From Rhodothermales bacterium (GTDB lineage: Bacteria > Bacteroidota > Rhodothermia > Rhodothermales > VXPQ01): a stretch of DNA of 64,000 nucleotides. The stretch's first letter is position 1. Each line of letters begins with the position of its first letter. This document shows positions 1 through 64,000 of this stretch, one piece after another. The position numbers and the translations under genes are program-made. The stretch lies in NCBI GenBank assembly GCA_951812345.1, contig OX638295.1:681987-745986 (forward strand), in the 5' to 3' direction. The notes beneath the pieces were generated by a model. The model was not told the origin of the DNA, did no database searches, and saw nothing but the letters and a program-made list of their open reading frames with translations.

Positions 1-768
1 GGCATATCCATCGTCATTATGGTGGGCATTATCGCCTTTTTGCCCAATGCCCTCTTCAACGAGTTTACGCTCACGGATAATCTCTTCATCTTCCTGATGG
101 AGATCGGCATATGGGCGCTTGTGATGCTTGGGGTGGTGCTTATTTCTCAGGGTACGCGCCGTATTCCCGTGCAGTATGCGAAGCGTGTCGTGGGACGCAA
201 AGTGTATGGCGGCACAACCCAGTATCTTCCGATTCGCGTCAATGCGGCGGGGGTCATGCCCATTATCTTTGCGCAGTCGATCATGTTCGTTCCGGCGACG
301 GTCGCGTCGTTTTTCCCCGACAGCGCCTTCATGGTCCAATTCGGACGCTGGTTCTCGGATATTTCCGGTTGGGGATATTCGACCGTTTTCTTCGTGATCT
401 GCGTGTTCTTTACCTATTTCTATACCGCCATTGCAGTCAACCCGAGGGAAATGGCGGATACCATGAAGCGGCAGGGTGGATTTATTCCCGGAATCAGGCC
501 GGGTAAGCAGACGAGCGAGTTCATCGACAACATTCTGACGAAAATCACCCTGCCCGGATCGATGTTTCTCGGGCTTGTTGCGATTCTTCCCGCATTCGCT
601 ATGCAGGCTGGCGTTTCGCAAGGTTTCGCCATCTTCTTCGGAGGGACGAGTCTGCTTATTCTCGTGCAGGTGACGCTGGATACGCTCCAGCAGATCGAAA
701 GCCATCTGCTCATGCGCCATTACGATGGCTTCATGAAAAGCGGACGCGTTCGCGGACGATATATGTAG
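1..768 (+). CDS. secY: Preprotein translocase SecY, 3' part (gene starts before window)
   Basis: Multi-TM protein with LPIRVNAAGVMPIIFAQS, GGFIPGIRPG and FGGTSLLI motifs; precedes map and the ribosomal genes. Confidence 0.97.
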   Translation, partial: GISIVIMVGIIAFLPNALFNEFTLTDNLFIFLMEIGIWALVMLGVVLISQGTRRIPVQYAKRVVGRKVYGGTTQYLPIRVNAAGVMPIIFAQSIMFVPATVASFFPDSAFMVQFGRWFSDISGWGYSTVFFVICVFFTYFYTAIAVNPREMADTMKRQGGFIPGIRPGKQTSEFIDNILTKITLPGSMFLGLVAILPAFAMQAGVSQGFAIFFGGTSLLILVQVTLDTLQQIESHLLMRHYDGFMKSGRVRGRYM

Positions 769-801
769 TCGGTCGTAAGACCTTCCCGTCTTTGCAAGCC
801 C

Positions 802-1629
802 ATGGCCTTGACGAAAAGCGCATACAAAATCGACCGCCTCAGGGAAAGCGCGGAGCTTGTCGGGCAGACGCTTGGTCAAGTGGCGCGGTACATTCGCCCG
901 GGGGCCACGACGCGGGAGCTGGATCGGATAGCGGAAGCATTCATCCGCGACCATGGCGCCGAACCGGCATTCAAAGGATATCGTGTGGGTAACCTGACGT
1001 TTCCCAGCACGCTCTGTACATCCGTAAACGATACGATAGTACATGGCATTCCGAATGACAGCCCGCTTCAAGAGGGGGACCTGCTGTCGGTTGATTGCGG
1101 CGTACGGCTGAACGGTTATTACGGCGATAGCGCCTATACCTTTGCTGTCGGTGAAATTTCCGACGAAAAGCGTGCTTTGTGCGAAACGACGTACGCAGCC
1201 TTGTACAAAGGTATCGAGCATGCCACGACGGAGGGGCGTATCGGGGATATATCCTTTGCTATACAGGAATACTGCGAAAGCAGGGGGTATGGCGTCGTGC
1301 AGGAACTCGTGGGGCATGGCATCGGCAAAAAACTTCACGAGAAGCCTAATGTGCCGAATGTCGGCGAACCGGGGACCGGATCCCGACTGGTGCGCGGCAT
1401 GACGCTATGTATCGAACCCATGATCAACCTGGGGACCGCCAGGACCGTAACGGATCCGAACGGCTGGGCTATTCGCGCAGCGGACGGGAAAGCCGCCGCG
1501 CATTACGAGCACATGGTGGTTGTGTATTCCGGCAAGGCGGAAGTGCTCAGCACCTTCGAGTATATCGAAGAAGTGTCCGGCGTTGCTTTTGATTCGCCGA
1601 CTACATACAAAATTTATGAACCTGTGTAG
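802..1629 (+). CDS. map: Methionine aminopeptidase type I
   Basis: HGIP, DCGV..GYYGDSA, GHGIG..LHE.P, EPM and HYEH metal-ligand motifs; follows secY. Confidence 0.96.
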   Translation: MALTKSAYKIDRLRESAELVGQTLGQVARYIRPGATTRELDRIAEAFIRDHGAEPAFKGYRVGNLTFPSTLCTSVNDTIVHGIPNDSPLQEGDLLSVDCGVRLNGYYGDSAYTFAVGEISDEKRALCETTYAALYKGIEHATTEGRIGDISFAIQEYCESRGYGVVQELVGHGIGKKLHEKPNVPNVGEPGTGSRLVRGMTLCIEPMINLGTARTVTDPNGWAIRAADGKAAAHYEHMVVVYSGKAEVLSTFEYIEEVSGVAFDSPTTYKIYEPV

Positions 1630-1689
1630 CCGATGCGCGTTACGTAACGGCTATGCCTTTGTTTTTCACGAACGAGACCGAGCGAACCC

Positions 1690-1806
1690 ATGAAAGTTCG
1701 TGCCAGTGTCAAAAAGCGCAGCTCCGACGATAAGATCGTTCGGCGCAAAGGGCGCATTTATGTCATCAACAAAAAAAACCCGAAGCACAAGCAGCGACAG
1801 GGTTGA
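1690..1806 (+). CDS. rpmJ: 50S ribosomal protein bL36, Cys-free type (not in ORF track)
   Basis: Hand translation [38 protein letters not shown]; lies just upstream of rpsM. Confidence 0.95.
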
Positions 1807-1866
1807 TACCCTTCGGTGTATGATGCAGCGTTTCCGAACGGGCGCTGCCGGGAAACCTGAAAGTAT

Positions 1867-2247
1867 ATGCCTCGAATAGCCGGAGTGGACGTACCTCCGC
1901 ATAAACGCGGAGAAGTTGCCTTGTCCTCGATTTTCGGGATTGGGCGTTCTCGTGCTCAAGAAATTCTTGATCGTGTCGGCATCAAGCACGATGTGCATCC
2001 GGACGACTGGACGGAGGAGCAGACCCGAAGCGTGCGGCGCCTCATTGAGGACGAGTACCTTGTCGAGGGGCAATTGCGTTCGGAAGTACAGATGAACATC
2101 AAGCGATTGATGGACATTGGGTGTTACCGGGGCCTTCGACATCGCCGGGGGCTTCCTGTACGTGGACAGCGCACCCGTACAAATGCGCGTACGCGCAAGG
2201 GACGTCGCAAGACCGTGGCCGGAAAGAAGAAGGCGCCGCGGAAGTAA
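1867..2247 (+). CDS. rpsM: 30S ribosomal protein uS13
   Basis: [37 protein letters not shown]. Confidence 0.98.
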
Positions 2248-2283
2248 TCGTACCGTCTCGACTCCTTGTAAATCCAGGATTAT

Positions 2284-2694
2284 ATGGCGAAAAAGCAGCA
2301 AAAACCGGGGCGTTCCGGCCGTTCGGCGCGGAAACGAAACGTTATCGTCGAGTCGAATGGACAGGCGCACATCAAGGCCACGTTCAACAACGTGATCGTG
2401 ACACTGACGGACCAGTACGGAAATGTTATTTCGTGGGCCAGTTCCGGGAAGATGGGTTTCAAAGGTAGTCGCAAGAACACGCCGTATGCGGCTCAGGTAG
2501 CGGCGACAACCGCTGCGGAAGAGGCGCATGGCCTGGGTCTGCGGCGCGTAGATGTGTATGTAAAGGGTCCTGGATCGGGGCGGGAGTCGGCCATTCGGGC
2601 GCTCGCCAGTTCGGGTCTCGATATTGCGTCCATCCGGGATGTAACGCCCATTCCTCATAACGGCTGTCGTTCCCCGAAACGCCGCCGCGTGTGA
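2284..2694 (+). CDS. rpsK: 30S ribosomal protein uS11
   Basis: [30 protein letters not shown]. Confidence 0.98.
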
Positions 2695-2757
2695 CGGCAG
2701 CATTGTTGCTTGTTGACCCAGTAAGACAGAAAAAAGTTAGAACAGCAGACAACACTA

Positions 2758-3360
2758 ATGGCTCGATATAGAGGCCCAAAACAGAAAGTTGCCCGGCGCT
2801 TCAAAGAACCGATCTTCGGTCCGAGTAAGGCGCTTGAGCGCAAGTTGTATCCGCCAGGCCAGCACGGACAGGGACGCCGGTCCAGAGAGAGTGAGTACGC
2901 CGTGCAGCTCAAGGAAAAACAAAAGGCGCGGTATACCTATGGTCTCCAGGAGCGCCAGTTTCGCAACCTGTTCAAGAAGGCATCCCGAAAAAAAGGCGTC
3001 ACTGGGGAAAACCTGCTGAAATTTTTGGAGGCCAGACTGGACAATACGGTGTTCCGCCTCGGTTTTGCGCGCACGAGGCGTCAGGCCAGGCAACTGGTAA
3101 ACCATGGACATATCATGGTGAATGGCCAGATCGTAAATATTCCCTCGGCGCAACTACGCCCGGGTGATATGATTTCGGTTCGACCGAGAAGCCGCTCCAT
3201 GCGGCCGATCGTGGAATCGGTTCTGCAGAACCGACGGACTTTCGCCTGGCTCGAGGTCGATCGCGGCGATCTCCGAGGCAAAATGCTGGATATGCCAGCC
3301 CGGGAAGACATTCCGGAAAACATTCGCGAGCAGTTAATCGTCGAGCTGTATTCGAAGTAG
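2758..3360 (+). CDS. rpsD: 30S ribosomal protein uS4
   Basis: [36 protein letters not shown]-terminal LIVELYSK. Confidence 0.98.
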
Positions 3361-3441
3361 TTGCCTGACGATCCTTGCCGAACAGATATGTTACGGCATC
3401 CGCTATTCCACTCTTGCAAGACTTTGACCGATTGAGAAGCC

Positions 3442-4422
3442 ATGAGCAATCATGTAATCCATATGCCGGATGGCATTCAGATTGAAGATGCATCGGAATT
3501 TTCCGGGCGGTTTTCTTTACAACCCCTCGAACGCGGATACGGCGTGACGATCGGGAACGCGATGCGGCGGGTTCTTTTGTCATCGCTCGAAGGCGTTGCC
3601 ATCACGGGGGTGAAGATCGATGGCGTACAGCATGAGTTTTCAACGATCGAGGGCGTAACCGAAGATGTTGCCGATATCATTCTGAATCTCAAGGAAGTAC
3701 GCTTTCGTGCGACCGAAGAGGCGGAAGATGGCGCCATTCACCTTGTGATCCGGGGCCCCGGTTTCTTCACGGCCAAAGATATTGGCGCCGCAACGAATGA
3801 TTACGAAGTGCTCAATCCGGATCATCACATTGCCACACTGGATGAAAATGCGGCGCTGAGCATAGAGTTGCGTATTGAGCGGGGCAGGGGATACATACCT
3901 GCTGACGAAAACAAGCGCGCCGACGATCCAATTGGTGTGGTCGCCATTGATGCTATCTTTACACCGATTCGGAATGTCAAGTATTCGGTCAAGACAACGC
4001 GTGTCGGGCAAAAGATCGACTACGAATACCTTACGATGGAGATCGGCACGGACGGTTCCATTTCGGCAGAGGAAGCGCTGATGCAGGCCGCGACCATTCT
4101 ACGGAATCATGTAGATCTGTTTATTTCGATGGATAGTGTACCTGGTCCTGCCGAGAAGACAGAGGTCGTCGATACGGAAACGCAGCGTATTCGCGAATTG
4201 CTTGTACAACCCGTGGACGAACTGGAGCTGTCCGTGCGCGCGCAAAACTGCCTGAAGGCTGCCAATATCACGAATATCGGTGATCTGGTCAGCCGCGAGG
4301 AATCGGAGATGTTGAAATTCCGGAATTTCGGGCGCAAATCGTTGCAGGAACTGGTTCACGTGCTTAATGATCGGGGCTTGCATTTTGGAATGAGCGAGGA
4401 AAAATACGAGGAAAAGGCGTAG
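3442..4422 (+). CDS. rpoA: RNA polymerase alpha subunit
   Basis: PLERGYGVTIGNAMRRVLLSS; alpha-CTD LSVRAQNCLK, NFGRKSL. Confidence 0.98.
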   Translation: MSNHVIHMPDGIQIEDASEFSGRFSLQPLERGYGVTIGNAMRRVLLSSLEGVAITGVKIDGVQHEFSTIEGVTEDVADIILNLKEVRFRATEEAEDGAIHLVIRGPGFFTAKDIGAATNDYEVLNPDHHIATLDENAALSIELRIERGRGYIPADENKRADDPIGVVAIDAIFTPIRNVKYSVKTTRVGQKIDYEYLTMEIGTDGSISAEEALMQAATILRNHVDLFISMDSVPGPAEKTEVVDTETQRIRELLVQPVDELELSVRAQNCLKAANITNIGDLVSREESEMLKFRNFGRKSLQELVHVLNDRGLHFGMSEEKYEEKA

Positions 4423-4434
4423 CCGGCGGATATT

Positions 4435-5094
4435 ATGAGACACCAGAGAAAGCGACATAAACTGGGGCGCGATGCACCCCATCGCAAGGCTACGCTCGTA
4501 GCGTTGGGTAATGCATTGATCACGCATAAGCGCGTTACGACAACAGTGCCTCGGGCCAAAGCCCTGCGTACCTTCATCGAGCCCATTCTTACCCGGGCCA
4601 AAGACGATTCGCAGCATAACCGGCGGCAGGCGTTTCGGCATCTGCGGGACAAGCAGGCTGTCACGACACTGTTCACCGAAGTGGCCGAAAAAATTGGAGA
4701 GCGTCCAGGCGGGTATACGCGCGTTGTCAGGATTGGTCGCCGTGCAGGAGATGCCGCTCCCATGGCTGTTATTGAACTTGTCGATTACAATGAGACGGAC
4801 GAGGCGACCGGGGCCGGCTCGCAGAAAAGCGGTAAACGGACACGGCGCGGCGGTCGTCGGCGCAGCGCCAGGCCGGTAACGCCTGAGACCACACCAGAGG
4901 CAGGCGAAACCCCCGCAGTGGAGACGCCCGAGGATTCCGGCGCCGAGGAAGCCGTGCATGAGGAACCGGCTGAAGAGGTGAACGAGGTAGAGGCGCCTGC
5001 TCCGGAAGCGCCCGAGGCTGCGAAGGCGGAAGCGCCCGAGGCCGAGGATACAAAGAAGCCGCCGACCGGTAAGGCTTCGGAAGCATCCTCGTAG
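4435..5094 (+). CDS. rplQ: 50S ribosomal protein bL17 with long acidic/Pro-Ala C-terminal tail
   Basis: MRHQRKRHKLGR, RPGGYTRVVRIGRRAGDAAPMAVIELV followed by a low-complexity tail. Confidence 0.97.
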   Translation: MRHQRKRHKLGRDAPHRKATLVALGNALITHKRVTTTVPRAKALRTFIEPILTRAKDDSQHNRRQAFRHLRDKQAVTTLFTEVAEKIGERPGGYTRVVRIGRRAGDAAPMAVIELVDYNETDEATGAGSQKSGKRTRRGGRRRSARPVTPETTPEAGETPAVETPEDSGAEEAVHEEPAEEVNEVEAPAPEAPEAAKAEAPEAEDTKKPPTGKASEASS

Positions 5095-5165
5095 ATCGCC
5101 GGCGAGAAAATCGGGGTGCGACGGGACCTGTGCATTGCTGCGGCGCCCTTCGTATTTTCCCCTTG

Positions 5166-5324
5166 GGGACATTCTGATTAAGTCCTCTCAGCCTCCCGAA
5201 GGGCGCTTCACGCCCGCGATGCCGGAAACCTCAGTGTTTCCCGCTGATTTCAACAATGGAATTATAACATCCTTTGTGCACGAACGTGAAGCGCTGATCA
5301 AAGTGGATTTGATCAGAGTGTCCC
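5166..5324. repeat. MITE-like repeat family 1, degenerate copy with both ends
   Basis: GGGACATTCTGATTAAGTCC ... TTTGATCAGAGTGTCCC inverted ends; internal sequence similar to 61892-62147. Confidence 0.8.
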
Positions 5325-5325
5325 T

Positions 5326-5547
5326 ATGTCTCTGCGCCGCCGATTTCTCCCTCGCACCCGTGACGGGCGCATCGTAACCGTTGCCTTCGCAGCGCTGTTT
5401 CTGCTCGCGATGCCTCCGGTTACCCATGCTTTTCTGAATCGGATAGAGCCGTCTTTCTTCGGAGTGCCTTTTATCTATGCGGCGCTGTTCGTTGTCTATA
5501 CGGCCCTCATCGCCGTGCTGATTCTGGCGTACCGACGGGGCGTGTAG
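5326..5547 (+). CDS. Small two-TM protein of the type found upstream of sodium:solute symporters (DUF3311/DUF485-like)
   Basis: 73 aa, NRIEPSFFGVPF then a TM helix; directly upstream of the symporter remnant. Confidence 0.7.
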   Translation: MSLRRRFLPRTRDGRIVTVAFAALFLLAMPPVTHAFLNRIEPSFFGVPFIYAALFVVYTALIAVLILAYRRGV

Positions 5548-5569
5548 CCATCGGAGAAATTCCCTCAGC

Positions 5570-6411
5570 ATGATGGAAACCTGGGTTATCGCCACCGGCC
5601 CGATTTGCTCACGCTTCCGGGCCCATCGGGCTTTTTCACGCCCGGCATGTGGATCGGGATGGTGATCACGCTCTCCTTCGGGATCGTTTTTCAGCCGCAC
5701 ATGATGATTCGCTATTACACGGCGGTGGACGGCAAGACCCTCAAACTGCTCGGCGCAACCACGCCGATCTATTTGATGACGCTATACATTCCCGCAGCCC
5801 TCGTAGGACTGGGCGGCGCGCTGGTCATGCCGGAACTGGCGGCGGCGGACCGCATTTTTCCCGAATTGCTTTTCGCGCATGCCCCGGCGTGGCTTACCGG
5901 CGTCATTCTTGCCGGGGCTGCGGCTGCCGCCATGTCCACGCTGGATTCCATCCTGCACGCCAACATGACTGTGCTCACGCGCGATGTGTACCAGCGCTAT
6001 GTGGCGCGGGGCAAAAGTCAGGCGCACTACGTTTTCGTCGGGCGCGTCATTGTGCTTGCGCTCCTTGTGGTAGCCTGCATTCTTTCGCTGGCGGAGAGCG
6101 ATTTACTCGTGCACATCATTACGCTATCCGGCGCAGGCGCCCTCCAGCTCATGCCCGCCATCATTGGCATATGCTTTCCCGGCGGCCGCTCGCTCAGCCG
6201 GGCGGGCGTACTGGCCGGGCTGGCTGTCGGGATGGTTATTCTATGGCTTACGCTGGTCGTATTTCCTCATCCGTTAGGCATGCACGGCGGGTTGTGGGCG
6301 CTCCTCGCGAACGCAGCGGTTGCCGTGGGCGTCTCCTGCATGACGCCGCCGCCTTCCGGCGAGACGGTCGCGCGCGTTCACGGCGAGGTGGAGCGCTTCA
6401 TAGCGCAGTGA
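5570..6411 (+). pseudogene. Sodium:solute symporter with internal deletion/frameshift
   Basis: ORF 5605-6411 is only the C-terminal half of an SSS protein (QPHMMIRYY, AAAAMSTLDSILH); ATG at 5570 (MMETWVIAT) is out of frame. Confidence 0.7.
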
Positions 6412-6434
6412 AAGGATCGCCGGGATGACGGGCA

Positions 6435-6516
6435 GCGCACCCCTCGCAGCCTTCCGAAGGGCGCTTTACGCACGAACGCGAAGCGCTGATCGAAGCAGTT
6501 TCGATCAGAATACCCT
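6435..6516. repeat. MITE-like family 1, internally deleted copy
   Basis: GCGCACCCCTCGCAGCC..CCGAAGGGCG..GCGCTGATCGAAGCAGTTTCGATCAGAATACCCT. Confidence 0.7.
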
Positions 6517-6729
6517 GTACGCCTTCTGTTTCCTGCACGGGGCATTTGTTCGCGTACAAATGCGTACGTTACAGAGGCGCTGTACCCTAACGGTTTGGTC
6601 CTCGAACGCCATCCGGGGAAACCGCGCGCAGGAAGCGAGATTTAATCCTTATAGATATCCTTATTCGCGGCTGTCGCATACGGCCGCATGCAGTCGCATA
6701 CATAGCCCGGTGGTTTTACCAACGATTCC

Positions 6730-8973
6730 ATGTTGCGAGCTTCTTCCATCCTGAGCAATACCGACTTGCAGGTCGAACCGGAATTCGAAGCTGGGCTCGA
6801 CGAATTGCTCGAGGCGTGCCGCCAATCCCTGCGGTCGGTGGATGAGGATATGATCCGTCGCGCCTTCAGGCTGGGTTACTGGGCGCATCGCAACGATCGG
6901 CGAGCCTCGGGGGAACGATTCATTACGCACCCGATCGAGGTAGCGGTGATCGTGGCCAGGGACATCGGGTTCGACGACATAAGCGTCGTCTCGGCGCTAT
7001 TGCACGACACCGTGGAAGACACCGAGTTTTCTCTGGACCTCATACGGGAAGAATTCGGCGAGACGGTGTCGAACATCGTCGACGGGCTGACCAAGATCCG
7101 GGGGGTTTCCTGGAACCGCGAACTGGGCCAGGCGGAAAATGTCCGCAAGCTCATGCTTTCCATGGCGACGGACATTCGCGTCATTCTCATAAAGTTTGCA
7201 GATCGTTTGCACAACCTGCGGACTATCGAGTCGCTTCCCAAACAAAAGCAACTCAAGATTGCAAGCGAGACGCTGGATCTCTTTGCGCCGCTTGCCCACC
7301 GTTTCGGGCTGCACGTTATCAAGGACGAGTTGGAAGATATTTCCCTGAAAATCATCCACCCGGAAGAATTCCGCGACATTGTGCAAAGTTTGCAGGCCTC
7401 CAAAGTCGAGCGGGACGGCTATGTGCGCCGTTTTATCGAACCGTTGCGGGAGCGTCTCGAAAGCGACGGGTTCGATTTCGAGATGGCCGGCCGGTCGAAG
7501 AATCTCTATTCGATCTGGCGGAAAATGAAGCGGACGGATAAGCCGATCGAAGAGATATACGACTTGCTTGCCATTCGTATTGTCCTGCAAAGCGCCGGTA
7601 AAAAAGGAAAAGAAGATTGCTGGAGGGTGTATTCGATCATTACGGATCTGTACAAACCGTTGCCGGAGCGCTTCCGGGATTTCATTTCGGTGCCCAAGTC
7701 CAACGGCTACCAGAGTCTGCACACGACGGTTCTGGGGCCCACGGGGCGGCGGGTGGAGGTGCAGATCCGCACGGACGAGATGCACGCCATCGCCGAGCGC
7801 GGCGTGGCGGCGCACTGGAAGTACAAGGAAGCCGTGAGCGACCGGGACCGCGGGATGGAGCAATTTCTCGTATGGGTGCGGGATATTCTTGAAAACCCCA
7901 ACCCCGAACACGCCACGGAGTTCGTCAAGGAGTTTCGACTCAATCTGTACGACGAGGAAATATACATTTTCACCCCCAAGGGGGATTTGAGGACGCTGCC
8001 CCGCAATGCGACCCCTATCGATTTCGCCTTTCAGGTGCATACCGAAATAGGCATGCACTGCATCGGGGCGAAAGTGAACGGCAGGATGGTGCCGCTTTCG
8101 TACAAGCTTCAGAGCGGCGATCAGGTGGAGGTCATCACCTCGAAGAAGCAGACGCCGAATCCGGACTGGATGAAGTTTGTCGTTACGCACAAGGCGCGCA
8201 GTAGAATACGGCATTTAATCAACGAGAAGCGCCGTCGCAGCATGGACCTGGGCCGGGAAATGCTCGAGAAAAAACTTGACAAGGCCGGTCTGGACGTTGA
8301 CGACCAGAAGTTGCGCGGAGCAGCCAACCGGCTCAAGTTTCCGAACGCCCAGCAAATGTTCTACGAGATCGGGACGGGACTTTTCGATGCGAAGGATTTT
8401 GTGGAGTTCATCAGGAACGAGTCCCGCGCCCGAAAGGAAGAGGAAGAAGAGGCTGCCGAGGAGGAAGGACTCCGGTTGCGGTACGAAAATTTCCTGGATT
8501 CTGCGCAGGTGGCGGCCCAACCGGCGCTCGAAATCGACGGGGAATTGCATACGGACATCGTCACGCGGTATGCGCCTTGCTGCAATCCGATTCCCGGCGA
8601 CGATGTGTTCGGCTACATAAGCCGCAGCGACGGCATAAAGATTCACCGCATCAATTGCCGGAACGCTCCCAGCCTGCTCGTAAACCATCCCGACCGCATC
8701 GTATCGGTGGAATGGAGCCGGCAGAAAGACGTGCAATTCCTGTCCGGCTTGCGCGTGATGGGAGAGGATCGCGTGGGCATGGTAAGCGATATCACGACCG
8801 TTATTTCCAAAAACCTGAAAACGAACATTCGTTCCATCACGGTGGATTCCGAGGATGGCGTTTTTGAGGGCACGATCGTGTGCTCGGTGACGGATCTGTC
8901 GCATCTTCGCCGCCTTATCGAGCGGCTGAAGCGCATCGACGGGATTCACGGAGTGTACCGGTTCGAGGAGTGA
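6730..8973 (+). CDS. spoT: Long RelA/SpoT (p)ppGpp synthetase/hydrolase
   Basis: HD motif ALLHDTVED, synthetase YDLLAIRI and KSNGYQSLHT, TGS (DFAFQVHTEIG), C-terminal ACT domain. Confidence 0.95.
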   Translation: MLRASSILSNTDLQVEPEFEAGLDELLEACRQSLRSVDEDMIRRAFRLGYWAHRNDRRASGERFITHPIEVAVIVARDIGFDDISVVSALLHDTVEDTEFSLDLIREEFGETVSNIVDGLTKIRGVSWNRELGQAENVRKLMLSMATDIRVILIKFADRLHNLRTIESLPKQKQLKIASETLDLFAPLAHRFGLHVIKDELEDISLKIIHPEEFRDIVQSLQASKVERDGYVRRFIEPLRERLESDGFDFEMAGRSKNLYSIWRKMKRTDKPIEEIYDLLAIRIVLQSAGKKGKEDCWRVYSIITDLYKPLPERFRDFISVPKSNGYQSLHTTVLGPTGRRVEVQIRTDEMHAIAERGVAAHWKYKEAVSDRDRGMEQFLVWVRDILENPNPEHATEFVKEFRLNLYDEEIYIFTPKGDLRTLPRNATPIDFAFQVHTEIGMHCIGAKVNGRMVPLSYKLQSGDQVEVITSKKQTPNPDWMKFVVTHKARSRIRHLINEKRRRSMDLGREMLEKKLDKAGLDVDDQKLRGAANRLKFPNAQQMFYEIGTGLFDAKDFVEFIRNESRARKEEEEEAAEEEGLRLRYENFLDSAQVAAQPALEIDGELHTDIVTRYAPCCNPIPGDDVFGYISRSDGIKIHRINCRNAPSLLVNHPDRIVSVEWSRQKDVQFLSGLRVMGEDRVGMVSDITTVISKNLKTNIRSITVDSEDGVFEGTIVCSVTDLSHLRRLIERLKRIDGIHGVYRFEE

Positions 8974-9105
8974 CGGATCTTTTTTGCCTGCGGGGCTTGT
9001 ATATCGCGCCCTTTTTTCCGTAAACTATTGCTCGTTTTTTGCCCCTAACTTCATTTATACCAGAAGGTTGCGGACTTCGTCGGAATATTCTTAAAGGCCA
9101 CTGCC

Positions 9106-9510
9106 ATGCCTGATGCATCCAGTACGCAGACCCGGAAAGACGTGGCTCGTCGGGTTGCGGAATCCATGGGCGAGCCGGTTTACAAGGCGGAACCCTGGGT
9201 TCGAGCGGTTATCGACGCGATCCGCGATATAATGATCGACGCCGATCCGGAGGTTCGCATCGAGCTGCGCGATTTTGGCGTATTCGAGGTCAAAAAGACC
9301 AAGGCCAGGCCGAAGGCCCGCAATCCGAGAACGAACCAGACGATCTTCGTGCCCGGCCGGCGCAAGACGCATTTCAGACCGGGCAAGCGGCTGAGGGAGG
9401 TCTTGCAGACGCCGCTGTCCGAATCCCCGTCCGAATCGACCCGTCGGACTCCGGACGGACCTGTATCCGGCGATTCCGCGCAAACCCCGGATGCTTCCGA
9501 AGCATCGTAG
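9106..9510 (+). CDS. HU/IHF-family DNA-binding protein
   Basis: IELRDFGVFEVK...KARNPRTNQTIFVP...HFRPGKRL. Confidence 0.9.
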   Translation: MPDASSTQTRKDVARRVAESMGEPVYKAEPWVRAVIDAIRDIMIDADPEVRIELRDFGVFEVKKTKARPKARNPRTNQTIFVPGRRKTHFRPGKRLREVLQTPLSESPSESTRRTPDGPVSGDSAQTPDASEAS

Positions 9511-9523
9511 GCTACCGGATGGT

Positions 9524-9958
9524 ATGGACGCATTGCCTCGTATCATCGGTATCGACTACGGCGCGCAGCGAATCGGCCTGGCCATGTCCGACCCGCTTCG
9601 GCTGTATGCGCAATCCCTTGGGGCCTACTCCAGCGACGAGGCACTACGGCAGCTTGCGTCTTTGAATACGGATCCCGGATTCGATACGATCGTAGTGGGG
9701 TGGCCTTTGACCTTGTCGGGCGAGGAGGGAGCGGCTACGGATAGTGTCCGGTCGTTCACCCGCCTTCTTTCCAGGCGTTTTCCCGGCAAAAAAATGGTTA
9801 TGCAGGACGAGCGGTATTCCTCGGTCCGGGCAAGGGATTTGCTGGTCCGCTCCGGCGTCCGCAAGAAAGCCCGCCGCCGCAAGGAAAGAATAGACGCCGC
9901 CGCCGCCGCAGTCATTCTTCAGGATTATATGGACGACACGCAGGAGCAAACATCCTGA
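9524..9958 (+). CDS. ruvX: Pre-16S rRNA nuclease / RuvX (YqgF)
   Basis: IIGIDYGAQRIGLAMSD, QDERYSS, IDAAAAAVILQDY. Confidence 0.93.
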   Translation: MDALPRIIGIDYGAQRIGLAMSDPLRLYAQSLGAYSSDEALRQLASLNTDPGFDTIVVGWPLTLSGEEGAATDSVRSFTRLLSRRFPGKKMVMQDERYSSVRARDLLVRSGVRKKARRRKERIDAAAAAVILQDYMDDTQEQTS

Positions 9959-9964
9959 TCCCTT

Positions 9965-10525
9965 ATGATTATCCCTATTCGTTTATATGGCGATCCCGTG
10001 CTCAGGGGCGGCGCCGAAGACGTCGCCGGGGACAGCGCAGAGATCCAGCAACTTATCGACGATATGATCGAAACCATGCGGGGCGCATCGGGCATCGGTC
10101 TGGCTGCTCCGCAGGTGGGCCGCACGGAGCGTATTTTCGTGGCCGATCTGGCGGCGGAAATACAGTTTGAGCCTGTGCCGGAGGAGGCGTCGCAACCGAT
10201 GGCGTTCATCAACCCCGAGATTGTCTGGGAGAGTGAAGAGGAAGGCGACTTCGAGGAGGGGTGCCTGTCCATTCCGGATATCACCGAAATGGTCAAGCGC
10301 TCCGAACGCATCCGGCTCACGTATCTGGACCGCCGTTTCCGGCCGCAGGAACTGGAAGTGGGCGATTTGCCGGCGCGCGTGATCCAGCATGAGGTGGATC
10401 ATCTCGAGGGCATTTTCTTTGTGGACCGCATAAGCGCATTTCGAAGGCGTCTTCTGCGCCGTAAGCTCCGCGAGATCGCCAGCGGAAAGGCGGAAGCCGA
10501 TTATGCCTTGTATAGGATACTCTGA
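9965..10525 (+). CDS. def: Peptide deformylase
   Basis: GIGLAAPQVG, EGCLSIP, QHEVDHLEG. Confidence 0.97.
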   Translation: MIIPIRLYGDPVLRGGAEDVAGDSAEIQQLIDDMIETMRGASGIGLAAPQVGRTERIFVADLAAEIQFEPVPEEASQPMAFINPEIVWESEEEGDFEEGCLSIPDITEMVKRSERIRLTYLDRRFRPQELEVGDLPARVIQHEVDHLEGIFFVDRISAFRRRLLRRKLREIASGKAEADYALYRIL

Positions 10526-10660
10526 TCAAATCCACTTTGACCAGCGCTTCACGCTCGTGCGTAAAAGATATTGTATTTGCATCATTGAAATTAGTGGAAA
10601 ACACCGCAGATTCGGGGCGTCGGCGGGCGTGAAGCGCCCTTCGGGAGGCAGAGAGGAGCC
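10514..10660. repeat. MITE-like family 1 copy overlapping the def stop
   Basis: AGGATACTCTGATCAAATCCACTTTGACCAGCGC; reverse-complement similarity to 5166-5324. Confidence 0.8.
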
Positions 10661-10692
10661 GCGGAATGTTACTCAGGTGCTCAAGCATAGCA

Positions 10693-10744
10693 ATTATGCA
10701 CAAAATGCATAGAAAGGGGTGTCATTATGCAAAAACTGCATAAT
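10693..10744. promoter_or_regulatory. Two palindromic boxes (TATGCA-N5-TGCATA), candidate operators
   Basis: ATTATGCACAAAATGCATAG at 10693 and ATTATGCAAAAACTGCATAAT at 10724, in an AT-rich tract upstream of the metal-uptake unit. Confidence 0.45.
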
Positions 10745-10898
10745 AGAGATTTGCATCCTTGAATTAGCGTATCCTTACGCGCCCTGAATGAGAATTTCCT
10801 GTAGGGCGCTGCAACCTTGCGCACAGTGTCGTGTGTAAGGGGCTTGCCGTAATCAGGTATACGGATTCGGCAACCCGCCCTCACAGCATCCGGCATAT

Positions 10899-11273
10899 AT
10901 GCTTTCGCTGCGCACACATATCGAACGGTCGGGACGTTTTTTCCTCGCCGTGATGTTGTGCGGCGCCGTGATTGCGCCGTTCGCGCATAACCTGTCGCAT
11001 ATTCGCTCTCTCGAGCATGTGCATGGGGCTGCTGCCGAGGGGGTGAAGAGCGGATCGACAGGCCTGCCTGTCGATTTTCTTGTCGAAGAACAAACGCATC
11101 CGCATCATTTCGAGTGCGATCTGTGTGCGTTTTGTTCATTGGCCACGCCAGTTCTCGATCAAACCCGGGCGCCGCTGCTTCCCGTGCATGCGACCGGGCA
11201 GACGCTTCGGTCCGTAGCGGCTTCCGCAGCCTTTTCTTATCGTTCGATACGTGCTCCTCCTGTAGTGTCTTGA
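10899..11273 (+). CDS. DUF2946/CruR-like leader protein (His-rich, CxxC, C-terminal RAPP)
   Basis: N-terminal TM, HVH, HPHHFECDLC, ends IRAPPVVS; upstream of a TBDR. Confidence 0.75.
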   Translation: MLSLRTHIERSGRFFLAVMLCGAVIAPFAHNLSHIRSLEHVHGAAAEGVKSGSTGLPVDFLVEEQTHPHHFECDLCAFCSLATPVLDQTRAPLLPVHATGQTLRSVAASAAFSYRSIRAPPVVS

Positions 11274-11279
11274 CCCTAT

Positions 11280-11305
11280 CCGGCGCCGTTCCGGCGCCGT
11301 TTTTT
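11280..11305 (+). terminator. Hairpin plus T-run after the leader ORF (attenuator candidate)
   Basis: CGGCGCCG-TTC-CGGCGCCG-TTTTT. Confidence 0.55.
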
Positions 11306-11337
11306 ACAAGACACATCTTTCAAACAAGAGAGGAGCC

Positions 11338-13569
11338 ATGTTTGTACGCAAACAGTACGGCGCTGCCGTCATTGTTTTTTTGATCATGAGCGGGCTTGTT
11401 GCCTGTTCCAATGCCCAGCATACGGCGGTGATCGCCGGGTCCATCGAGGATGCGGAAACCGGAGAACCGATCCGCTTTGCGCAGGTCCTTGTCGAAGAGG
11501 CCAACCGTAATTCAAGAACGGATCGGGAAGGTCGTTTCGAGGTCCGTTTTCTGGAAGCCGGGAACTACACGCTCAAGGCCTGGCGCATAGGCTATGAGCC
11601 TCTGGTGAGCCTGGTGGAAGTGGGCGGCGCCGGTTCGGATACGTCGCACGTCATCCTGCGGATGCCGGTTTCACTGGTCCAGCTCGGCGAAGTCATTGTG
11701 GACGGGCGCGGCGAGTCCCATGTGATGAGCGATTCGGATATGGATATAGGGGGCAGGCGGCTTCGGCAGCACCTCGGAACGACGATCGCCGAAACACTCG
11801 ATAACGAGCCCGGCATTGCTATGAGGTCTATGGGTCCTGCCCCTGCCCGTCCGGTCCTGCGGGGATTGGGCGGCGAGCGGCTGCTTGTCATCGAAGATGG
11901 CGGGCGCACCGGCGACCTGTCCGCTACCTCCGCCGATCATGTGGTTGCGATAGACCCGCTCATGACGGAGCGTATCGAAGTGGTTCGCGGTCCGGCTGCG
12001 CTGCTTTACGGGCCGAATGCGTTGGGCGGCGTGGTGAATGCAGTCCGCGGGTATGTTCCGGTGATCATGCCCTCGGAGATTCATGCCGTCGGCGTGTTCC
12101 AAGGGCAATCCGCCAACGATGGTCTGTCAGGAGGATTCAGCCTGGAGGCGCCGATCGGCGGTTTTGCGGTGCGCACCGACGGCAGCCTGCGAAACTCGGG
12201 AGACGTATCCACCCCGATCGGCATCCTTGCGAATACCGCATTGACCACCGGAAACGGTTCCGTGGGGATCAGCCGCATCGGCGAATGGGGGCATGCGGGC
12301 GTCTCGGGTAGTTATTACACATCCCGGTACGGTATACCGGGCGGGTTTATCGGAGCGCACCCGCAGGGTGTTGACATCGAGTTGTCTCGCCGTCACCTGA
12401 AAACGAAGGGCATGATACTGGATGTTTTGCCCCGGTTTTCGCATCTCGAATTCGAGGGGTCGTTTTCGAGGTATTTTCATCAGGAATATGAAGCGAGCGG
12501 CACAGTCGGCGTCGAGTTCGGGCTCCTGTCGTACTATGGTCGGCTTCTTGCCCGAACCCATGGCCGCAGGCACAATAGTCTGGTAAGCCTTTGGGGCGGG
12601 TATCGCGATTTTGCCTCCGGCGGTTTTACATTCACTCCGAATTCGAGGGAGTGGACGGTGGCGGCGTTCAGATATCAGGATATCAACCTGGAAAACATGT
12701 CGTTTCAGGGGGGGCTTCGCTACGACCTGCGTATCGTTCGCCCCCGAGTGGTTGGGGACCCCCGGATTGTTGGGGAGGAGACACTGGCCGGCCGGATACG
12801 CAACCGAACGACCGGAGGCTTCTCAGGCTCTTTTCGTATGTTTCGCCGATTCGGCGATGATTTCTCCGTGGGTATCGGCGGCGTGCGCTCGATTCGCATG
12901 CCGGGCATCGAAGAACTGTTCTCGTCAGGGCCCCATCTGGGGGCCTATACCTTCGAGGTAGGCAATGCGGATCTTGGTGTTGAAAAGGGATTGGGTGCGG
13001 AAGTGTTTGGAGAATACCGAAGCGAGCGTTTTTCCGGATCTCTGAACCTGTATCACAATTACATCCGGGATTACATTTATCCCAGAAATACAGGTGAGAT
13101 CAGTGTGCGTACGCTTCTGCCGGTATACCAGCAAACCGGCTCGACGGTACGTATGTCGGGATCGGAAGCCTCCTTTGCACTACAGGTCGCTCCCTCCGTA
13201 ACTCTTTCCGCATCGGGGGCGTACGTACGCGGTACGCTGATCGACATTGATGAGCCGATACCCTTTACTCCTCCCCTGCGGGGTCGTCTGGAAGCGGCGT
13301 ACGCCAAGGGGCGGTTTCGGGTGTCCGGTTCCGCTGAGGCGGCGCACAAACAGGATCGTCTCGGCGCGTTCGAAGAACCGACGGACGGGTACGTCGTGCT
13401 TGGAGGCTATGTGCAGTACTATCTTTCGATAGGCCGCTCCTTGTACACGTTCGATATCGGCATCGAAAATGCAACCCATGCCGAATACAGGGATCACCTT
13501 TCGAGGGTAAAGAGCATCATGCCCGAGCAGGGACGCAATCTCAAGATGCTTGTCAAAGTGTTGTTTTAA
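11338..13569 (+). CDS. TonB-dependent receptor (metal uptake, ZnuD-like) with lipoprotein-type signal peptide
   Basis: Plug motifs RPVLRGLG and RIEVVRGPAALLYG, C-terminal GRNLKMLVKVLF; N-terminus ends GLVAC. Confidence 0.9.
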   Translation: MFVRKQYGAAVIVFLIMSGLVACSNAQHTAVIAGSIEDAETGEPIRFAQVLVEEANRNSRTDREGRFEVRFLEAGNYTLKAWRIGYEPLVSLVEVGGAGSDTSHVILRMPVSLVQLGEVIVDGRGESHVMSDSDMDIGGRRLRQHLGTTIAETLDNEPGIAMRSMGPAPARPVLRGLGGERLLVIEDGGRTGDLSATSADHVVAIDPLMTERIEVVRGPAALLYGPNALGGVVNAVRGYVPVIMPSEIHAVGVFQGQSANDGLSGGFSLEAPIGGFAVRTDGSLRNSGDVSTPIGILANTALTTGNGSVGISRIGEWGHAGVSGSYYTSRYGIPGGFIGAHPQGVDIELSRRHLKTKGMILDVLPRFSHLEFEGSFSRYFHQEYEASGTVGVEFGLLSYYGRLLARTHGRRHNSLVSLWGGYRDFASGGFTFTPNSREWTVAAFRYQDINLENMSFQGGLRYDLRIVRPRVVGDPRIVGEETLAGRIRNRTTGGFSGSFRMFRRFGDDFSVGIGGVRSIRMPGIEELFSSGPHLGAYTFEVGNADLGVEKGLGAEVFGEYRSERFSGSLNLYHNYIRDYIYPRNTGEISVRTLLPVYQQTGSTVRMSGSEASFALQVAPSVTLSASGAYVRGTLIDIDEPIPFTPPLRGRLEAAYAKGRFRVSGSAEAAHKQDRLGAFEEPTDGYVVLGGYVQYYLSIGRSLYTFDIGIENATHAEYRDHLSRVKSIMPEQGRNLKMLVKVLF

Positions 13570-13683
13570 TAAATGAGAATTTCCTGCGGGACGCTGCAAC
13601 CTTGCGCACAGTGTCGTGTGTAAGGGTCTTGCCGTAATCGGGCATACGAATCCGGCAACCCGCCCTCACAGCATCCGGCATAT

Positions 13684-14058
13684 ATGCTTTCGCTGCGCAC
13701 ACATATCGAACGGTCGGGAGTTCTTTTGCTCGCCGTGATGTTGTGCGGCGCCCTGGCGGCGCCGTTCGGGCATAACCTGTCGCATATCCGCTCTCTGGAG
13801 CATGTGCATGGCGCTGCCGCCGAGGGAGTGCAGAGCGGGTCGACAGGCGTCCTGACCGATTTTCTTGTCGAAGAACAAACGCCTCCGCATCATTTCGAGT
13901 GCGATCTGTGCGCGTTTCGTTCATTGACCACCCCGGTTCTCGATCAAATTCGGGCGCCGCTGCTTCCCGTGCATGCGACCGGGCAGACGCTCTGGTCCGC
14001 ACTGTCTGCCCGCAGCCTTTTCTATCGCCCGATACGCGCTCCTCCTGTGGTGTCTTGA
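13684..14058 (+). CDS. DUF2946/CruR-like leader protein, copy 2
   Basis: Paralog of 10899-11273; HHFECDLC and RAPP conserved. Confidence 0.75.
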   Translation: MLSLRTHIERSGVLLLAVMLCGALAAPFGHNLSHIRSLEHVHGAAAEGVQSGSTGVLTDFLVEEQTPPHHFECDLCAFRSLTTPVLDQIRAPLLPVHATGQTLWSALSARSLFYRPIRAPPVVS

Positions 14059-14130
14059 CCCCATCCCACGCCGTTCCGGCGGCGTTTTGTTTTCTCAAGA
14101 CACATTTACACTACACATCAGAGGAGAGCC

Positions 14131-14583
14131 ATGTTTGTACGCAAACAGTACGGCGTTGCCGTTATTGTATTTTTGATCATGGGCGGGCTGGCTGCCTGCT
14201 CCAATCCCGCCGAAGACGACGACCATGACGAGCATGCCGACGCCGAAGGTCTTGTGCTCGTTCTCGACGACGAAGAAGTCGTTCGCGTCGAAGAGGCCGA
14301 AGTGACGGGATCGCTTACCGTCGGAGCCGGCGAAACCACGTCCGACATCGAGGTCGAGTTTCTTGATCACGATGGACATGAGGTGCATGGCGAAGACCTT
14401 GACGAGGAATTTACTTTGGGCGTTGAGGTCCGGGGCAGCGAGATCGTTACCGTAGCCTATACGGGTCGGTGGACGTTTACGCTGGAAGGAGGCGATGCCG
14501 GCGATACCGCCATACGGGTTCAACTTCTGCATGAAGGTCACGCCGATTTCACAACGCCGGATATATCCGTCACTGTGGAATAG
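14131..14583 (+). CDS. His/Asp-rich lipoprotein, probable metal binding
   Basis: Lipobox LAAC, DDDHDEHAD, DHDGHEVHGED, HEGHADF. Confidence 0.75.
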   Translation: MFVRKQYGVAVIVFLIMGGLAACSNPAEDDDHDEHADAEGLVLVLDDEEVVRVEEAEVTGSLTVGAGETTSDIEVEFLDHDGHEVHGEDLDEEFTLGVEVRGSEIVTVAYTGRWTFTLEGGDAGDTAIRVQLLHEGHADFTTPDISVTVE

Positions 14584-14590
14584 GCAGACC

Positions 14591-16810
14591 ATGCGTTGCT
14601 TCGGGCTCTGCCGGTTTTTGTGGATGGGTTTTGCGGCGTGCATGACCATGACGGCCGCAACGTCGTCGCATGCGCAGCATACGGCGGTGATCACAGGATC
14701 CATCGAGGATGCGGAAACCGGAGAGCCGATCCGCTTTGCGCAGGTCCTTGTCGAAGAGGCCAATCGTAGCTCGAGAACGGATCGGGAAGGTCATTTCGAG
14801 GTCCGTTTTCTGGAAGCCGAGCAGTACACGCTCAAGGCCTGGCGCATAGGCTACGAGCCTCTGGTGACCCTGGTGGAAGTGGGCGGCGCCGGTTCGGATA
14901 CGTCGCATGTCCTCCTGCGGATGCCGGTTTCGCTGATCCAGCTTGGCGAGGTCATCGTGGACGGCCAAAGCGAGTCCCACATGATCAGCGATTCGGATAT
15001 GGAGATGGGGGGCAAGCGGCTTCGGCAGCACCTCGGAACGACCATTGCCGAAACGCTCGATAACGAGCCCGGCATTGCTATGAGGTCCATGGGGCCGGCG
15101 CCTGCCCGACCGGTCCTGCGGGGGTTGGGCGGCGACCGGCTGCTTGTCATCGAAGATGGCGGGCGTGTCGGCGATCTGTCCGCTACCTCCGCCGATCATG
15201 CGGTCGCGGTAGACCCGCTCATGACGGAACGTATCGAAGTGGTTCGCGGCCCGGCCGCGCTGCTTTACGGGCCGAACGCATTGGGCGGCGTGGTGAATGC
15301 GGTCCGCGGGTATGTTCCGGTGATCATGCCCTCGGAGATTCATGCCGTCGGCGTTTTTCAGGGGCAATCCGTCAACGATGGCCTGTCCGGAGGATTCAGT
15401 CTGGAAGCGCCGATCGGCGGTTTTGCGGTGCGCACCGACGGCAGCCTGCGAAACTCGGGGGACGTATCCACCCCGATCGGCATCCTTGCGAATACCGCAT
15501 TGACCACCGGAAACGGTTCCGTGGGGATCAGCCGCATCGGCGAATGGGGGCACGCGGGCGTCTCGGGCAGTTATTACACGTCCCGGTACGGCATACCGGG
15601 CGGGTTTGTCGGAGCGCACCCGCAGGGCGTCGACGTCGAGTTGTCTCGCCGTCACCTGAAAACGAAGGGCATGATACTGGATGTTTTGCCCCGGTTTTCG
15701 CATCTCGAATTCGAGGGATCGTTTTCGAGGTATTTCCATCAGGAATATGAAGCGAGCGGCGCACTCGGCATCGAGTTCGGGCTCCTGTCGTATTATGGTC
15801 GGCTTCTTGCCCGCACCCACGGGCGCAGGCACAATCGTCTGGCAAGCATTTGGGGGGGGTATCGCGATTATGCCTCCGGCGGTTTTTCATTCACTCCGAA
15901 TTCGAGGGAGTGGACGGTGGCGATATTCAGATATCAGGATATCAATCTGGAAAACATGTCGTTTCAGGGGGGGCTTCGCTACGATCTGCGTACCGTTCGC
16001 CCCCGTACCGTTGGGGAGGAGACCCTCGCCGGGGTGATCCGCAACCGAACGATCGGAGGTTTTTCCGGCTCTCTTCGTATGTTTCGCCGGTTCGGCGGCG
16101 ATTTTTCCGTGGGTATCGGCGGCATGCGCTCGATCCGCATGCCGGGGATCGAAGAATTGTTCTCGTTGGGGCCCCATCTGGCGGCATATACCTTCGAGAT
16201 AGGCAATGCGGGTCTTGGCGTCGAAAAGGGATTGGGCGCGGAAGTGTTCGGGGAATACCGGGGCGAGCGTTTTTCCGCATCTCTGAACCTGTATCGCAAT
16301 TACATCCGGGATTACATTTATCCCAGAAATACAGGCGAGATCAGCGTGCGCACCCTCCTCGCGGTATACCAGCAAACCGGCTCTACGGTGCGCATGTCAG
16401 GATCGGAGGCCTCCTTTGCGCTACAGATCGCTCCCTCCGTCACCCTTTCCGGATCGGGGGCGTACGTACGCGGTACGCTGGTCGATATCGACGAGCCGAT
16501 GCCCCTGATTCCTCCCTTGCGGGGTCGCCTGGAAGCGGCGTACGCCAGAGGGAAACTCAGGGTGTCCGGTTCCGCCGAGGCGGCGCGCAATCAGGATCGT
16601 CTCGGCGCGTTCGAAGAACCGACAGACGGGTACCTCGTGTTTGGAGGCTATGTGCAGTACTACCTTTCGATAGGACGTTCCTTGTACACGTTCGATATCG
16701 GCGTCGAGAATGCAACCAACGCCGAGTACCGGGATCATCTTTCGAGGGTAAAGAGCATCATGCCGCAGCAGGGACGCAATATCAAGATGCTCGTCAAAGT
16801 GTTGTTCTGA
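14591..16810 (+). CDS. TonB-dependent receptor, copy 2
   Basis: Own signal peptide ending SSHA-Q; plug and barrel nearly collinear with copy 1; terminal Phe. Confidence 0.9.
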   Translation: MRCFGLCRFLWMGFAACMTMTAATSSHAQHTAVITGSIEDAETGEPIRFAQVLVEEANRSSRTDREGHFEVRFLEAEQYTLKAWRIGYEPLVTLVEVGGAGSDTSHVLLRMPVSLIQLGEVIVDGQSESHMISDSDMEMGGKRLRQHLGTTIAETLDNEPGIAMRSMGPAPARPVLRGLGGDRLLVIEDGGRVGDLSATSADHAVAVDPLMTERIEVVRGPAALLYGPNALGGVVNAVRGYVPVIMPSEIHAVGVFQGQSVNDGLSGGFSLEAPIGGFAVRTDGSLRNSGDVSTPIGILANTALTTGNGSVGISRIGEWGHAGVSGSYYTSRYGIPGGFVGAHPQGVDVELSRRHLKTKGMILDVLPRFSHLEFEGSFSRYFHQEYEASGALGIEFGLLSYYGRLLARTHGRRHNRLASIWGGYRDYASGGFSFTPNSREWTVAIFRYQDINLENMSFQGGLRYDLRTVRPRTVGEETLAGVIRNRTIGGFSGSLRMFRRFGGDFSVGIGGMRSIRMPGIEELFSLGPHLAAYTFEIGNAGLGVEKGLGAEVFGEYRGERFSASLNLYRNYIRDYIYPRNTGEISVRTLLAVYQQTGSTVRMSGSEASFALQIAPSVTLSGSGAYVRGTLVDIDEPMPLIPPLRGRLEAAYARGKLRVSGSAEAARNQDRLGAFEEPTDGYLVFGGYVQYYLSIGRSLYTFDIGVENATNAEYRDHLSRVKSIMPQQGRNIKMLVKVLF

Positions 16811-16882
16811 TCAAAACCGCTTCGCCCGGCGCTGTACGCCCCTCGCAACCTCTGAGCTTCGCGGACTTGATCGGAGTATCCT
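16806..16882. repeat. MITE-like family 1 short copy containing the TBDR2 stop codon
   Basis: CTGATCAAAACCGCTTCG...GCGGACTTGATCGGAGTATCCT. Confidence 0.75.
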
Positions 16883-16889
16883 TTGGGGG

Positions 16890-17156
16890 TTATTCCTTTG
16901 GCACAATGCGTCCTTCCGGTGTGATGATTTCATCCGGGCCGGGCGGGAATCGGGGAAATCTGCCAATGGAAACCTTCGGATCCCGATCATGCGGTACGTA
17001 GTGGACATGGTCCCCGTGGGTGATCTCTATGTAGGGCTGGTCGCCGTAGGGGTCGATGGCTTCCCGGAGGATGGCGAGAAAGAAGAGGGCGCCTATAATC
17101 AGGATTACCCATTTCAGCGTCTTTTTCGTACGCGCGTGGCCTGTTGCGCCGTCCAT
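16890..17156 (-). CDS. Small membrane-anchored protein with HxxHxH motif
   Basis: N-terminal TM (WVILIIGALFFLAIL), then ITHGDHVHYVPHD; start taken at ATG 17156. Confidence 0.65.
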   Translation of the reverse strand: MDGATGHARTKKTLKWVILIIGALFFLAILREAIDPYGDQPYIEITHGDHVHYVPHDRDPKVSIGRFPRFPPGPDEIITPEGRIVPKE

Positions 17157-17184
17157 GGAAGCATGCATGTCCTGTACTTGCAAA

Positions 17185-17223
17185 CGTGAAGTGCTGATCG
17201 AAGCGGTTTTGATCAGAGTATCT
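17185..17223. repeat. MITE-like family 1 end
   Basis: GTGCTGATCGAAGCGGTTTTGATCAGAGTATCT. Confidence 0.7.
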
Positions 17224-17260
17224 CTTATTATATTGCAGAACACCGTTCCCGATCCGGATT

Positions 17261-17782
17261 ATGGCGACAAAACAAGCCTCAGAACATTTTCAGATAACCT
17301 GCGCCGGTCGGGTTATGGATATTTCCGTGCGCGCGGACGAGTTTACGCTCGATGGCCGCACTGTCCCGTTTTCGTACGAACGCCTCGGAGAGGAACGCAT
17401 GGCCTTGCTGGTAGATGGCAAGAGTTATGTGGCGGCGGTTCTGGAAGCGTCCGGGGATCGGCGGCGCATAGGGGTCGGCGGCTCTACGTTCGACGTGTCC
17501 CTGAAAAGCGAGCGGACGCTGCTGCTTGAGCGTTTCGGGTTGTCCGGAGGGGCCGAAAGCGCCACGCTGAAGGTGCATGCGCCCATGCCCGGCATGGTCC
17601 TGTCCGTAGCGGTAGAACCGGGGCAGCTTGTCGAAGCGGGAACCGGCGCCCTGGTGCTGGAAGCCATGAAAATGGAAAACGAATTGCGCGTGGAAAGAGG
17701 GGGCACCGTAAGGGCGGTGCACGTAGCGCCGGGCGATGCGGTCGGCAAGAACGATCTTCTCCTCGAAATCGAGGATACTTAA
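17261..17782 (+). CDS. Biotin carboxyl carrier / biotin-lipoyl attachment protein
   Basis: APMPGMV, LEAMKMENE biotinylation motif. Confidence 0.92.
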   Translation: MATKQASEHFQITCAGRVMDISVRADEFTLDGRTVPFSYERLGEERMALLVDGKSYVAAVLEASGDRRRIGVGGSTFDVSLKSERTLLLERFGLSGGAESATLKVHAPMPGMVLSVAVEPGQLVEAGTGALVLEAMKMENELRVERGGTVRAVHVAPGDAVGKNDLLLEIEDT

Positions 17783-17785
17783 GCC

Positions 17786-18763
17786 ATGTCGATGACTCTT
17801 GTCACGGGCGCCACGGGATTTGTGGGAGCCGTGCTGACCCGGCGCCTTGTGCGGGATGGCGTTTCCGTGCGCGTTTTCCGGCGCGCCGGCTCGAAACTCG
17901 ATTTGCTTGGCGAGACGGCGCAGGAGGTCGAGCACGCCTTTGGAGACATTACAGACGATCTGGCGCTCCAGAAGGCTATGCAGGGCGTGGAGTACGTTTA
18001 TCATGTCGCCGGAAACATCGGTTTCGGATCTTCTCGCGCACGGAACCGCCTCATGTCCGTCAATGTGGACGGAACCGCAGCGGTCGTCAATGCGGCGCTC
18101 GCAGGGGGCGTCCGGCGCCTTGTTCATGCCTCGTCCGTGGCGGCGCTGGGTCGCTCCAACCGCCCCGACGCCGTTCTGGACGAGCGCGCGGAATGGCAAC
18201 GGTCCAAATCGAGCAGTACCTACGGCTACTCGAAGTACCTTGCGGAACTGGAGGTGCAACGGGGCATTGCGGAGGGTCTGGATGCGGCGATGGTCAATCC
18301 CTCGCTCATTTTCGGCCTGGGTCGCAAAGGGGAAAACACCCGGCGCATCGTGGATCAGATTCGCCGCAAACGGATGCCCATGTATCCGGCAGGGGTTACG
18401 AGCGTTGTCGATGTGCTGGATGTGGCGGACGGCATGGTGCGCGCCATGAAATACGGCGAGACCGGCGAACGGTTTGTGCTGGCGGCGCATAACCTGTCCT
18501 GGGAAGAAATGTTCGGCCAACTGGCGCAGGCGTGCGGCGTAGCGCCCCCGACCATTCGTCTGGCGCCGGCAGCCGCTATTCTCTTTGCATGTTTTTCGGA
18601 GGCAGGGGCTTTTCTGACCCGCACGGAACCCCTTCTTCCCCGCGCCAATGCCCGGTTCATGTCCGCAGCGAACCGGTACGACAACACGCTTGCGCGTGAA
18701 AAACTGGGGTGGCGCCCCCGATCGTTCGAGGAAACGGCGCGGCGCATCGCCGAGGCGCTCTGA
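17786..18763 (+). CDS. NAD-dependent epimerase/dehydratase (extended SDR)
   Basis: TGATGFVG, YGYSKYLAE (YxxxK), VDVLDVADG. Confidence 0.9.
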   Translation: MSMTLVTGATGFVGAVLTRRLVRDGVSVRVFRRAGSKLDLLGETAQEVEHAFGDITDDLALQKAMQGVEYVYHVAGNIGFGSSRARNRLMSVNVDGTAAVVNAALAGGVRRLVHASSVAALGRSNRPDAVLDERAEWQRSKSSSTYGYSKYLAELEVQRGIAEGLDAAMVNPSLIFGLGRKGENTRRIVDQIRRKRMPMYPAGVTSVVDVLDVADGMVRAMKYGETGERFVLAAHNLSWEEMFGQLAQACGVAPPTIRLAPAAAILFACFSEAGAFLTRTEPLLPRANARFMSAANRYDNTLAREKLGWRPRSFEETARRIAEAL

Positions 18764-18928
18764 GGTAAGGGCAGGGTTTTGCGGGGGATTTCTTGTGCTT
18801 CTTTCTCCTGTTGCCGCGGCCGCTGGCTCCGGTGTGCGGGATTGCGCTCTGTTCAGTCGCCGGCGTCCGCCCGCGTTCTTGGGCGAACGGGCGGAATACG
18901 CGCAGAATACGTGCCTCCAGGGCCGAAA

Positions 18929-19172
18929 TCAGGTTGTAACTGACTTTATGCAATATGCCTTATTGCTATAATAGCATATACCCTATTGACATAATTACAT
19001 ATACGTATTTGACTTTATGTCAGTTACTAACGGATCTGACAGAGGGCCGGGCCGGGGAGCCGCTCCGTGTCGATCGGACGGATTTCACCGAAATGCAGGG
19101 CCTGTCCGCTGCGGCGCTTTCGAGGTTTCCGGCCAGGGTTTCTGTGTAGGGTTTTCGGCCAAGCGGACCCCG
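18929..19172. repeat. AT-rich repeat family 3, copy 1 (similar to 30199-30432)
   Basis: TCAGGTTGTAACTGACTTTATGCAATAT...TTGACTTTATGTCAGTTACTAAC then diverged GC-rich continuation to GCGGACCCC. Confidence 0.8.
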
Positions 19173-19520
19173 TCGCTGTCCGTCGCGGACGGCGAGGATA
19201 CGCAGGCCATGTTCGGCGAGTTGACAGCGACGAGTACAGGGAGCGAGGAATTGCCCGACGAAGTGGCGCTCCTGGGCAACTATCCGAACCCGTTCAATCC
19301 GCACACGACGATACGCTATGCATTGCCGAAGGCGGGCGAAGCGCGGCTTGTGGTGTACGATCTGGTCGGTCACGAGGTGGCGGTGCTTGTCGACGAACCG
19401 AAATCCGCAGGCCATCACACGGTGCGCTTCGATGCGGCGGACCTGCCCAGCGGCCTCTATATCTACCGGTTGCAGGCGGTAGACAAAATCGTTGCGCGGA
19501 CCATGATACTTGTGAAGTAG
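19173..19520 (+). pseudogene. Orphan T9SS (Por) type A C-terminal sorting domain
   Basis: LLGNYPNPFNPHTTIRYALP...VYDLVGHEV...LPSGLYIYRL...TMILVK with no passenger domain. Confidence 0.75.
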
Positions 19521-19529
19521 GAGGGGGGG

Positions 19530-19642
19530 TGTAAAACGACAGCGATTTGCAATGAAATAAGGCTGGTAATCCTGGCTTGGCGAACGAGCGGGTATATCCC
19601 TTATAGAAACCTGCAACTCTCTCAATGTTTGCGCGCAAACAT
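19530..19642. repeat. MITE-like family 2, one-ended copy
   Basis: TGTAAAACGACAGC end and CAATGTTTGCGCGCAAACAT palindrome; reverse-complement match to 22021-22144. Confidence 0.7.
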
Positions 19643-19897
19643 CCAGCTTCGATGAGGCCGGAATACGAAGGCTCTGGAAAACGGTGCTCGACGATGTGTG
19701 AGACGCTATTGTACACGCGCAGTCGTGTACGCATTGCATTGGATCGTTTGCCCGCTGGGCAGGCGGTGTTTTTGCGTTTTATTCCGAGGATCGGGCGGGG
19801 TATCTTTATCGGTGTCCGTTGAGTGAGATTCACTGCGCAGGGACAGCGGCACCTCTGTTACTATTCAACCTAGATCAACCTCGGAGAAGCAGCCGAC

Positions 19898-20476
19898 ATG
19901 AGCATGACACCCGACGAGGCATGGCATGAGGAAGCCTATGACCGAATGGTCGACGAAATCTTGGAATCGCACCGAGACGAGATCATTGATGAGTTTGTTT
20001 TCGGGCGAATGGTATCGTACTATCAAAACAACCCCAACCTAACGGCAGCAGCAGAGTCGGCGCTTGTTGAAGCCTGCTCCCTGTTGAAATCGAGTCCAAC
20101 CGCATCGCTCGTATTCTCCCGCTCAGCCACCGAAATCGCTCTGCGAGATGTACTTCTAAAGCCGGTCGCGTACGGAATGGTGCATGATGAGATAGCCGGT
20201 TCCTTGCTGGTCGACCTCGCAATCAGAAATCAGCAATTCACCAAACTGCTTTTCAGCGTATTGGAATACTACGGCGTGGATCTCAAGAGCTTTACTCGCG
20301 AAGGTGCATCCAATAACATCTGGGCAGAGATAGAGGAGGTAGCCAAAACAAGGAACCGGATCCTTCATCGCGGAGAAAAAGCGTCGGATGAACAAGCAAA
20401 CCGCTCCATCGACGTCGCCACCATTTTGCTCGAGAAGATATATCCTGACTTGAGGAGGCAGATATTGCAGCAATAA
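19898..20476 (+). CDS. Hypothetical protein, HEPN-like (RxxxxH)
   Basis: Helical protein with ASLVFSRSATEIALR and KTRNRILHRG near the C-terminus. Confidence 0.55.
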   Translation: MSMTPDEAWHEEAYDRMVDEILESHRDEIIDEFVFGRMVSYYQNNPNLTAAAESALVEACSLLKSSPTASLVFSRSATEIALRDVLLKPVAYGMVHDEIAGSLLVDLAIRNQQFTKLLFSVLEYYGVDLKSFTREGASNNIWAEIEEVAKTRNRILHRGEKASDEQANRSIDVATILLEKIYPDLRRQILQQ

Positions 20477-20625
20477 GTATTGGCATGTTTGCGCCTACAA
20501 TGGCGACCCAGTTGAAAAGGCCCGCATGGTGTGTCATGTCGGTTTTTACGACGAATTGGCCGGGGCGACGATGTGCAAATTGCTCGATCTGCCGGATTAA
20601 ACCATAACAGAAAAACCCAAAACCC

Positions 20626-21948
20626 ATGCCTCTTGAAATTATTGTTGCCTTGGTAGCGGTCGCCACCGTTGCCCTGCTAATCATACTGATTCGGACCCAC
20701 GGAAATCTTCGTTCCCTGCGCACGAAGTACGCAGCCATCATTAACATTGATGCCGAAGTACAGAAACGTACGGGCGAACGGGATACCATTGTCAAGGATA
20801 CTGAAAAACTCCGAACAGACTACCAGGACAAACGCCGGGTCTTCGATCGCCTGAAAAGCGAAGTCGCACTGTACGAAGACAAAATGGTGTTCATCGAACA
20901 GGGCATCTACGAACCCCATTTTGATTTCACCGACCCGGAAGAATTCAAGGAAGAGATTAAGTCAGTACGTGCCGAACAGAAGGCTATGGTCAAAAACAAG
21001 ACTGCCGTAACCTGCGACATCGAATGGCACGTCGGGGGAAGCAAGGCTCAGGGTAGAGTAATGACCGGGAGAAATATCCGGTTGACCCTACGGGCGTTCA
21101 ACGGAGAATGCGATGTCGCAATAGCGAATGTGCGTTGGAATAATGTCGTCGCTATGGAAAAACGCATCCGCCGTGCCGCCGAACAGATCGACAAACTGAA
21201 CAAAAGCAATCAAGTCGTTATCGAAAAGGCGTATGTCGATCTAAAAATCAAGGAACTGCGTCTGACGCACGAATACAGAGAACGTCAGCAAGAAGAAAAA
21301 GAACATCGACGCGAACAGGCCCGGTTGGAACGCGAGGAAAAGAAACTTATCGAGGAAGCAAAGGCCGCCGAGCGGGAAGAAGAACGTTACCGCAAACTAC
21401 TCAAAAAAGCACAGGCGGAAGCGCAGAAAGATGCCGAAAACGCCGAACTGCAAGAACGCATCGCAGAATTGGAACACTCCCTTGAAGAAGCATCTTCGAA
21501 GACGGAACGTGCGAAGTCAATGGCCGAACAAACACGTGTCGGCCATGTCTACGTCATTTCGAACATCGGATCGTTCGGCGAGAAAGTCGTCAAGATCGGA
21601 ATGACACGTCGGCTGAACCCCGACGACCGGGTGAAGGAATTGGGGGATGCGTCCGTTCCTTTCATATTCGATACCCACGCCATGATCTACACGGATGACG
21701 CACCTGCAATGGAAACGGAACTGCATCGGCGTTTTCATACCCGCAGGGTTAATGCCGTGAACATGCGCAAGGAATTCTTCCGTGCTGACCTCGAAGAAGT
21801 GGCAACTGCGATCCGGGAACTGGACCCGAACGCTACCTTTGTCATGAATGCCGAAGCCCGCGAATTCATGGAGACGCTTGCTATCCAGGAACGCCAAGGC
21901 CAAACTCTCGAAGCCGAAGTGGAAGCAGATTTCCCCTTGTCGATATGA
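20626..21948 (+). CDS. DUF4041 + T5orf172 (GIY-YIG-like) domain protein
   Basis: N-terminal TM, LRAFNGECD, coiled coil, GHVYVISNIGSFGE..VKIGMTRRL.P.DRV.ELGDASVPF.FD.HAMI. Confidence 0.85.
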   Translation: MPLEIIVALVAVATVALLIILIRTHGNLRSLRTKYAAIINIDAEVQKRTGERDTIVKDTEKLRTDYQDKRRVFDRLKSEVALYEDKMVFIEQGIYEPHFDFTDPEEFKEEIKSVRAEQKAMVKNKTAVTCDIEWHVGGSKAQGRVMTGRNIRLTLRAFNGECDVAIANVRWNNVVAMEKRIRRAAEQIDKLNKSNQVVIEKAYVDLKIKELRLTHEYRERQQEEKEHRREQARLEREEKKLIEEAKAAEREEERYRKLLKKAQAEAQKDAENAELQERIAELEHSLEEASSKTERAKSMAEQTRVGHVYVISNIGSFGEKVVKIGMTRRLNPDDRVKELGDASVPFIFDTHAMIYTDDAPAMETELHRRFHTRRVNAVNMRKEFFRADLEEVATAIRELDPNATFVMNAEAREFMETLAIQERQGQTLEAEVEADFPLSI

Positions 21949-22020
21949 TTTCCTGATGGTCTTTTCGGGCGGGCCTCTGCGCGTTCGAAGCCGAATTCGC
22001 CCGTCGGCTTCATTTTAGGT

Positions 22021-22144
22021 TGTAAAACGACCAATGTTTGCGCGCAAACATTGAGGGGTTTCTGGTAACTGTAAAGCAGCCTCGCTCGTCCGAAAAGCCA
22101 AGGTTATCTGCCTTGTTTTAACACCAATTTGCTGTCGTTTTACA
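22021..22144. mobile_element. MITE-like family 2, complete 124-bp copy
   Basis: Inverted ends TGTAAAACGAC / GTCGTTTTACA and internal 22-bp palindrome CAATGTTTGCGCGCAAACATTG. Confidence 0.7.
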
Positions 22145-22447
22145 ACGGCTTCCGCGTCGCCGTCTACCGCCCGTCTCCTTATCGCCCGTTGGTCCCGGAC
22201 GGCTATCTGCGGATCGAGACTGCGTGACGCGGGAGAGAGATTCATGCATCTCACCGACATCCGCATCGACGAGATCGTGAAGGTCAATGTACCCGCGCGG
22301 CCGGGCGACCTTCACCAACGGGCGCAGCTACGGCTTCTACACCAACTTCGCGCACGGATGGTTTTACAATCGCCTGGGTGTGGGTATGCTCTCCGGCCAA
22401 CCTTCGACCATCTAATATTCAAGCACCTTCTTGTGGGCGACTCACAC

Positions 22448-23444
22448 CTAGAAAGGAAACCCAGAATGGGGTCCATGAGTGTTCGTTGGAGGAACAGGAA
22501 AAAGATGCTCGTACATGAAGCGTCCCAACAGAAGAATCCAATGTATGAGGTCTGTTGGCAGTTTGTCCTTATCTTTGTGGGGCGCATACCGAAAGTTACT
22601 GGCTGATGTCGCCGGGTTCCTCGATTAGCTTCACCTGATTCAAGGCTTCTTCAAGCCACCCTTCGTGCAGGTATTTGTTACCCTCGCCAGGGTCGTTGAG
22701 GTTCACGAAGGCCGTGTAGGTGCTCTCCTTTATTCTCCTTGCCAATTCATTCCACTCAGCTTCAGCCTGCTTTTTATTATTGGGCGGGGCACTTGAGGGC
22801 GACAAACACTGATCGAAGATTCGCCGGATGTCTGCTTCCACTTCCGCCCTGAATGCCACATATTCCTTGGCGAACGCCTCGGACTCTGCAACTATTTCGC
22901 TTCGGAGTGAATCAGGCAAGGCTGCGTATAGCTTGGCAACGTCGTGCCCTGCATTGAACCTGAAGGAGCACGTCTCCCGAAAGGAAGCATGAGTCGAAAC
23001 TGCCTTCAGACACAATTCCACCCCCAGTATGACGTTGGTCATCATCACCCGTTCTCTGTCAAGGTGATTACCTTGTGCGAATCCCCAGATCTTCTCCATT
23101 TGCATCGAATTATAGAAGGTGAATCGGTCGAGGGGCCAGATCGTAGTGCAGGAGTCGGTCAGCAGTTGCCCGACTTCTGCCATTCGGTAGCTCTCGCCGA
23201 TTTCAGACATCGAGTGGTAATCCAAGAGCTTTCCCGACATGTAGTAGATGTTGCCACGTTGCCAAAAATTGTGGCGTTCAGCCGTATTGAACCCCGGTAG
23301 CAATACCGGTTCTGACAGCTCGAAGTATCTGGATTGACTGCTTCTCCTCTCCTCTACGAGATTGAAGGAGTACGGCAGTCTGGTTCTGAGGTAATCCATC
23401 CAAGTCTTTCCATCTTTCAGGTCGTAGTAGCTGGGTTCAGTCAT
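22448..23444 (-). pseudogene. HEPN-like protein with apparent 1-nt frameshift near 22597
   Basis: LGVELCLKA...GHDVAKLYAAL; after the TAA at 22596-22598 a shifted frame reads FRYAPHKDKDKLPTDLIHWILLLGRF... to TAG at 22448. Confidence 0.55.
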
Positions 23445-23456
23445 GTTGTTCGCCTA

Positions 23457-24023
23457 GGGAATTATATGGTTAACTTGACAGGTTGGATTTCACCTTGCGG
23501 GCGGCAGCGGCCTGCGGACCATCGCTCGCGATGTCGGCCGAAGAGCCTTCTGCGGGCTTGACGTCCCTGGGCGTCGATTTCTCTTCCTTGTTCCGGTTCA
23601 TGAGGTCAGGTCCCGGTGCAATTTCATGGACGAGACCCCCTTCAGGTTCGTCGTCGAAAGATACAAGGCGAACACCCATTTGCGCAGCGGAAGCCTGCTG
23701 TGTTGCATCGTAGTCCCCGTTCTTACGCTGAAATATGAGCGGCAGTCCGGACACCAGTAAGGCATGGGCTTGCGGTTTTTAACCTCGCGGCTGTTCATGC
23801 AACCGCAACGAGGACAGAAACGCTCGCCATCGAACCAGCGGATTGTCTCGAACCACCGGCGGGCCGCTTTCTCGTCGGGAAACATCTCCAGCAGTTCCAG
23901 CAGGGATATCCCCTTGCGCTCCGATCTTCCAGGCGCTTTGCCCATAACATTTTCCTTTTGTGCGTAACCTGTAATAAAAACAGATGCTTACGTCAAATCT
24001 GTCAAGTTAAACATATAATTCCC
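23457..24023 (-). mobile_element. Internally deleted IS1595-family element (non-autonomous)
   Basis: Inverted ends GGGAATTATATGGTTAACTTGACAG / CTGTCAAGTTAAACATATAATTCCC; ORF 23598-23945 has only the Zn-ribbon/HTH N-terminus (CPRCG, YWCPDCRSYFS). Confidence 0.88.
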
Positions 24024-24130
24024 AGGTTTTTCTACTCCGGGGAACCGGAGATTCTCGAAGGGGTTTTTCATGAAGCGCGCACCTTGTTCGTTATCGGCTC
24101 GGTCAAAGCCGATGAATGAATATCTCGCTG

Positions 24131-24156
24131 CAAAACGCCCCACACGGGGCGTTTTG
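24131..24156. terminator. GC-rich hairpin with T-runs
   Basis: CAAAACGCCCC-ACAC-GGGGCGTTTTG followed by TGTTTTT. Confidence 0.6.
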
Positions 24157-24262
24157 TGTTTTTAGGGGTTTTTTTCGGGCTGCCTTTGTTTCCGGATTGT
24201 CGTCTGCAAAGGCTCAGGCGGGTAGAATGGGCTGATACAGGCCCGGCCTGGTCATTGATTTC

Positions 24263-24940
24263 TTAGGCGTCCGTCTTTCCAATGATCCACTGCACTTCAC
24301 TGCCTGTCCCGGCCGCGAATACGTCTGTGCCTGGTACGATCGCTGCCGTCGGCGATACCCATATTCCTGCTAGATATTCCGTGTTCGGAGCAAGTCCGTA
24401 AATTATCGCCTCATCGTCGCCGCGAATGACTTCAGTTCCGATGTAACCGGTTTGGGCTTCTGTTCTATCTATCTTGGCTCCGGCCGTGTAAAAAATCTGT
24501 ACTTGATCTGTAAACAAGGCGCCTTCGCCCTGATGCGCGTTCCACGAGATCAGGAGCGCTCCGGAACCTCCTCCTGATAGGATTTGCAGGTTTCGGAGTT
24601 CAGGCGTTGGCCCGAGAGAAACTGGTCTGGGTATGGTTAGATTTCCCTCTGCGTCGCTTGCCTGGAAGAGCAGGCGAAGGATGGATTGGTATACGGGTAG
24701 GTTCCCCTCGATCACATTCCACTGGGCTCGACCTCGAGTTGGATTCCACCTCTTGGCTGTTTGCGATAGTGATCGCATCCGGTTTCGCTGGGCCTGTTGT
24801 GGTGGAGTATTCGGGTTCGATGGGGAGAAGGTGGCCCGGGCCGTCGCGGTTTTGCCGCGGCGGGTCCGGGCCGCCCCGTAGATGATGTTTCCAATCTTTC
24901 CGGACGGGCGCCCGGTGATGCCTCCGAAAAGTTTTGCCAT
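24263..24940 (-). CDS. Hypothetical protein, DUF6266-like N-terminus and beta-rich C-terminus (paralog B)
   Basis: MAKLFGGITGRPSGKIGNIIY...SNPNTPPQQAQRNRM; C-terminal ISWN..YGLAPNTEY resembles FN3/Ig. Confidence 0.6.
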   Translation of the reverse strand: MAKLFGGITGRPSGKIGNIIYGAARTRRGKTATARATFSPSNPNTPPQQAQRNRMRSLSQTAKRWNPTRGRAQWNVIEGNLPVYQSILRLLFQASDAEGNLTIPRPVSLGPTPELRNLQILSGGGSGALLISWNAHQGEGALFTDQVQIFYTAGAKIDRTEAQTGYIGTEVIRGDDEAIIYGLAPNTEYLAGIWVSPTAAIVPGTDVFAAGTGSEVQWIIGKTDA

Positions 24941-25611
24941 CAGGCCACCTTCTTGCCGGCCCGCACGCTGGCCGCGCTAACTGTGAACGATGTCGTTGGC
25001 GAGAAGATATTGTCTGCAGCGTTCTGTCCCCATACGATGAGTACGTACGAATCGCCGGCAGTCAAGCCGGTGAGTGTGGCCGTCGCGTCCGCTCGGGTTG
25101 CCGCATTCTGAAAGTACACTGCTGGCGTTGGGTCCCGATCGGCTGCGGCCGCGGGGATTGCGGCGACGTTCAGCTCGTCCGTCGCAGTTCCTGGCAGTTG
25201 GGTCGTGGCCGACCACGTGAGCGTGACTTCTCCGGATGCTGCTCCGGTCGCAGCTGCGAGATTCGTGAACTCTGGCAGGAGCCCGAGCGAGATGCTGGGC
25301 GGCGCTGTCAGTAGTCGGGCCTCGTCCATGTTGTTGAGCAGAACGCTTGTCCAGGACTGGAATCCTGGCAGCTGTCCAATAGCGCGATCCCAATCGAGAC
25401 GATATGCTCTGGGACCGAGCGCCCGGACGATGGCGATCGAGTCCGAGAACTTCGTGCGCTGTATGGTCTGGTCCGAGCTCTGCGGATTGGTTGGGATGAC
25501 CTTTTGCCGGACGGTATTGAGCTTGCCGGTCCGGCCTCGAGCTTCTGAAAAGACGACGCCGGCGACCTGGCCGGATACGTTGCCGGTGATTCCTCCTGTT
25601 ACGATGCCCAT
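24940..25611 (-). CDS. Hypothetical protein, DUF6266-like N-terminus and FN3-like C-terminus (paralog A)
   Basis: MGIVTGGITGNVSGQVAGVVF...TNPQSSDQTIQRTKF; VTLTWS...LTGLTAGDSY; its stop overlaps the next start. Confidence 0.6.
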   Translation of the reverse strand: MGIVTGGITGNVSGQVAGVVFSEARGRTGKLNTVRQKVIPTNPQSSDQTIQRTKFSDSIAIVRALGPRAYRLDWDRAIGQLPGFQSWTSVLLNNMDEARLLTAPPSISLGLLPEFTNLAAATGAASGEVTLTWSATTQLPGTATDELNVAAIPAAAADRDPTPAVYFQNAATRADATATLTGLTAGDSYVLIVWGQNAADNIFSPTTSFTVSAASVRAGKKVA

Positions 25612-26176
25612 GGTCTACCTCCGTGGGTTTTGTTGTTGGTACGTGGTGCCTGGATAATTGACCGGACGAGCGCCGGCAGCCGGCTCCAGTGGCTCCGGCC
25701 TGCGGGGTCCGCTCCAATCGCTCGATTTCGTTTCGCGCAACGGGCCGTTAAGCGGATTCACAAATTTTTCATAATTGTTTTACGGGTCCTTACTTTTTAA
25801 GTCGGGTATTGCTTGTACATATGTTCCGGATCGTTCATCGATCGCGGTTCGTTGCCTTTCCTTCTGCCGTCTTGCGGCTCATGAATCGTCCAGTGATCGG
25901 GGCGGGCGGGCTACCTGCTTTCCGTCTCGCGGCTCACGGATTGTTCCTCTTTCTGCGGTCTCATGGACTCGCCAAGCCGTTAGATCGAATACGGATTGCA
26001 CATCTATCATACATCTATATGCTGGATTGTATGGCCGCATCGAGGTCGTCGCGGCGCCGTGCCTGGCCCCAGTAGCCTTGACAGTGTCCGGGCCGTTGGT
26101 TAGGTTTGTGGTTCAGTGCCTGGCTTTGGCTGGGCTTCGTGTTTGCTTCTTTTAACCCTCTTTAAGGAGTATCGTT

Positions 26177-26644
26177 ATGAAGTTCTTTGTACCTGTTGTT
26201 CTTGCTGTTATTATCGCGTTTTGTATGTCTATTTTCATTGGATGCCAATCTGATACATTGACGGATGCTTCTCTTTCTGAAGAAGTAATCTTAAATGTAT
26301 CTACTTTGTTTGGTTTTTTTGATGAAAATCTTGATGAAGGTACTATCATTTCCTTGATATTGCCTGATGGTGATGATGAAGTGATGCGAGATGCAGAGAA
26401 TACAGGAATTCTTGAAGGGGGTGTTAAATTCGGTCAGTTTACGAATGAAAATGCTCATCCTTCAACATTTGGTTTTGGCTTCGGATTAAATAAGGCAGAA
26501 CCGGATCCTGATTGTTCAGTAGGTGTTGATGGAGGTGGGAGAAGACGATTCGTGAACTGTGTTCGAGATATTCTCGATAGTTGTTCTAAAGGGGCAACGA
26601 TCATTAGAGAAGGAGATACAATCAATGCTTATTCTAAGTGCTGA
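26177..26644 (+). CDS. Lipoprotein with 4-Cys C-terminal motif (AT-rich)
   Basis: Lipobox FIGC; PDPDC...C.......CSKG...YSKC. Confidence 0.7.
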   Translation: MKFFVPVVLAVIIAFCMSIFIGCQSDTLTDASLSEEVILNVSTLFGFFDENLDEGTIISLILPDGDDEVMRDAENTGILEGGVKFGQFTNENAHPSTFGFGFGLNKAEPDPDCSVGVDGGGRRRFVNCVRDILDSCSKGATIIREGDTINAYSKC

Positions 26645-26681
26645 TTCTCCTTCTTTTTTCTTAACCTAATCCACTAAAGCC

Positions 26682-27206
26682 ATGAAACCTGTTTTTGCCT
26701 TTGTATGCACCTTTGTACTTGGATTGGTTCTCTTGACAGGGTGCCAGAGTAATATTTCTTCTGAACCATCACTAATATCGCCAAAAATTAGTGATGATGG
26801 TTTGCAGGAAATTCAGGGAATAATTGATCAACATCTTTCGCATAAAAATGCCATTCGAAATATAAATGGAAGAGAGTTGGATGTTGCTCTTGTTGTAAAT
26901 CCAACGCCTGAGGATTTTAAGAAATATCCTAATTACAGGTTTTCTGGGGAAACTGAAAGTGGTATAAAATACATGTTTCTTGTTGGGGATCATGCAACAG
27001 ACATTTCTTATGAAGCAATGGGTATTACAATATTTTCAAAAGCGGCAGTTCCTAATAATCCTGATTGTCGTGGGAATGCTAATGGTTCTAATCTATCAAA
27101 TATAGGTTATTACGAATGTACTTTTGATTTAGTGATGTCATGTGATAAAGGTGTTACAACCATAAGAATTGATGGTGAATATCATACATACTCTAATTGT
27201 GGTTAA
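26682..27206 (+). CDS. Lipoprotein, paralog of 26177-26644 (AT-rich)
   Basis: Lipobox LTGC; PNNPDC...C.......CDKG...YSNCG. Confidence 0.7.
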   Translation: MKPVFAFVCTFVLGLVLLTGCQSNISSEPSLISPKISDDGLQEIQGIIDQHLSHKNAIRNINGRELDVALVVNPTPEDFKKYPNYRFSGETESGIKYMFLVGDHATDISYEAMGITIFSKAAVPNNPDCRGNANGSNLSNIGYYECTFDLVMSCDKGVTTIRIDGEYHTYSNCG

Positions 27207-27240
27207 TTGAAAGGTATTATTAACTTCCAGGTAAGTAATG

Positions 27241-27277
27241 GCGCCCATTTTCGGCTAAATGGCTCGAAAATGGGCGC
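27241..27277. terminator. 13-bp inverted repeat between convergent genes
   Basis: GCGCCCATTTTCG-N11-CGAAAATGGGCGC. Confidence 0.6.
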
Positions 27278-27341
27278 TCTTTCGTTCGATAGATTTTGTT
27301 TTCTCGGGTCCTACTACGTTCCGGAGCGTCTGAGCGCCACG

Positions 27342-27602
27342 TCATCCGTCGATTTTGAGCACGCCGCGTTCCAAGAGAGCAAAGATGGCGTCTGCGGCGA
27401 CGCGTTCGCTCAGGCCGGTGCCGTGCTGGATGGTTCGTTCCGATGTGAATACGTGGCCTTCGCGGCTCCATAGGTACGCGTACACTCTCCACACGCTGGC
27501 CGGTCCGGACCGGCTGCATTCCTCGCGGCAGTAGCGTTCCATCCCCAACAAGCCGGCGTAGGCCTGCGCGATCTGGAGACGGTCGGGGCGTTCTCTGCTC
27601 AT
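27342..27602 (-). CDS. Small winged-HTH-like protein
   Basis: SERTIQHGTGLSERVAADAIFALLERGVL. Confidence 0.55.
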   Translation of the reverse strand: MSRERPDRLQIAQAYAGLLGMERYCREECSRSGPASVWRVYAYLWSREGHVFTSERTIQHGTGLSERVAADAIFALLERGVLKIDG

Positions 27603-27612
27603 TGGTGTCCAG

Positions 27613-27840
27613 TCAAAGACCGTCTTTCTCTGATTGCTTGCTCGCCTGGCCCCGTGAGGCTTGTCGCTTTTCCTTCAGCTCCTGGACGTATGCCATCAGC
27701 TCCGGATCGCGCTTCTGCTCCGGAGTCATCCAATCCTCGAGGTTCTCCGGGGTCATGCCCGTCGCCATGTAGATCAGGCAGAGCGCAAGCCGGTCCATCG
27801 GCCGGTCCGATCCGTATCCGCTGTCTCCTGGCTTCGTCAT
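27613..27840 (-). CDS. Small hypothetical protein
   Basis: 75 aa; start overlaps the stop of the Rep-like gene. Confidence 0.55.
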   Translation of the reverse strand: MTKPGDSGYGSDRPMDRLALCLIYMATGMTPENLEDWMTPEQKRDPELMAYVQELKEKRQASRGQASKQSEKDGL

Positions 27841-28640
27841 GATGTCTCCGTGTCTTCGAGCGGTAAGCGCCCCTGTGGCGGCCGCTTCCGGAACCGGTAA
27901 CTCTGGCCGTGGCCGCCGACGCGTGCAAATTGTCCAATTCTCCCGTCTGGCAGATCGAATGGTACGGAGTATCCTCCGTTGTCTCTACTGTGCTCTTGCA
28001 TCGCCTGAACGTAGTCGTAAATGGGAGACTTGACGTCTAAGGCCGGTGGGGAGTGGCTTCCAGTCAGCCACTTGTGCAAGAGGCCGGGGCCGATTTGCTT
28101 AATGGCCTTGGCGGTCTTGATGCATTTTTCAGCGTGGTCAAGGGTGATTCCTTCGCGTCGAATGATGTCAACATCACGCAGGCCGAAGGCCTTCAATTCC
28201 CTCTCGATCTCAGCGAGACGTGTTCTACCAAGCTTGAAGGTAGCAGGGATCTTGTTAAAAAGATCTTGGGTCTCCTTCGGTGGGTTGGGTCTCGCTGATG
28301 AGACCCCCCCCGTCTCATTCATGAGACTCCCCTGTGTAAGGTATGTACACTCGTACTCTCGCACGTTCCTGGCGCCGATGATGCGTGTGGCTGACGTGTA
28401 ATCCAACCGGCTGAGCGGCTGGGTTCTGCGCAACGTCAGCAACTCGCCGCGGTCTTCAAGGGCCTTTAGAGCGCGAAAGACTTGGGCCCTCGATGCGTTC
28501 GTATGCTTCATCATTGTTCGGATCGATGGCCACACACGCCCGAATTCGCCGATCTTACGGCTCCGGAGATCGAATAGATAGGCGACAAGCGATCGTTCGA
28601 CAGCGCTTCCTGGGGTGCAGTTCAGGACGGCTTCCGACAT
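27837..28640 (-). CDS. Putative replication initiator with N-terminal HTH
   Basis: WPSIRTMMKHTNASRAQVFRALKALEDRG resembles the HTH of phage/plasmid replication proteins. Confidence 0.55.
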   Translation of the reverse strand: MSEAVLNCTPGSAVERSLVAYLFDLRSRKIGEFGRVWPSIRTMMKHTNASRAQVFRALKALEDRGELLTLRRTQPLSRLDYTSATRIIGARNVREYECTYLTQGSLMNETGGVSSARPNPPKETQDLFNKIPATFKLGRTRLAEIERELKAFGLRDVDIIRREGITLDHAEKCIKTAKAIKQIGPGLLHKWLTGSHSPPALDVKSPIYDYVQAMQEHSRDNGGYSVPFDLPDGRIGQFARVGGHGQSYRFRKRPPQGRLPLEDTETS

Positions 28641-28675
28641 CTCGCGGAAGTGAGCACGTCGGGATAAAGGTTTTT

Positions 28676-28914
28676 GGGAATTATATGGTTAACTTGACAG
28701 GTTGGATTTCACCTTGCGGGCGGCAGCGGCCTGCGGACCATCGCTCGCGATGTCGGCCGAAGAGCCTTCTGCGGGCTTGACGTCCCTGGGCGTCGATTTC
28801 TCTTCCTTGTTCCGGTTCATGAGGTCAGGTCCCGGTGCAATTTCATGGACGAGACCCCCTTCAGGTTCGTCGTCGAAAGATACAAGGCGAACACCCATTT
28901 GCGCAGCGGAAGCC
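28676..28914 (-). mobile_element. Second, truncated copy of the IS1595 derivative
   Basis: Matches 23457-23695 in the same orientation; cut off at the IS3 end. Confidence 0.9.
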
Positions 28915-30201
28915 AGAAGTGGTCCGAAAAAACTGGACAGTTTTTCCGGCGATTTTAAGTGTACTGTCACGTCGGGTTATGCCGCCTTGGGCAGCGGTTT
29001 TCGTTTATAGAATACGTCGTCGGGCGTTCGGTTGTCAAGTCCCTGGTGCGGGCGCTCTTCGTTGAAGTAGCGCAGGTAGTCGGCGATTCCCTTCCTGGCC
29101 TCGGCCACCGTGTCGTAGGCGCGCCGGTAGACTTCTTCCTGTTTGAAGCTGCGCCAGAGGCGCTCCACGTACGCGTTGTCCAGCCAGCGGCCCTTGCCGT
29201 CCATGGATATACGCACCCCGTGCGCCTTGAGCGCACCCGTGAACGCCTCGGAGGTAAACTGCGCTCCCTGGTCCGTGTTGAACACCTCCGGCGCTCCGTA
29301 GCGGACAATGGCCTCTTCCGCCGCTTCGACGCAAAAGGCTGCGTCCATCGTGTTCGAGAGCCGGTGGGCGAGCACCTTGCGGCTGTGCCAGTCGATCACG
29401 GCTGCGAGATAAAGAAAGCCTTTCGCCATAGGGATGTACGTAATGTCCGCCGCATAGACCTGGCCGGGCCTTGTCACCTTGAGAGTTCTGAGCAGATAGG
29501 GATAAATCTTGTGTCCTTCCCCCGGAGACGACGTGCGGCGCTTCGGGTAGATGGCTCTCAGGCCCATAAACCGCATAAGGCGAACGACGCGGCTTCTGGC
29601 GATGCAAACGCCTTTTGCCTGAAGCTTGCTCTTTATCGTGCGCGATCCGCTCGTGGGACGCTCCATGTAGAGGCGGTCGATCTCTTTCATGACGGCAAGG
29701 TTCTCTTCGCTCTCTTGCCCGGGACTGTAGTAGGCCGTCGAACGGCTCAGTTCGACCAGTTTGCACTGGCGAATGACCGGCAAGCGATGCGTGCGCGCTA
29801 TCATGGCGCGGCGCTCGGCTAACGGTCGCGACCGAGCGCCTTCGATAAAAAATCCTTCTCCATCGACAACTCTCCGATCTTCGCATGAAGCGCCTGGATC
29901 TTCCTGTCGCGTTCGTCGGGAACGTTGCGGCTTCGAACGAACGCCTCCTCGGCGCTCTCTGTGAGCTGCTTCTTCCAGGATTGTATCTGGTTTGGATGCA
30001 CTTCGAAGCGTTCTGCGAGTTCGGCCAGCGTGCTGTCGCCGCGCACGGCGGCGAGGGCTACCTTCGCCTTGAACGAAGGACTATGAGTTCTGCGTGTGCG
30101 TCTTGACATGGGTCTCGTCTGGTTGATTGCGTCGAAACAAGGTCGCAACACTACACCTTAAATCCCGCCGAAATCTGTCCAATCAACCCGAACCACCTCT
30201 C
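28915..30201 (-). mobile_element. IS3-family insertion sequence (orfA 29819-30109, orfB 28977-29804)
   Basis: Imperfect inverted ends AGAAGTGGTCCGAAAAAACTGGACAG / TGAGAGGTGGTTCGGGTTGATTGGACAG; rve motifs ADITYIP, DQGAQFTS, ERLWRSFKQE; T6 run near the end of orfA as frameshift candidate. Confidence 0.93.
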
Positions 30202-30432
30202 AGGTTGTAACTGACTTTATGCAATATACCTTATTGCTATAATAGCATATACTCTATTGATATAATACCATATATCCATTTGACTTTATGTCAGTTACTA
30301 ACTTATTTGAGAGAGGGCCGGTCCGTATCGACCGGACATATTTCGGCGGAATGCACGGGTTGCCCGCTGCGGCGCCTGCGGGGTTTGTGGGCAGGGTTTT
30401 CGGATAGGGTTTTCCGATCAGGGCGGACCCCG
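30199..30432. repeat. AT-rich repeat family 3, copy 2
   Basis: Direct, diverged copy of 18929-19172. Confidence 0.8.
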
Positions 30433-30519
30433 TACGTCGGGTCGCGCGTATGTTGCGGGCGAATAACGGATGTTTTAGTCAGAGTATCCTATAGCGCTTT
30501 GTCCACGTCTCCACACCCT

Positions 30520-31275
30520 ATGCCGCCGCCGGGACAGGCTCCCGGTAAGAGAGAAGCCGTCGAAGCCATGTTCGACGGGGTGGCGCCCCGGTACGATCTG
30601 CTCAATCGGGTGCTGAGTTTCGGTATGGACCGCATGTGGCGCCGTGCGGCGATTCGTCTGCTGCGCGCGGAAGCGCCGGCCCGGATTCTGGACATAGCGA
30701 CCGGCACCGCCGATCTGGCTATCGCCGCCGCCAGGCTTGGCCCCGAGCGCATCGTGGGCGTCGATCTTTCCGAGCAGATGCTGGCGCGTGGCCGGATAAA
30801 GATTAAGCGCCTGGGTCTCGACGGGACCGTCGCGCTCGAGTGCGGGGATGCGGCCCGTTTGTCTTTTCCGGATGCTTCGTTCGACGCCGCCCTGGTGGGG
30901 TTCGGCGTACGAAACTTCGAGAACCTTCAGGACGGTATCCGGGAGATGCGGCGCGTGCTCCGTCCAGGGGGGGTGTTGGTGATCCTTGAGTTCAGCCAGC
31001 CCGGCGCATTTCCGATCCGGAAGCTGTACGAGGTCTACTCGAATGTCGTGCTGCCCTTTATCGGCCGTCTTCTGTCGGGCAATCCGGCAGCCTACCAGTA
31101 CCTGCCTGCCTCCGTGAAGGTGTTTCCGTCGGGAGAGGATTTTCTGGAGGAACTGAGGCAGGCCGGGTATTCGGATTTGCTGTGTAAGCCGCTGACGTTC
31201 GGGGTGGTTTCGCTGTACAGGGGGCGGGTGCCGGTTTTATCTGACAATGCGCAACCCCACGTCCCTTCCGTATAG
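30520..31275 (+). CDS. menG: Demethylmenaquinone methyltransferase
   Basis: MFDGVAPRYDLLNRVLSFG, LDIATGTAD, FGVRNF, Y.YLPASV; start uncertain. Confidence 0.9.
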   Translation: MPPPGQAPGKREAVEAMFDGVAPRYDLLNRVLSFGMDRMWRRAAIRLLRAEAPARILDIATGTADLAIAAARLGPERIVGVDLSEQMLARGRIKIKRLGLDGTVALECGDAARLSFPDASFDAALVGFGVRNFENLQDGIREMRRVLRPGGVLVILEFSQPGAFPIRKLYEVYSNVVLPFIGRLLSGNPAAYQYLPASVKVFPSGEDFLEELRQAGYSDLLCKPLTFGVVSLYRGRVPVLSDNAQPHVPSV

Positions 31276-31350
31276 TTCGGCGCCACGATAGTATCAGGGG
31301 CTTCGCCGGTTCTTTCGGTGTTGCTATCCTTGGACGTAACCGTACCCCCC

Positions 31351-31659
31351 TTACTCCCCCGCAACCGTCTCATCAGCAACCAGCACCGCGTCCAGCGAGG
31401 CGATGAGTTCCCCGATGTCCGTATGCAGGTCGGTTTCGGCGACGGTCCGCTTCTCTCGTTCTGCAAAGAGTTCCTCGGCAATGGCCAGCGCCACGATGAC
31501 CGGGCCCGTTATATCCGACTGATCGGGATGATCCCGCTGGAATTGCCTGATTTTCGTATCGACGTATCGCGCAATGCCGCGTACGCGTTGTTCGTCCTGC
31601 TTGTCTACTTGCAGGGAATAATCGCGGTTAAGAATGCGGACGCGGATGGACTGGGGCAC
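31351..31659 (-). CDS. zapA: Cell division protein ZapA
   Basis: IRVRILNRDYSLQV, IARYVDTKI, VIVALAIAEEL; downstream of pheT. Confidence 0.85.
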   Translation of the reverse strand: MPQSIRVRILNRDYSLQVDKQDEQRVRGIARYVDTKIRQFQRDHPDQSDITGPVIVALAIAEELFAEREKRTVAETDLHTDIGELIASLDAVLVADETVAGE

Positions 31660-31698
31660 AATAGTTACCGGTTTATGCGGGATTGGGCAGTGGGTGCG

Positions 31699-32061
31699 TT
31701 ATGCGTCGTCGCGCTCCCGTGCCATATACTCGTCGAGCGTTTCAATAAAGGAACGCAAGTCGTCCTTTAGCGAGTCCGGGTTGCGGGGCAGCGAAAAGAA
31801 GGCATGGTCCCGGTTGACGGCGGGGCGTTTTTTCAGTTCGCTCACTTGTTTCAGGAGGTCTGCGTTGGTTGCGCGCAACCGTTCGATGATCCGGACGGCT
31901 TCCTCGACACGGCGGCGCAAGGCGTCCATCGAGACAGGTTCCTGCGGCGGCTTCTCTTGTCCGGCGCGTTCGTCCATGTCCTGTTCGACGCCGGGATCCG
32001 TATCCGGCGCATCGGCATCGGGTTCCGGCATGGAATCGCTCGTCTTCTCGGTCATCGACAT
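31699..32061 (-). CDS. Coiled-coil hypothetical protein between pheT and zapA
   Basis: LRRRVEEAVRIIERLRATNADLLKQVSEL heptads. Confidence 0.6.
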   Translation of the reverse strand: MSMTEKTSDSMPEPDADAPDTDPGVEQDMDERAGQEKPPQEPVSMDALRRRVEEAVRIIERLRATNADLLKQVSELKKRPAVNRDHAFFSLPRNPDSLKDDLRSFIETLDEYMARERDDA

Positions 32062-32125
32062 GTCAGGGCGTCAGGGGATATTGGGTACTGTTTTTATAAA
32101 TGCGCAACATGTGCAAAGAGATTCC

Positions 32126-34630
32126 CTAACTTCGCAAAAGGGCGCCGTGTTCTTTTTCCAGCGCGTGGACGATGCGAGTCATCTTTTTGTTCACTTCCCG
32201 ATCGGTCAGGGTGCGGTTGGCGCCGAAGCGTAGGGCGAAGGCCACGCTTTTTTTGCCCGGACCTGCATGTTCGCCTTCGTAGAGGTCGAAAAGACGCGCC
32301 TGTTGCAAGAGGCGCCCCCCGGCGCGCCGGATCGTTTGCAGCATAGCTCCCGCCGGTTCCTCGCGGCCCACGATCAGGGCAATGTCGCGATCCATTGCCG
32401 GATGGCGTTCTACAGGTCGATACGCGCGGTCAAGGCATGGCGTCGCCAGCCGCACCGCTTCGGTCCAGTTCAATTCCGCCGTATAGACGATTTCTTCCGG
32501 GGCGTTCCCGCCGGAAATATCCGGCGCCAGTTCGAGGATGCTTCCAATACAGGTATCGCCTGAAAAAATGTCCAGCCCGCAGGATGCGCCGGGCGCGGGA
32601 GTCGGGACGGGCGCCATGCGAACGTCGGGCATCCGAATGTGCCGGAGCAGCATTTCCACAGCGCCCTTCGCATCGAACAGATCGAAAGCCCGGGCGGACG
32701 TGTTCCAACCGGCGTCCGACGCCTGGCCCGACAACGTCAGCAGCATGGATTCGTGCTCCGCATAGTTTTCCACGATGGTTTCCTGCCCGTCCTGCCCGTC
32801 CGTGCGCCGGAACACATGGCCGAATTCAAAAAACCGCAGGGAGCGCTGTCCATGATTGCGGTTGAAGGCGATCACCTGCAGCGCGCCGGGCAACAGACTG
32901 GGCCGCAGGGCCGCCATTTCGCTGGAGATCGGGTTGAGCGTTCTGACGACCCGATCGGATGCGCTTCCCGCGAGTTCCGCAAACTGCTCGGCCGTTTCCG
33001 CCCGGAGCATGCTGTTCGTGTAGATTTCCCGGTGTCCGGTAGAGGCAAGCAGGGTGCGGGCCGCCCGCCGCAGGCGCGTTTCGGGGCTTTCGCGCAATGC
33101 GCCGCTGGACAGGGAAGCCGCCTGGACCGGCTCGGGTATATTGTCATACCCGTAGAGGCGCACAATCTCCTCGACCACATCGACTTCGCGCTCGATATCG
33201 GGCCGGAAAGGAGGAACGGTGCAGCGAAGCCGGGGCGCCTCCGCGTCGCCTTCCCGCTCCACGTCGAATCCGATGCCTTGCAGCAGGCGTTCGGTGGTTT
33301 CGAGGGGGATGTGCACGCCAAGCAGGCTGTCTATCCGAGCTGCGCGTACGGTAATATGTCTGGGCGAAGAAGGCGCGGGATGCGCGTCCACCATGCCGGG
33401 GACGACGGTTCCGCCGCCCATTTCCGCTATGAGGGCGGCGGCCCGGGCGGCGGCGCGCGCCTGTCCGGTGGGGTCCACGCCGCGCTCGAAGCGATAGGAA
33501 GCGTCGCTCTGGATGCTGAGCGCCTTCGCGGCCCTGCGGATATGCGACGGGTCGAAGAAGGCGGACTCGATGAGTACGTTCCTGGTGGTTTCGCGGACCT
33601 CCGAATTTTGCCCGCCCATGACGCCGCCGATCGCCACGTCGCGTTCGCCGTCTGCAATCATGATGGTCCCGGCAGGAATGGTGTGCTCCTTGTCGTCGAG
33701 GGTGGTAAAGGGCGTGGGTTCCTTGGTCAGATGCACGCGAATCCGCTGCTCTGCAATGGCGTCGAAATCGAACGCGTGCAGCGGTTGGCCCACATCGTGG
33801 AGCAGGTAGTTCGTGACGTCCACGACGTGGTTGCGGGGCCGCAACCCGATGGCTTTCAGTCTGGTCTGGAGCCAGGCGGGAGATTCACGGACGGTTACGT
33901 CTCGCACGATCGTCGCCACGTACCTCGGACACGCTTCGGGCGCCTGTATGTCGATCGTAACGAGGTCGGCCGCTTCGCCGCCGGGCTCCGGCGCGGGCGC
34001 CTCCGGGAGGCGGAGCGGGATGTTCGTGAGGGCCGCCGCATCGCGGGCTACTCCCAGGTGGCTGGTTGCGTCCGGGCGGTTGGGCGTGACGCTTATGTCC
34101 AGTACGGCGTCCCGGTATACGACGCCGAGGGCTTCGAGGTATTCCGAAAAAGGCTGTCCGATGCGGGGTTCGGCGCCGGGCGCGCCGGTCAGCACCATGA
34201 TTTCGTCATGGTTATCGGAGAGCCCCAGTTCGTCTTCCGCACAAATCATGCCTTCGGAAGGCTCTCCCCGGAGTTTCGTCTTTCGGATGGCGACCGGCGT
34301 GCGTGTACCGGGGTCTTCCCGATCAGGCAGCATAAGCGTTGCGCCCGGCGTGGCTACGGGGACAAGTTGGCCCTCGGCGACGTTCGGCGCGCCGCACACG
34401 ATGCGGGCGGGTTCCGGGCCGCCCAGATCGACCTCGCAACAGGAGAGGCGATCGGCATTCGGATGGGGGCGTACGCGCACCACGCGGCCTATAATCACCC
34501 CGTCCATCGACGATCCTGTCTCGTCGACGCCTTCTACTTCCAGGCCGCCCATCGTGAGAATATCCGCAATCTCCTCCGGGGTCTCCCGGACGGGCGCGTA
34601 TTCCCGCAACCAGTTGTACGAGATGTTCAT
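32126..34630 (-). CDS. pheT: Phenylalanyl-tRNA synthetase beta subunit
   Basis: MNISYNWL, HPNADRL, SEGMIC, TPNRPD, RFERGVD, C-terminal FDX-ACB. Confidence 0.97.
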   Translation of the reverse strand: MNISYNWLREYAPVRETPEEIADILTMGGLEVEGVDETGSSMDGVIIGRVVRVRPHPNADRLSCCEVDLGGPEPARIVCGAPNVAEGQLVPVATPGATLMLPDREDPGTRTPVAIRKTKLRGEPSEGMICAEDELGLSDNHDEIMVLTGAPGAEPRIGQPFSEYLEALGVVYRDAVLDISVTPNRPDATSHLGVARDAAALTNIPLRLPEAPAPEPGGEAADLVTIDIQAPEACPRYVATIVRDVTVRESPAWLQTRLKAIGLRPRNHVVDVTNYLLHDVGQPLHAFDFDAIAEQRIRVHLTKEPTPFTTLDDKEHTIPAGTIMIADGERDVAIGGVMGGQNSEVRETTRNVLIESAFFDPSHIRRAAKALSIQSDASYRFERGVDPTGQARAAARAAALIAEMGGGTVVPGMVDAHPAPSSPRHITVRAARIDSLLGVHIPLETTERLLQGIGFDVEREGDAEAPRLRCTVPPFRPDIEREVDVVEEIVRLYGYDNIPEPVQAASLSSGALRESPETRLRRAARTLLASTGHREIYTNSMLRAETAEQFAELAGSASDRVVRTLNPISSEMAALRPSLLPGALQVIAFNRNHGQRSLRFFEFGHVFRRTDGQDGQETIVENYAEHESMLLTLSGQASDAGWNTSARAFDLFDAKGAVEMLLRHIRMPDVRMAPVPTPAPGASCGLDIFSGDTCIGSILELAPDISGGNAPEEIVYTAELNWTEAVRLATPCLDRAYRPVERHPAMDRDIALIVGREEPAGAMLQTIRRAGGRLLQQARLFDLYEGEHAGPGKKSVAFALRFGANRTLTDREVNKKMTRIVHALEKEHGALLRS

Positions 34631-34653
34631 GATGTACCGTGTTGTCGTACCGG

Positions 34654-34690
34654 GACGGAAGCGGTGGTATTCTTAATCAGAGCATCCTTA
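34654..34690. repeat. MITE-like family 1 end at the pheS stop
   Basis: TTAATCAGAGCATCCTTA directly following the pheS TAA on the minus strand. Confidence 0.55.
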
Positions 34691-35680
34691 AAACTGTTCC
34701 AGGAACCGGATATCGTTTTCATAGAACGTACGGATGTCGCGGATTCCATACCGCAGCATGGCGATACGTTCGATGCCCATGCCGAAGGCATATCCTGTCC
34801 ATCGTTCCGGGTCCAGATCGACGGCGTCGAACACATTGGGGTCCACCATGCCGCATCCGAGGATTTCAAGCCAGCGCCCATGCTCCGGCAGGGTTTCGTC
34901 CGCCCACCAGATATCCACCTCGGCGCTGGGCTCGGTGAACGGGAAAAAACTGGGCCGGAAGCGCATCCGGGCGTCGGCGCCGAACAGCGCTTGCACAAAC
35001 AGGCGCAGCACCTGTTTCAGGTCGGCGAAGGTGACCCCTTCGTCCACGTACAGCCCTTCCACCTGATGGAACAGGCAGTACGATTTGTAGGAAACAGCCT
35101 CGTTCCGGTACACCCGCCCGGGCACGATGACGCGCACAGGCGGCGGCTCGGTCAGCAGGGTGCGTATTTGCACAGGCGATGTGTGCGTGCGCAACAGGAC
35201 GCGGTCCGGCTCCAGGAAGAAGGTATCCTGCATGTCCCGCGCGGGGTGGTCCGACGGGAAATTCAGCGCCGTGAAATTATGCCATTCCGTTTCGATTTCG
35301 GGTCCGGTGGCGATCGAGAACCCGAACCCTTCGAAGACGCGCGCGATTTCGTTCAGGGTGTGCGTCAGCGGGTGAATAGAACCCGGAGGCGCCGGGAATC
35401 GTCCCGGAAGCGTGAGATCGACGCCTGTTTGCGGCCCGGCAGCGTCCGGCGCATGCAGAGCGGCCTCGAAAGCCGCCAGACGCTCTTCCGCCCGTTTTTT
35501 GATTTCGTTGATGCGCCGGCCGAGTTCTCTGCGCTCCTGTGGGGGGGCTTCCGGAATCCGCTTGAGCATTCCGGTGATTTTCCCGCTTTTCCTGCCCAGG
35601 TATTTGACCCGGAACGCCTCGGCAGCCTCCTTCGAGTCAATGATTTCCGACTCGATATCTTTCAGGATGTCGTCGGGCAT
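34688..35680 (-). CDS. pheS: Phenylalanyl-tRNA synthetase alpha subunit
   Basis: [40 protein letters not shown]. Confidence 0.98.
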
Positions 35681-35694
35681 CTTGCCAGGCCCGC

Positions 35695-36045
35695 TTATTT
35701 ACCGGTGATATGTTGCGTAATACGCTGGAACGTTTCCGGATCGTGGACGGCCATATCCGCGAGCACCTTTCTGTTCAGGTCGACGCCGGCCTTCCGCAGC
35801 CCTCCCATGAGACGGGAATAGGTGGTGTCGTTCAGGCGCGCCGCCGCGTTGATGCGCGCAATCCAGAGGCGCCGGAACATGCGCTTGCGTTGCCGGCGAT
35901 CCCGGTAGGCATACCCCAGGGCTTTCTCGACGGAATGCTTGGCAACCGTATAAATCTTCGAACGCGCGCCGCGATAGCCTTTGGCCATCCGGAGTATTTT
36001 TTTACGGCGCCGTCTCGACGCTACGCTGTGAGCGGTACGTGGCAT
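35695..36045 (-). CDS. rplT: 50S ribosomal protein bL20
   Basis: MPR...[31 protein letters not shown]. Confidence 0.98.
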
Positions 36046-36061
36046 AAGAACAAAGGGACAA

Positions 36062-36256
36062 TCAGGATTGAATGAGCCGTTTCATCCGCGGCGTGTCGGT
36101 TTTGTCGACGAGCGTACTTTCGCGCAGGCCGCGTTTGCGTTTGGCCGATTTCTTGGTCAGGATGTGGCTTTTGTATGCCTTTTTCCGGGCCAGCTTCCCG
36201 GTTGCGGTCACCTTGAAACGTTTCCGGGCTCCGCTATTCGATTTCATCTTGGGCAT
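36062..36256 (-). CDS. rpmI: 50S ribosomal protein bL35
   Basis: [24 protein letters not shown]. Confidence 0.97.
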
Positions 36257-36563
36257 AAGCATCCTGGCGCCAGGCGCGTTTGGGTGTTGCGGGGGTACGC
36301 GTTTTCGGGCCGTTTTGGGCTATTTTCAGTCATTTCGGGCTTTTTTTGACCATTTTCAGCCATTGCGCATGCTTGCGCTATCCGGAATACGGCATGCTTG
36401 TTTTGCGCAAAAGGCCCAAACTATAAATACATTGTGGGTAGCTGACGGGTTCCCATTTTCTTGTACTCCTTGTGCGCGCGGGATGTGCGCAATCCCCGAC
36501 AGGAACTCAGCGCCACGCCCCCTTCCGTTTTCTTGTGCGCGGGGATGCGCGCAGGAGACCCTG

Positions 36564-37073
36564 CTACTTCTTGTCCGGGGTCAGAATCGTGGTCATGCGG
36601 CGCCCTTCCATGCGGGGTGGCTGATCGATGCGCGCCACATCCTGCAAATCCGCGATGAATCGTTGCAGCAGAGCCATGCCCTGTTCCTTGTAGATGATGT
36701 CCCGGCCGCGGAACTGTACCCATGCCTTGACCTTGTTCCCGCTTTGCAGGAAACTGCGCGCATGGCGCGTTTTGAAGTCAAAGTCGTGCGTGTCGGTGTG
36801 CGGGCGGAAACGAACTTCCTTCAGCTGGATGGTTTGCGATTTCTTGCGCTGTTCCTTCCCTTTTTTCTGTTGTTCGTAACGATATTTTCCGTAGTCGACG
36901 ATCTTGCAAACCGGAGGGTTGGCCGATGGCGCAATCTCGACCAGGTCCATTCTGTGTTCACGAGCCCGCTCCAGGGCCTCGTCGATATAGACCACATGGT
37001 GTTCTCCGCCGGGATCTACGACCCGGACCATATTGGCCCGGATATCTTCGTTGATGCGTACTTTACGAGCGAT
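36564..37073 (-). CDS. infC: Translation initiation factor IF-3, non-AUG (ATC) start
   Basis: DLVEIAP.ANPPVCKIVDYGKY; upstream in-frame ATC-ARKVRINEDIR with TAA seven codons earlier. Confidence 0.93.
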   Translation of the reverse strand: MARKVRINEDIRANMVRVVDPGGEHHVVYIDEALERAREHRMDLVEIAPSANPPVCKIVDYGKYRYEQQKKGKEQRKKSQTIQLKEVRFRPHTDTHDFDFKTRHARSFLQSGNKVKAWVQFRGRDIIYKEQGMALLQRFIADLQDVARIDQPPRMEGRRMTTILTPDKK

Positions 37074-37339
37074 GGTTCTGTGTCTTTTTGGTTAGTGAAT
37101 AAAGGGGTTTAATCCGGGAGGTTAATCTGGCGAGCCAGGGGTACTGTCTGGCGTAAAACAAGGATGCGTATACAGGTATTGCCAAGACTCATTTCACGCG
37201 AGCCGGAATAGTTTGGTTTCACGCGAAATGTAACAAGGTTGTAACAAGGTCGTGTATTTTTCGCCGATCGGATGCCTTTGCGCGGGAGGCTGCGAGGGGT
37301 CGGGCGCACAGGCTGCATTGGACTTTTGCCCGCCTTTCC

Positions 37340-39292
37340 TCAACGCTTTTTCCCTTCGGCAATCTCGTTCGCCATCCGCTTTACACACTCCTCGACGGAT
37401 ACGGTATCCTGTTCTCCCTGGCCATGCCGCCGGACCGAGACGGTATCCTTTTCCTGTTCGCGCGCGCCGACGATGAGCATGACGGGCGTTTTGTTCATCT
37501 CGGCGCTACGAATCTTGTATCCCGCTTTCTCGTTGCGGCGGTCCACCTCCACGCGGATGTCGCGCTCCCGGAGCCGTGCAGCCACTTCCTCGGCGTATTC
37601 GCGCTGATTTTCGGAAATCGGAATGATCATCGCCTGTACGGGCGCCAGCCACAGCGGGAAGTTGCCCCCGCAGTGTTCTATCAGCACCCCGATGAATCGC
37701 TCCAGCGAACCGAACGGCGCCCGGTGGATCATTGCCGGCCGGTGTTTCGTGTCGTCCGCCCCGATATAGGACAGGTCGAACCGTTCCGGCAGGTTGTAGT
37801 CCAGCTGCACCGTGCCCAGTTGCCATTCGCGTCCCAGCGCGTCCTTGACCATGAAGTCGAGCTTGGGGCCGTAGAAGGCGGCCTCTCCGATTTTCTCTAC
37901 CGCATCAAGGTCCATTTCCCGGACCGCCTCGCGGATAGCCCGTTCGGCTTCTTCCCAACGCGCCTCGTCGCCCTGGTACTTTTCGCGGTCCGCCGGGTCG
38001 TGCAGGGAAAGCTGCACCTGGAAATCGGTGAATTCCAGCGCTCCCAATACGGTCAGCGTCAGGTCAATCACGTTCTTGAATTCGTCCTTTACCTGTTCGT
38101 CGGTGCAGAAGATATGGGCGTCGTCCTGCGTGAACCCGCGCACGCGGGTCAATCCGCCCAGCTCGCCGGATTGTTCGTACCGGTAGACGGTGCCGAATTC
38201 CGCATACCGCACCGGCAGGTCCCGGTAGGAGTGCAACCGGTTTGCGTAGATCCGGATGTGATGCGGGCAGTTCATGGGTTTCAGCAGGAACCCTTCTTCG
38301 GCGTCATTTTCGTCCAGCATCGCGGGGAATTGGCTTTCCCGGTAATAGGGATAATGCCCGCTCGTTTTGTACAGTTCGAGGCGTCCGATGTGCGGCGTAA
38401 CAACGGGTTCGTATCCCCGCGCGAGCTGCTCTTTTTTCAGGAAATCCATGAGCGTTTCCCGCAGCACCGCTCCTCGGGGCAGCCACATCGGCAATCCGGC
38501 GCCCACCTGCCGGTCGAAGGTAAAAAGCGACAGTTCCTTGCCCAGCTTTCGGTGGTCGCGCTGCGCCGCGAGCGCAAGCCGTTCGAGATGCTCGTCGAGC
38601 ATGCTCTTTTTCGGAAAACTGACGCCATAGATGCGCGTCAGTTGAGGCCGCCGTTCGTCCCCGCGCCAATAGGCGCCGGCGATCTGAAGCAGTTTGACAT
38701 ACTTGATAGGGCCCGTGGAAGGGATATGAGGGCCGCGGCACAGGTCGACGAAGTCACCCTGCTGGTAGAATGTGATGGTACCGTCCTCGAGGTCTTCGAG
38801 TAATTCCAGTTTGTATTCATCGCCCTTGTCCCGGAAATATCGGATCGCTTCCTCTTTGGAGATGTCCCGTCGTTCGTACGCTGCGTCGCGCGCAGCCAAC
38901 TCCCGCATCTGCTTTTCGATGCGTTCCAGATCGTCCGCGCCGATTTTTCGATCGCCGGTATCCACATCGTAGTAGAATCCCTGCTCGATAGGCGGCCCGA
39001 TGCCGAACTTTACGCCGGGGAACAGGCTTTCGAGCGCCTCGGCCATGAGATGCGCCGTGGAATGCCGGAAGGTCAACTGACCGTCCGGGTCGTTCCAGGT
39101 CAGAATTTCGATGCGCGCGTCCCGATCAATGGGGCGGGTCAGATCCCATACCTCCCCGTTGACCCGTACGGCCAACGCCTGTCTGGCAAGGCCTGTCGAG
39201 ATGCTGCTGGCGAGTTCGTGCCCCGTAATCCCGGTTTCGCGATCATGGACGGAACCGTCGGGGAGCGTAATGGCGATGTGGTCGGCGGGCAT
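37340..39292 (-). CDS. thrS: Threonyl-tRNA synthetase
   Basis: TGS domain, DLCRGPH, RDHRKLG, KPMNCPHH, RVRGFTQDDAH. Confidence 0.98.
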   Translation of the reverse strand: MPADHIAITLPDGSVHDRETGITGHELASSISTGLARQALAVRVNGEVWDLTRPIDRDARIEILTWNDPDGQLTFRHSTAHLMAEALESLFPGVKFGIGPPIEQGFYYDVDTGDRKIGADDLERIEKQMRELAARDAAYERRDISKEEAIRYFRDKGDEYKLELLEDLEDGTITFYQQGDFVDLCRGPHIPSTGPIKYVKLLQIAGAYWRGDERRPQLTRIYGVSFPKKSMLDEHLERLALAAQRDHRKLGKELSLFTFDRQVGAGLPMWLPRGAVLRETLMDFLKKEQLARGYEPVVTPHIGRLELYKTSGHYPYYRESQFPAMLDENDAEEGFLLKPMNCPHHIRIYANRLHSYRDLPVRYAEFGTVYRYEQSGELGGLTRVRGFTQDDAHIFCTDEQVKDEFKNVIDLTLTVLGALEFTDFQVQLSLHDPADREKYQGDEARWEEAERAIREAVREMDLDAVEKIGEAAFYGPKLDFMVKDALGREWQLGTVQLDYNLPERFDLSYIGADDTKHRPAMIHRAPFGSLERFIGVLIEHCGGNFPLWLAPVQAMIIPISENQREYAEEVAARLRERDIRVEVDRRNEKAGYKIRSAEMNKTPVMLIVGAREQEKDTVSVRRHGQGEQDTVSVEECVKRMANEIAEGKKR

Positions 39293-39331
39293 GATTCAGG
39301 GCTATGCGCCGGATGGCGACAGGCTTGGCTG

Positions 39332-39405
39332 TGGGTCCTGACGGATTCGAACCATCGACCTCTACGATGTCAACGTAGCGCTCTAACCAACTGAGCTAAG
39401 GACCC
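39332..39405 (-). tRNA. tRNA-Val(GAC)
   Basis: GGGTCCTTAGCTCAGTTGGTTAGAGCGCTACGTTGACATCGTAGAGGTCGATGGTTCGAATCCGTCAGGACCCA folds as a cloverleaf; CCA not encoded. Confidence 0.95.
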
Positions 39406-39521
39406 GTGAACGTTTCTCCGCCGGGCGGCAGACCGACATCCACATGGTTCGCCGTTCGAACCGGCGGAGACAACCACGGCAGGGAAGGCGCGCGACTTTC
39501 CGGCGAAAGGGTTCCAAATAT

Positions 39522-39625
39522 AGGATACTCTGATCAAGTCCGCAAAGTTCAGAGGCTGCGAGGGGTGCGCTGGTAAGGAATGACGAAGCAATGTATGTGG
39601 CGGCCCCGCATAATGAGAAATGACC
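39522..39625. repeat. MITE-like family 1 partial copy
   Basis: AGGATACTCTGATCAAGTCCGCAAAGTTCAGAGG; reverse-complement match to the right part of 61892-62147. Confidence 0.8.
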
Positions 39626-39667
39626 CGCCCTTTGGCAACTTTTGTATATAAGCCCCTAAGATTGTTG

Positions 39668-39830
39668 TGTCCATATGACAGAAATGGCCCGAAAAATCCG
39701 GACAGCTTTTTTCGCGGATTTACGTGCAGCGCCGCATCGGGGTACGCCGCTTCGTCGAGCGGCTTTCGTTTGCAGAATACGTCGTCGGGCGCTCGGTTGT
39801 CAAGTCCGTGCACGGCGGCGAGGAATGGGG
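39668..39830 (-). mobile_element. IS3 end remnant related to 28915-29050
   Basis: AGAAATGGCCCGAAAAATCCGGACAG; encodes GLDNRAPDDVFCKRKPL versus GLDNRTPDDVFYKRKPL. Confidence 0.75.
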
Positions 39831-39961
39831 CTGGCGCCCGATTGTAACAAGGTTGAGAAGAGGGGAACCACCATCGCAGGCATCCGTACCGCACAGCCTG
39901 CAGAGGCGAAAGGAAAGATTCGGATGTGGATCAGGCCCTGTAATCACATCAACGAAGATCA

Positions 39962-41329
39962 ATGAGATCCTTGGAAAACCCCATTTCAGTTGCTTCTCGC
40001 CGTAAGTTCCTGAAGACATCCGGTGCGTTTACGCTTGGTTTTGCCGGACTTCAATCATTGGTAGGATGCCAAAGCTTTCCTGCGCGAGCGAGAGATAGAT
40101 TTGGGCCTCTGGTAACGGATCCAGAAGGAATTATGGATCTACCCGAAAAATTCAGTTACAAAATTGTCTCCCGCATGGGGGATCTGATGGATGATGGGTT
40201 TTATGTACCAGGCGCCGCGGATGGCATGGCCACATTTGCCGGCCCTGCCGGAGAAACTATTGTGATTCGGAATCATGAAGTTAATCCAGATGCAGATCCA
40301 GGTATGGGTCCATTCGGGGCAGACAATATGCGGTTGAGTCGGATTGATTCAGACCTCCTGTATGATGCGGGCACAGAAGGAAGCCCAGCGCTTGGTGGAA
40401 CGACGACCTTTGTATATGATACCGCAACGCAGCAGTTGGTATCTCAGTATTTAAGCCTTGCTGGCACTTTGCGCAATTGCGCCGGCGGCCCAACGCCTTG
40501 GAATACCTGGATTACATGTGAGGAGATCACCACCATAGAGGGAGATGGATTTGCCAAAGATCACGGCTATGTCTTTCAGGTCCCCGCAAGCGTAACACCG
40601 CAGATTGCACGCCCAACTCCGATTCGGGCAATGGGGCGGTTTAGGCATGAGGCAGTGGCAGTTGACCCGGCGACCAACATAATCTACCAGACAGAGGATA
40701 TGCATGATAGTCTGATCTACCGTTTCATTCCGCAGGATCCGGCAAATCTGGAAGCCGGAGGTCCATTGCAGGCACTTCAAATCACAGGCAGGTCCAGGTC
40801 CAGCCTTGACACGCGGAATTGGGAGGCGCAGACCGTAACGGTCGGATCACAGATGGAGGTTAGTTGGATAGATCTGGACGATATTGAAGCTCCGTTGGAT
40901 GACCTGCGTCTTCGAGGATTTGATCAGGGTGCAGCAAGGTTTGCACGCGGTGAGGGGATGTGGTACGGAAACAATGCCGTTTACTTCGCCTGCACCAATG
41001 GGGGAAGCGCCAAGTGTGGTCAGATCTGGCGACTCGTTCCCTCAGAGAATCGGCTCGAGTTATTTATTGAACCCAATGATCCCGGTTTGATTGAGAATGC
41101 AGACAATCTGACAGTCACCCCCTGGGGGGATCTGATCGTATGTGAGGATGGATCCAATGAGCAATTCCTTGTTGGAGTCACACCGGGGGGAGAGATGTAC
41201 AAATTTGCGCGCAATGCGGTGAGTGACTCCGAGTTGGCCGGCGCAACCTTCTCCCCCGATGGGACCACCCTGTTTGTCAATATTCAGTGGGATGGTTTGA
41301 CATTGGCCATTACCGGCCCATGGACTTGA
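39962..41329 (+). CDS. PhoX-family (DUF839) alkaline phosphatase with Tat signal
   Basis: SRRKFLK, DGMA, RNHE, NCAGG.TPWNTW.TCEE, GRFRHEA, GEG, ADN, ELAGATFSPDG. Confidence 0.85.
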   Translation: MRSLENPISVASRRKFLKTSGAFTLGFAGLQSLVGCQSFPARARDRFGPLVTDPEGIMDLPEKFSYKIVSRMGDLMDDGFYVPGAADGMATFAGPAGETIVIRNHEVNPDADPGMGPFGADNMRLSRIDSDLLYDAGTEGSPALGGTTTFVYDTATQQLVSQYLSLAGTLRNCAGGPTPWNTWITCEEITTIEGDGFAKDHGYVFQVPASVTPQIARPTPIRAMGRFRHEAVAVDPATNIIYQTEDMHDSLIYRFIPQDPANLEAGGPLQALQITGRSRSSLDTRNWEAQTVTVGSQMEVSWIDLDDIEAPLDDLRLRGFDQGAARFARGEGMWYGNNAVYFACTNGGSAKCGQIWRLVPSENRLELFIEPNDPGLIENADNLTVTPWGDLIVCEDGSNEQFLVGVTPGGEMYKFARNAVSDSELAGATFSPDGTTLFVNIQWDGLTLAITGPWT

Positions 41330-41445
41330 TCAACTAATATTGCGCCAAATTGCTGTCGTTTTACTGACCGGTTTCCGCCGGATCGGTTTCGGTCGGGGTG
41401 CGTTGTTATGCCCGTCTTTTCGCTTTTGTTTTTCTGCTTCCCGAC

Positions 41446-42021
41446 ATGACGACATTTACGGATGCACAGTCGGATGCGGTGGCCGGCGCGATCCGGAACC
41501 GCCGCACCATACATAATTTCGAACCGGCTCCGGCGCCTCCGGAAGAGGAGATGCTGGCGGCGATCGACCTTGCGCGGTGGGCGCCTAATCATCATCTTAC
41601 CGAGCCGTGGCGGTTCTACCTGATCGGGCCGGAGACCGCCCGGGAAATTTCCCGCCTGAACGCGGATATGTACGGGCAATCGCGGGGCAAGCAGGCCGAA
41701 GCCGCAAAGTATGCGCGATGGGTTGGTATTCCGGGATGGGCGATCGTAACCTGTCTGCGGTCCGACGACGAGATCCGGCAGCGCGAAGATTATGCGGCGT
41801 GCTGTTGCGCCCTGCATAACGTGCAGTTATACCTCTGGACACGTGGCGTCGGGGTTAAGTGGACGACCGGCCTGGTCACCCGGACGGATCGATTTTTCGA
41901 GATTGCCGGGATCGACCCGGAGCAGGAGATGCTGGTCGGGTTGGTATGGTACGGTTTTGCTGCGGAAGTACCGCGCGTACAACGCAAACCCGTCCGGGAT
42001 ATTTTACGCCGGCGCCCCTGA
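41446..42021 (+). CDS. Nitroreductase family protein
   Basis: IRNRRTIHNF, RWAPNHHLTEPWRF, QLYLWTRGVGVKWTT. Confidence 0.85.
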   Translation: MTTFTDAQSDAVAGAIRNRRTIHNFEPAPAPPEEEMLAAIDLARWAPNHHLTEPWRFYLIGPETAREISRLNADMYGQSRGKQAEAAKYARWVGIPGWAIVTCLRSDDEIRQREDYAACCCALHNVQLYLWTRGVGVKWTTGLVTRTDRFFEIAGIDPEQEMLVGLVWYGFAAEVPRVQRKPVRDILRRRP

Positions 42022-42074
42022 GCGTACCCGGAACGGGACGTTTCGCAGAAGCAGGGCGTCGCCCCGGCAACGGG

Positions 42075-42800
42075 TCAGAAGGTGTATGCCATCCGCACGA
42101 GAGGCGCATCGGCTTCGATGGGCGGAGGACCCAGCGAAATGCGCAAGTTGGACCTTCCGGTTCGCCCGGCGGCGCGCAACGCGGCGACCCCGGCGATCAA
42201 CCGGTTGGCTGCCAGCGAGGCAATGAGCAGGCTGCGCCGCCGCCGCAACGATTCGGCGTCCTCGCGGAGTTCGCGAAAGCGGAGGAAGTGCTCTTCCGTA
42301 TCCCAGCGCCATTGAAACGAGGGATCGGCAGCGTACGTTACCTGATTCAGGGCGCCGTTTCGGAACTGCGCGTCGGTGAAAGCCTGCGAGGATCGGTACG
42401 TCGCAGCGTTCAGGTAAAACGTTCGATCCTTTCCGCTCGGATCGACGCCGGCATGGCGGGTGGCCATGGTTCGATAACTTTCGACGAGGTGGCTGCGTCG
42501 GCGGCCTGTGCTCAGGAGTCCGACCCACAAGCTGGCGTCCGTTAACGCGAAAGCCGTTCCCCAGCGGCCCCAGTCTCCGCCGCGGACGTAGCGATGGCCC
42601 AGTCCGGGGGCAATCATGCTGAGCGCAAAGGCTTTGCCCGAAGACGCCCTTTTCACAAGAGATTCGCCGAGTTCAGGCGTTTGTCCCCGGGTATCCTGAG
42701 CAGAGCCGGGCACCGGTCCCCACAAGGCGATGCACAGGATAACGAGGAACGTTGCGCTCGCTCGACGCATTGCTTCGATATGTCCGCATGTAGAAATCAT
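42075..42800 (-). CDS. Secreted/outer-membrane hypothetical protein
   Basis: Signal peptide, LSMIAPGLGHRYV, W.WD, terminal YTF; start uncertain. Confidence 0.6.
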   Translation of the reverse strand: MISTCGHIEAMRRASATFLVILCIALWGPVPGSAQDTRGQTPELGESLVKRASSGKAFALSMIAPGLGHRYVRGGDWGRWGTAFALTDASLWVGLLSTGRRRSHLVESYRTMATRHAGVDPSGKDRTFYLNAATYRSSQAFTDAQFRNGALNQVTYAADPSFQWRWDTEEHFLRFRELREDAESLRRRRSLLIASLAANRLIAGVAALRAAGRTGRSNLRISLGPPPIEADAPLVRMAYTF

Positions 42801-42809
42801 CCGTACCGA

Positions 42810-43259
42810 TCAGGCTGTTTTTCCGCCGTTCCGACCGGGTTCCCCGCATCGGAATTTCGTCAATCGCACCTCGTTCGTGTCTCCCTGCGTACTGTACTCC
42901 ACCTGATCCATCAGGCTCCGCATGATCTGTACGCCCAGTCCGCCTCCCCGCCTGCTCTCCGCAATCCGGAACAGGTTGGGTTTCGACCATGATTCCGGGT
43001 GGAAGGATCGGCCTTGATCCCGGATACACACCGTAAATCGCTCGCTGTCGACCCTGACGAGCACGGAAATTTTTTGCCGGGCGTCGTCGTAGGCATGTTC
43101 GATGATATTGGCGCACGCCTCGTCCACGGCCATTTTTATATGCGCGATCGCTTCCTCGCCAAGGCGCGCTTCGCGGGCATGCTTCTCCACAAACCGGCGC
43201 ACCTTGCCGAGGTGCTGCGCGGCGCTGGGGATACTGAGGCTATGTGCGGATTCGGGCAT
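42810..43259 (-). CDS. Anti-sigma factor / Ser-Thr kinase (RsbW-like)
   Basis: MAVDEACANIIEHAY, IRDQG, GGLGVQIMRSLMDQV. Confidence 0.9.
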   Translation of the reverse strand: MPESAHSLSIPSAAQHLGKVRRFVEKHAREARLGEEAIAHIKMAVDEACANIIEHAYDDARQKISVLVRVDSERFTVCIRDQGRSFHPESWSKPNLFRIAESRRGGGLGVQIMRSLMDQVEYSTQGDTNEVRLTKFRCGEPGRNGGKTA

Positions 43260-43294
43260 AAGGGAAATTGCTGCCGTCGCAATGCAAGCGCGTG

Positions 43295-43666
43295 TCAGGA
43301 ATCGTTCTTTTCGTTTCGGTCCGCATCGAATTTCCGGATGGCTTCTTCCTCCGCTTCGACAATGTCGAACAGCAAGGGGAAGCCCAACAGGTCGAATATG
43401 TTGAAGACATTGGCTTGAAGCCCCGCGATTTTGATATCGCCGCCGGCCTCGCGCATTTCCTCGATATAGGCCATGAACACGCCCAGGCCGGCGCTCGATA
43501 TATACTGCAGGTGCTCGCCGTTGACGATGATATGGTGATTTTTATCCTCCCGGCACTTTTGCAGCGCCGCTTCCAGTTCGGATACGGTATGCGCATCCAG
43601 CTCGCCTTTCAGATCAAGGATGCGGATGTGCGCTTCTGCGCGGAATCCAACCGAGAAATTGCTCAT
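43295..43666 (-). CDS. STAS anti-anti-sigma factor (RsbV-like)
   Basis: GELDAHT, LQYISSAGLG, FDLLGF. Confidence 0.92.
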   Translation of the reverse strand: MSNFSVGFRAEAHIRILDLKGELDAHTVSELEAALQKCREDKNHHIIVNGEHLQYISSAGLGVFMAYIEEMREAGGDIKIAGLQANVFNIFDLLGFPLLFDIVEAEEEAIRKFDADRNEKNDS

Positions 43667-45885
43667 GTTGCCGATCGTTTCGTGTGGTTTTTCGTGCCGT
43701 CCCATTTCAGGACCACGAGTGTCATGTCGTCATCGTATTCGGTACGACCAAGGTAATCGTGAAGGTCCGCGAGGAGCGCTTCATGCAGCGCCGACGCTTC
43801 TTTCTTCCGGAGGGCTTTCAGGGCTTCGAGCAGCCGCTCGTACCCGTATTCGGTCCCCTCGCTATTTCTGCTTTCGACGACGCCGTCCGTGTATACCGTA
43901 ACGGTGTCGCCGGGCTGGAGCGGAATATGCTCTTCTTCGAGCACATCCCGGAAACGCCCGCCCCGGTCCAGGCCGAGTCCGAGTCCTTGCGGGCGGATCA
44001 GACGTCCCGCACCCTCCCGGGAAATAAGGATGGCCGGGCAATGTCCGGCGCGAGCCAGGGTCAATTCTCCCTTGCGGACATCGATCACGCCATAGATCAC
44101 GGATACGAAGACATGGCGCTCGAGCGTGGAAGAGAGTGCAAGGTTGGCTTGTTCGAGGAAGTCTGTCGGCGAGGGCGCCATGCGCGTGGTGGAACGGAAA
44201 ATGCCCTGTAGCTCGGCCATATAGAACGCCGCCGAAGTGCCCTTGCCGGACACGTCCGCAACGATGAAGGCAAGGCGTTCTTCGTCCAGTTCCAGGAAAT
44301 CGTAGTAATCCCCTCCTACCTCGTGCGCCGGAATACTGGAAGCCGCCACCGCCAGTCCCTCCATCTTCGGCAGGTCGTGCGGCAGGAGTCTTTGTTGTAC
44401 CTCGCGGGCGATATCCAATTCGCGGGAGAGGCGTTCCCGTTCAAGTTGTTCCTCGAAGAGGCGCGCATTGTCCAGGGCAATGGCGGCCTGGGCGGCATAG
44501 ACGCTGATCGATTCGACATCGTCCTCCTCGAATCCCTGGACGACGTCCTTTGCTACGAAAAGCCCGCCCAGCAACCTGTCCCGCGTAATCAGCGGCGTCA
44601 TAAGGATCGTGCCGATCGGGTCGCCCGGTTTTTTTCGGATGCGCCGGTCTGCGGGGGCTTCGTCGAGGACCACCGGTTCGCGCCGGGCAGCGAGTTCTTC
44701 GTACAGCGCCGCCACGTCCACCATGGTTTCGATGTCCTCGGTCGGGGTCTTCCATGCCGCCACGACTTGCGGGCGGAGCGAGCCGCTGCGCTCGTCCGCA
44801 ATGGCCAGCCAGGCCATCTGCGCCGTGCCTGTATCCACAGGGGTTTTGGTAATGGTGAGATGCAATTTGTCGGGATCGAATGCCTGATTGACGAGATTCG
44901 TCAGGGAGTACATGGCAGTGATTTCCCCGGTTTTACGCCGGAAATCGCCCGTCGTGGGAAGGTGGAAAATGAGAAAAAGAAACGAGGTCACACAGTACAA
45001 GAGGCCAAAGGTCAATGCAGCCAGTGTGAACTGTTCCAGCGGGTAGCTGGCGTGGCGTATGTACATGAAATGCGCCGGCAGAATCCCGTCCGGGGACAAG
45101 GAGGCGAGCAATAACAGAATGAGCAGGATCGAGAACCCTACGCCGGCCGCCTTGGCCCGGAACGACAAAAAAACGATCCACGACACGCGGAAAGCGTTCA
45201 GGATCATAAGGATTACGACCAGCGTGAGGCCGATGTACTGTACTATCCCGGGATCTTCGGCAGGGTCCTTCAGGATGAACAGGAGGGAAAAGACGCCCAT
45301 GGAGATGAGCATCAGATACCAGTTCCGCTGGCTTTGCTTCGTTCGCTTGAACAGGACCAGGTCCTGAAAGCGGAGCAACAGGTAAAAGGCAAGCAGCACG
45401 CGCAGGGAACTCACCACGTGCATCTTGACGACCGTGGCGAACGTGAGCGGAACGCCGGTGTCGTATTCGAAGCCGAGCACAGCAGCGTCGCCTTCCACAT
45501 TTTCCGCGGTGGTAATGCCTATCATCAACCCGATGACACCCGCTGAAAGGAGCGCGACCAGCAACGTGGTCCAGAACGTCTTCAGGGGGCTGGCCGGTCG
45601 CTGTTTCAGGAAGTACGACAACAGAAACCAGACCAGTACGAATCCCGTGATGGCCACGAGCTGATAGGCAAAATTGACCGCGGCATGCCAGGGCGCGCCG
45701 GACACCCACTCGACTACATTGAACGCCACGCTCAGGAAGAAACATATCAGCGCGGCGACGATGAACGCCACCCGTTGGCCCCGGTTGCGCAACGCGGCGT
45801 CGATATATCCCTGCCCGCTTTGAAGAATCCTATTTGTGAAATGATTGGCCACAGGCGATTTGCCGGGTGAAAGGGCCTCTTTCAT
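43663..45885 (-). CDS. Membrane-bound GAF + SpoIIE/PP2C phosphatase
   Basis: N-terminal TMs, AAIALDNARL, VGGDYYDF, ADVSGKG, YTDGVVE, DDMT. Confidence 0.9.
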   Translation of the reverse strand: MKEALSPGKSPVANHFTNRILQSGQGYIDAALRNRGQRVAFIVAALICFFLSVAFNVVEWVSGAPWHAAVNFAYQLVAITGFVLVWFLLSYFLKQRPASPLKTFWTTLLVALLSAGVIGLMIGITTAENVEGDAAVLGFEYDTGVPLTFATVVKMHVVSSLRVLLAFYLLLRFQDLVLFKRTKQSQRNWYLMLISMGVFSLLFILKDPAEDPGIVQYIGLTLVVILMILNAFRVSWIVFLSFRAKAAGVGFSILLILLLLASLSPDGILPAHFMYIRHASYPLEQFTLAALTFGLLYCVTSFLFLIFHLPTTGDFRRKTGEITAMYSLTNLVNQAFDPDKLHLTITKTPVDTGTAQMAWLAIADERSGSLRPQVVAAWKTPTEDIETMVDVAALYEELAARREPVVLDEAPADRRIRKKPGDPIGTILMTPLITRDRLLGGLFVAKDVVQGFEEDDVESISVYAAQAAIALDNARLFEEQLERERLSRELDIAREVQQRLLPHDLPKMEGLAVAASSIPAHEVGGDYYDFLELDEERLAFIVADVSGKGTSAAFYMAELQGIFRSTTRMAPSPTDFLEQANLALSSTLERHVFVSVIYGVIDVRKGELTLARAGHCPAILISREGAGRLIRPQGLGLGLDRGGRFRDVLEEEHIPLQPGDTVTVYTDGVVESRNSEGTEYGYERLLEALKALRKKEASALHEALLADLHDYLGRTEYDDDMTLVVLKWDGTKNHTKRSAT

Positions 45886-46050
45886 ACGGGGAATGCATCA
45901 TACGGTTCTTGTCCTGCAGCATACCCGTTCAGGGCGATTCCGTAACTTTGTTATGTATTGATACGTAAGCGTAAACGGATCGTTACGTTCATTGCGTACA
46001 TTTCCTGCGCAGATATTTCTCCATCCATTTACGTCAGGCGCCCAGATCGC

Positions 46051-47910
46051 GTGAAACGACCCGGCATTATACGGTTTCAGTTGCTGTTGCTTGCAGTTGT
46101 GACGCTGCTTGTGTTGTGGCGTAGTACACAGCCTTCCCCTCCCCCGGATGGCCTGATCGTATATTCGGATATTGAACCCGATCTGCTGCTGGAGGAGACA
46201 TTCCGCGTCGAACAGCCGGTGCGCGTCGTTATCGACGCCACAGGGTCTTTCGAGTCGGAAGAGCAGGCGGATAGCGTTTCCCTTGCCGCCTACGGGTGGA
46301 TATTGCGCCGGGAAGACCGTGCGGTGGTCTGGGACATGCATTCGGCGCCCTTGCAACAAGGGGATAATACGCTGGTTCTAGTTGCCGATACGGTGGAGTT
46401 CCAGCCGGGCGTCTACGATGTGTATTTTACTTCGTATGGAAACGAGGAGGTTTCTTCCATCGGACTATCGTTGCTGGATGGGCTGTTTGATCTGTCCGTG
46501 GGCGATGGGCATTTCTGGCGCAACGACGCCGACGAGTGGCGGATGGTTGTGCGCGCGCTGGGAGATACGCTTGCCGGCCGGGTCCATCTTGATGCGGCTT
46601 CTGCTTTATTCCTTCCAGGGGAGGAAGAATTGCTTTGGACTTCGGCGCCCATGGAAGGGCGGGAAACCGCCGAACACCTGTTCGGGGTGATTCAGCCGGC
46701 GGAGGTGCGTGTGTATGCGGTGGGCGAAATAGGCGAGGAGCGGATGGATTTTGGCTGGATCGAAGAGGTGTCCAGTGGGGAGCGGGTGTGGGATATGCGT
46801 CGCGAGAATACCGTACCCGCCGGAGGATGGGAAGTCAACCGTATGTTCGACGGGACCGTTTCTTTGCCGCCCGGTCTGTATCGGGCGGTTTTCCGGACAG
46901 ATCCGCGACAGAACTATGGAGACTGGGTGCGGAATCCCCCGTTCGATCCGGCAGGGTGGGGCGTTTCGTTGTTCACTGCTGTTCCGGAAGCGGTGCGACC
47001 GGTCGATCCCTGGGAAGAACAGGAACCATTTGTCCGGATCAATCGCGTGGGGGACAATGAACGCCACATTGCACGATTTCGCGTACATGCGCCAGCCCGG
47101 ATCGCCGTCTATGCGTTGGGGGAAATGGGGGACGAGGAACGGTACGATTACGCAAGGATTACCGCCGGCCCCTCCGAGCGGGTGGTATGGGAGATGACGC
47201 CGGAGCGCTCCTTGCCTGCGGGCGGTCGCAATAACCGGCGCGAGTTGGCTTTTCTGGATCTGCCGCCGGGCATATACACGGCCACCTATCAAACGGACGA
47301 TTCGCATTCGTACGCCGGATGGTCGCATGGAGAACCCGATTACCCGGAAAGATGGGGCGTTACGCTGTTCCATGTCGATAAGGACACGGACCCATCCGCT
47401 ATCGAGGTGCTTACGGTAGACAGGGAGGCGTTTTCCGAAGCTCCGGACGCGGAAGACGATTCGGCCTTTGCGGCGGCGCCCGGGCGGCCTGCAGACCGGA
47501 GACGATTTTCTGGAGAGGGAGCGCCGGGTGCTCCGCTCGTCGATCTTACCGGGCTTGGCAACAGAGAGCGCGTTTCGGCCCCGTTTACCTTCGACGGGGA
47601 AGGATTTTTACGTATTCGGGCTGTGGGGGAGGTGTCGCTCAGCGGGCAGTACGATTACGGCTGGATCGAACATGCGGAGACAGGGGAGACCGTTTGGGAA
47701 ATGACCTGGCAGAATACGATTCCTGCCGGCGGCGACGATCGCAACAGGATGTTTGTCGGGACACTCTCGCTGGCTCCGGGGGACTACACGGTCTACTTCA
47801 CGACCGATTTTTCGCATGCCTACGGAGATTTTGAGGACAATGCGCCCAACGATCCCGAAGCTTGGGGGATCCGGATGTTCGCATCGCGTACGCCGGGGGA
47901 AGCGGAGTAG
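46051..47910 (+). CDS. Exported protein with four tandem beta-rich repeats
   Basis: N-terminal TM; recurring YGWI..VW.M...AGG..NR.F...L.PG.Y...TD.SH.Y...P..WG; GTG start assumed. Confidence 0.7.
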   Translation: MKRPGIIRFQLLLLAVVTLLVLWRSTQPSPPPDGLIVYSDIEPDLLLEETFRVEQPVRVVIDATGSFESEEQADSVSLAAYGWILRREDRAVVWDMHSAPLQQGDNTLVLVADTVEFQPGVYDVYFTSYGNEEVSSIGLSLLDGLFDLSVGDGHFWRNDADEWRMVVRALGDTLAGRVHLDAASALFLPGEEELLWTSAPMEGRETAEHLFGVIQPAEVRVYAVGEIGEERMDFGWIEEVSSGERVWDMRRENTVPAGGWEVNRMFDGTVSLPPGLYRAVFRTDPRQNYGDWVRNPPFDPAGWGVSLFTAVPEAVRPVDPWEEQEPFVRINRVGDNERHIARFRVHAPARIAVYALGEMGDEERYDYARITAGPSERVVWEMTPERSLPAGGRNNRRELAFLDLPPGIYTATYQTDDSHSYAGWSHGEPDYPERWGVTLFHVDKDTDPSAIEVLTVDREAFSEAPDAEDDSAFAAAPGRPADRRRFSGEGAPGAPLVDLTGLGNRERVSAPFTFDGEGFLRIRAVGEVSLSGQYDYGWIEHAETGETVWEMTWQNTIPAGGDDRNRMFVGTLSLAPGDYTVYFTTDFSHAYGDFEDNAPNDPEAWGIRMFASRTPGEAE

Positions 47911-48132
47911 GGGGCGGAGCGCGGTCAGGCTGCAATCGAATGGTTTTCGTTCGCTTGGGGAAGTAGCCTGACAAGCATTCCCGGTGAAGTCTCGGGTTTT
48001 CGGCGCCTTGACGGATCAACAGTAGCCCAAAGAGGCGTTGCACCTCATCCGAATCGGACGGATATTAGCGCACGGTTGCGCTATCGCGCCGTCGCGTTAC
48101 AGAAACGTTGGCCATCCTTTTTTATTGCCTTT

Positions 48133-49254
48133 ATGTCCATCTCTCTTGAAGCGGTATTGCGCGCCCTGTCGACTGTTGTGGCGCCGGACAGCGGCAAAGA
48201 CATCCTGCGCCTGAATCTGGTGAAGGGCCTTGTGGTCAAGGACGACCGGGTGGTTTTTACGATCCTGTTGAAGGATCCTCCGGCCTCGTTTGCCGAAAAC
48301 GTGGCCTCCCTGTGCCGGGAAGCCATCCGCAAGGAAACGCGCGAAGAGATCGACGTGGATATTACCGTCGATTTCGAGATGATTTCCCTCGATATGCACG
48401 AAGGCGGGTCCGCGAAAAGCGTACAGCCGAAAGGGGTGCTTAATTTCATTGCCGTGGCATCGGGAAAAGGGGGCGTGGGCAAGAGCACGGTCGCCGTGAA
48501 TCTGGCGGGCGCGCTCCGTAAAAAAGGGTACGACGTAGGGCTCGTGGACGCCGACATATACGGGCCTTCCGTACCGCTTATGTTCGGCGCCGGGGACGAA
48601 AAGCCTCGCGTCAATGAACACCGTAAGATCATGCCTGTGGAGCGCCACGGCGTGAAACTGCTTTCGATGGGCATGATGGTGGACCCCGGAAAAGCCGTTA
48701 TCTGGCGAGGCCCCATGGTTACGAACGCCATCCGGCAGTTTCTCGGAGAATGTGCATGGGGCGACCTGGATTATCTGATTCTGGACCTGCCGCCGGGCAC
48801 CGGAGACATTCAGCTTACCATCGTGCAGAGCCTTGCGCTCACCGGTGCGGTGATCGTATCGACGCCGCAGCCTGTCGCCCTCGCCGATGCCCGGAAAGGC
48901 GTGGCCATGTTCGAAAACGTGCAGGCGCCGGTGCTGGGCCTGGTAGAGAATATGGCCTGGTTTACGCCGCCCGAACTGCCCGACAAAAAATATTATCTTT
49001 TCGGGCGCGGAGGCGCCGCCGCGCTCAGCAGGGAGTTGGACGTGCCTTTGCTGGCCGAACTGCCGATCCAGGAGCGGTTGCGGGAGTCAGGTGATGAAGG
49101 AACACCCATTGTATTTGCCGAGCCGGACAGTACGTCGGCGAAAATGTTTGGAGCGCTTGCGGACCGGGTTGTACACCAGGTCACCGTACGTAACGCTACG
49201 CAAGCCGCCACGCAAAAAGTGGAAATCCTGCACAAGGGATCCGCACCGGCTTAG
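48133..49254 (+). CDS. mrp: Mrp/NBP35 Fe-S cluster carrier ATPase
   Basis: SGKGGVGKST, DADIYGPS, WRGPM, DLPPGTGD, ENM. Confidence 0.93.
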   Translation: MSISLEAVLRALSTVVAPDSGKDILRLNLVKGLVVKDDRVVFTILLKDPPASFAENVASLCREAIRKETREEIDVDITVDFEMISLDMHEGGSAKSVQPKGVLNFIAVASGKGGVGKSTVAVNLAGALRKKGYDVGLVDADIYGPSVPLMFGAGDEKPRVNEHRKIMPVERHGVKLLSMGMMVDPGKAVIWRGPMVTNAIRQFLGECAWGDLDYLILDLPPGTGDIQLTIVQSLALTGAVIVSTPQPVALADARKGVAMFENVQAPVLGLVENMAWFTPPELPDKKYYLFGRGGAAALSRELDVPLLAELPIQERLRESGDEGTPIVFAEPDSTSAKMFGALADRVVHQVTVRNATQAATQKVEILHKGSAPA

Positions 49255-49299
49255 CGTAGTTTGCAATAGATCAGCCTAATCGATCACAGGAAAACCTAC

Positions 49300-49599
49300 A
49301 TGTCCGGAGAAAACGAACACATCGGGCGACAGGAGTCTGTTGCAGACGCGGACGACGAACTCCGCGGCCGGATAGAAGAGGCGCTGGATATGATTCGGCC
49401 CTATTTGATGGCGGACGGGGGATCTGTGCGTCTCCTGAACGTGACGCCGGATATGGTGGTCGAGCTGGAATTGCTGGGCGCCTGCGGCACCTGTCCCATG
49501 AGCGCCATGACGCTGCGCGCCGGTATTGAGCAGGCTCTTCAGCGTTCCGTACCGCAAATCTCTCGCGTCGAGGCCGTGAACGCCCCTGCGCCCTACTGA
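49300..49599 (+). CDS. NifU C-terminal domain protein
   Basis: IRPYLMADGG, GACGTCPMS. Confidence 0.92.
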   Translation: MSGENEHIGRQESVADADDELRGRIEEALDMIRPYLMADGGSVRLLNVTPDMVVELELLGACGTCPMSAMTLRAGIEQALQRSVPQISRVEAVNAPAPY

Positions 49600-49699
49600 G
49601 CAGGTCGGGGTTTTCCGGTTTGCAGCACTGCGTTTTCCGCGGTCGGGACTGTTGCCCCGTTGTCTTTCCGCATGGTCCGGCGCCCCGGGCGCGAGCTTT

Positions 49700-50893
49700 C
49701 TATGCTGTCAGGTATTGGGTGGCCAGATACGCCATAAAACCCGGCGCCATGCGCAATGCCTCCTCGTCGATTGTAAACCGGGGCGTATGGAGGCCATGCA
49801 CAATGTTTTTCTCTTCGTTCCGCGTGCCGAACCGGTAGAAAGCCCCGGGCGCCTTTCGCAGAAACCAGGCGAAATCCTCTGAGGCGTACCACATGTCCAG
49901 ATCGACTACGTTTTCCTCGCCCACATACCTGACCGCCGTATCCCGGACAAACTGCGCCGATTCGGGGTCGTTGTGCAGCACAGGGTAGCCTGTGGCGATG
50001 TCCACGTTGATTTGCGCACCGTGCGCTTCTGCGGTCTTTTCCGCAACGCGGCGAATATGTTCGTGCGCCTCGAAACGCCAATCTTCATCGAGCGAGCGGA
50101 AAGAGCCCTCGAGGACGGCCTGGGAGGGGATGACATTTGTGGCGCCGTCGGCTATGAACCGTCCGATCGTCAGTACGCTCGGTACGTCGGGAGGGCAATA
50201 TCGGCTCACGACAGATTGCAGGGCCACAAGGATGTGTGCGGCAACGAGTGTAGGGTCGGTATCCAGAAGGTGGGGCGTGGCGGCATGGCCGCCTTTTCCC
50301 TCGACCCTGATATGCACTTCGTCCGCCGAGGCCATATACCTTCCGGATCGAATCCCGATTTTGCCGGCGTCGAGGCCGGGGTGCACATGTTGTCCGAATA
50401 TCGCCCCGGGCGCCGGGCCGAACGCCTCGCCGAGTACGCCTTCCTCGATCATGGGAAGGGCGCCTCCCGGGAGTTTTTCTTCGCTTGGCTGGAACAGGAA
50501 ACGGATGCTGCCGGGAAGCTGCTCGCGTAGTCTGTGCAGGATGGTTGCCGTGCCGAGCAGCGAGGCCGTGTGCGCATCATGGCCGCAGGCGTGCATGACC
50601 CCGTCGTTTGCGGAGGCGAAGTCGAAGGCGTTCTCTTCCTGGATGGGCAGGGCGTCCATGTCCGCTCGTAGCGCAAGGGCCGGTCCGGGCCGCCCGCCGT
50701 GCAGCGTGGCGACGACGCCGGTGCGCGCCACGCCGGTTTGCACCTCGAGGCCGAGCGGTTCAAGGGTGTCCGTTACCAGTTTTGCGGTTTCCCGTTCCGA
50801 GTACGCCAATTCCGGGTTCCGGTGCAGCGTACGCCGGACATCCACAATCTTCTCGAAAAGTTCATCATTGAGTTTTTGTATACGTTCGCGCAT
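49700..50893 (-). CDS. M20D amidohydrolase
   Basis: LHRNPELAY.E, RADMDAL, MHACGHDAH, SEDF. Confidence 0.92.
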   Translation of the reverse strand: MRERIQKLNDELFEKIVDVRRTLHRNPELAYSERETAKLVTDTLEPLGLEVQTGVARTGVVATLHGGRPGPALALRADMDALPIQEENAFDFASANDGVMHACGHDAHTASLLGTATILHRLREQLPGSIRFLFQPSEEKLPGGALPMIEEGVLGEAFGPAPGAIFGQHVHPGLDAGKIGIRSGRYMASADEVHIRVEGKGGHAATPHLLDTDPTLVAAHILVALQSVVSRYCPPDVPSVLTIGRFIADGATNVIPSQAVLEGSFRSLDEDWRFEAHEHIRRVAEKTAEAHGAQINVDIATGYPVLHNDPESAQFVRDTAVRYVGEENVVDLDMWYASEDFAWFLRKAPGAFYRFGTRNEEKNIVHGLHTPRFTIDEEALRMAPGFMAYLATQYLTA

Positions 50894-50903
50894 GGCAGAC
50901 GAC

Positions 50904-51839
50904 TCAGACGAGTTTCTTTCGCTTGTTCAGGTAGGCGAGCAGGGCCGTATCGTACGATAGCTCTGTATTCAGTTCCACGAAATCGATGTCGTATTCGAGG
51001 CACTGGCGCCGAAACCGGTCTCCGAAGAACTGTGCAGCCTCCCGATAGTTTTCGCGTATGTGCGCCGGTTGCAGGGAAATTTCTTCCCCGGTCTCCATAT
51101 CGCGAAAGATCATGGGCACGTCGGGAAAGTCAAACGTGCGCTCGGTGGCGGATTCGAGCACATGGAAAACGAGCACTTCGTGTCCGCGGTAACGCAGGTG
51201 GCGTAGCGCTTTGAGCAGGTCTTCGTGGCGGCCGATGTTTTCAAAGAGATCGGTGATGACCACGACGAGGGAACGCCGCGCAATGCGTTCGGCGACCTCA
51301 CTGAGCACATCAGCCGCGCCTGTGCGTTTGTCCGGCGCCGGACTGTCGACGGTTTGTTGCAGTCTGACAAGGAGTCGCCGCAGCCAGGAAGTCGTGCTTC
51401 TTGGGGACATGATGGTGCGGATCTCCTCGTCAAACGTAATCAATCCGGTGGCGTCGCGCTGCTTGACCATGATATAGTGCAATGCAGCCGCGAGGTATGC
51501 GCCGTATTCCATCTTGGAAAGAGGCGCCTGCGCCCGATAGCGCATCGATGCGGAGATGTCGAGCGCCACATAGTGCCGCAGGTTCGTCTCCTCTTCGAAT
51601 CGCTTGACGTAGTGGCGGTCCGTCTTCCCATAGACCTTCCAGTCCACATATCGGGGCTCGTCGCCGGCAATGTAGGGCCGGTGTTCGGCGAACTCTACAG
51701 AAAACCCATGGTACGGGCTTTTGTGCATGCCCGTAATAAATCCCTCGACGATCATTCGCGCCCGGAGCTCCATGTTCTTCAGGCGGGATACGACAACGGG
51801 GTCGAGGTACTTCAGGGTGGTGTCCTGTACGGTGGGCAT
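50904..51839 (-). CDS. DUF58 protein (MoxR-associated)
   Basis: G.H.SPYHGFSVEFAEHRPY..GD...VDWK, FEEETN. Confidence 0.9.
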   Translation of the reverse strand: MPTVQDTTLKYLDPVVVSRLKNMELRARMIVEGFITGMHKSPYHGFSVEFAEHRPYIAGDEPRYVDWKVYGKTDRHYVKRFEEETNLRHYVALDISASMRYRAQAPLSKMEYGAYLAAALHYIMVKQRDATGLITFDEEIRTIMSPRSTTSWLRRLLVRLQQTVDSPAPDKRTGAADVLSEVAERIARRSLVVVITDLFENIGRHEDLLKALRHLRYRGHEVLVFHVLESATERTFDFPDVPMIFRDMETGEEISLQPAHIRENYREAAQFFGDRFRRQCLEYDIDFVELNTELSYDTALLAYLNKRKKLV

Positions 51840-51941
51840 CGCGGGTAAGAAACGGAATGAATCGGCGGTTTTGCCAGCCGTTGTACCGAAGGTACGTCAG
51901 ACGGATTGGAAACAGGCAGCGTTTCTCGTAATTTATACGGT

Positions 51942-52511
51942 ATGGGGGTAAGAGATCGCATCAAGGCACAATTGATGGATGTACACGATCTGGACCGGAC
52001 ACTGAACCGGATGGCGCGCCAGATTGTGGAGATGATGCATCCTGAAGAGGATGCCTCCCGCCATTTTGGGTTGATAGGCATGCAGACGCGCGGCGTGTAT
52101 CTGGCCCGGCGGCTCCGCGACAAGATTCTGGACTTCGAATCCCTGACGGTCCCGATCGGCGTACTCGACGCCACCATGTATCGGGACGATTTCCGAATTC
52201 GTCTCAAGCAGCCCGTCGTGCGCGCCACGGACATCCCGTTCGACATCACGGAGCGCCGCATCGTATTGGTGGACGATGTGTTGTATACCGGGCGAACGGC
52301 CCGGGCGGCGTTCGATGCGCTTATGGATATCGGTCGTCCGGCCGCCGTACAGTTTCTTGTGATCGTCGATCGCGGCCTTCGGGAGCTTCCCGTATGCGCG
52401 GACATTGTGGGCCGGCAGGTGCCCACCTTGCCCGGGGAAGAGGTGCGCGTACGGCTGAACGAGATAGACGAGGAGGAAGGGGTATGGCTGGTGGAAACTT
52501 CGAATGAATAA
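51942..52511 (+). CDS. pyrR: PyrR / uracil phosphoribosyltransferase
   Basis: LDATMYRDD, LVDDVLYTGRT.RAA, DRGLRELP..AD.VG. Confidence 0.95.
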   Translation: MGVRDRIKAQLMDVHDLDRTLNRMARQIVEMMHPEEDASRHFGLIGMQTRGVYLARRLRDKILDFESLTVPIGVLDATMYRDDFRIRLKQPVVRATDIPFDITERRIVLVDDVLYTGRTARAAFDALMDIGRPAAVQFLVIVDRGLRELPVCADIVGRQVPTLPGEEVRVRLNEIDEEEGVWLVETSNE

Positions 52512-52514
52512 CTG

Positions 52515-53489
52515 ATGCACGCACGCGAAGAAGCACGGGAGGATCAATCTGCCCCGGAGTCGTTGAGACACCGGCATCTGCTTGGCCTTTCGACGTACGA
52601 CGCAGACGAAATACAACTTATTCTTCGTACGGCGCGGGAGTTTCGCTCGGTGCTGGATCGGCCTATTCGGCGCGTGCCTACGCTGCGCGACGTGGCTGTC
52701 GTGAATCTTTTTTTCGAGCCGTCCACGCGGACGCGCATTTCCTTCGAACTGGCCGAAAAACGATTGTCGGCGGAGACGGTCAACTTCTCCGTTTCCGGGT
52801 CGTCGGTATCCAAGGGAGAAACCCTCAAGGACACTGCCCGCAATATCGAGGCGATGAAGGTGGATATGGTCGTGATCCGGCACCGCTCGCCGGGGGCGGC
52901 TGTTTTTCTTACGCGCTGCGTGGACGCCGTGGTCATCAATGCCGGGGACGGCGCCCATGAACATCCTACCCAGGCTCTGCTTGACCTGCTTACACTGACG
53001 GAGATACACCCCTCTCTTGAGGGACGAAACATTTCTATTGTCGGGGATATTGCGCACAGCCGCGTGGCCCGTTCCAATATATACGGGCTGCAGGCGCTGG
53101 GCGCCCATGTAACGCTGTGCGCGCCCAGCACGATGACGCCGGTGGGTATCGAGGAAATGGGCGTGCGGGTGACGGACCGTCTGGATGAAGCGCTGGAGGG
53201 TTGCGACGTGGCGATGGCGCTGCGCGTACAACTTGAACGGCAGGGAGCCATGCTTTTCCCCGGGGTGCGGGAATACCATGAGCGGTTCGGCATTACCCTG
53301 GAGCATATGGAACGTCATCCCGATCTTCGAATCATGCACCCGGGGCCTGTGAACCGGGGCGTTGAGCTGGCGGGCGATGTGGTAGATCACGAACGGGCCG
53401 TTATTCTGGATCAGGTGACCAACGGTGTTGCCGTACGTATGGCTGTGTTGTATCTCCTGGCCGACCGGGGAGCAGAGCCCGCATCCTGA
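52515..53489 (+). CDS. pyrB: Aspartate carbamoyltransferase catalytic subunit
   Basis: [32 protein letters not shown]. Confidence 0.97.
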
Positions 53490-53573
53490 GGCGCCGTTCC
53501 GTGATGGGGTTGCCCATGTTGCCGGGTGCTTGGACTACCCGCGCTGCTTCAAGAGGAACCTCCCGTCAGGGGC

Positions 53574-53604
53574 TTGACAACCGTACCCCCAACGACGTAT
53601 TCTA
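53574..53604 (+). promoter_or_regulatory. Sigma70-like promoter candidate
   Basis: TTGACA then TATTCT ~18 nt later, upstream of the RND gene. Confidence 0.3.
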
Positions 53605-53690
53605 CTCACGAGAACCGATGCACCGCGCAGCATAACGCAACGCGACACTACGCGTACCGGTGCGGTCCGGTTTTTACGGACCATTGTTAG

Positions 53691-53724
53691 CCTCTGATCT
53701 TTGCGGACTTAACCAGAGTATCCT
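53691..53724. repeat. MITE-like family 1 end
   Basis: CCTCTGATCTTTGCGGACTTAACCAGAGTATCCT. Confidence 0.7.
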
Positions 53725-53751
53725 TATGGACATTCAGGTCAGGTGCAGTTG

Positions 53752-56700
53752 ATGAATCGATCCGATGCCTACCAGGGTGAGCCGGGCGGTCCCATTGCCT
53801 TTATGGCGAGCAACCGCGTTGCCGCCAATCTGTTGATGTTCGCCATATTGGCGGCCGGTATCGTGGCGCTGGGGGGGCTGGAGCGGGAAGCTTGGCCGAC
53901 GGTTCCTTTCAATACGATCGAAGTATCCGTGATCTACCCCGGCGCCCAGCCTGAAGAGGTGGAGGAGTCGATCATTGTCAAGATCGAGGAGCAGGTCGAG
54001 GCGCTGGAAGATGTCAAGGCGGTCAAGTCCTTGGCCGCCCCTGGGGTGGCATCGGTGAGGGTTGAGTTGAAAACCGGCGCGGACATGGGCGAGATCATGG
54101 ACGAGGTCAAATCCGCGGTCGGGCGTATCCAGTCGTTTCCCGGTGTCGCCGAGCGTCCGCAGTTCAGGGAGATGGACAACCGCACCAGCATGATCCGTCT
54201 GATCGTCTTTGGCGACATCCCCGAACGCTCGCTGAAGGAGTTGGCCTATCAGATTGAAGACGAGTTGGGGTCTCTGCCCAACGTGTCCAACGTCGCAACC
54301 ACGGGGATGAGAGACTATGAAATCTCGATCGAAGTGCCGCTCGTTCATCTGCGCGCTCTCGGGCTGACGCTCGACGATATTGCGGGTGCGGTCCGTCGCA
54401 GTTCCCTCGATCTTTCGGCCGGCAGCATCGATACGCGGGACGCCCAGGTGCGTGTCCAAACCCTGGGCCAGAGCTACGACCAGATCGACTTCGAAGAGAT
54501 CGTCGTCCTTGCCCGGAACGATGGCACGGTTGTGCGTCTCGGAGATATCGCCAATGTGCGCGATACGTTCCGGGATACGGACCTGATTCTCCGGCACCAG
54601 GGTCAGCCGGCGCTTTTCGTGGAGGTGTTCCGGGCCGAGGGCGAGCAGGTGATGGATGTTGCCGAAGCCGTACACGAGCACACGGAGAACGTGATTATTC
54701 CATCTCTGCCCGATGGCGTCGGGGTCGTCTTCTGGAACGACGATTCCCAGACGTACATCGAGCGGCTCGATATTCTGGTCCGAAACGGTCTTCTGGGACT
54801 TATTCTGGTGTTTATCGCGCTGGCTCTGTTTCTCGAGATACGGCTTGCATTGTGGGTTGTCATCGGCCTGATTACCTCAGGCGTTGGGGCCCTGGCTGTC
54901 ATGCTGGGGTTCGGTCTGGCGGTCAATACCATTTCCCTGTTCGCGTTTCTCCTGGCGATCGGCATCATCGTCGACGATGCCATTGTTGTAGCCGAGCATA
55001 TCCACTACGAACGAAAGCGGGGCACGCCGGGACTTGTTGCGGCGATCCGGGGCACGCGACGAATCAAAAAAGCATTGACCTTCGCGGTGCTCACTTCGGT
55101 GGCGGCGTTCACGCCCCTGCTTTTTATTCCCGGCGGCATCGGAGAGGTATGGGGCGCATTACCGATAATTATTATCGGCATGCTTTTGATCTCGCTGGCC
55201 GAATCGCTCTTTATCCTGCCCAACCACCTGTCCCACTTGGATGGACCGGGGTGGGTAGCGACCAACATGGCGGATCGGTTCTTCGCGCGCATTCGGGACT
55301 CCGTGGATGGGGGGTTGAACCGATTCCTGGCGGGCCCCATGGATCGAGCGCTGCGCTTCGCAACGAATCAACCCGTTGTCGTATTGGCGGGGTCCGTTGG
55401 CCTGCTCATTGTTATTGTGTCTCTGGTGCCGGCGGGTATTGTCCCCACAACCTTCGCCGATGTCGTAGAAGGCGACTTCGTCACCGCGACCCTTGAAATG
55501 CCGGACGGGACTCTTGCGGAGCGGACCTACGAGGTGGCTATGGAACTGGAGCGGGCGGGACGACGGGTGCTGGAACGCCTGGATCAGGATAGACCGGCCG
55601 ATGCTCCCTCGCTGCTGTCCGGCGTGATCGTAACGGTCGGTCAAAGACCCCGCGTGGAGGGGGGAGGGCTTAATCCGACCCTTACCATGAACCCGGAAGC
55701 CAACATCGCCACCGTAGAATTCAAGCTGCTGGGCGCCCAGGAGCGGAATATGTCCACCATAGCCGTCATGCAGGCCTGGCGGGACGAGGTCGGCGTCCTC
55801 CCGTATGTTCGGGGAATCTCCTTCAGCGGCGAGATTATCGATCTCGGCAGCCCGGTGGAGGCCGTGTTGTCGCATCCGGATCCGGCGCGTCTGGCGGAAA
55901 TCACAGACTCGGTAGTTGACGAGCTTCGCAGTGTGACAGGCGTTTTCGATGTCCGGTCCGATCATGCGCCGGGCGTCGGGCAGATTCAACTGGAGTTGCG
56001 GCCGGAAGCGCGAACGCTTGGCCTCACGGCCGAGGATATGGCGCGGCAGGTGCGGGCGGCATTTTTTGGCGTGGAAGCGCTGAGGCTGCAACGCGAACGG
56101 GAAGAGGTTCGGGTCTACGCGCGGCTGCCCGACGACGAGCGCGATGCGCTCACGGATGTGGAGAACTATCTGATCCATACCCGGTCGGGAGGGGAAGTGC
56201 CGATCAGCCAGGCGGCGTCGCTGAGCATGGGCACGTCGCCGCCGTCGATCCGGCGCCAGGACGGTCAGCGCGTCGTGACGGTGACGGCGGATGTGGACGA
56301 GAGCGTGATCTCGAGCGGAGAAGCGAATGGCATTCTCGATGATACGATCCTTGCGCAACTGATCGCCGCCAACCCCGAGATGACCTACTCCTTCGGCGGC
56401 GAACAGCAGCAGCAACTGGAGTCGCTGGATGCGCTGTATCGTGGCTTCGTGCTCGCCATGCTCGCGATTTTCGCGCTATTGGCCATTCCGCTGGGGTCCT
56501 ACGGTAAACCGTTCATCGTGATGGCCATCATTCCGTTCGGCCTCATCGGCGTCGTCCTCGGTCACCTTGTGCTGGGTGTTGCCATCAGCGCCGCATCGTT
56601 CATGGGTTTCTTCGGGCTTGCCGGGGTTGTCGTCAACGATTCGCTGGTCATGATCGACTTCATTGACCAGCGGCTCAGGGAGGGCGCCAGCCCGAAGGAG

Positions 56701-56931
56701 GCGATCATCGATGGCGCAAAGGGACGCTTCCGGCCCATCATGCTGACCTCGGTAACCACGTTTCTCGGCTTCACGCCGCTTATTCTCGAACGGGCCATTC
56801 AGGCGCAGTTCCTGGTTCCCTTCGCGGCCTCGCTCGGCGTCGGCGTCATGATTACCACTGCGATACTGATCGTGCTCGTGCCGGCACTGATGGCTATCTA
56901 TCTGCGCGCCAACTCGCAATATTCCCGTTAA
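53752..56931 (+). CDS. RND-family permease (AcrB/AcrD/AcrF-type)
   Basis: ~1060 aa, two TM blocks, IGIIVDDAIVVAE, GVVVNDSLV, RFRPIMLTS. Confidence 0.93.
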   Translation: MNRSDAYQGEPGGPIAFMASNRVAANLLMFAILAAGIVALGGLEREAWPTVPFNTIEVSVIYPGAQPEEVEESIIVKIEEQVEALEDVKAVKSLAAPGVASVRVELKTGADMGEIMDEVKSAVGRIQSFPGVAERPQFREMDNRTSMIRLIVFGDIPERSLKELAYQIEDELGSLPNVSNVATTGMRDYEISIEVPLVHLRALGLTLDDIAGAVRRSSLDLSAGSIDTRDAQVRVQTLGQSYDQIDFEEIVVLARNDGTVVRLGDIANVRDTFRDTDLILRHQGQPALFVEVFRAEGEQVMDVAEAVHEHTENVIIPSLPDGVGVVFWNDDSQTYIERLDILVRNGLLGLILVFIALALFLEIRLALWVVIGLITSGVGALAVMLGFGLAVNTISLFAFLLAIGIIVDDAIVVAEHIHYERKRGTPGLVAAIRGTRRIKKALTFAVLTSVAAFTPLLFIPGGIGEVWGALPIIIIGMLLISLAESLFILPNHLSHLDGPGWVATNMADRFFARIRDSVDGGLNRFLAGPMDRALRFATNQPVVVLAGSVGLLIVIVSLVPAGIVPTTFADVVEGDFVTATLEMPDGTLAERTYEVAMELERAGRRVLERLDQDRPADAPSLLSGVIVTVGQRPRVEGGGLNPTLTMNPEANIATVEFKLLGAQERNMSTIAVMQAWRDEVGVLPYVRGISFSGEIIDLGSPVEAVLSHPDPARLAEITDSVVDELRSVTGVFDVRSDHAPGVGQIQLELRPEARTLGLTAEDMARQVRAAFFGVEALRLQREREEVRVYARLPDDERDALTDVENYLIHTRSGGEVPISQAASLSMGTSPPSIRRQDGQRVVTVTADVDESVISSGEANGILDDTILAQLIAANPEMTYSFGGEQQQQLESLDALYRGFVLAMLAIFALLAIPLGSYGKPFIVMAIIPFGLIGVVLGHLVLGVAISAASFMGFFGLAGVVVNDSLVMIDFIDQRLREGASPKEAIIDGAKGRFRPIMLTSVTTFLGFTPLILERAIQAQFLVPFAASLGVGVMITTAILIVLVPALMAIYLRANSQYSR

Positions 56932-56932
56932 A

Positions 56933-57982
56933 ATGTCAGCAAGACGCGCCGAACTGGAAAATATCCCGTCGCCTCCCTCTTTCCCGGAGGGTTGGTACTT
57001 CGTTGCCAGCCGTCAATCCGTACTGAAGGAGAAACTGATTGAAAAGACCTGGATGGGCGAACAAATCGTTGTCTGGTGCGACGATGCAGGCCGCATCTGC
57101 GTGGCGCTGGCGGTGTGTCCGCACCTCGGGTCCGATCTGGGACCCGAAGCCGGTGGCCAGGTGCGGGACGGTTGTCTCGTTTGTCCGTTTCACGGCTTTC
57201 AGTTCGATGTAAGCGGCCAGTGCGTCGCCACTCCTTTTGCCCCGCCGCCCAGGGCCGCGCGGCTGAAGGTATTCGAGACGCGGGAAATCCTTGGCATGGT
57301 CTTCGCGTGGTGGGGAATAGACGGCCGCCCGCCGCAATGGAGCCTTCCCGAGGAGCCTGTGGCCGGGGCCGACTGGAGCGAAGTGGGGTTTCGGACCCTT
57401 CGATTTCCAGGACACCCCCAGGAAACCACCGAGAACTCTGTGGACTTTTTACATCTGCAGTACGTGCATGGCTATGGCAATACGCGCATGCTTGAACCGG
57501 TAGCTATCGACGGTGCTTGTCTGACGAGCAGGTTCGAATTCAGACGCACCCAGAATATTATCGGGATAAAGGATATTGCACTGGATGTCTCCGCTGTCGC
57601 GCGCATCTTCGGCCTGGGATATTCATACGTGGAAATTCACGAGCGCTCCATTGAAATGTATGGGCGTTTGTGGGTGCTCGCAACGCCCGTCGACGGCAGG
57701 CACATCGAAATGGTATTGGCCAGTCAGATACGGGAGATCCGTAAACCGAAACGTCCGATCGTCGGTCTGGGATTTCTTCCGCCGGGTCTTCGCACCAGGG
57801 TCATGAACAGCATCATTCTATCTTATCAAAAGCATGATGTTTTGCAGGATGTGATTATCTGGGGACGAAAACGGTACGTGCCCTATCCGAGACTGTGTCG
57901 GGCCGACGGCGACATCGGCAAGTATCGACGCTATTGCAAACAGTTCTATACGGATCCTCGGGGTTCCGGTAAAGACGGGTAA
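56933..57982 (+). CDS. Rieske non-heme iron oxygenase (KshA/Nvd-like architecture)
   Basis: CPHLG...CPFHG cluster ligands; ENSVDFLHLQYVH and DVIIW iron ligands. Confidence 0.88.
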   Translation: MSARRAELENIPSPPSFPEGWYFVASRQSVLKEKLIEKTWMGEQIVVWCDDAGRICVALAVCPHLGSDLGPEAGGQVRDGCLVCPFHGFQFDVSGQCVATPFAPPPRAARLKVFETREILGMVFAWWGIDGRPPQWSLPEEPVAGADWSEVGFRTLRFPGHPQETTENSVDFLHLQYVHGYGNTRMLEPVAIDGACLTSRFEFRRTQNIIGIKDIALDVSAVARIFGLGYSYVEIHERSIEMYGRLWVLATPVDGRHIEMVLASQIREIRKPKRPIVGLGFLPPGLRTRVMNSIILSYQKHDVLQDVIIWGRKRYVPYPRLCRADGDIGKYRRYCKQFYTDPRGSGKDG

Positions 57983-58009
57983 TTGACCATAGTACTGGGC
58001 ACGTGGATC

Positions 58010-58050
58010 CCTCTCGCCTCTGAGCTTTGCGGACTTAATCAGAGTGTTCT
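58010..58050. repeat. MITE-like family 1 end
   Basis: CCTCTGAGCTTTGCGGACTTAATCAGAGTGTTCT. Confidence 0.7.
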
Positions 58051-58080
58051 TATGAGTAATAACGTGTGGGGCGGTATCAA

Positions 58081-59484
58081 ATGAGTGGACGACCCGAAGG
58101 GGGCCGGTCAGCGGAACGAGGCGCGCCACCGAGAAAAGTTGCTATTATCGGTGCCGGAGTGTCGGGATTGGGGACGGCCTGGGCGTTGCACAAGCACCCT
58201 GATCGATTCGATTTTCGGGTGTTCGAAGCGCAGGCTCAGATCGGCGGCAATGCCATTACGGCCGATATGCCGCAAGACGATGGCACGTCGATTCCGTTTG
58301 ACATTTCTGTTACCGCGTGTATTCCGTCCGTATACCATCATATTGTTCTGTTCATGCAGCAACACGGTATCGAACTGATCGATACCCGATTCAGCTACAG
58401 CGTGAAGTATCGCGGCGGCATTTATGCGCACGATTTTGATTCCGACATCAGGAGGCAGTTACAACCTGAGATTGAGAAATTTCAGAAACTTCTGAGACGT
58501 GCACAGTGGTTTGGCCGGCTAAACCGTTCCAGGTCCAGATTACTCAATGCGCTCAACCCGTTCAATTACGTCAGTATGGGTGCGGTTCTCAACCTGGGCA
58601 GGTTTTCCGGAGATTTCAGGTACAAGATTCTGAAGCCCATGTTCGTCAACTTCCTGATGGCCACGAACGTGTTCGATATGCCCGCGTCGCTGTTTTGCCG
58701 GTATCTGGAGTTCTTTGATATTGAAAGCGCGACACCGATGCAAACATGGGACCAGGGCACGCGGCGCATCTATGAGAAGATGGCGGGCGCCTTTCAGGAC
58801 AAGATATACCTTAATCGCCCGGTGCGGAAGGTGTACCGTCGCCAATCCGATGTGCTTGTGGAGGACCAGGACGGAAAGACGGAAACGTTTGATGACGTGG
58901 TGTTTGCGTGCAATGCGAATCAAACGCTGATGATGTTGGATAAACCGACCTTTCTGGAGAGCTATCTGCTATCTTCGATACGTTATGAAAGTGAATTGCA
59001 CAACCATACGGTCGTTCATTCGGATGCCTCGATTCTACCGGACAACGACGTCAAGCCACTCGCCACCCGGAGCAACCACATCGAGCAGTACGGCGTACGG
59101 CCCGACAACTACGAAATCACCTATATCATGCACAATCAGCAGCCCTGGGCGGGTCGCTCAGACAAGCCGTGCCTGGTGACCTACAATCCTATCAGCCGTA
59201 TCGACGGAGGTAAGGTGGTCAAGAAGTGGTGGTTTCAGCATATAGTACACGATGTGCGTCATGTGGCCTTTCTGGTCCATTTGTTTCGCTTTGTTCAGGG
59301 CAGGAGACGAACGTGGCACTGCGGCGCCCACACGCTGATCAACAGCCAGGAGACCTGTTTTGTGTCCGGTCTTGTTACGGCGAGACAGATCGGCGCGGAT
59401 TATCCGTTCCGGGATACTGCGGCAAGGAAATGGTTCAACTTTTATGGGCGCCTGATGTACGGTTGGCGTCTCAGGAAGGCGTAA
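58081..59484 (+). CDS. FAD-dependent oxidoreductase (COG2907-like)
   Basis: KVAIIGAGVSGL, FEA..QIGG, C-terminal WHCGAH...E.CFVSGL. Confidence 0.8.
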   Translation: MSGRPEGGRSAERGAPPRKVAIIGAGVSGLGTAWALHKHPDRFDFRVFEAQAQIGGNAITADMPQDDGTSIPFDISVTACIPSVYHHIVLFMQQHGIELIDTRFSYSVKYRGGIYAHDFDSDIRRQLQPEIEKFQKLLRRAQWFGRLNRSRSRLLNALNPFNYVSMGAVLNLGRFSGDFRYKILKPMFVNFLMATNVFDMPASLFCRYLEFFDIESATPMQTWDQGTRRIYEKMAGAFQDKIYLNRPVRKVYRRQSDVLVEDQDGKTETFDDVVFACNANQTLMMLDKPTFLESYLLSSIRYESELHNHTVVHSDASILPDNDVKPLATRSNHIEQYGVRPDNYEITYIMHNQQPWAGRSDKPCLVTYNPISRIDGGKVVKKWWFQHIVHDVRHVAFLVHLFRFVQGRRRTWHCGAHTLINSQETCFVSGLVTARQIGADYPFRDTAARKWFNFYGRLMYGWRLRKA

Positions 59485-59558
59485 AGGGTGGCTGTTTCTC
59501 AGAGTAATCGGATGAAGAGGGAGGTGAAACCGATGCAATGACGGATCGGTTATATTTT

Positions 59559-59597
59559 AGGATACTCTGATCGAAGCGGTCTTGATCAGAGTATCCT
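59559..59597. repeat. Minimal 39-bp family 1 element (end to end)
   Basis: AGGATACTCTGATCGAAGCGGTCTTGATCAGAGTATCCT. Confidence 0.85.
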
Positions 59598-59668
59598 TTG
59601 CATCCGGTTCCAGATCGTCGTGCAGTTCTGGTCCTCCCCCATCGACACGGCACTTGACAAGGTTTAGC

Positions 59669-61696
59669 ATGGAAAACACATCCGCAAAATTCCCAATACG
59701 TCTTGTCGAAGAGTTGATTCTTCTTATGCTCGACGAACAGAGCGGATATCTGGAAATGGTTCCAGGCTGGAATTTTTCCTGCGTTATGGCGGGGGCCGTA
59801 CTTGCCGATCTTGCGCTGGAGGATCGGATAGACACCGATCTGGACGCGCTCTATCCGGTCAATTCCCGTCCCACCGGAGACAACCTGCTCGACCCGACGC
59901 TCAAGGAAATCGCCGAATCAAAAAAAAAACAGGATACGCAGTACTGGATCGAGCGGAACACGGGCCGTTCCGACGACATCGTCACGGCCACGCTCGATCG
60001 CCTGGTGGAGAGGGAAATCCTTGAGCACGAGAGCGGCGGATTCTGGGGGCTTTCCCGCTCCGTTTCCCGTTCGGGCACCTATCCAGCTTCGGATCTGAAG
60101 GTTCGGCAGGAAGCCAAGACAAGGATTCTGAGCGTCATCATGAACGACGACAGCATTCCGGATCCGCGCGACGCCATTCTCATTGCCTTGATGCATACGT
60201 GCGGCGGTTTCAAGCTGCTGCTTGAGCCGGAAGACTACGAAGAGCGGCTCGAGCGCATCGAGCTTGTCGCCAAACTGGACCTGATAGGGCGGACGGTTGC
60301 GACTGCGGTGAAGGACAGCACCGCCAAGCCGAGGACCCGCCGCGTTCTTCGGACCAAACCCATTCCGAAGCTCCGATACACCGATATTCTGCGGCAGCGT
60401 GACTTCCGCTCGGGCAATATTCCCAAGGCGATGCACGGCATTTTCCAGGAGCACGGGCCGGTCGTCGAGCTTCCCTTCAAGATGCGTAAGTCACGGGTAA
60501 TCGCCTTGATGGGGCCGGAGACCAATCAGTGGGTGAACAAGCACGGGCGGTTCTATCTTCGCTCGAAGGACTACATCAAGGATTTGGAGAGCGCGTTCGG
60601 CGCATCCCGAACTCTTCCGGGGATGGATGGGGCTGAGCACTACAGGATGCGTAAGGAGTTGAAGAGCGCCTATTCTCGCGCCTCGCTTGCGGGACGGTTG
60701 CCGGAGTTGGTCCACCACTGCCGGCAATCGCTGAGTCGATGGAATGAAGGCGATATTTTCCGTGCAGGCGAAGCCTTCCAACATCACATCAGCAGTCAAA
60801 TCTCGCATCTTATGATCGGAGTGGACTGCAGCCATTACGTCGACGAACTGCTTGAATATGAACATCGGGCGCTGGTAACGCAGGTTCAGGGTGCATTGCC
60901 GAAATTCATGTTGTCGACGCCGAAGATGAGGCGTTATGGCAAGCGCGTCCGTGAACTCCAGGAGGCGATCACCGCATCGCACACACCGGGGCAGAGGAGG
61001 GGGAAACCTGCGGACCTTGCCGACGCAATCCTCGGACTCCATAAAAACGATCCGCAGTTCCTGCCGGAAACGGACCTCACTTTTCCGTTCGTTGCGTCGA
61101 TGGTTGCCAGCATATACCTCGGAAGCGGGCTTGCTTTCGCCGTCTACTCCATGGTTCGCCATCCGGATCTGTATGCGAGGATCCGCAGAGAAGCCGAGTT
61201 GCTTTTCGGGAACGGACGCCAACCGGAAGCGGAGGAATTCAGTCATGACACCATCGATGTCACTGTCCGTCTTTACATGGAGTCCTCGCGTGTGCACCCG
61301 GTGATTCCCTGGCAGTTGAGAATGGTCATGAACGAGTGCATTGTGAGCGGCTTCCAGATTCCGGCCAAGACGATGCTCTTGATCTGCCAGACCGTATCGC
61401 ACTACTCCGACGATCTGTTCAAGACGCCGCTGAAATTCGACATAGACCGTTATCTGCCGGATCGGGCAGAGCACACGACGCCGGGCGCCTACGCGCCCTA
61501 CGGGCTGGGCACACACATGTGTCTTGGGAATCGATGGGTGGAACTTCAGATGGTCGTCAATTTATTGCTTATCGCGTACCACTTGAAGCTGGAAGTGCTG
61601 CCTGCAAACTATAAGCTCGGAATGAATCCATTCCCGACATCTGCTCCCAACAAGAAGTTGAAGTTCCGGGTCGCTCAAGTCACGGATCTGGCCTGA
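59669..61696 (+). CDS. GPP34/GOLPH3-like domain fused to cytochrome P450
   Basis: N: LVEELILLMLD..G, AGAVLADLAL..RI, PTGDNLLD, PDPRDAILIAL; C: ESSR (ExxR), DRYLP, YGLGTHMCLG; one continuous frame. Confidence 0.8.
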   Translation: MENTSAKFPIRLVEELILLMLDEQSGYLEMVPGWNFSCVMAGAVLADLALEDRIDTDLDALYPVNSRPTGDNLLDPTLKEIAESKKKQDTQYWIERNTGRSDDIVTATLDRLVEREILEHESGGFWGLSRSVSRSGTYPASDLKVRQEAKTRILSVIMNDDSIPDPRDAILIALMHTCGGFKLLLEPEDYEERLERIELVAKLDLIGRTVATAVKDSTAKPRTRRVLRTKPIPKLRYTDILRQRDFRSGNIPKAMHGIFQEHGPVVELPFKMRKSRVIALMGPETNQWVNKHGRFYLRSKDYIKDLESAFGASRTLPGMDGAEHYRMRKELKSAYSRASLAGRLPELVHHCRQSLSRWNEGDIFRAGEAFQHHISSQISHLMIGVDCSHYVDELLEYEHRALVTQVQGALPKFMLSTPKMRRYGKRVRELQEAITASHTPGQRRGKPADLADAILGLHKNDPQFLPETDLTFPFVASMVASIYLGSGLAFAVYSMVRHPDLYARIRREAELLFGNGRQPEAEEFSHDTIDVTVRLYMESSRVHPVIPWQLRMVMNECIVSGFQIPAKTMLLICQTVSHYSDDLFKTPLKFDIDRYLPDRAEHTTPGAYAPYGLGTHMCLGNRWVELQMVVNLLLIAYHLKLEVLPANYKLGMNPFPTSAPNKKLKFRVAQVTDLA

Positions 61697-61891
61697 GTGC
61701 GCAAGCTGTATGCGTTGGCGCGGACGCTATTCGGACCGTAATCGTTCTGTACGGTGTTTCCGGGACGCATGAAAAGAGTACTAACCCGCCGAAATACGTC
61801 CAGCGGCAGATTTGACGGGCAAAACGTGCGGATATAGCAGCTCCCTGTAAAGACTGCCTCACGGGGACTGGGCGCAGGGGTGCTGAACATA

Positions 61892-62147
61892 AGGATACTC
61901 TGACCAAAACCGCTTTGCTCAGCGCGCCACGTTCGCAAGTACAGGTTATCATGATTTCATCGTCGGAATCATGGGAAGCACTGCGAACTCGGGGCGTCGC
62001 GGACGTGACACGCCCTTCGGGAGGCTGCGAGGAGCACGCTGGCTGTGTCATTCCTCATTACATGGGGCCTGCCATGCTGCTTCGTCATTCCTTGCCAGCG
62101 CACCCCTCGCAAACCTCTGAACTTTGCGGATTTAATCAGAGTATCCA
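61892..62147. mobile_element. MITE-like family 1, longest copy (~256 bp)
   Basis: AGGATACTCTGACCAAAACCGC ... GCGGATTTAATCAGAGTATCC; no ORF. Confidence 0.85.
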
Positions 62148-62452
62148 TAAAATGACCCTTGCAAGGCGGATATGCCGTCCATACGTATATAACCTCTCCA
62201 AAAAAACGCATCTTCAAGGAAACTTTACAGCAAAGGCGGTCTACCATTAGGTTGTTACCGGAGAATGTGTTATGTCCGCCCCCCATGCATTCCCCGGTTT
62301 TGCCTCAGCAAGTTTTACCTGTTTCTTTGCGTTATGCAGATGCCGACACAAGTCCTTCTGGGAATCCCCAACAACCTCTATGTTTTCGATTTTGGCCGGT
62401 CCGGAACCGGTTCGGCCCCGTTCAACGGGGACGAAGCCGAAATTGAGAAAAA

Positions 62453-63055
62453 TTGGGATATGGTTCAGCAAAACGTTTCGATCAATGGTTCGAAGGGGTC
62501 GCTCTATCGCCGGCCCAAGACCATGCCGGGCATAACGGTTATCCAGAAAGATTGACTGGAGCAGATGGTTTTCCGCGGCTGAATCTTCCGGCCTGCCCTC
62601 TTCGCATCCGATCGGGGGCGGATAAGGATTCCCGATACGTCTTCGATCCTGTACGCAAAAAATATGTGCGCCTCGTTCCGGAGGAATGGGTGCGCGGGCA
62701 TTTTTTGCATTTTCTCATGCAGGATTGCGGCTACCCGCTGGCTCTTATTGCCGTTGAGATGCACTTCGAATACCAGGGCATGTCTCGTCGTGCCGACATT
62801 GTCGCGTACGATCGGCGGGGCGTTCCCTTCCTGATGGTGGAATGCAAGGCGCCGGAGGTTCGCATAGGATCGGCGGCGTTTGAGCAGATAGCGAAATATA
62901 ACAGAGTTGTCGGAGCGCGTTATCTTGCCGTAACCAACGGATTGCGCCATTACTGCTGGCAGTCTGATCGTCCGGACGATTTTATGGATCGCATTCCGCC
63001 TTTCGAAGCAGTCTCTGCAGGTGATCCTGCAAACGATACCCCCCCAACCCTATGA
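62453..63055 (+). CDS. Type I restriction HsdR N-terminal-domain protein (standalone; start uncertain, likely ~62550)
   Basis: RLNLP, FDPVRKKYV.LVPEEWVR, RADIV, VECKAP, QIAKYN, TNG. Confidence 0.85.
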   Translation: MGYGSAKRFDQWFEGVALSPAQDHAGHNGYPERLTGADGFPRLNLPACPLRIRSGADKDSRYVFDPVRKKYVRLVPEEWVRGHFLHFLMQDCGYPLALIAVEMHFEYQGMSRRADIVAYDRRGVPFLMVECKAPEVRIGSAAFEQIAKYNRVVGARYLAVTNGLRHYCWQSDRPDDFMDRIPPFEAVSAGDPANDTPPTL

Positions 63056-64000
63056 AATACCAGGCAGAGTTCGACGTGGCCATCCATGCCGTGCGCATGG
63101 CGGCGCGTGTCTGCATGTCCGTTCAGAAAACGCTGGGGCAATCCGCGATCAGGAAAGAAGATCGTTCTCCGGTGACGGTAGCGGATTTTGGAAGCCAGGC
63201 GGTTGTATGTCATGCGTTGCAGGAAGCGTTTCCGCATGATCCCGTAATTGGCGAGGAGGATTCGGACGTTCTGTGCCTGCCGGAAAACAAAAGCGTGCTC
63301 GACAAGGTGACCACCGAGGTGGCGCATGTGCTGCCCGGCGCAACACACGAGTCGGTATGCGCCTGGATCGACAGGGGCAATGCGGACGGATATTCCGAGC
63401 GTTTCTGGACGCTGGATCCGATCGATGGCACGAAGGGATTTCTGCGGTGCGATCAGTACGCTGTGGCTCTGGCGTTGATCATAGAGGGGCAGATCACCGT
63501 GGCGGCAATGGCTTGTCCCGACTTACCCTGCGATGCGCAAGGGGGCAATGAGAAGGGGGCCGTGTTTGCGGCGCACCGGGGGGAAGGAGCTTTTCAGGCC
63601 CCCCTTCACGATGCCGGGGATGCTGCCTGGCAGCCCATCCGGGTGCGTACCGTAGCAACCGGCGCGCAAGCCCGGCTTTGCGAACCTTTCGAATCGAATC
63701 ACGGCTCCCGCCGGGACGTGGCCGCCGTCGCGACGCACCTGGGTGTAGAGGCCGCCTCGCTCCGTTTAGACAGCCAGGCAAAATATGGTGTGCTGGCGCG
63801 CGGCGATGCGGATATTTACCTTCGTCTGACATCCCGGTCGGGATATATCGAGAATATATGGGATCATGCTGCGGGCGCGCTCATTGTGGAGGAGGCAGGC
63901 GGCATGGTTACGGATATGGCGGGCCGCCCGCTTGATTTTCGGTTCGGTGCGCAACTCGAGCGGAATACGGGTATTGTCGCCACGAATGGGCTTTTGCACG
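63052..64000 (+). CDS. 3'(2'),5'-bisphosphate nucleotidase / inositol monophosphatase family, runs off window
   Basis: Hand translation: KEDRSPVTVADFGSQA, GEED, WTLDPIDGTKGF, DSQAKY, IWDHAAG; ATG overlaps the upstream TGA. Confidence 0.9.
   Translation, partial: MKYQAEFDVAIHAVRMAARVCMSVQKTLGQSAIRKEDRSPVTVADFGSQAVVCHALQEAFPHDPVIGEEDSDVLCLPENKSVLDKVTTEVAHVLPGATHESVCAWIDRGNADGYSERFWTLDPIDGTKGFLRCDQYAVALALIIEGQITVAAMACPDLPCDAQGGNEKGAVFAAHRGEGAFQAPLHDAGDAAWQPIRVRTVATGAQARLCEPFESNHGSRRDVAAVATHLGVEAASLRLDSQAKYGVLARGDADIYLRLTSRSGYIENIWDHAAGALIVEEAGGMVTDMAGRPLDFRFGAQLERNTGIVATNGLLH

Follow-up and report, generated by a model that had tools for sequence, protein, structure and literature searches.

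Probable capture of a 4.6-kb circular replicon in a Rhodothermales chromosome by a non-autonomous IS1595-family derivative

The closest described parallels to the locus considered here are Tn3- and IS26/IS6-type cointegrates and the formation of Hfr strains, in which IS copies on F and on the chromosome recombine. Other minimal replicons, namely pCRESS-type plasmids and the Xer-dependent dif elements of the CTXphi class, carry HUH Reps and insert through site-specific recombination, into tRNA or dif sites. To our knowledge, cointegrate formation is not an established property of IS1595 elements. We analyzed a 64,000-nt stretch of a Rhodothermales genome (the window), in which a 4.6-kb segment lies between two direct copies of an IS1595-family derivative, termed IS567. 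We propose, with a probability of roughly 0.85, that this segment was once an autonomous circular replicon of 4644 bp, opened within its rep gene and captured in the chromosome via IS567. The features of the locus are as follows.

23457–24023, minus strand: IS567 copy 1, a 567-bp non-autonomous IS1595-family derivative (inverted repeats, zinc-ribbon match)
24024–24031: target-site duplication copy 1, AGGTTTTT; also rep codons 14–16, minus strand
24024–24071, minus strand: rep codons 1–16 (MKNPFENLRFPGVEKP), cut off from the remainder of the gene (match to the Rep N-termini of metagenomic relatives L003 and L009)
24131–24156: hairpin resembling a bidirectional terminator, with a perfect 11-bp stem and a 4-nt loop, separating rep from the second DUF6266 gene
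24263–24940, minus strand: DUF6266-like protein 2, 225 aa, with a very basic N-terminal arm (homology)
24940–25611, minus strand: DUF6266-like protein 1, 223 aa, with an N-terminal domain lacking a fold match and a C-terminal FN3 domain (homology, model)
25612–26176: non-coding control region, 565 nt, candidate origin or promoter, conserved in part among relatives
26177–27206, plus strand: variable cargo, a pair of low-GC (~35%) lipoproteins (155 and 174 aa) that are paralogous to each other (ORFs; comparison of relatives)
27342–27602, minus strand: protein of 86 aa, conserved in L003 and L009, that may bind DNA through a winged helix (weak replication-initiator PHROG matches)
27613–27840, minus strand: 75-aa protein downstream of rep (ORF)
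27837–28667, minus strand: rep codons 17–292 (HTH_36, phrog_270); the annotated 267-aa ORF begins at an internal ATG, 28640
28668–28675: target-site duplication copy 2, AGGTTTTT (read from the sequence)
28676–28914, minus strand: IS567 copy 2, same orientation, first 239 nt of the element, 100% identical to copy 1 over this length; remainder lost
28915–30200, minus strand: IS3-family element, 1286 bp (orfA 29819–30151, orfB 28977–29804)

The insertion sequence and its target duplication

The terminal inverted repeats of IS567 are 31 nt each (23457–23487 and 23993–24023) and 90% complementary. A 115-aa ORF (23945–23598) represents a transposase remnant, of which the N-terminal zinc-ribbon part alone is kept (Zn_ribbon_IS1595, PF12760; E = 1.3e-5, 25.5 bits versus a cutoff of 25.4); it can be aligned with the 310-aa transposase that a full-length IS1595-family relative encodes. 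The DDE_Tnp_IS1595 (ISXO2-like) catalytic domain has been deleted from IS567, which is therefore a non-autonomous derivative. The full-length relative, found in the same genome, spans 1239 bp, encodes this domain (PF12762, E = 1.5e-39) and has near-identical inverted repeats, with GGGAATTAnnnGGTTAACTTGAC common to both elements. A longer parent of IS567, 96% identical, is present in congeneric genome G007. In the whole 2.82-Mb genome, IS567 occurs twice, and both copies bracket the 4.6-kb segment, as direct repeats spaced 5219 nt apart. Copy 2 is truncated because of the adjoining IS3-family element, which has many copies elsewhere in the genome and also removed the outer flank of copy 2.

A sequence-only reading of this DNA had described two same-orientation copies of an IS1595 derivative, the second truncated, with one 8-mer directly inside both junctions, and had taken 8 bp to be the target duplication of the family. 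Both points are borne out. The left inner junction reads ATAATTCCC, then AGGTTTTT, then CTACTCC, and the right one CGGGATAA, then AGGTTTTT, then GGGAATTATATGG, each flush with an intact IS567 end. Four full-length copies of the 1239-bp relative show AT-rich target duplications of 8 bp (TATTTAAT, AAAGATAG, CAAAAAAG and TTAGTGAT), the length made by this IS family. The calculated chance of an 8/8 match at two positions set by the IS ends is ~1.5e-5. An assembly artefact, raised earlier as a possible source of the match, is ruled out by independent assemblies: Logan contigs from four runs cross the junctions (e.g. a 5040-nt contig of run X1 covering 23666–28705).

The position of the duplication also bears on whether the segment was ever a circle. 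It could instead have been carried inside a composite transposon or have belonged to a genomic island, with the 8-mers being a coincidence or the scar of a tandem duplication. Its surroundings would suit such an origin: the segment sits in a strain-specific, IS-rich island beside a PD-Lambda-1 defence gene, and the left flank of the insertion is absent from 11 congeners. However, a composite transposon would place the duplication on the outer rather than the inner flanks, and after a tandem duplication AGGTTTTT would be expected on the left side of IS567 copy 1, where TTCGCCTA is found.

Closure of the segment and the route of capture

Joining position 28675 to 24032 gives a circle of 4644 bp and restores a rep ORF of 292 codons. 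Over its first 33 residues the restored Rep matches its counterparts in L003 and L009, metagenomic relatives with ~73% nucleotide identity to the segment. Both are collinear with the segment across the predicted closure point, and in both the centre of the predicted junction is present once, uninterrupted and in the same codons (GGATAAAGGTTTTTC, the reverse complement of GAAAAACCTTTATCC). L009 is a complete circular contig of 5472 bp, with a 30-nt k-1 terminal overlap and a rep ORF that closes over the contig ends; terminal overlap is absent from the L003 contig. Restoration of a conserved ORF, collinearity across the closure point and the circularity of one relative argue against the segment never having been circular, a view that we consider extremely improbable even though related fragments are chromosomal in G007. 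These results agree with the earlier proposal that the target was a circle of about 4644 bp, and circular contigs carrying homologs of its ORFs do exist, as L009 demonstrates. They correct the position of the break, which had been placed 27 bp upstream of rep: the IS actually lies inside rep, after codon 16.

The 4.6-kb element was found in 2 of 12 congeneric genomes. A chromosomally embedded relative had been named beforehand as evidence against a circle, and G007 does contain such fragments; however, their break falls in that same 5′ portion of rep, and they therefore do not refute the circle. One G007 copy, 73% identical to the segment, breaks within ~2 nt of the same 8-mer and carries rep codons 1–15 followed by unrelated DNA, while the other half, ~1.9 Mb away, begins near rep codon 50. 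Such recurrence is what site-specific integration at the 5′ end of rep would produce, the target being an attachment-like or nicking site and the IS copies secondary. In the window, though, the junctions coincide with IS ends and carry the duplication typical of the family, the element encodes no recombinase, and the 8-mer (AAAAACCT) is an AT-rich island in a rep gene of ~60% GC, in keeping with the AT-rich sites that this IS family targets. Moreover, selection for rep-inactivating events would also cluster survivors here. Given this, we regard site-specific integration as improbable.

Capture via IS567 could have followed either of two routes. Mobilised in trans, IS567 would have fused circle and chromosome at the AT-rich 8-mer in rep codons 14–16, through replicative transposition from a chromosomal IS567 copy or through insertion into the free circle and subsequent recombination with a chromosomal copy. 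The predicted product of both is IS, 8-mer, linearised circle, 8-mer, IS. The cointegrate put forward from the sequence alone is thereby retained as a structure, with two direct IS copies at the joints and the duplication on the sides of the captured replicon, but not as a specific mechanism, since replicative transposition is indistinguishable from insertion plus recombination. The break cuts rep off from its start codon and from the sequence upstream, and this probably disabled replication, letting the chromosome tolerate the insert. Most of the second IS567 copy was lost later, through insertion of the IS3-family element and a deletion.

Coverage, one of the checks proposed earlier, showed the segment to be level with its flanks: in run X1, depth is 43.1 for the segment, 45.5–45.9 for the flank and 85.4 for the shared IS part, and a free circle is therefore not detectable in the host. 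The accompanying search for a free-circle junction came back negative, with no junction contigs for the exact element in X1–X4 (Logan contigs, which drop rare variants).

Genes of the element and the DUF6266 proteins

The rep product is a putative winged-helix protein that, judging from its sequence matches, we infer to be the replication initiator of the element. Its matches to HTH_36 (24.0 bits, cutoff 25) and to phrog_270, 'replication initiation protein' (E = 7.5e-6, residues 15–74 only), are borderline, and no match was obtained in NCBIfam, the PDB, plasmids (PLSDB by tblastn) or phages. HUH and catalytic Tyr motifs are absent from the element by Pfam and PHROGs. As the sequence-only reading had it, searches of Pfam, PHROGs and NCBIfam recovered no integrase, HUH protein, packaging ATPase or recombinase; likewise, Mob, Par, toxin-antitoxin, lysis and packaging genes were not found in the window element. 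The control region contains two blocks conserved in relatives at 75–82% identity (25718–25864 and 25935–26140) and degenerate repeats 55 nt apart (25867–25889/25922–25944 and 25936–25953/25991–26008); TRF detected no array, and the region has no Rfam match. The lipoprotein cargo genes are missing in relatives, where other small genes fill the slot and the core is kept. This core comprises the control region, the DUF6266 pair, the terminator-like hairpin, rep and the two small proteins.

The two proteins previously called structural-like are distant homologues of DUF6266 (PF19781) and paralogous to each other. Neither is matched by PF19781 at E 0.1 or below; the model does match 37 of 75 aligned relatives (best E = 1e-17), and when hhalign compares the family profile with a member that scores 278 bits on PF19781, the probability is 99.2% (E = 5.4e-20, 188 columns), with the homology spanning both domains. 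Foldseek with an AF2 model (pLDDT 93.5) retrieved only FN3, the N-terminal domain has no fold match in the PDB (best E-value 0.69), and neither a capsid fold such as jelly-roll or HK97 nor a match to viral structural families turned up (Foldseek, PHROGs). Of 49 close homologues, 47 reside on contigs no longer than 8.3 kb. Homologues are missing from 72,556 plasmid records (PLSDB) and from GenBank phages and almost absent from IMG/VR; among the collections searched, the circle family is undescribed, and it is metagenome-wide. No paper in the library searched mentions DUF6266.

Some DUF6266 circles are smaller, about 3 kb, and encode a phage G2P/ORF2-type HUH Rep (motifs FLTLTY, GAPHYH and YLSKYIAK; PF23343) together with a tyrosine recombinase. 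DUF6266 is the sole gene common to mini-circles with unrelated replication modules, winged-helix Rep versus HUH Rep. Every complete 3-kb circle with a rolling-circle Rep that we saw has a length divisible by 11, and diverged lineages keep identical lengths. Separately, the sizes of the window circle and L009 share a common factor of 36.

DUF6266 proteins may bind or coat the DNA of the element. The free form might have been a virus- or satellite-like particle former instead of a plain plasmid, its DNA coated or encapsidated by the DUF6266 pair and the captured copy a dead provirus; this differs from our preferred reading only in the nature of the free element. The sharing of DUF6266 across unrelated replication modules, the basic N-terminal arm plus FN3 domain, the 11-nt length units of the HUH class (as expected of a stoichiometric nucleoprotein) and the absence from plasmid records all point this way. 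Against it stand the lack of PHROG or GenBank phage matches and near-lack of IMG/VR matches, the absence of a known capsid fold and of lysis or packaging genes in the window element, and the classical DUF6266 genes sampled, which stand alone beside DUF6943 in Bacteroidota chromosomes. In addition, 4644 and 5472 bp break the rule of 11. On balance, we think a particle former rather less likely than not. A broader and more doubtful extension would be a class of minimal replicons, virus-like or nucleoprotein and not recognised before, whose DNA-coating subunits are DUF6266 proteins built on FN3 in place of any known capsid fold, with 11 nt per subunit in a one-gene HUH-Rep branch and the window element an IS-caught dead copy of a two-subunit winged-helix-Rep branch. 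If each subunit did cover 11 nt, circle lengths would be multiples of 11 and identical across lineages.

Comparison with known systems

The nucleoprotein of paramyxoviruses binds a fixed number of bases, so that genome length comes in integer multiples (the 'rule of six'). The 3-kb DUF6266 circles resemble these viruses in having lengths restricted to integer multiples, an analogy that we offer as a side observation; they differ in that the quantum is 11, the molecule is a circular DNA of ~3 kb, and the window element falls outside the pattern. Should the quantisation hold, the circles would offer a DNA parallel to the rule of six, and with it a direct way into the role of DUF6266. This uncharacterised Bacteroidota family is homologous to the window proteins over both domains, yet its sampled classical members are chromosomal, whereas the window branch is carried on circles of 3–5.5 kb. 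The captured copy ties this circle family, common in metagenomes, to the cultured-genome context of a Rhodothermales genus, and gives the circles a host name.

The element resembles small cryptic plasmids whose initiators are of the winged-helix (iteron) type, as well as systems with phage O/DnaD-like replication initiators, in its size, in a single Rep with a putative N-terminal winged helix (on borderline matches), in an adjacent non-coding region with degenerate repeats and in a variable cargo slot. Unlike them, the window element has no PLSDB match by tblastn and no Mob, Par or toxin-antitoxin genes, and its DUF6266 pair makes up ~30% of its length. With pCRESS-type and CTXphi-class elements it shares the state of a minimal replicon inserted in a chromosome, but it has neither HUH Rep nor recombinase, and its entry would have been via an IS.

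The locus is most like the Tn3, IS26/IS6 and Hfr cases in its direct IS repeats bracketing a replicon, the duplication on the replicon's sides and the stable chromosomal copy. In contrast to those systems, the IS is a 567-bp IS1595 derivative that needs mobilisation in trans, the insertion lies within the captured rep, and an IS3 element has since cut one of the IS copies short. On our preferred reading, the locus would be a clean natural case of whole-replicon capture by a non-autonomous IS1595 derivative, with the empty site kept in free relatives.

Insertion sequences at the borders of the segment

Two same-orientation copies of a 567-bp, non-autonomous IS1595-family derivative (IS567), with one 8-mer (AGGTTTTT) just inside both junctions, had been read from the sequence as enclosing the segment at 24024-28675, and the sequence bears this out. 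The elements at the borders are as follows (window positions).

23457-24023: IS567 copy 1, 567 bp, with 31-nt terminal inverted repeats
28676-28914: IS567 copy 2, same orientation, 100% identical to the first 239 nt of copy 1
28915-30200: IS3-family element, 1286 bp, many copies genome-wide; cuts IS567 copy 2 at 28914/28915

The 8-mer lies directly right of copy 1 (24024-24031) and directly left of copy 2 (28668-28675). These are the only two copies of IS567 in the whole genome (2.82 Mb, single contig), and the rest of copy 2 was not found anywhere in it. Simple tandem duplication of the segment would place AGGTTTTT at the outer left flank of copy 1; TTCGCCTA is found there instead, which rules this explanation out.

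The coding remnant of IS567 retains only an IS1595-type zinc ribbon (PF12760) and lacks a DDE domain. A 1239-bp IS1595-family relative is present in seven copies in the genome; it is 70% identical to IS567 in the shared part, has almost the same inverted repeats, and its 310-aa transposase contains a DDE_Tnp_IS1595 domain (E 1.5e-39). IS567 is therefore a MITE-like derivative, dependent on transposase supplied in trans. A longer version, 96% identical, is carried by the congeneric Rhodothermales genome G007 (OZ244993.1). Four intact copies of the 1239-bp relative are flanked by 8-bp AT-rich target duplications, and the 8-bp AT-rich duplication at the segment is precisely the kind that this family makes in this genome.

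Elsewhere in the genome (2546305-2550909 of its single contig), three IS1595-family copies form a nest, in which two directly oriented copies are bounded on the outside by one shared 8-mer, TATCTTAA, and on the inside by inverted A/T-rich 8-mers. This arrangement suggests further IS-mediated rearrangement in the genome.

Relatives of the circle and its capture in the chromosome

The sequence-only reading took the segment for a circle that had been opened and integrated. An 80%-identical homologue of its rep-like protein is carried by L003, a 4431-bp Logan contig, and homologues of its 225-aa protein were found in L009 (a 5502-bp Logan contig), in the 3.25-Mb MAG chromosome G007 (L006/L012), and in L010, a metagenome scaffold (99.9% identical). 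We aligned L003 and L009 to the doubled, re-closed segment, and both remain collinear through the point at which the circle is predicted to close. The ends of L009 overlap directly by 30 nt (k-1 for a k=31 assembly), giving a 5472-bp circle, and the L009 rep ORF (286 aa) is complete only once the contig ends are joined. Joining 28675 to 24032 in the segment (closure junction GGGATAAAGGTTTTTCTACTCC) likewise restores a 292-codon rep ORF, which starts MKNPFENLRFPGVEKPLSRRAHFREMSEAV; its L003 counterpart starts MKNPFRNARFPGAEKPLSRKAHFREMSEAI. The sequence GAAAAACCTTTATCC is present once, uninterrupted, in both relatives and is a preserved empty site, with the 8-mer AAAAACCT (AGGTTTTT on the plus strand) as the duplicated target. 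Given the restored ORF and the uninterrupted site, the IS interrupts rep after codon 16. The break is thus inside the gene and not 27 bp upstream of it, a placement that arose because an internal ATG at 28640 had been taken as the start of rep. With this one correction, the data support the interpretation of the segment as a captured circle.

All three of the following routes yield the observed product. A chromosomal IS567 could have transposed replicatively into the circle; a simple insertion of IS567 into the free circle could have been followed by homologous recombination between that copy and one in the chromosome; or an IS26-like targeted fusion could have taken place. The outer target duplication of the donor IS567 has been lost, making these routes inseparable. 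Through the insertion, rep has lost its first 16 codons, start codon included, along with the hairpin or promoter region upstream; what is left is an N-truncated ORF of 267 aa (beginning at the internal ATG). Loss of autonomous replication is probably what made the chromosomal copy tolerable.

Logan contigs from four public runs span three joints (left flank/IS, IS/segment, segment/IS), which argues against an assembly artefact, raised earlier as a possibility. The proposed coverage comparison points to a single copy: depth in run X1 is 43.1 for the segment and 45.5-45.9 for the flank, with 85.4 for the 239 nt common to both IS copies. No closed-circle joint was reported in the Logan contigs of the four runs (X1-X4), which drop rare variants. 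Hence, the insert is real and single-copy, without excision detectable in such contigs. One loose end in run X4 starts with the outer 8-mer TTCGCCTA; the sequence has no match in the genome, and we judged it a coincidence.

Of 12 genomes in the genus, only 2 carry genes of the element. Its right flank is core in the genus; none of the 11 congeneric genomes has the left flank, and hence none offers an empty chromosomal site for comparison. This left flank comprises a 282-aa ORF (22596-23444) and the neighbouring gene below.

20626-21948: DUF4041/T5orf172 protein, 440 aa, matching the PD-Lambda-1 anti-phage defence model (E 3.9e-164)

The element is therefore located in a strain-specific, IS-rich island. 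Copies of a direct repeat of ~235 nt (18930-19175 and 30201-30433, about 79-85% identical) bracket the ~11-kb strain-specific island containing the defence gene and captured element. The repeat contains a long palindrome (GTAACTGACTTTATGCAA...TTGACTTTATGTCAGTTAC), and one copy begins exactly at the IS3 end, 30201.

G007 holds a 73%-identical copy of the element, split over two loci ~1.9 Mb apart (L006 10833-10880 and L014 1480-1520). One locus has rep codons 1-15 together with the control region and the pair of DUF6266 genes, and ends no more than ~2 nt from that same 8-mer; we read the DNA beyond as a probable fragment of an IS481-like transposase gene. At the other, core chromosomal DNA directly adjoins a rep that begins at about codon 50 and is riddled with stop codons; the two small genes and a portion of the control region are also found there. 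This copy fits a second, older capture in which the break again fell in the 5' part of rep. The shared break could reflect a target hot spot for the IS1595 family or selection for inactivation of rep; a dedicated integration site in this part of the gene is a minor rival to these two causes.

Gene content of the element and its paired proteins

The core is common to the segment, L003 and L009. It is listed here with the variable slot.

Core: non-coding region, ~565 nt, with conserved blocks and degenerate repeats spaced 55 nt
Core: two overlapping paralogous genes, 223 and 225 aa, with 30% mutual identity
Core: hairpin with a perfect 11-bp stem
Core: rep
Core: two small genes, 75- to 89-aa and 86-aa
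Cargo slot (26177-27206): two paralogous lipoproteins, about 35% GC versus 55-63% for the core

The two lipoproteins share Cys positions, and the element around them has roughly 60% GC. The relatives hold unrelated small genes in this slot (a 77-aa ORF and a 118-aa membrane protein in L003, five other small ORFs in L009), so the pair is cargo recently acquired from a low-GC source. Rep gave weak matches (HTH_36, 24.0 bits; PHROG 270 'replication initiation protein', E 7.5e-6), and searches of all element ORFs against Pfam, PHROGs, NCBIfam and PADLOC returned nothing beyond these and weak FN3 signals. As in the sequence-only reading, which recognised no integrase, HUH relaxase or packaging ATPase, no integrase, HUH protein, ATPase, Mob or Par was detected among the ORFs (Pfam, PHROGs, NCBIfam). 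Rfam found no match in the segment and TRF none in the intergenic region, and the non-coding regions aligned across four relatives with too much noise for iterons to be defined.

A full-library HMMER search for the family of the paired proteins yielded 299 representative clusters, nearly all of 205-230 aa. Pfam DUF6266 is matched by 37 of 75 aligned members, and in a profile comparison with a bona fide DUF6266 protein the family scored a probability of 99.2% across 188 aligned columns. AlphaFold predicts, with high confidence (pLDDT 93.5), an N-terminal domain of beta-hairpins and helices bearing conserved Arg, Lys and Gln, followed by a C-terminal FN3 domain. By our count, the first 60 residues carry net charges of +4 and +11 in the two paralogs. 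Foldseek matched only the FN3 domain of the full model, and the N-domain folded alone (pLDDT 87) had no match in the PDB. Literature searches, within the library covered, found no paper mentioning DUF6266 or PF19781, and nothing relevant on 'multiple of 11' or Rhodothermales cryptic plasmids.

Distribution and nature of DUF6266 mini-circles

In metagenomes, 27/27 loci of the family lie on contigs of 1.1-5.4 kb. Among the best matches in a collection of 5.8 billion proteins, 47 of 49 are on contigs of ≤8.3 kb, the exceptions being the window's own genome and G007. By tblastn, neither the DUF6266 protein nor Rep had a homologue in PLSDB plasmids or GenBank phages (72,556 and 50,697 records, respectively, for the DUF6266 search), and in IMG/VR the family alignment, Rep and the 225-aa protein between them retrieved no more than one distant and two spurious matches. 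Many of the small contigs are circular; these carry genes for a single DUF6266 protein, a rolling-circle Rep of the HUH class (phage G2P/ORF2 type, PF23343) and a small tyrosine recombinase.

All circular contigs of this class have lengths divisible by 11 (L016, L019, L020, L023, L024, L029-L032, L035, L066, L067, L070 and L074).

Lengths of circular single-DUF6266 contigs
2959 bp: 269 x 11; six distinct sequences, <70% identity, GC 0.33-0.45
3003 bp: 273 x 11; L074
3333 bp: 303 x 11; two distinct sequences
3564 bp: 324 x 11; two lineages, 74% identical
3608 bp: 328 x 11; L070

Identical lengths (2959, 3333 and 3564 bp) recur among lineages <75% identical, and an alignment of two 2959-bp circles, 63% identical, contains only three 2-nt gaps per side. 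Terminal overlaps vary (30, 40, 55, 99, 123 and 127 nt), indicating that several different assemblers were involved. Three of these circles (3003 bp, 3608 bp and the second of 3564 bp) were retrieved after divisibility by 11 had been conjectured. Stoichiometric coating of the DNA is one idea for its basis. A Fourier test for 11-nt sequence periodicity was marginal (~1.5x expected power, p ~0.05 by our estimate), and we do not claim such periodicity. In the two-paralog, winged-helix-Rep class, neither of the two known circles, that of the window (4644 bp) and that of L009 (5472 bp), is divisible by 11. Each length is, however, a multiple of 36 (129-fold and 152-fold, respectively; post hoc p ~0.02, n=2).

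A 5578-bp Rhodothermales MAG contig (L094; G222:C105) encodes a tyrosine recombinase, an unassigned 304-aa ORF and two DUF6266-like paralogs of 315 and 217 aa, and represents a third architecture of DUF6266 elements. A 13-kb IMG/VR viral contig (L011 2222-6865) has three ORFs with the DUF6266-like N-terminal motif NPxTxxQ..R..F, whose neighbours look like a tail-fibre protein and a lysin. In complete Bacteroidota chromosomes, classical Pfam DUF6266 genes (L099 6188-7553; L100 6349-7568) directly adjoin a DUF6943 gene (E 1e-50), forming a conserved two-gene pair with no PADLOC match.

DUF6266 is thus the hallmark common to mini-circles with two unrelated replication modules. Such sharing is typical of an element's own structural or DNA-handling gene, not of cargo, and is the main argument for regarding the free element as virus-like, that is, as a particle former. 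We place this reading slightly behind that of a plain cryptic plasmid, as the element matches no viral family and shows no known capsid fold, and as the more distant classical DUF6266 genes are also chromosomal in Bacteroidota, beside DUF6943. The element belongs to an undescribed family with an uncharacterised hallmark protein. The mechanism by which the element was captured is of a known kind.

Follow-up and report, generated by a model that had tools for sequence, protein, structure and literature searches.

What does a pair of paralogous genes do on a very small replicon trapped in a bacterial chromosome, and do the two proteins coat that replicon's DNA? This question is raised by a locus in the window (the whole 64,000-nucleotide stretch of Rhodothermales DNA that was analysed), for which the initial annotation proposed a two-subunit DNA coat. 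The two genes, referred to as A and B, and the features next to them are as follows.

24940-25611, minus strand: gene A, 223 aa, assigned to the DUF6266 superfamily; leads the predicted A-B operon; basic N-domain and FN3-like C-domain.
24263-24940, minus strand: gene B, 225 aa, a diverged paralogue of A; its start overlaps the A stop.
24129-24158, unstranded: GC-rich hairpin of 13 pairs with A/T runs on either side, from a terminator scan and the sequence; 105 nt downstream of B.
25612-26176, unstranded: non-coding stretch 5' of A, conserved in part in L001, a circular relative.

Base 24940 is common to the TGA stop of A and the ATG start of B, which together read TGATG, and a GGAGG ribosome-binding site is located 7 nt 5' of the gene A ATG. 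In a BLASTP comparison, the two products are 30% identical over 194 residues without a gap (E 1e-25). Because of this gapless identity, the paralogy of the coupled pair, suggested in the initial annotation, is real. We conclude that A and B are, as far as sequence can tell, old, long-diverged, co-translated copies of one gene. Both are under purifying selection, with a dN/dS of 0.19-0.20 for A and 0.09-0.19 for B (0.03-0.08 for the N-domain of B). Gene A has 37 homologues, gene B only five, all of one lineage, and the pair is kept together in L001, L010, and L042, the three relatives in which both genes are readable. The hairpin is a probable bidirectional terminator for the A-B operon. The non-coding region, parts of which (25718-25851 and 25935-26137) match L001 at 73-82% identity (blastn), is a candidate promoter or origin. 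No RNA signal from the trapped element was seen in two small RNA runs.

An AlphaFold2 model of the gene A product (mean pLDDT 88.6) contains N-terminal beta-hairpins (residues 2-36), helices (46-65, 67-74, and 83-93), and a seven-strand sandwich (119-212). The C-terminal half is a member of the FN3 fold: its seven-strand beta-sandwich is superposable on FN3 domains, with E about 3e-5 and TM-scores of 0.6-0.74 normalised to target length (Foldseek, PDB). The Pfam fn3 match is weak (E 0.017), and scans of A and B against Pfam, PHROGs, and NCBIfam returned weak FN3 matches and nothing more. The basic N-terminus and Ig-like domain anticipated in the initial annotation were both found, the pI of the N-domain being 10.8 in A and 12.0 in B, and that of the acidic, FN3-like C-domain 4.2-4.5. 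The N-domain of B (net charge +14) is far more basic than that of A, and the charge dipole is family-wide, with a mean of +5.4 in the N-domain and -7.5 in the C-domain. No signal peptide was detected in A or in B. The motifs that had been listed as shared by A and B turned out to mark the columns of highest conservation in an alignment of 37 family sequences, namely GG.(T/H)G..SG, NP.T..Q..QR..F, and a GQLPGFQS block. The strongest constraint is on the N-domain and not on the FN3 domain; the C-domain is variable across the family, and some relatives have an extra C-terminal beta-rich domain.

The resemblance of the N-terminus to DUF6266, pointed out in the same annotation, reflects homology at the superfamily level, though below the Pfam threshold. 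Neither A nor B matched Pfam DUF6266 (PF19781) at E<0.1 or reached its gathering score of 23.4 bits; the family profile and the canonical DUF6266 profile were aligned by hhalign over 205 columns with a probability of 99.9% (E 1.3e-35). PF19781 is carried by four distant homologues of A. An HMM of X, as the DUF6266-like protein of small circular relatives is called here, matched 13 canonical DUF6266 genes in 12 loci (E 1e-17 to 5e-4), and true DUF6266 proteins are also present on L043, a 2.8-kb contig with a Rep gene. In a phylogenetic tree, A and B group with the single-copy X proteins, with strong support, apart from canonical DUF6266. We conclude that A and B can be regarded as divergent members of the uncharacterised DUF6266 superfamily. 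With PF19781 (Bacteroidota proteins of ~200 aa) they share the N-terminal motifs G.L.G.SGKV and NP.T..Q..QR.KF, a two-domain layout, and full-length homology; unlike A and B, the sampled canonical members are chromosomal and have no Rep linkage. Canonical DUF6266 genes, solitary or tandem, were found in chromosomes of 12 of the 201 phylum genomes sampled, and no Rep or integrase gene was found within 8 kb of them in Bacteroidota isolates. Four of these 12 loci adjoin lysin-like DUF5675 (phrog_1501) genes; DUF5675 has been reported to be a C82-like peptidase lysin (bioRxiv 10.64898/2026.04.11.717860). A 214-aa ORF upstream of one chromosomal DUF6266 gene (L040) was considered as a hidden paralogue and ruled out (hhalign probability 0.1%). 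A literature search on DUF6266 yielded no relevant paper.

The replicon that carries A and B, and the insertion sequences that bracket it, comprise the following features.

24024-28675, unstranded: the trapped replicon in full, a 4,644-bp circle that was opened at AGGTTTTT, as defined by junction sequences and comparison with L001.
23458-24023, unstranded: mini-IS1595 copy 1, ~566 bp, bounded by terminal inverted repeats; of a transposase, only the zinc-ribbon N-terminus is encoded.
28676-28921, unstranded: mini-IS1595 copy 2, a direct repeat of copy 1 with 99% identity.
27837-28640, minus strand: 267-aa winged-helix protein (HTH_36, E 3.3e-5), not an HUH rolling-circle Rep.
27342-27840, minus strand: two small ORFs of 75 aa (27613-27840) and 86 aa (27342-27602), with weak PHROG matches only.
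26177-27206, plus strand: two low-GC (0.47) lipoprotein-like ORFs of 155 and 174 aa, on the strand opposite to A and B.

The target duplication AGGTTTTT, 8 bp long, is found at 24024-24031 and 28668-28675. L001, a relative of 5,472 bp from a public assembly, is collinear with 24024-28675 and circular (30 nt are shared by its two termini, and the initiator gene runs across the ends), and its positions 4914-4921, unbroken in the circle, map to both ends of the window element. The tiny replicon of the initial annotation thus takes the form of a 4,644-bp element with a circular relative. The zinc ribbon of copy 1 matches Zn_ribbon_IS1595 (E 1.3e-5); copy 2 ends at 28921, 55 nt short of IS3 ORFs at 28977-30151 (a distance to the ORFs, not to the IS3 end). 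Two direct IS copies and an 8-bp target-site duplication bracketing a replicon are the marks of an IS1595-mediated cointegrate, and we conclude from these junctions that the replicon has evidently been fixed as such in a Rhodothermales-like chromosome. As in other IS-mediated cointegrates of small plasmids, the circle was opened at one point, direct IS copies bracket it, and the duplication, located at the inner junctions, has the 8 bp typical of IS1595; unlike in those, the IS copies in the window are 566-bp deletion derivatives, unable to self-transpose, and the second is cut off. A single Logan contig covers 23666-28705 at a depth of 43 (45-52 in the flanks), and neither a free circular form nor an empty site was found in the source runs, in which depth was even and no circular joint was seen.

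The 267-aa protein matches phrog_270 ('replication initiation protein', E 7.5e-6) over its N-terminal 60 residues only, and it is the gene of its homologue that wraps the ends of circular L001. We consider it a candidate initiator of replication for the element. Of the two small ORFs, the one of 86 aa has a conserved counterpart in L001 (27407-27554 at 77%, blastn). The 155- and 174-aa ORFs have no family match and no match to L001, which contains an outer-membrane-like 194-aa ORF in place of the pair; region 26177-27206 appears to be a variable cargo slot.

Relatives of the element are circles built around X. Matches in JGI metagenomes (56 of 56) were on contigs of no more than 4.8 kb. Among 63 small contigs, 62 encode X, 49 a short tyrosine recombinase, and 46 an HUH Rep, and no further conserved gene was found. 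Close relatives carry a single X copy on circles of ~3 kb, and 23 further contigs with exact terminal overlaps, corresponding to 22 distinct circles, encode an HUH Rep; being closed and equipped with a replication gene, these circles and L001 are autonomous small circular replicons. X is kept while the replication module changes, being mostly an HUH Rep, and a winged-helix initiator in the window element and L001. X has also been duplicated independently in a second lineage, in which L090 carries two copies and L084 three. The Rep of the circles belongs to PF23343, a domain whose name refers to ORF2 of Spiroplasma virus and to the gene II replication proteins of filamentous phages; a literature search on that name gave nothing relevant. 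In many circles, small hydrophobic plus-strand ORFs (26-86 aa) are located in the gap between the Rep and integrase genes. Base skews are modest and compatible with single- or double-stranded DNA.

The circles are very diverse and come from sediments, wetlands, and hypersaline sites; those circle-bearing samples that were open to checking are bulk wetland metagenomes and not virus-particle preparations. A profile search places 3,705 sequence clusters in the family. No relative was confirmed in IMG/VR (queried with the family alignment, one Rep, and two DUF6266 proteins), and tblastn with A and one canonical DUF6266 protein gave no match in annotated phages and plasmids. One contig, L002, looked like a 2,959-bp circle assembled beyond a single unit; this was rejected, since its two modules are only 66-71% identical, and L002 is most likely an assembly that passes between two variants while keeping the 2,959-nt register. 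L006 (3,571 nt) was dropped as a circle: its overlap is 22 nt, where 30 nt are expected of a circular Logan contig, and it shares 99.9% identity with L005, a circle of 3,652 nt. We conclude that the circles are a large, previously undescribed family of tiny circular replicons. The association with replication genes on which the proposed coat function partly depended holds for close homologues, nearly all of which are on Rep-bearing mini-contigs, and fails for the chromosomal, Rep-unlinked canonical DUF6266 genes.

Circle lengths, taken from terminal overlaps or internal periods, follow a rule. Of 32 distinct circles, 26 are exact multiples of 11 nt (2959, found in 19 genomes, 3003, 3289, 3333, 3421, 3564, 3652, and 4147), and the remaining six are one off a multiple of 11, no other remainder being seen. 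The nineteen 2,959-nt genomes share just 38-70% identity, and their stop-to-stop segments vary by up to ~100 nt while the sum stays constant at 2,959. The factor 11 was first spotted post hoc and then passed a prospective test, in which raw length was used to forecast the outcome for further contigs: the three expected to be multiples of 11 turned out to be closed circles of exactly such a length, and the two expected to deviate turned out to be incomplete. Averaged over 31 circles, spectral power is highest at exactly 11.00 nt (z 5.9, Fisher p 6e-6). This periodicity extends over the whole genome and is phase-locked, not the product of a local repeat, and harmonics of 11 nt are present in Fourier spectra of the equal-length set. 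In the window element and L001, 2.750 nt is the top spectral peak when the codon period (3 nt) is excluded, and 5.50 nt ranks second to third, both being harmonics of 11 nt; none of 48 chromosomal control chunks attains the values of these two elements at 2.75 and 5.5 nt. Neither of their lengths (4,644 and 5,472 nt) is a multiple of 11. Irrespective of the function of X, the length rule is a striking regularity that is easy to test: diverged circles agree in total length to the nucleotide, and the lengths of different clades are multiples of 11 apart. It suggests that a physical ruler is at work on the whole DNA molecule. No relevant case emerged from literature searches on such rules among DNA replicons; to our knowledge, no other DNA replicon follows a rule of this kind, and only in certain RNA viruses has a whole-molecule length ruler been established to date.

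Since the lengths of the relatives are multiples of 11, a DNA coat of fixed register is suggested. Together, the quantisation of length in units of 11 nt and the phase-locked periodicity on circles that carry X constitute strong but indirect evidence for the coat idea, and among the conserved genes of the ~3-kb circles, that for X alone showed no enzyme fold or motif. We infer DNA binding by X and coat or particle formation. A and B may assemble together, in favour of which speak only their translational coupling, their joint retention in the three readable relatives, and the selection on both genes. X would polymerise along the element's own DNA as a regular, stoichiometric coat, with the basic N-domain towards the DNA and the acidic FN3-like domain outward, and would read the DNA in an 11-nucleotide register, or one of 5.5 in the A/B lineage. 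There, two kinds of subunit would make up the coat, the very basic B being the main DNA binder. A small indel would have to be offset by an opposite indel, and length would shift only in steps of 11; lengths would therefore be frozen, as they are at 2,959 nt across near-saturated divergence. On balance, we lean towards X proteins, A and B included, being a stoichiometric DNA coat. The fuller proposal, that a coat of FN3 and basic domains unrelated to known capsids sets genome length through an 11-nt register and that A and B form a two-subunit, 5.5-nt version of it, is put forward tentatively.

The structural match to viral coat proteins that such a function might have led one to expect did not materialise: a Foldseek search with the full-length model returned FN3 domains only and no coat protein. 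The N-domain alone gave no significant fold match in the PDB, deposited capsids and nucleocapsids included (best E 0.4); the capsid folds considered were the single and double jelly roll, HK97, the SIRV2-like helical bundle, and the inovirus coat. The proposed coat function gained the length rule and phase-locked periodicity of the relatives and failed to gain a known capsid fold. Several further observations weigh against a coat. Besides the N-domain being without a counterpart among deposited capsids and nucleocapsids, annotated phages, plasmids, and IMG/VR hold no relative; the canonical DUF6266 context, chromosomal and in some cases beside DUF5675, equally fits a released protein; the small hydrophobic peptide encoded between the Rep and integrase genes of many circles may be the actual structural or lysis protein; the circle-bearing samples open to checking are bulk wetland metagenomes; the lengths of the two A/B elements deviate from multiples of 11; the factor 11 was spotted post hoc, its later prospective success notwithstanding; and the trapped copy had neither a free circle nor an RNA signal in the runs examined.

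The same length rule, periodicity, and charge dipole would be accounted for if X (A and B) were an intracellular plasmid-chromatin protein that coats or organises a double-stranded replicon in copy control, partition, or protection and makes no extracellular particle, the elements being small integrative plasmids and not viruses. The helical repeat of underwound double-stranded DNA is close to 11 bp, and the 11-bp repeat is near that value. The recovery of the circles from bulk metagenomes, the absence of the family from IMG/VR, and the plasmid-like make-up of the A/B lineage, with its winged-helix initiator and lipoprotein or outer-membrane cargo, also agree with such a role. A three-gene, 3-kb element without relaxase or oriT, however, has no other obvious intercellular route, yet the circles are very diverse and widespread in sediments, wetlands, and hypersaline sites, and an outward, fast-evolving FN3 domain, sometimes with an added beta-rich domain, is unexpected in a nucleoid protein. 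We regard this explanation as unlikely, if deserving of attention. Less likely still is that X is cargo acting outside the cytoplasm, such as an FN3 adhesin or a lysis-released factor, and that the length rule has its origin elsewhere, for example in double-stranded replication or recombination. The ordinary FN3 fold of the C-domain fits this, as do the DUF6266 genes beside DUF5675 in four of 12 Bacteroidota loci, where replication genes are not nearby. But the 3-kb circles have no lysis genes and X no signal peptide, a passenger is not expected to be the most conserved gene across differing replication modules, the most constrained part is the N-domain and not the FN3 domain, and the mod-11 rule with its periodic imprint is left unexplained. 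Finally, it is highly improbable that a small hydrophobic peptide of the Rep-to-integrase gap is the true, inovirus-like coat or lysis protein and X an accessory adsorption or assembly factor: hydrophobic ORFs do occur in the gap of many circles and the name of PF23343 evokes filamentous phages and Spiroplasma virus, but the gap ORFs are conserved only within two small subclades, a T-rich strand yields such ORFs by chance, no Zot-like assembly ATPase is present, and no equivalent ORF was identified in the A/B elements.

If X is indeed a coat, it would represent a previously unrecognised virion or nucleoprotein architecture, and the circles a large group of tiny bacterial replicons missed by current virus-detection pipelines. 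On the same reading, a functional hypothesis would for the first time be available for the widespread chromosomal DUF6266 genes of Bacteroidota, one that can be assayed concretely through DNA footprint size and self-assembly.

Several known systems resemble such a coat in part. With filamentous archaeal viruses of the Lipothrixviridae type, invoked in the initial annotation, the A/B elements would share a design principle, two paralogous, co-encoded, DNA-facing structural proteins; the hosts here are bacterial and the genomes ten times smaller, no resemblance to the archaeal coat proteins was found in sequence or fold, and Foldseek searches of the PDB with the whole protein and the N-domain yielded no viral coat protein. 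Microviridae and CRESS-DNA viruses, like the circles, have ~3-kb genomes with genes on one strand, an HUH Rep, and one candidate structural protein, here of ~220 aa with a basic N-terminal part. Unlike in these viruses, X combines FN3 with a fold that has no solved counterpart and is not a jelly roll, the circle Rep lacks the helicase domain of CRESS Reps, and a tyrosine recombinase belongs to the core of the circles; we know of no virus of the Microviridae or CRESS type with a length rule. Such a rule is familiar from paramyxoviruses, the 'rule of six', in which each nucleoprotein binds six nucleotides and genome length is a multiple of six. The paramyxovirus genome is linear RNA and its rule experimental, whereas the circles are DNA and their modulus of 11 comes from 32 circles and the periodicity. 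In both cases, length is constrained modulo a small integer, and a nucleoprotein that covers a fixed number of nucleotides per subunit would be the natural explanation.

The paired genes A and B had been described in the initial annotation as encoding two proteins with overlapping stop and start, and both ORFs were borne out. The operon comprises:

24940-25611, minus strand: gene A, an ORF of 223 aa
24263-24940, minus strand: gene B, an ORF of 225 aa
24129-24158: a GC-rich, 13-pair hairpin, the probable terminator of the A-B operon

A GGAGG ribosome-binding site lies 7 nt upstream of the ATG of A, and the A stop (TGA) and B start (ATG) have a single base in common (TGATG), an arrangement that, as read from the sequence, is typical of translational coupling. 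The two proteins were aligned by BLASTP without gaps over 194 residues (30% identity, E 1e-25). Comparison with copies in relatives yielded dN/dS values of 0.19-0.20 for A (versus the L001 and L042 loci) and 0.09-0.19 for B (versus L001, L042, and L010), the N-domain being the more constrained half (as low as 0.03 in B). We conclude that both genes are under purifying selection. Neither protein reached the Pfam DUF6266 model; yet the family profile matched the canonical DUF6266 profile over its full length (probability 99.9%, E 1.3e-35). Thus, A and B are divergent members of the DUF6266 superfamily. The DUF6266 likeness proposed in the initial annotation was therefore right, and no columns of the family alignment are better conserved than the motifs that it listed.

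L001, a Logan contig of 5,502 nt, has the same A-B pair, at 75% and 81% identity on the protein level. Since its ends have a 30-nt terminal overlap and an initiator gene runs across both of them, L001 is a 5,472-bp circle. Window 24024-28675 is collinear with L001, and both ends of this segment align to a single 8-bp site in the circle (L001 4914-4921), with AGGTTTTT occurring both at 24024-24031 and at 28668-28675. Directly adjacent to each occurrence is one of two mini-IS1595 copies (566 bp), which are 99% identical and in direct orientation; the second ends abruptly at 28921, 55 nt short of IS3 ORFs (28977-30151). Judging from these junctions, the arrangement is what an IS-mediated cointegrate leaves behind; recombination between an IS in the circle and one in the chromosome would be equivalent. 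The captured circle is 4,644 bp. Besides A and B, the captured element carries:

a 267-aa winged-helix protein whose first 60 residues, and only these, resemble replication initiators of phages and plasmids
two small ORFs
two lipoprotein-like ORFs of low GC, opposite in strand to the others, at a position where L001 carries other cargo

In the run holding the whole element, read depth was 43 over the element and 45-52 in the flanks, a single contig spanned 23666-28705, and no circular joint was seen. The trapped copy is therefore fixed. No further family copies were found in the whole genome. The nearest genome with the pair, Rhodothermales MAG OZ244993.1, holds a second chromosomal A-B copy (L010:10001-11253), in which B is intact and the first ca. 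32 residues of A are missing. IS1595, IS256, and IS3 transposases, all full-length, lie nearby, which indicates that IS capture of such replicons occurred more than once.

The IS3-family element at 28977-30151 (two ORFs, 110 and 275 aa) is high-copy and has many sequence variants; its summed contig depth in four DNA runs was 5 to >1,000 times that of the flanks, a sum that includes other organisms in the samples. Direct repeats of ca. 55 and ca. 98 nt (78-85% identical, at 19000-19156 and 30271-30414) bracket the entire 11-kb low-GC, IS-rich island (19.0-30.4 kb) containing the trapped replicon, and may be traces of an earlier insertion or of a gene end that was duplicated. Another gene in this island, at 20626-21948, adjoins two unannotated ORFs (19898-20476 and 22596-23444); its 440-aa product combines DUF4041 and T5orf172/MUG113 (GIY-YIG-like) domains with a long coiled coil.

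In a set of 5.8 billion proteins, A had 37 homologues, nearly all on 2-5.5 kb contigs, and B had five only, each within the A/B lineage. A profile search returned 3,705 clusters at 50% identity (1,057 with E<=1e-10), and nearly all proteins among the members listed were 205-230 aa long. Two of them, P0105 and P0108 (444 aa), have ca. 215 extra residues after the FN3 domain, forming a further beta-rich C-terminal domain, as if an outer binding module had been added. A scan of JGI metagenomes revealed 56 loci, none of them on a contig longer than 4,839 nt. The family was found neither in annotated phages and plasmids nor in IMG/VR. When all ORFs of 63 small contigs were clustered, three genes only were conserved: the DUF6266-like gene X (62 contigs), a short tyrosine recombinase with HxxR...Y motifs (49), and an HUH rolling-circle Rep (PF23343; motifs FLTLTY, HFHLI, and YxxKY; 46). 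Integrase, X, and Rep follow one another in that order, all on the same strand. In the family tree, A and B were each monophyletic, B on a long stem, and their sisterhood was without resolution. X was duplicated independently in a second lineage, with two tandem copies in L090 (1860-3222) and three in L084 (441-2496); in L090, a 3,728-nt circle, the extra copy takes the place of the integrase.

To obtain circle lengths, exact terminal overlaps, present on many of the small contigs and equal to assembler k-mer sizes (30, 40, 55, 95, 99, 110, 121, 123, and 127), were trimmed. Nineteen distinct integrase-X-Rep genomes from unrelated metagenome projects were then exactly 2,959 nt long (L050, L053, L055, L063, L067, L068, L070, L071, L079, L088, L096, L047, L061, L066, L075, L077, L083, L093, and L099), of which seven have near-exact overlaps and one is a contig whose internal period is perfect. 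Global alignment of these genomes gave 38-70% identity, with 16-44 gap openings per pair. Gene and spacer lengths differ among them, and so do the stop-to-stop segments:

integrase to X, 660-705 nt
X to Rep, 1010-1112 nt
Rep to integrase, 1184-1289 nt

Despite this, the three sum to 2,959 in every case, and six chimeric contigs, in which one variant passes into another, are still in register at 2,959. All 32 circles measured were 0 or +/-1 modulo 11.

Circle lengths relative to multiples of 11
2959 nt, 11 x 269
3003 nt, 11 x 273
3289 nt, 11 x 299
3333 nt, 11 x 303
3421 nt, 11 x 311
3564 nt, 11 x 324
3652 nt, 11 x 332
4147 nt, 11 x 377
2960, 3002, 3004, and 3728 nt, off by one from a multiple of 11

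The factor 11 was spotted post hoc, and a prospective test was then conducted on five contigs of known raw length. Three were circular, and their lengths (4147, 3289, and 3003 nt) were exact multiples of 11; the other two, for which non-multiples had been predicted, are incomplete and lack a terminal overlap. All nine length classes lie within one of a multiple of 11 (chance (3/11)^9, ca. 8e-6), and eight contain an exact multiple. The frozen length would follow from this rule, since a small indel is most easily cancelled by an opposite one, leaving only rare steps of 11. The lengths of the A/B elements (4,644 and 5,472 nt) are not multiples of 11; that of L001 is 995 x 5.4995.

Averaged over 31 circles, the Fourier power of base composition peaked at exactly 11.00 nt (1.48 versus a background of 0.75 +/- 0.12, z 5.9; width 0.04 nt; Fisher's combined p 6e-6). 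The signal resides in A and T, which oscillate in antiphase; part of this antiphase is expected from compositional closure. Analysis of the circles ruled out a local repeat as its source. Among 1,430 frequencies in the 19 genomes of equal length, harmonics at 11, 5.5, 3.667, and 2.75 nt ranked 7th, 63rd, 2nd, and 19th. In both A/B elements, 2.750 nt was the strongest peak once the codon period (3 nt) was excluded, and 5.50 nt, a signal coming mainly from C on the A/B coding strand, ranked 2nd-3rd of >2,200 frequencies. Neither value was reached by any of 48 chromosomal window chunks of element length.

An AlphaFold2 model built on the 37-sequence alignment was confident (mean pLDDT 88.6) and consists of beta-hairpins (residues 2-36), three helices (46-65, 67-74, and 83-93), and a seven-strand sandwich (119-212). 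Foldseek matches in the PDB and a viral library were confined to the sandwich, all to FN3 domains; the N-domain folded alone (pLDDT 78, pTM 0.47) had no significant PDB match (best E 0.4). The N-domain is basic (pI 10.8, net +5 in A; pI 12.0, net +14 in B) and the C-domain is opposite in charge (pI 4.2-4.5), the family means being +5.4 and -7.5. No signal peptide was present. A tightly conserved basic domain joined to an outer domain that is acidic and variable, in a protein lacking an export signal, favors a DNA-binding coat, and X is the only core protein able to play that part, since the other two are enzymes. We consider it somewhat probable that X, A and B included, is a stoichiometric DNA coat. 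A regular nucleoprotein with fixed nucleotides per repeat would produce both a whole-molecule length rule and phase-locked periodicity. That A and B may form the heterodimer proposed in the initial annotation is an idea based on gene coupling, co-retention in relatives, and selection on both genes.

The main rival, an intracellular plasmid-chromatin role in which X never forms a particle, appears unlikely to us. Canonical DUF6266 genes, which 12 of the 201 sampled Bacteroidota genomes possess, are chromosomal (one to five copies, tandem in some), and no family-type Rep or integrase lay within 8 kb of them at 12 loci. Their commonest neighbor (4 of 12 loci) is the lysin-like DUF5675, classed as a C82-like peptidase lysin (bioRxiv 10.64898/2026.04.11.717860). 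DUF6266, at times as a tandem pair, adjoins DUF5675 (phrog_1501) at L031:8507-9890, L040:8614-9852, and L039:7215-9548, and one of these pairs adjoins an RteC regulator. A released or surface FN3 protein would fit this context but leaves both the conservation pattern and the length rule unexplained, and we regard it as quite improbable.

A caveat to the coat assignment of X is that the nominally non-coding Rep-integrase gap (540-1300 nt) of many circles (L050, L053, L054, L055, L067, L068, L086, and L005) contains a small plus-strand ORF of 26-86 aa with a very hydrophobic product, conserved inside two small subclades only. It could encode a lysis peptide or a membrane or coat peptide, or be a by-product of a T-rich strand.

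The closest named family, DUF6266, is without known function, and no mention of it was found in the literature; nor was a description of the replicon family, or of a length rule in DNA replicons. The mechanism proposed for the rule is one that we infer. The two-paralogue coats of filamentous archaeal viruses, to which the initial annotation had likened A and B, showed no similarity. The paramyxovirus rule of six arises from fixed nucleotides per nucleoprotein repeat, and the rule of eleven may be its analogue, as a length rule from a regular nucleoprotein. The layout of the circles is similar to that of minimal Rep-plus-capsid single-stranded DNA viruses, with two differences: the candidate coat does not have the fold of any known capsid, and the core includes a recombinase.

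Follow-up and report, generated by a model that had tools for sequence, protein, structure and literature searches.

A GOLPH3-like domain fused to a cytochrome P450 in a sponge-symbiont gene island apparently equipped for oxidation and efflux of a sterol-like lipid

What does a GOLPH3-like domain do at the front of a bacterial cytochrome P450? The gene that raises this question lies in the window, as we call the whole 64,000-nt stretch of DNA analysed here, which belongs to the closed 2.8-Mb genome of a Rhodothermales-like symbiont found in sponge metagenomes. The earlier note on this DNA had suggested that the domain may target the P450 to a specific membrane or lipid, a role it did not know to be described for a P450. 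However, the architecture was published in 2025 as GPP34_L, comprising 656 proteins from sponge symbionts (Microbiome 2025;13:4, PMC11706023). The fusion itself is already known and the gene is a member of this family: it carries GPP34 and P450 in one polypeptide in a sponge-associated bacterium, with the same N-terminal GPP34/C-terminal P450 order, sponge habitat and multi-phylum spread. The role proposed there is that of a secreted PI4P-binding effector, whereas the evidence presented here points to a metabolic role. To the published fusion we add a gene island, the loss of the PI4P pocket, a changed I-helix and the sterol and redox genes that the genome lacks.

Architecture and authenticity of the fusion

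The fusion gene lies within an open frame that runs without interruption (Table 1), and the length of the protein from its ATG fits those of homologues (671-675 aa). From the letters, a GPP34 domain followed by a P450 with an ExxR motif and a heme Cys in YGLGTHMCLG had been recognised in an ORF of ~675 aa, and a Pfam scan had been proposed. That scan bears the description out, placing both domains above cut-off. GPP34 (PF05719; E 2e-35) covers residues 12-215 and scores 123.2 bits where 29.1 are required, the match extending over profile positions 1-199 of 201; p450 (PF00067; E 4e-28) covers residues 248-649 and scores 99 bits where 22.8 are required. The P450 motifs are E538-S-S-R541 and the heme loop Y-G-L-G-T-H-M-C618-L-G, of the FxxGxxxCxG type, with Cys618 as the heme cysteine. 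Between the domains is a basic linker (residues 216-247; net charge +9 over residues 214-250). Conservation is much the same in the two halves of the protein (mean top-residue frequency 0.81 and 0.80).

The fusion is genuine. Misassembly, which the earlier note had raised, is excluded because independent assemblies cross the domain junction (nt ~60314-60410) and the same architecture recurs in over 120 clusters of proteins. The junction is bridged by individual Logan contigs of three independent runs (X1 and X3, 59328-60970; X5, 59328-60856), each showing 0-4 differences, and both domains are present in 120/120 clusters among the matches listed, at 70% identity or more. A sequence scan found neither a signal peptide nor a transmembrane segment, and given their absence the protein is predicted to be cytoplasmic.

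Table 1 Features of the fusion locus in the window
Feature	Position	Strand	Remarks
RND permease, AcrB-type	53743..56931	+	1062 aa, ~12 hydrophobic segments
KshA-like Rieske non-heme-iron oxygenase	56933..57982	+	349 aa, Rieske + KshA_C
Amine-oxidase-fold FAD flavoprotein	58066..59484	+	472 aa, GxGxxG at residue 29
GPP34-P450 fusion gene	59669..61696	+	675 aa, ATG at 59669
Open frame containing the fusion	59582..61696	+	uninterrupted
~65-nt hairpin repeat copy	53692..53723	+	just 5' of the RND start
Hairpin repeat copy	58018-58049
Hairpin repeat copy	59565-59598		diverged
Hairpin repeat copy	61891-61922		inverted
Hairpin repeat copy	62115-62146

A GOLPH3 fold without the PI4P pocket

An AF2 model of the GPP34 domain (pLDDT 82.5) has GOLPH3 and Vps74 as its only significant fold matches in the PDB (Foldseek TM 0.67, E 4e-8 to 7e-5), and the domain's sequence profile matches the same two proteins (GOLPH3, E 2.7e-8; Vps74, E 2e-6). 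The linker is ordered in the full-length model (pLDDT 89.9, pTM 0.84). The domain shares with GOLPH3 and Vps74 (PDB 3KN1, 9QPQ, 2ZIH) a fold of a helical core and a projecting beta-hairpin, together with the core motifs PTGDxLLD and W-I/V-E. Its hairpin (strands 118-121 and 125-128 in the AF2 model) keeps an aromatic/basic character.

The residues that bind PI4P in GOLPH3, by contrast, are not found in the fusion. In human numbering the key positions are W81, R90, R171 and R174, and R90L by itself abolishes PI4P binding (PMC3596250). R90 corresponds to Ala41 here, in a high-confidence alignment block, and across 45 diverse proteins of the family the position holds A/V/G/S/T and in no case a basic residue. 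In the fusion family R171 is replaced by D/E/N or falls within a 10-residue deletion of its loop; R174 is V/I/S in the window's clade, with Arg retained only in deep branches, and W81 aligns with V31/P32 of the window's protein. Judged by sequence, the PI4P pocket is lost from the GPP34 domain of the fusion, and PI4P recognition is not supported because the equivalents of R90, R171 and R174 are not conserved. The fusion's domain also differs from GOLPH3 and Vps74 in being joined to an enzyme, in a bacterium without a Golgi or COPI context.

The membrane-addressing idea therefore stands in one part and falls in another. PI4P recognition drops out with the pocket residues, whereas the domain may still stand in for a membrane anchor: it occupies the exact position of the N-terminal anchor in eukaryotic sterol P450s, with the basic linker next to it. 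By this analogy, and from the basic linker and the hairpin, we infer that GPP34 could dock to the membrane independently of PI4P.

The P450 half and its redox supply

By sequence and fold, the nearest relatives of the P450 half are CYP51, CYP46A1, CYP184A1, BM3 and CYP120A1, with CYP51 as the best PDB match (E 2e-20, ~20% identity, residues 358-649 only). Although the sterol P450s CYP51 and CYP46A1 are among these neighbours, the fusion is only ~20% identical to any solved P450 and its I-helix is not CYP51-like. No equivalog-level NCBIfam match was obtained for the P450, including none to sterol demethylases, and identification as the sterol 14alpha-demethylase CYP51 was rejected for this reason and for the differing I-helix. 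An extra module on a class-II-like P450 is also seen in eukaryotic microsomal P450s, whose anchor is in the same N-terminal position, and in fusion enzymes such as BM3 and the CYP51-ferredoxin of Methylococcus, but the GPP34 module is neither a transmembrane helix nor a redox partner.

Residues E538, R541, G612, H616 and C618 are invariant among 45 diverse members. The I-helix, in contrast, reads A480-S-I-Y483-L484-G-S here and is missing the acid-alcohol pair of (A/G)-G-x-(D/E)-T. All 47 copies of the island clade have A-(S/A/G)-x-Y-(L/M/P), with Tyr invariant at the acid position, whereas AG-x-(D/E)-T is retained in deep-branch fusions. Because this pair is lost, ordinary O2-activating monooxygenation cannot be assumed.

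The closed genome gave no matches to Fer2 (PF00111), Fer4_15 or FNR-type NAD_binding_1 (PF00175) proteins, while control genomes matched PF00111 in 12/14 cases and PF00175 in 11/14, which leaves the electron supply of both the P450 and the Rieske oxygenase unexplained. The genome's second P450 has no adjoining redox partner and lies in an unrelated gene context.

A gene island shared across phyla

Of all the evidence, the conserved company that the fusion keeps, which the earlier note missed, says most about function. In the window it consists of four genes (53743-61696), ordered RND permease, Rieske oxygenase, flavoprotein and, last, the fusion. The Rieske ORF begins 1 nt past the RND stop and is translationally coupled to the pump gene. 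The RND permease is an orphan in the window, with no adaptor or outer-membrane factor adjoining.

The Rieske protein (PF00355 + PF19298; CxH..CxxH at residue 62, HxxxxH at residue 174) aligns over its full length with the KshA component of the 3-ketosteroid 9alpha-hydroxylase KshAB, its best PDB match (4QDC, E 2e-25), followed by SxtT, dicamba demethylase and phthalate dioxygenase. It differs from the KshAB system in that the closed genome has no KshB-type reductase (Fer2 + NAD_binding_1). Assignment to SdmA, the sterol C-4 demethylase, was rejected at equivalog level, the score being 28.5 bits where 600 are required. The nearest solved relative of the flavoprotein is LkcE.

Reshuffled versions of the island recur in 47 species genomes from at least six phyla, with gene order and orientation varying from phylum to phylum. 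At these 47 loci the commonest neighbour of the fusion is the RND permease (34-36), followed by the Rieske oxygenase (33-34), a pump adaptor (32), an outer-membrane factor (26), the flavoprotein (23-24) and an SMT (21); at least one partner gene lies within 8 kb of 45/47 fusion copies. The SMT of related loci (family 9) has Methyltransf_11 and Sterol_MT_C domains, and these loci often add a NodT-type outer-membrane factor and a pump adaptor that are not present in the window's island. Orthologues of the Rieske, flavoprotein and RND proteins adjoining the fusion in other phyla are 65-97% identical, and Dehalococcoidia loci, where the fusion is 46% identical, still carry an SMT, Rieske or flavoprotein gene beside it. 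The island is confined to the clade with the ASxYL I-helix; deep-branch AGxDT fusions were rejected as further carriers, their neighbours being unrelated.

In the tree of the fusion, at least five label changes are required for Acidobacteriota and at least two for Rhodothermota, and the window's copy is nested within an Acidobacteriota-rich clade. At the level of sequence, this distribution shows the island to be mobile, shared horizontally among sponge symbionts of many phyla. Base composition gives no support to a recent acquisition by the window's genome: the island's GC of 0.574 (genome, 0.585) falls at the 28th percentile of the genome's 8-kb windows.

Host genome and sterol capacity

Runs labelled sponge metagenome, or labelled with the coded host 'organism A', contain 0.81-0.97 of the words sampled from the gene. 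Its closest relatives come from MAGs that appear, by their isolate names, to be bins of sponge studies. Searches of the closed genome found no squalene or oxidosqualene cyclase, for either sterols or hopanoids, while controls gave matches. Nor was an SMT found there, by a protein search and a PF08498 family search that was run without a positive control. The strongest sterol marker is therefore missing here, and without it the substrate might be some other hydrophobic compound. With its minimal four-gene island and no sterol synthesis of its own, this genome is a clean test case for action on host-derived lipids.

Part of the island's gene company appears to be foreshadowed in the literature: bacterial SMT genes are often found with three uncharacterized genes, maybe of an unknown steroid pathway (Hoshino & Gaucher, PNAS 2021, PMC8237579, as far as the available text of that paper goes). 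Compared with what the available text describes of SMT-associated gene sets and bacterial steroid clusters (PMC8237579; PMC10070321), the fusion similarly adjoins a Sterol_MT_C SMT and a Rieske gene in 21/47 related loci, but the window's own genome has neither SMT nor cyclase. Sponge-symbiont SMT clusters were described by Brown et al. (Nat Commun 2023, PMC10070321), who mention neither P450, Rieske nor GPP34.

Weighing the explanations

Our best reading, held tentatively and with somewhat less than even confidence, is that the fusion works in the cytoplasm as an oxygenase of lipids or sterols, is docked to the membrane without PI4P, and belongs to a mobile tailoring and efflux island; with the same confidence, this reading sets aside a role as secreted PI4P effector. 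The P450 would be peripherally attached, with the GOLPH3-fold domain packed rigidly on it as a PI4P-independent docking or adaptor module that retains the P450 on the inner membrane or beside the adjacent RND pump. From there the P450 could reach a hydrophobic substrate embedded in the membrane; the likeliest candidate is a sterol, or a lipid resembling one, that comes from the host. The KshA-type Rieske oxygenase and the amine-oxidase-fold flavoprotein would cooperate with it, and the RND efflux pump would handle product or substrate, presumably outwards. The window's four genes would then be a reduced, SMT-less form of the island. The sterol flavour comes from the KshA-like Rieske protein, Sterol_MT_C in related loci and a P450 near sterol and lipid P450s; a host source is suggested by the genome without a cyclase and by the gene's presence in sponge metagenome runs.

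The handling of xenobiotics is another typical setting for RND pumps, Rieske oxygenases and P450s, and the island might instead oxidise a non-sterol hydrophobic toxin (a terpenoid, alkaloid or halogenated aromatic) from the host or the microbes of the sponge holobiont and pump it out, with GPP34 as the docking module. An AcrB-type RND permease, an adaptor and an outer-membrane factor of NodT type together form the textbook arrangement for multidrug efflux, the Rieske fold also serves non-steroid substrates (SxtT, dicamba demethylase, phthalate dioxygenase), LkcE acts on a polyketide amide, and the window's genome is without SMT. We nevertheless regard this as doubtful, if the most serious of the alternatives, given the linked Sterol_MT_C methyltransferase in 21/47 loci, the full-length best match of the Rieske protein to KshA and the closeness of the P450 half to sterol and lipid P450s. 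Alternatively, what the GPP34 domain links the P450 to might be not a lipid but another protein, with the RND permease, the Rieske oxygenase and an electron donor as candidates; GOLPH3 and Vps74 likewise bind the COPI coat and short cytosolic tails of membrane enzymes. A domain that is conserved as much as the P450 after losing its pocket, that has the GOLPH3 core motifs and whose most frequent neighbour is an RND permease would fit such an adaptor, as would the GPP34 fusions to Rieske and ABC ATPase domains and the GPP34-only genes adjoining P450s (PMC11706023). No partner motif was found, however, and among the best 120 matches there was no GPP34-Rieske fusion orthologous to the island's Rieske protein, and we consider this explanation unlikely.

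The loss of the acid-alcohol pair in 47/47 island-clade copies, with Tyr invariant and Cys and ExxR retained, raises another option, that the ASxYL clade does without O2 activation by partner electrons and works instead on a lipid that already carries oxygen, such as a hydroperoxide or epidioxide of a sterol, isomerising, dehydrating or rearranging it in the manner of CYP74, CYP8A and CYP5A. A genome lacking Fer2, Fer4_15 and NAD_binding_1 proteins would agree with this, but some ordinary monooxygenases, such as EryF, also lack the I-helix Thr, and an electron donor must exist because the co-located Rieske oxygenase needs one anyway, the redox search having covered those three families; we judge it very unlikely. 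Slightly more improbable still is the published hypothesis that a secreted GPP34 effector binds PI4P on the host phagosome and blocks its maturation, which would save the symbiont from being digested (PMC11706023). In its favour, strong enrichment of the family in sponge symbionts and expression in situ are reported (PMC11706023), and the fold is truly GOLPH3-like. Against it are Ala/Val at R90, where a single substitution is enough to kill PI4P binding in GOLPH3 (PMC3596250), acidic or aliphatic residues at R171 and R174, the missing signal peptide, and the nature of the protein, a 675-aa haem enzyme inside a metabolic and efflux island with a neighbour translationally coupled to the pump gene. 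Pocket residues and secretion signals lie outside the analysis of that paper, as do the I-helix and the RND/Rieske/flavoprotein/SMT neighbourhood, and its text uses none of the terms RND, efflux, sterol and amine oxidase (PMC11706023).

The sole published functional idea for a large sponge-symbiont-specific family thus conflicts with the sequence evidence, and the family appears tied instead to sterol-type lipid chemistry and efflux. If so, two literatures would be joined, on sponge-symbiont "eukaryotic-like proteins" and on bacterial sterol methylation, with a bearing through the latter on the sponge-biomarker debate, and the GOLPH3 fold would have been reused in bacteria as an enzyme-docking module. 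As a bolder proposal, to which we give only a slim chance, the ASxYL GPP34-P450s may be an uncharacterised class of bacterial sterol-transforming P450 that dispenses with canonical O2 activation (Tyr for the acid, Leu for Thr), is held at the inner membrane or RND pump by a GOLPH3-fold adaptor blind to PI4P, and with the KshA-like oxygenase and the flavoprotein remodels host sterols that are then exported back to the sponge. In that case symbionts, among them some unable to make or methylate sterols, would help to shape the unusual sterol chemistry of demosponges.

Expression and repeats

Among public RNA runs, the gene was in no confirmed one, and promoter and terminator scans gave matches at chance level. 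A 34-nt hairpin motif stands 5' of three island genes and was considered as an island-specific operator. This was rejected because the motif belongs to a repeat (Table 1) dispersed through the genome in 135 copies.

The fusion gene and its published family

The earlier note described a single open reading frame joining a GPP34-type domain to a P450, and this observation is confirmed: both domains were matched by Pfam, and the quoted motifs are present (E538xxR541; haem loop YGLGTHMC618LG). Counted from an ATG start at 59669, the product is 675 aa long, in line with homologue lengths of 671–675 aa. Misassembly, which the note had named as a concern, is not the explanation: in three independent public runs the domain junction was crossed by individual contigs, with 0–4 differences, and both domains occurred in 120 of 120 protein clusters at ≥70% identity among the matches listed. 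The GPP34 and P450 halves are equally conserved (0.81 versus 0.80), and the full-length model (pLDDT 89.9, pTM 0.84), in which the linker is ordered, suggests that they are held in a fixed mutual arrangement.

The architecture was already known, and the novelty claimed for it does not hold. [quoted passage not shown] The gene is present in public runs labelled sponge metagenome, and the closest relatives of the window's copy are Rhodothermales MAGs (85–87% identity). Of the functional context (island, pocket loss and I-helix change), only part seems to have been published; that paper's text nowhere uses the terms RND, efflux, sterol or amine oxidase and contains no pocket-residue or secretion-signal analysis.

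Features of the window and recurrence of island genes beside the fusion
Feature	Position	Strand	Loci (of 47)	Remark
AcrB-type RND permease	53743-56931	+	34-36	upstream of fusion
Rieske + KshA_C oxygenase	56933-57982	+	33-34	begins 1 nt past RND stop
Amine-oxidase-fold flavoprotein	58066-59484	+	23-24	upstream of fusion
RND adaptor			32	
NodT-type outer-membrane factor (OMF)			26	
Methyltransf_11 + Sterol_MT_C methyltransferase			21	sterol C-24 methyltransferase (SMT) architecture
Open frame of fusion	59582..61696	+		ATG at 59669
GPP34 (PF05719)	residues 12-215			123 bits, cut-off 29.1
p450 (PF00067)	residues 248-649			99 bits, cut-off 22.8
HSDR_N_2-only protein	62453-63055			200 aa; N-terminal domain of type I restriction R subunit
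Inositol-monophosphatase-family gene	63052-63999			start overlapped 4 nt by HSDR_N_2 gene
Repeat copies	16850, 39523(-), 53692, 58018, 59565 (diverged), 61891(-), 62115			

A recurrent and mobile gene island

Across 47 fusion loci from species-representative genomes, the island genes recur beside the fusion in phyla including Acidobacteriota, Rhodothermota, Pseudomonadota, Chloroflexota, Latescibacterota and Gemmatimonadota. At least one partner gene lay within the flanks of 45 fusion copies, gene order and orientation varied among lineages, and partner proteins were 65–97% identical across phyla. At Dehalococcoidia loci, where the fusion is 46% identical, an SMT, Rieske or flavoprotein gene still adjoins it. 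The fusion tree is incompatible with a single origin per phylum, its well-supported branches forcing at least five label changes for Acidobacteriota and at least two for Rhodothermota, and the window's copy sits inside an Acidobacteriota-rich clade. Island composition is not foreign in the window's genome, which argues for an old acquisition in this lineage. Four loci (L007, L010, L017 and L037) carry two GPP34-P450 paralogues in one island.

The window's genome, one closed contig of 2.82 Mb, holds a reduced version. No SMT was found by a family search, run without a positive control, or by a protein search, and no squalene or oxidosqualene cyclase was found by searches whose controls gave matches. 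If the substrate is a sterol, it would therefore have to come from the host, and the island's three oxidative enzymes would work without the methyltransferase. The island's RND permease is an orphan here; a complete OMF-adaptor-RND operon lies outside the window, ~317 kb from the island (genome coordinates C1:415912-421660). Its adaptor and OMF are 58–64% identical to island-linked ones of other genomes and so could supply the missing parts; its RND protein is 49% identical to the orphan. This operon may hold the rest of an island that has become split. Only one other P450 is encoded, in an unrelated context. No candidate electron donor for the Rieske oxygenase or either P450 turned up among Fer2 (PF00111), Fer4_15 (PF13459) and NAD_binding_1 (PF00175) domains, which had no matches in this 96%-complete closed genome, while all three families were matched in most control genomes.

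Candidate functions of the two domains

The GPP34 domain resembles GOLPH3 and Vps74 by profile (E 2.7e-8 and 2e-6), and these were the only PDB matches to an AF2 model of the domain alone (TM 0.67). The authors of GPP34_L proposed that the protein is secreted as an effector, binding PI4P of the host and stopping phagosomes from maturing (PMC11706023). In GOLPH3, however, binding depends on R90, W81, R171 and R174, with R90L abolishing it (PMC3596250), and in the fusion R90 is replaced by Ala41 within a high-confidence block (LRGCMLIELAL in GOLPH3 versus MAGAVLADLAL). This column is basic in 0 of 45 members (25–88% identity); R171 corresponds to a 10-residue deletion or to Asp/Glu/Asn, W81 aligns with Val or Pro, and R174 is Val/Ile/Ser in the island clade and Arg only in deep branches. 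The protein sequence has no signal peptide or transmembrane segment, its sole hydrophobic stretch being the buried I-helix. We consider the secreted effector very improbable. The membrane-addressing role suggested in the earlier note may still hold in general form, shorn of PI4P because the four residues are not kept: the GOLPH3-fold module would dock the P450 at a membrane or pump. The interdomain linker has a net charge of +9, and a hairpin of the domain carries an invariant F125, a near-invariant W126 and Arg130/Arg134. That GPP34 instead serves as a protein adaptor seems improbable.

Our tentative reading, the likeliest of those considered, is of a lipid oxygenase that stays in the cytoplasm, probably has sterols as its substrates, is docked at the membrane or pump independently of PI4P and works inside a mobile tailoring and efflux island. 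By fold, the P450 half lies nearest to P450s of lipids, sterols and retinoids (CYP184A1, CYP51, BM3, CYP46A1 and CYP120A1; TM about 0.8 relative to target, ~20% identity), and no equivalog-level family matched it. The Rieske protein, with CxH..CxxH and HxxxxH motifs, aligns over its full length with 3-ketosteroid 9alpha-hydroxylase KshA (E 2e-25); the nearest solved relative of the flavoprotein is LkcE. Bacterial SMTs of sponge symbionts were shown to alkylate sterol side chains (Brown et al. 2023, PMC10070321); P450, Rieske and GPP34 go unmentioned in that study. In bacterial steroid clusters, the SMT is reported to travel often with three genes of uncharacterised function, perhaps parts of an unknown steroid pathway (Hoshino & Gaucher, PNAS 2021, PMC8237579). 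A detoxification and efflux module acting on non-sterol compounds is unlikely but deserves consideration.

The I-helix reads A-(S/A/G)-x-Y-(L/M/P) in 47 of 47 island-clade copies (A480-S-I-Y-L484 in the window) and canonical AG-x-(D/E)-T in deep-branch fusions. Two of the latter have other neighbours: GH3, acyltransferase_3, sulfotransferase and a second P450 at L048 (copy P0130), and a luciferase-like monooxygenase and MacB/FtsX permease at L049 (P0195). Fusions with the altered I-helix are thus the ones that sit in the sterol-type island, and the GPP34 module evidently serves P450s of several different lipid-type pathways. Among P450s that lack the conserved Thr are substrate-assisted monooxygenases (EryF) and the peroxide-rearranging CYP74, CYP8A and CYP5A; such non-canonical chemistry, which is compatible with a docked sterol oxygenase, has a slim chance of applying here. 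In L037 the I-helix of the second fusion copy (5741-7741, minus strand) reads AGHYL, an intermediate form.

Surroundings of the island

The 756 nt past the fusion stop (61697-62452) contain no assigned gene and two opposed copies (61891-61922 and 62115-62146) of a ~65-nt intergenic hairpin repeat, consensus ...CAGCCTCTGAGCTTTGCGGACTTAATCAGAGTATCCTTTA, which looks REP/MITE-like. Its 135 copies are evenly spread over the genome at ~1 per 21 kb, with five within 8.5 kb around the island, and in short-read assemblies they make depth spike ~20-fold and break contigs. Of the related loci, those of the closest Rhodothermales (L003 and L015) alone keep the HSDR_N_2/inositol-monophosphatase pair downstream of the fusion; L033 too has the first gene of the pair.
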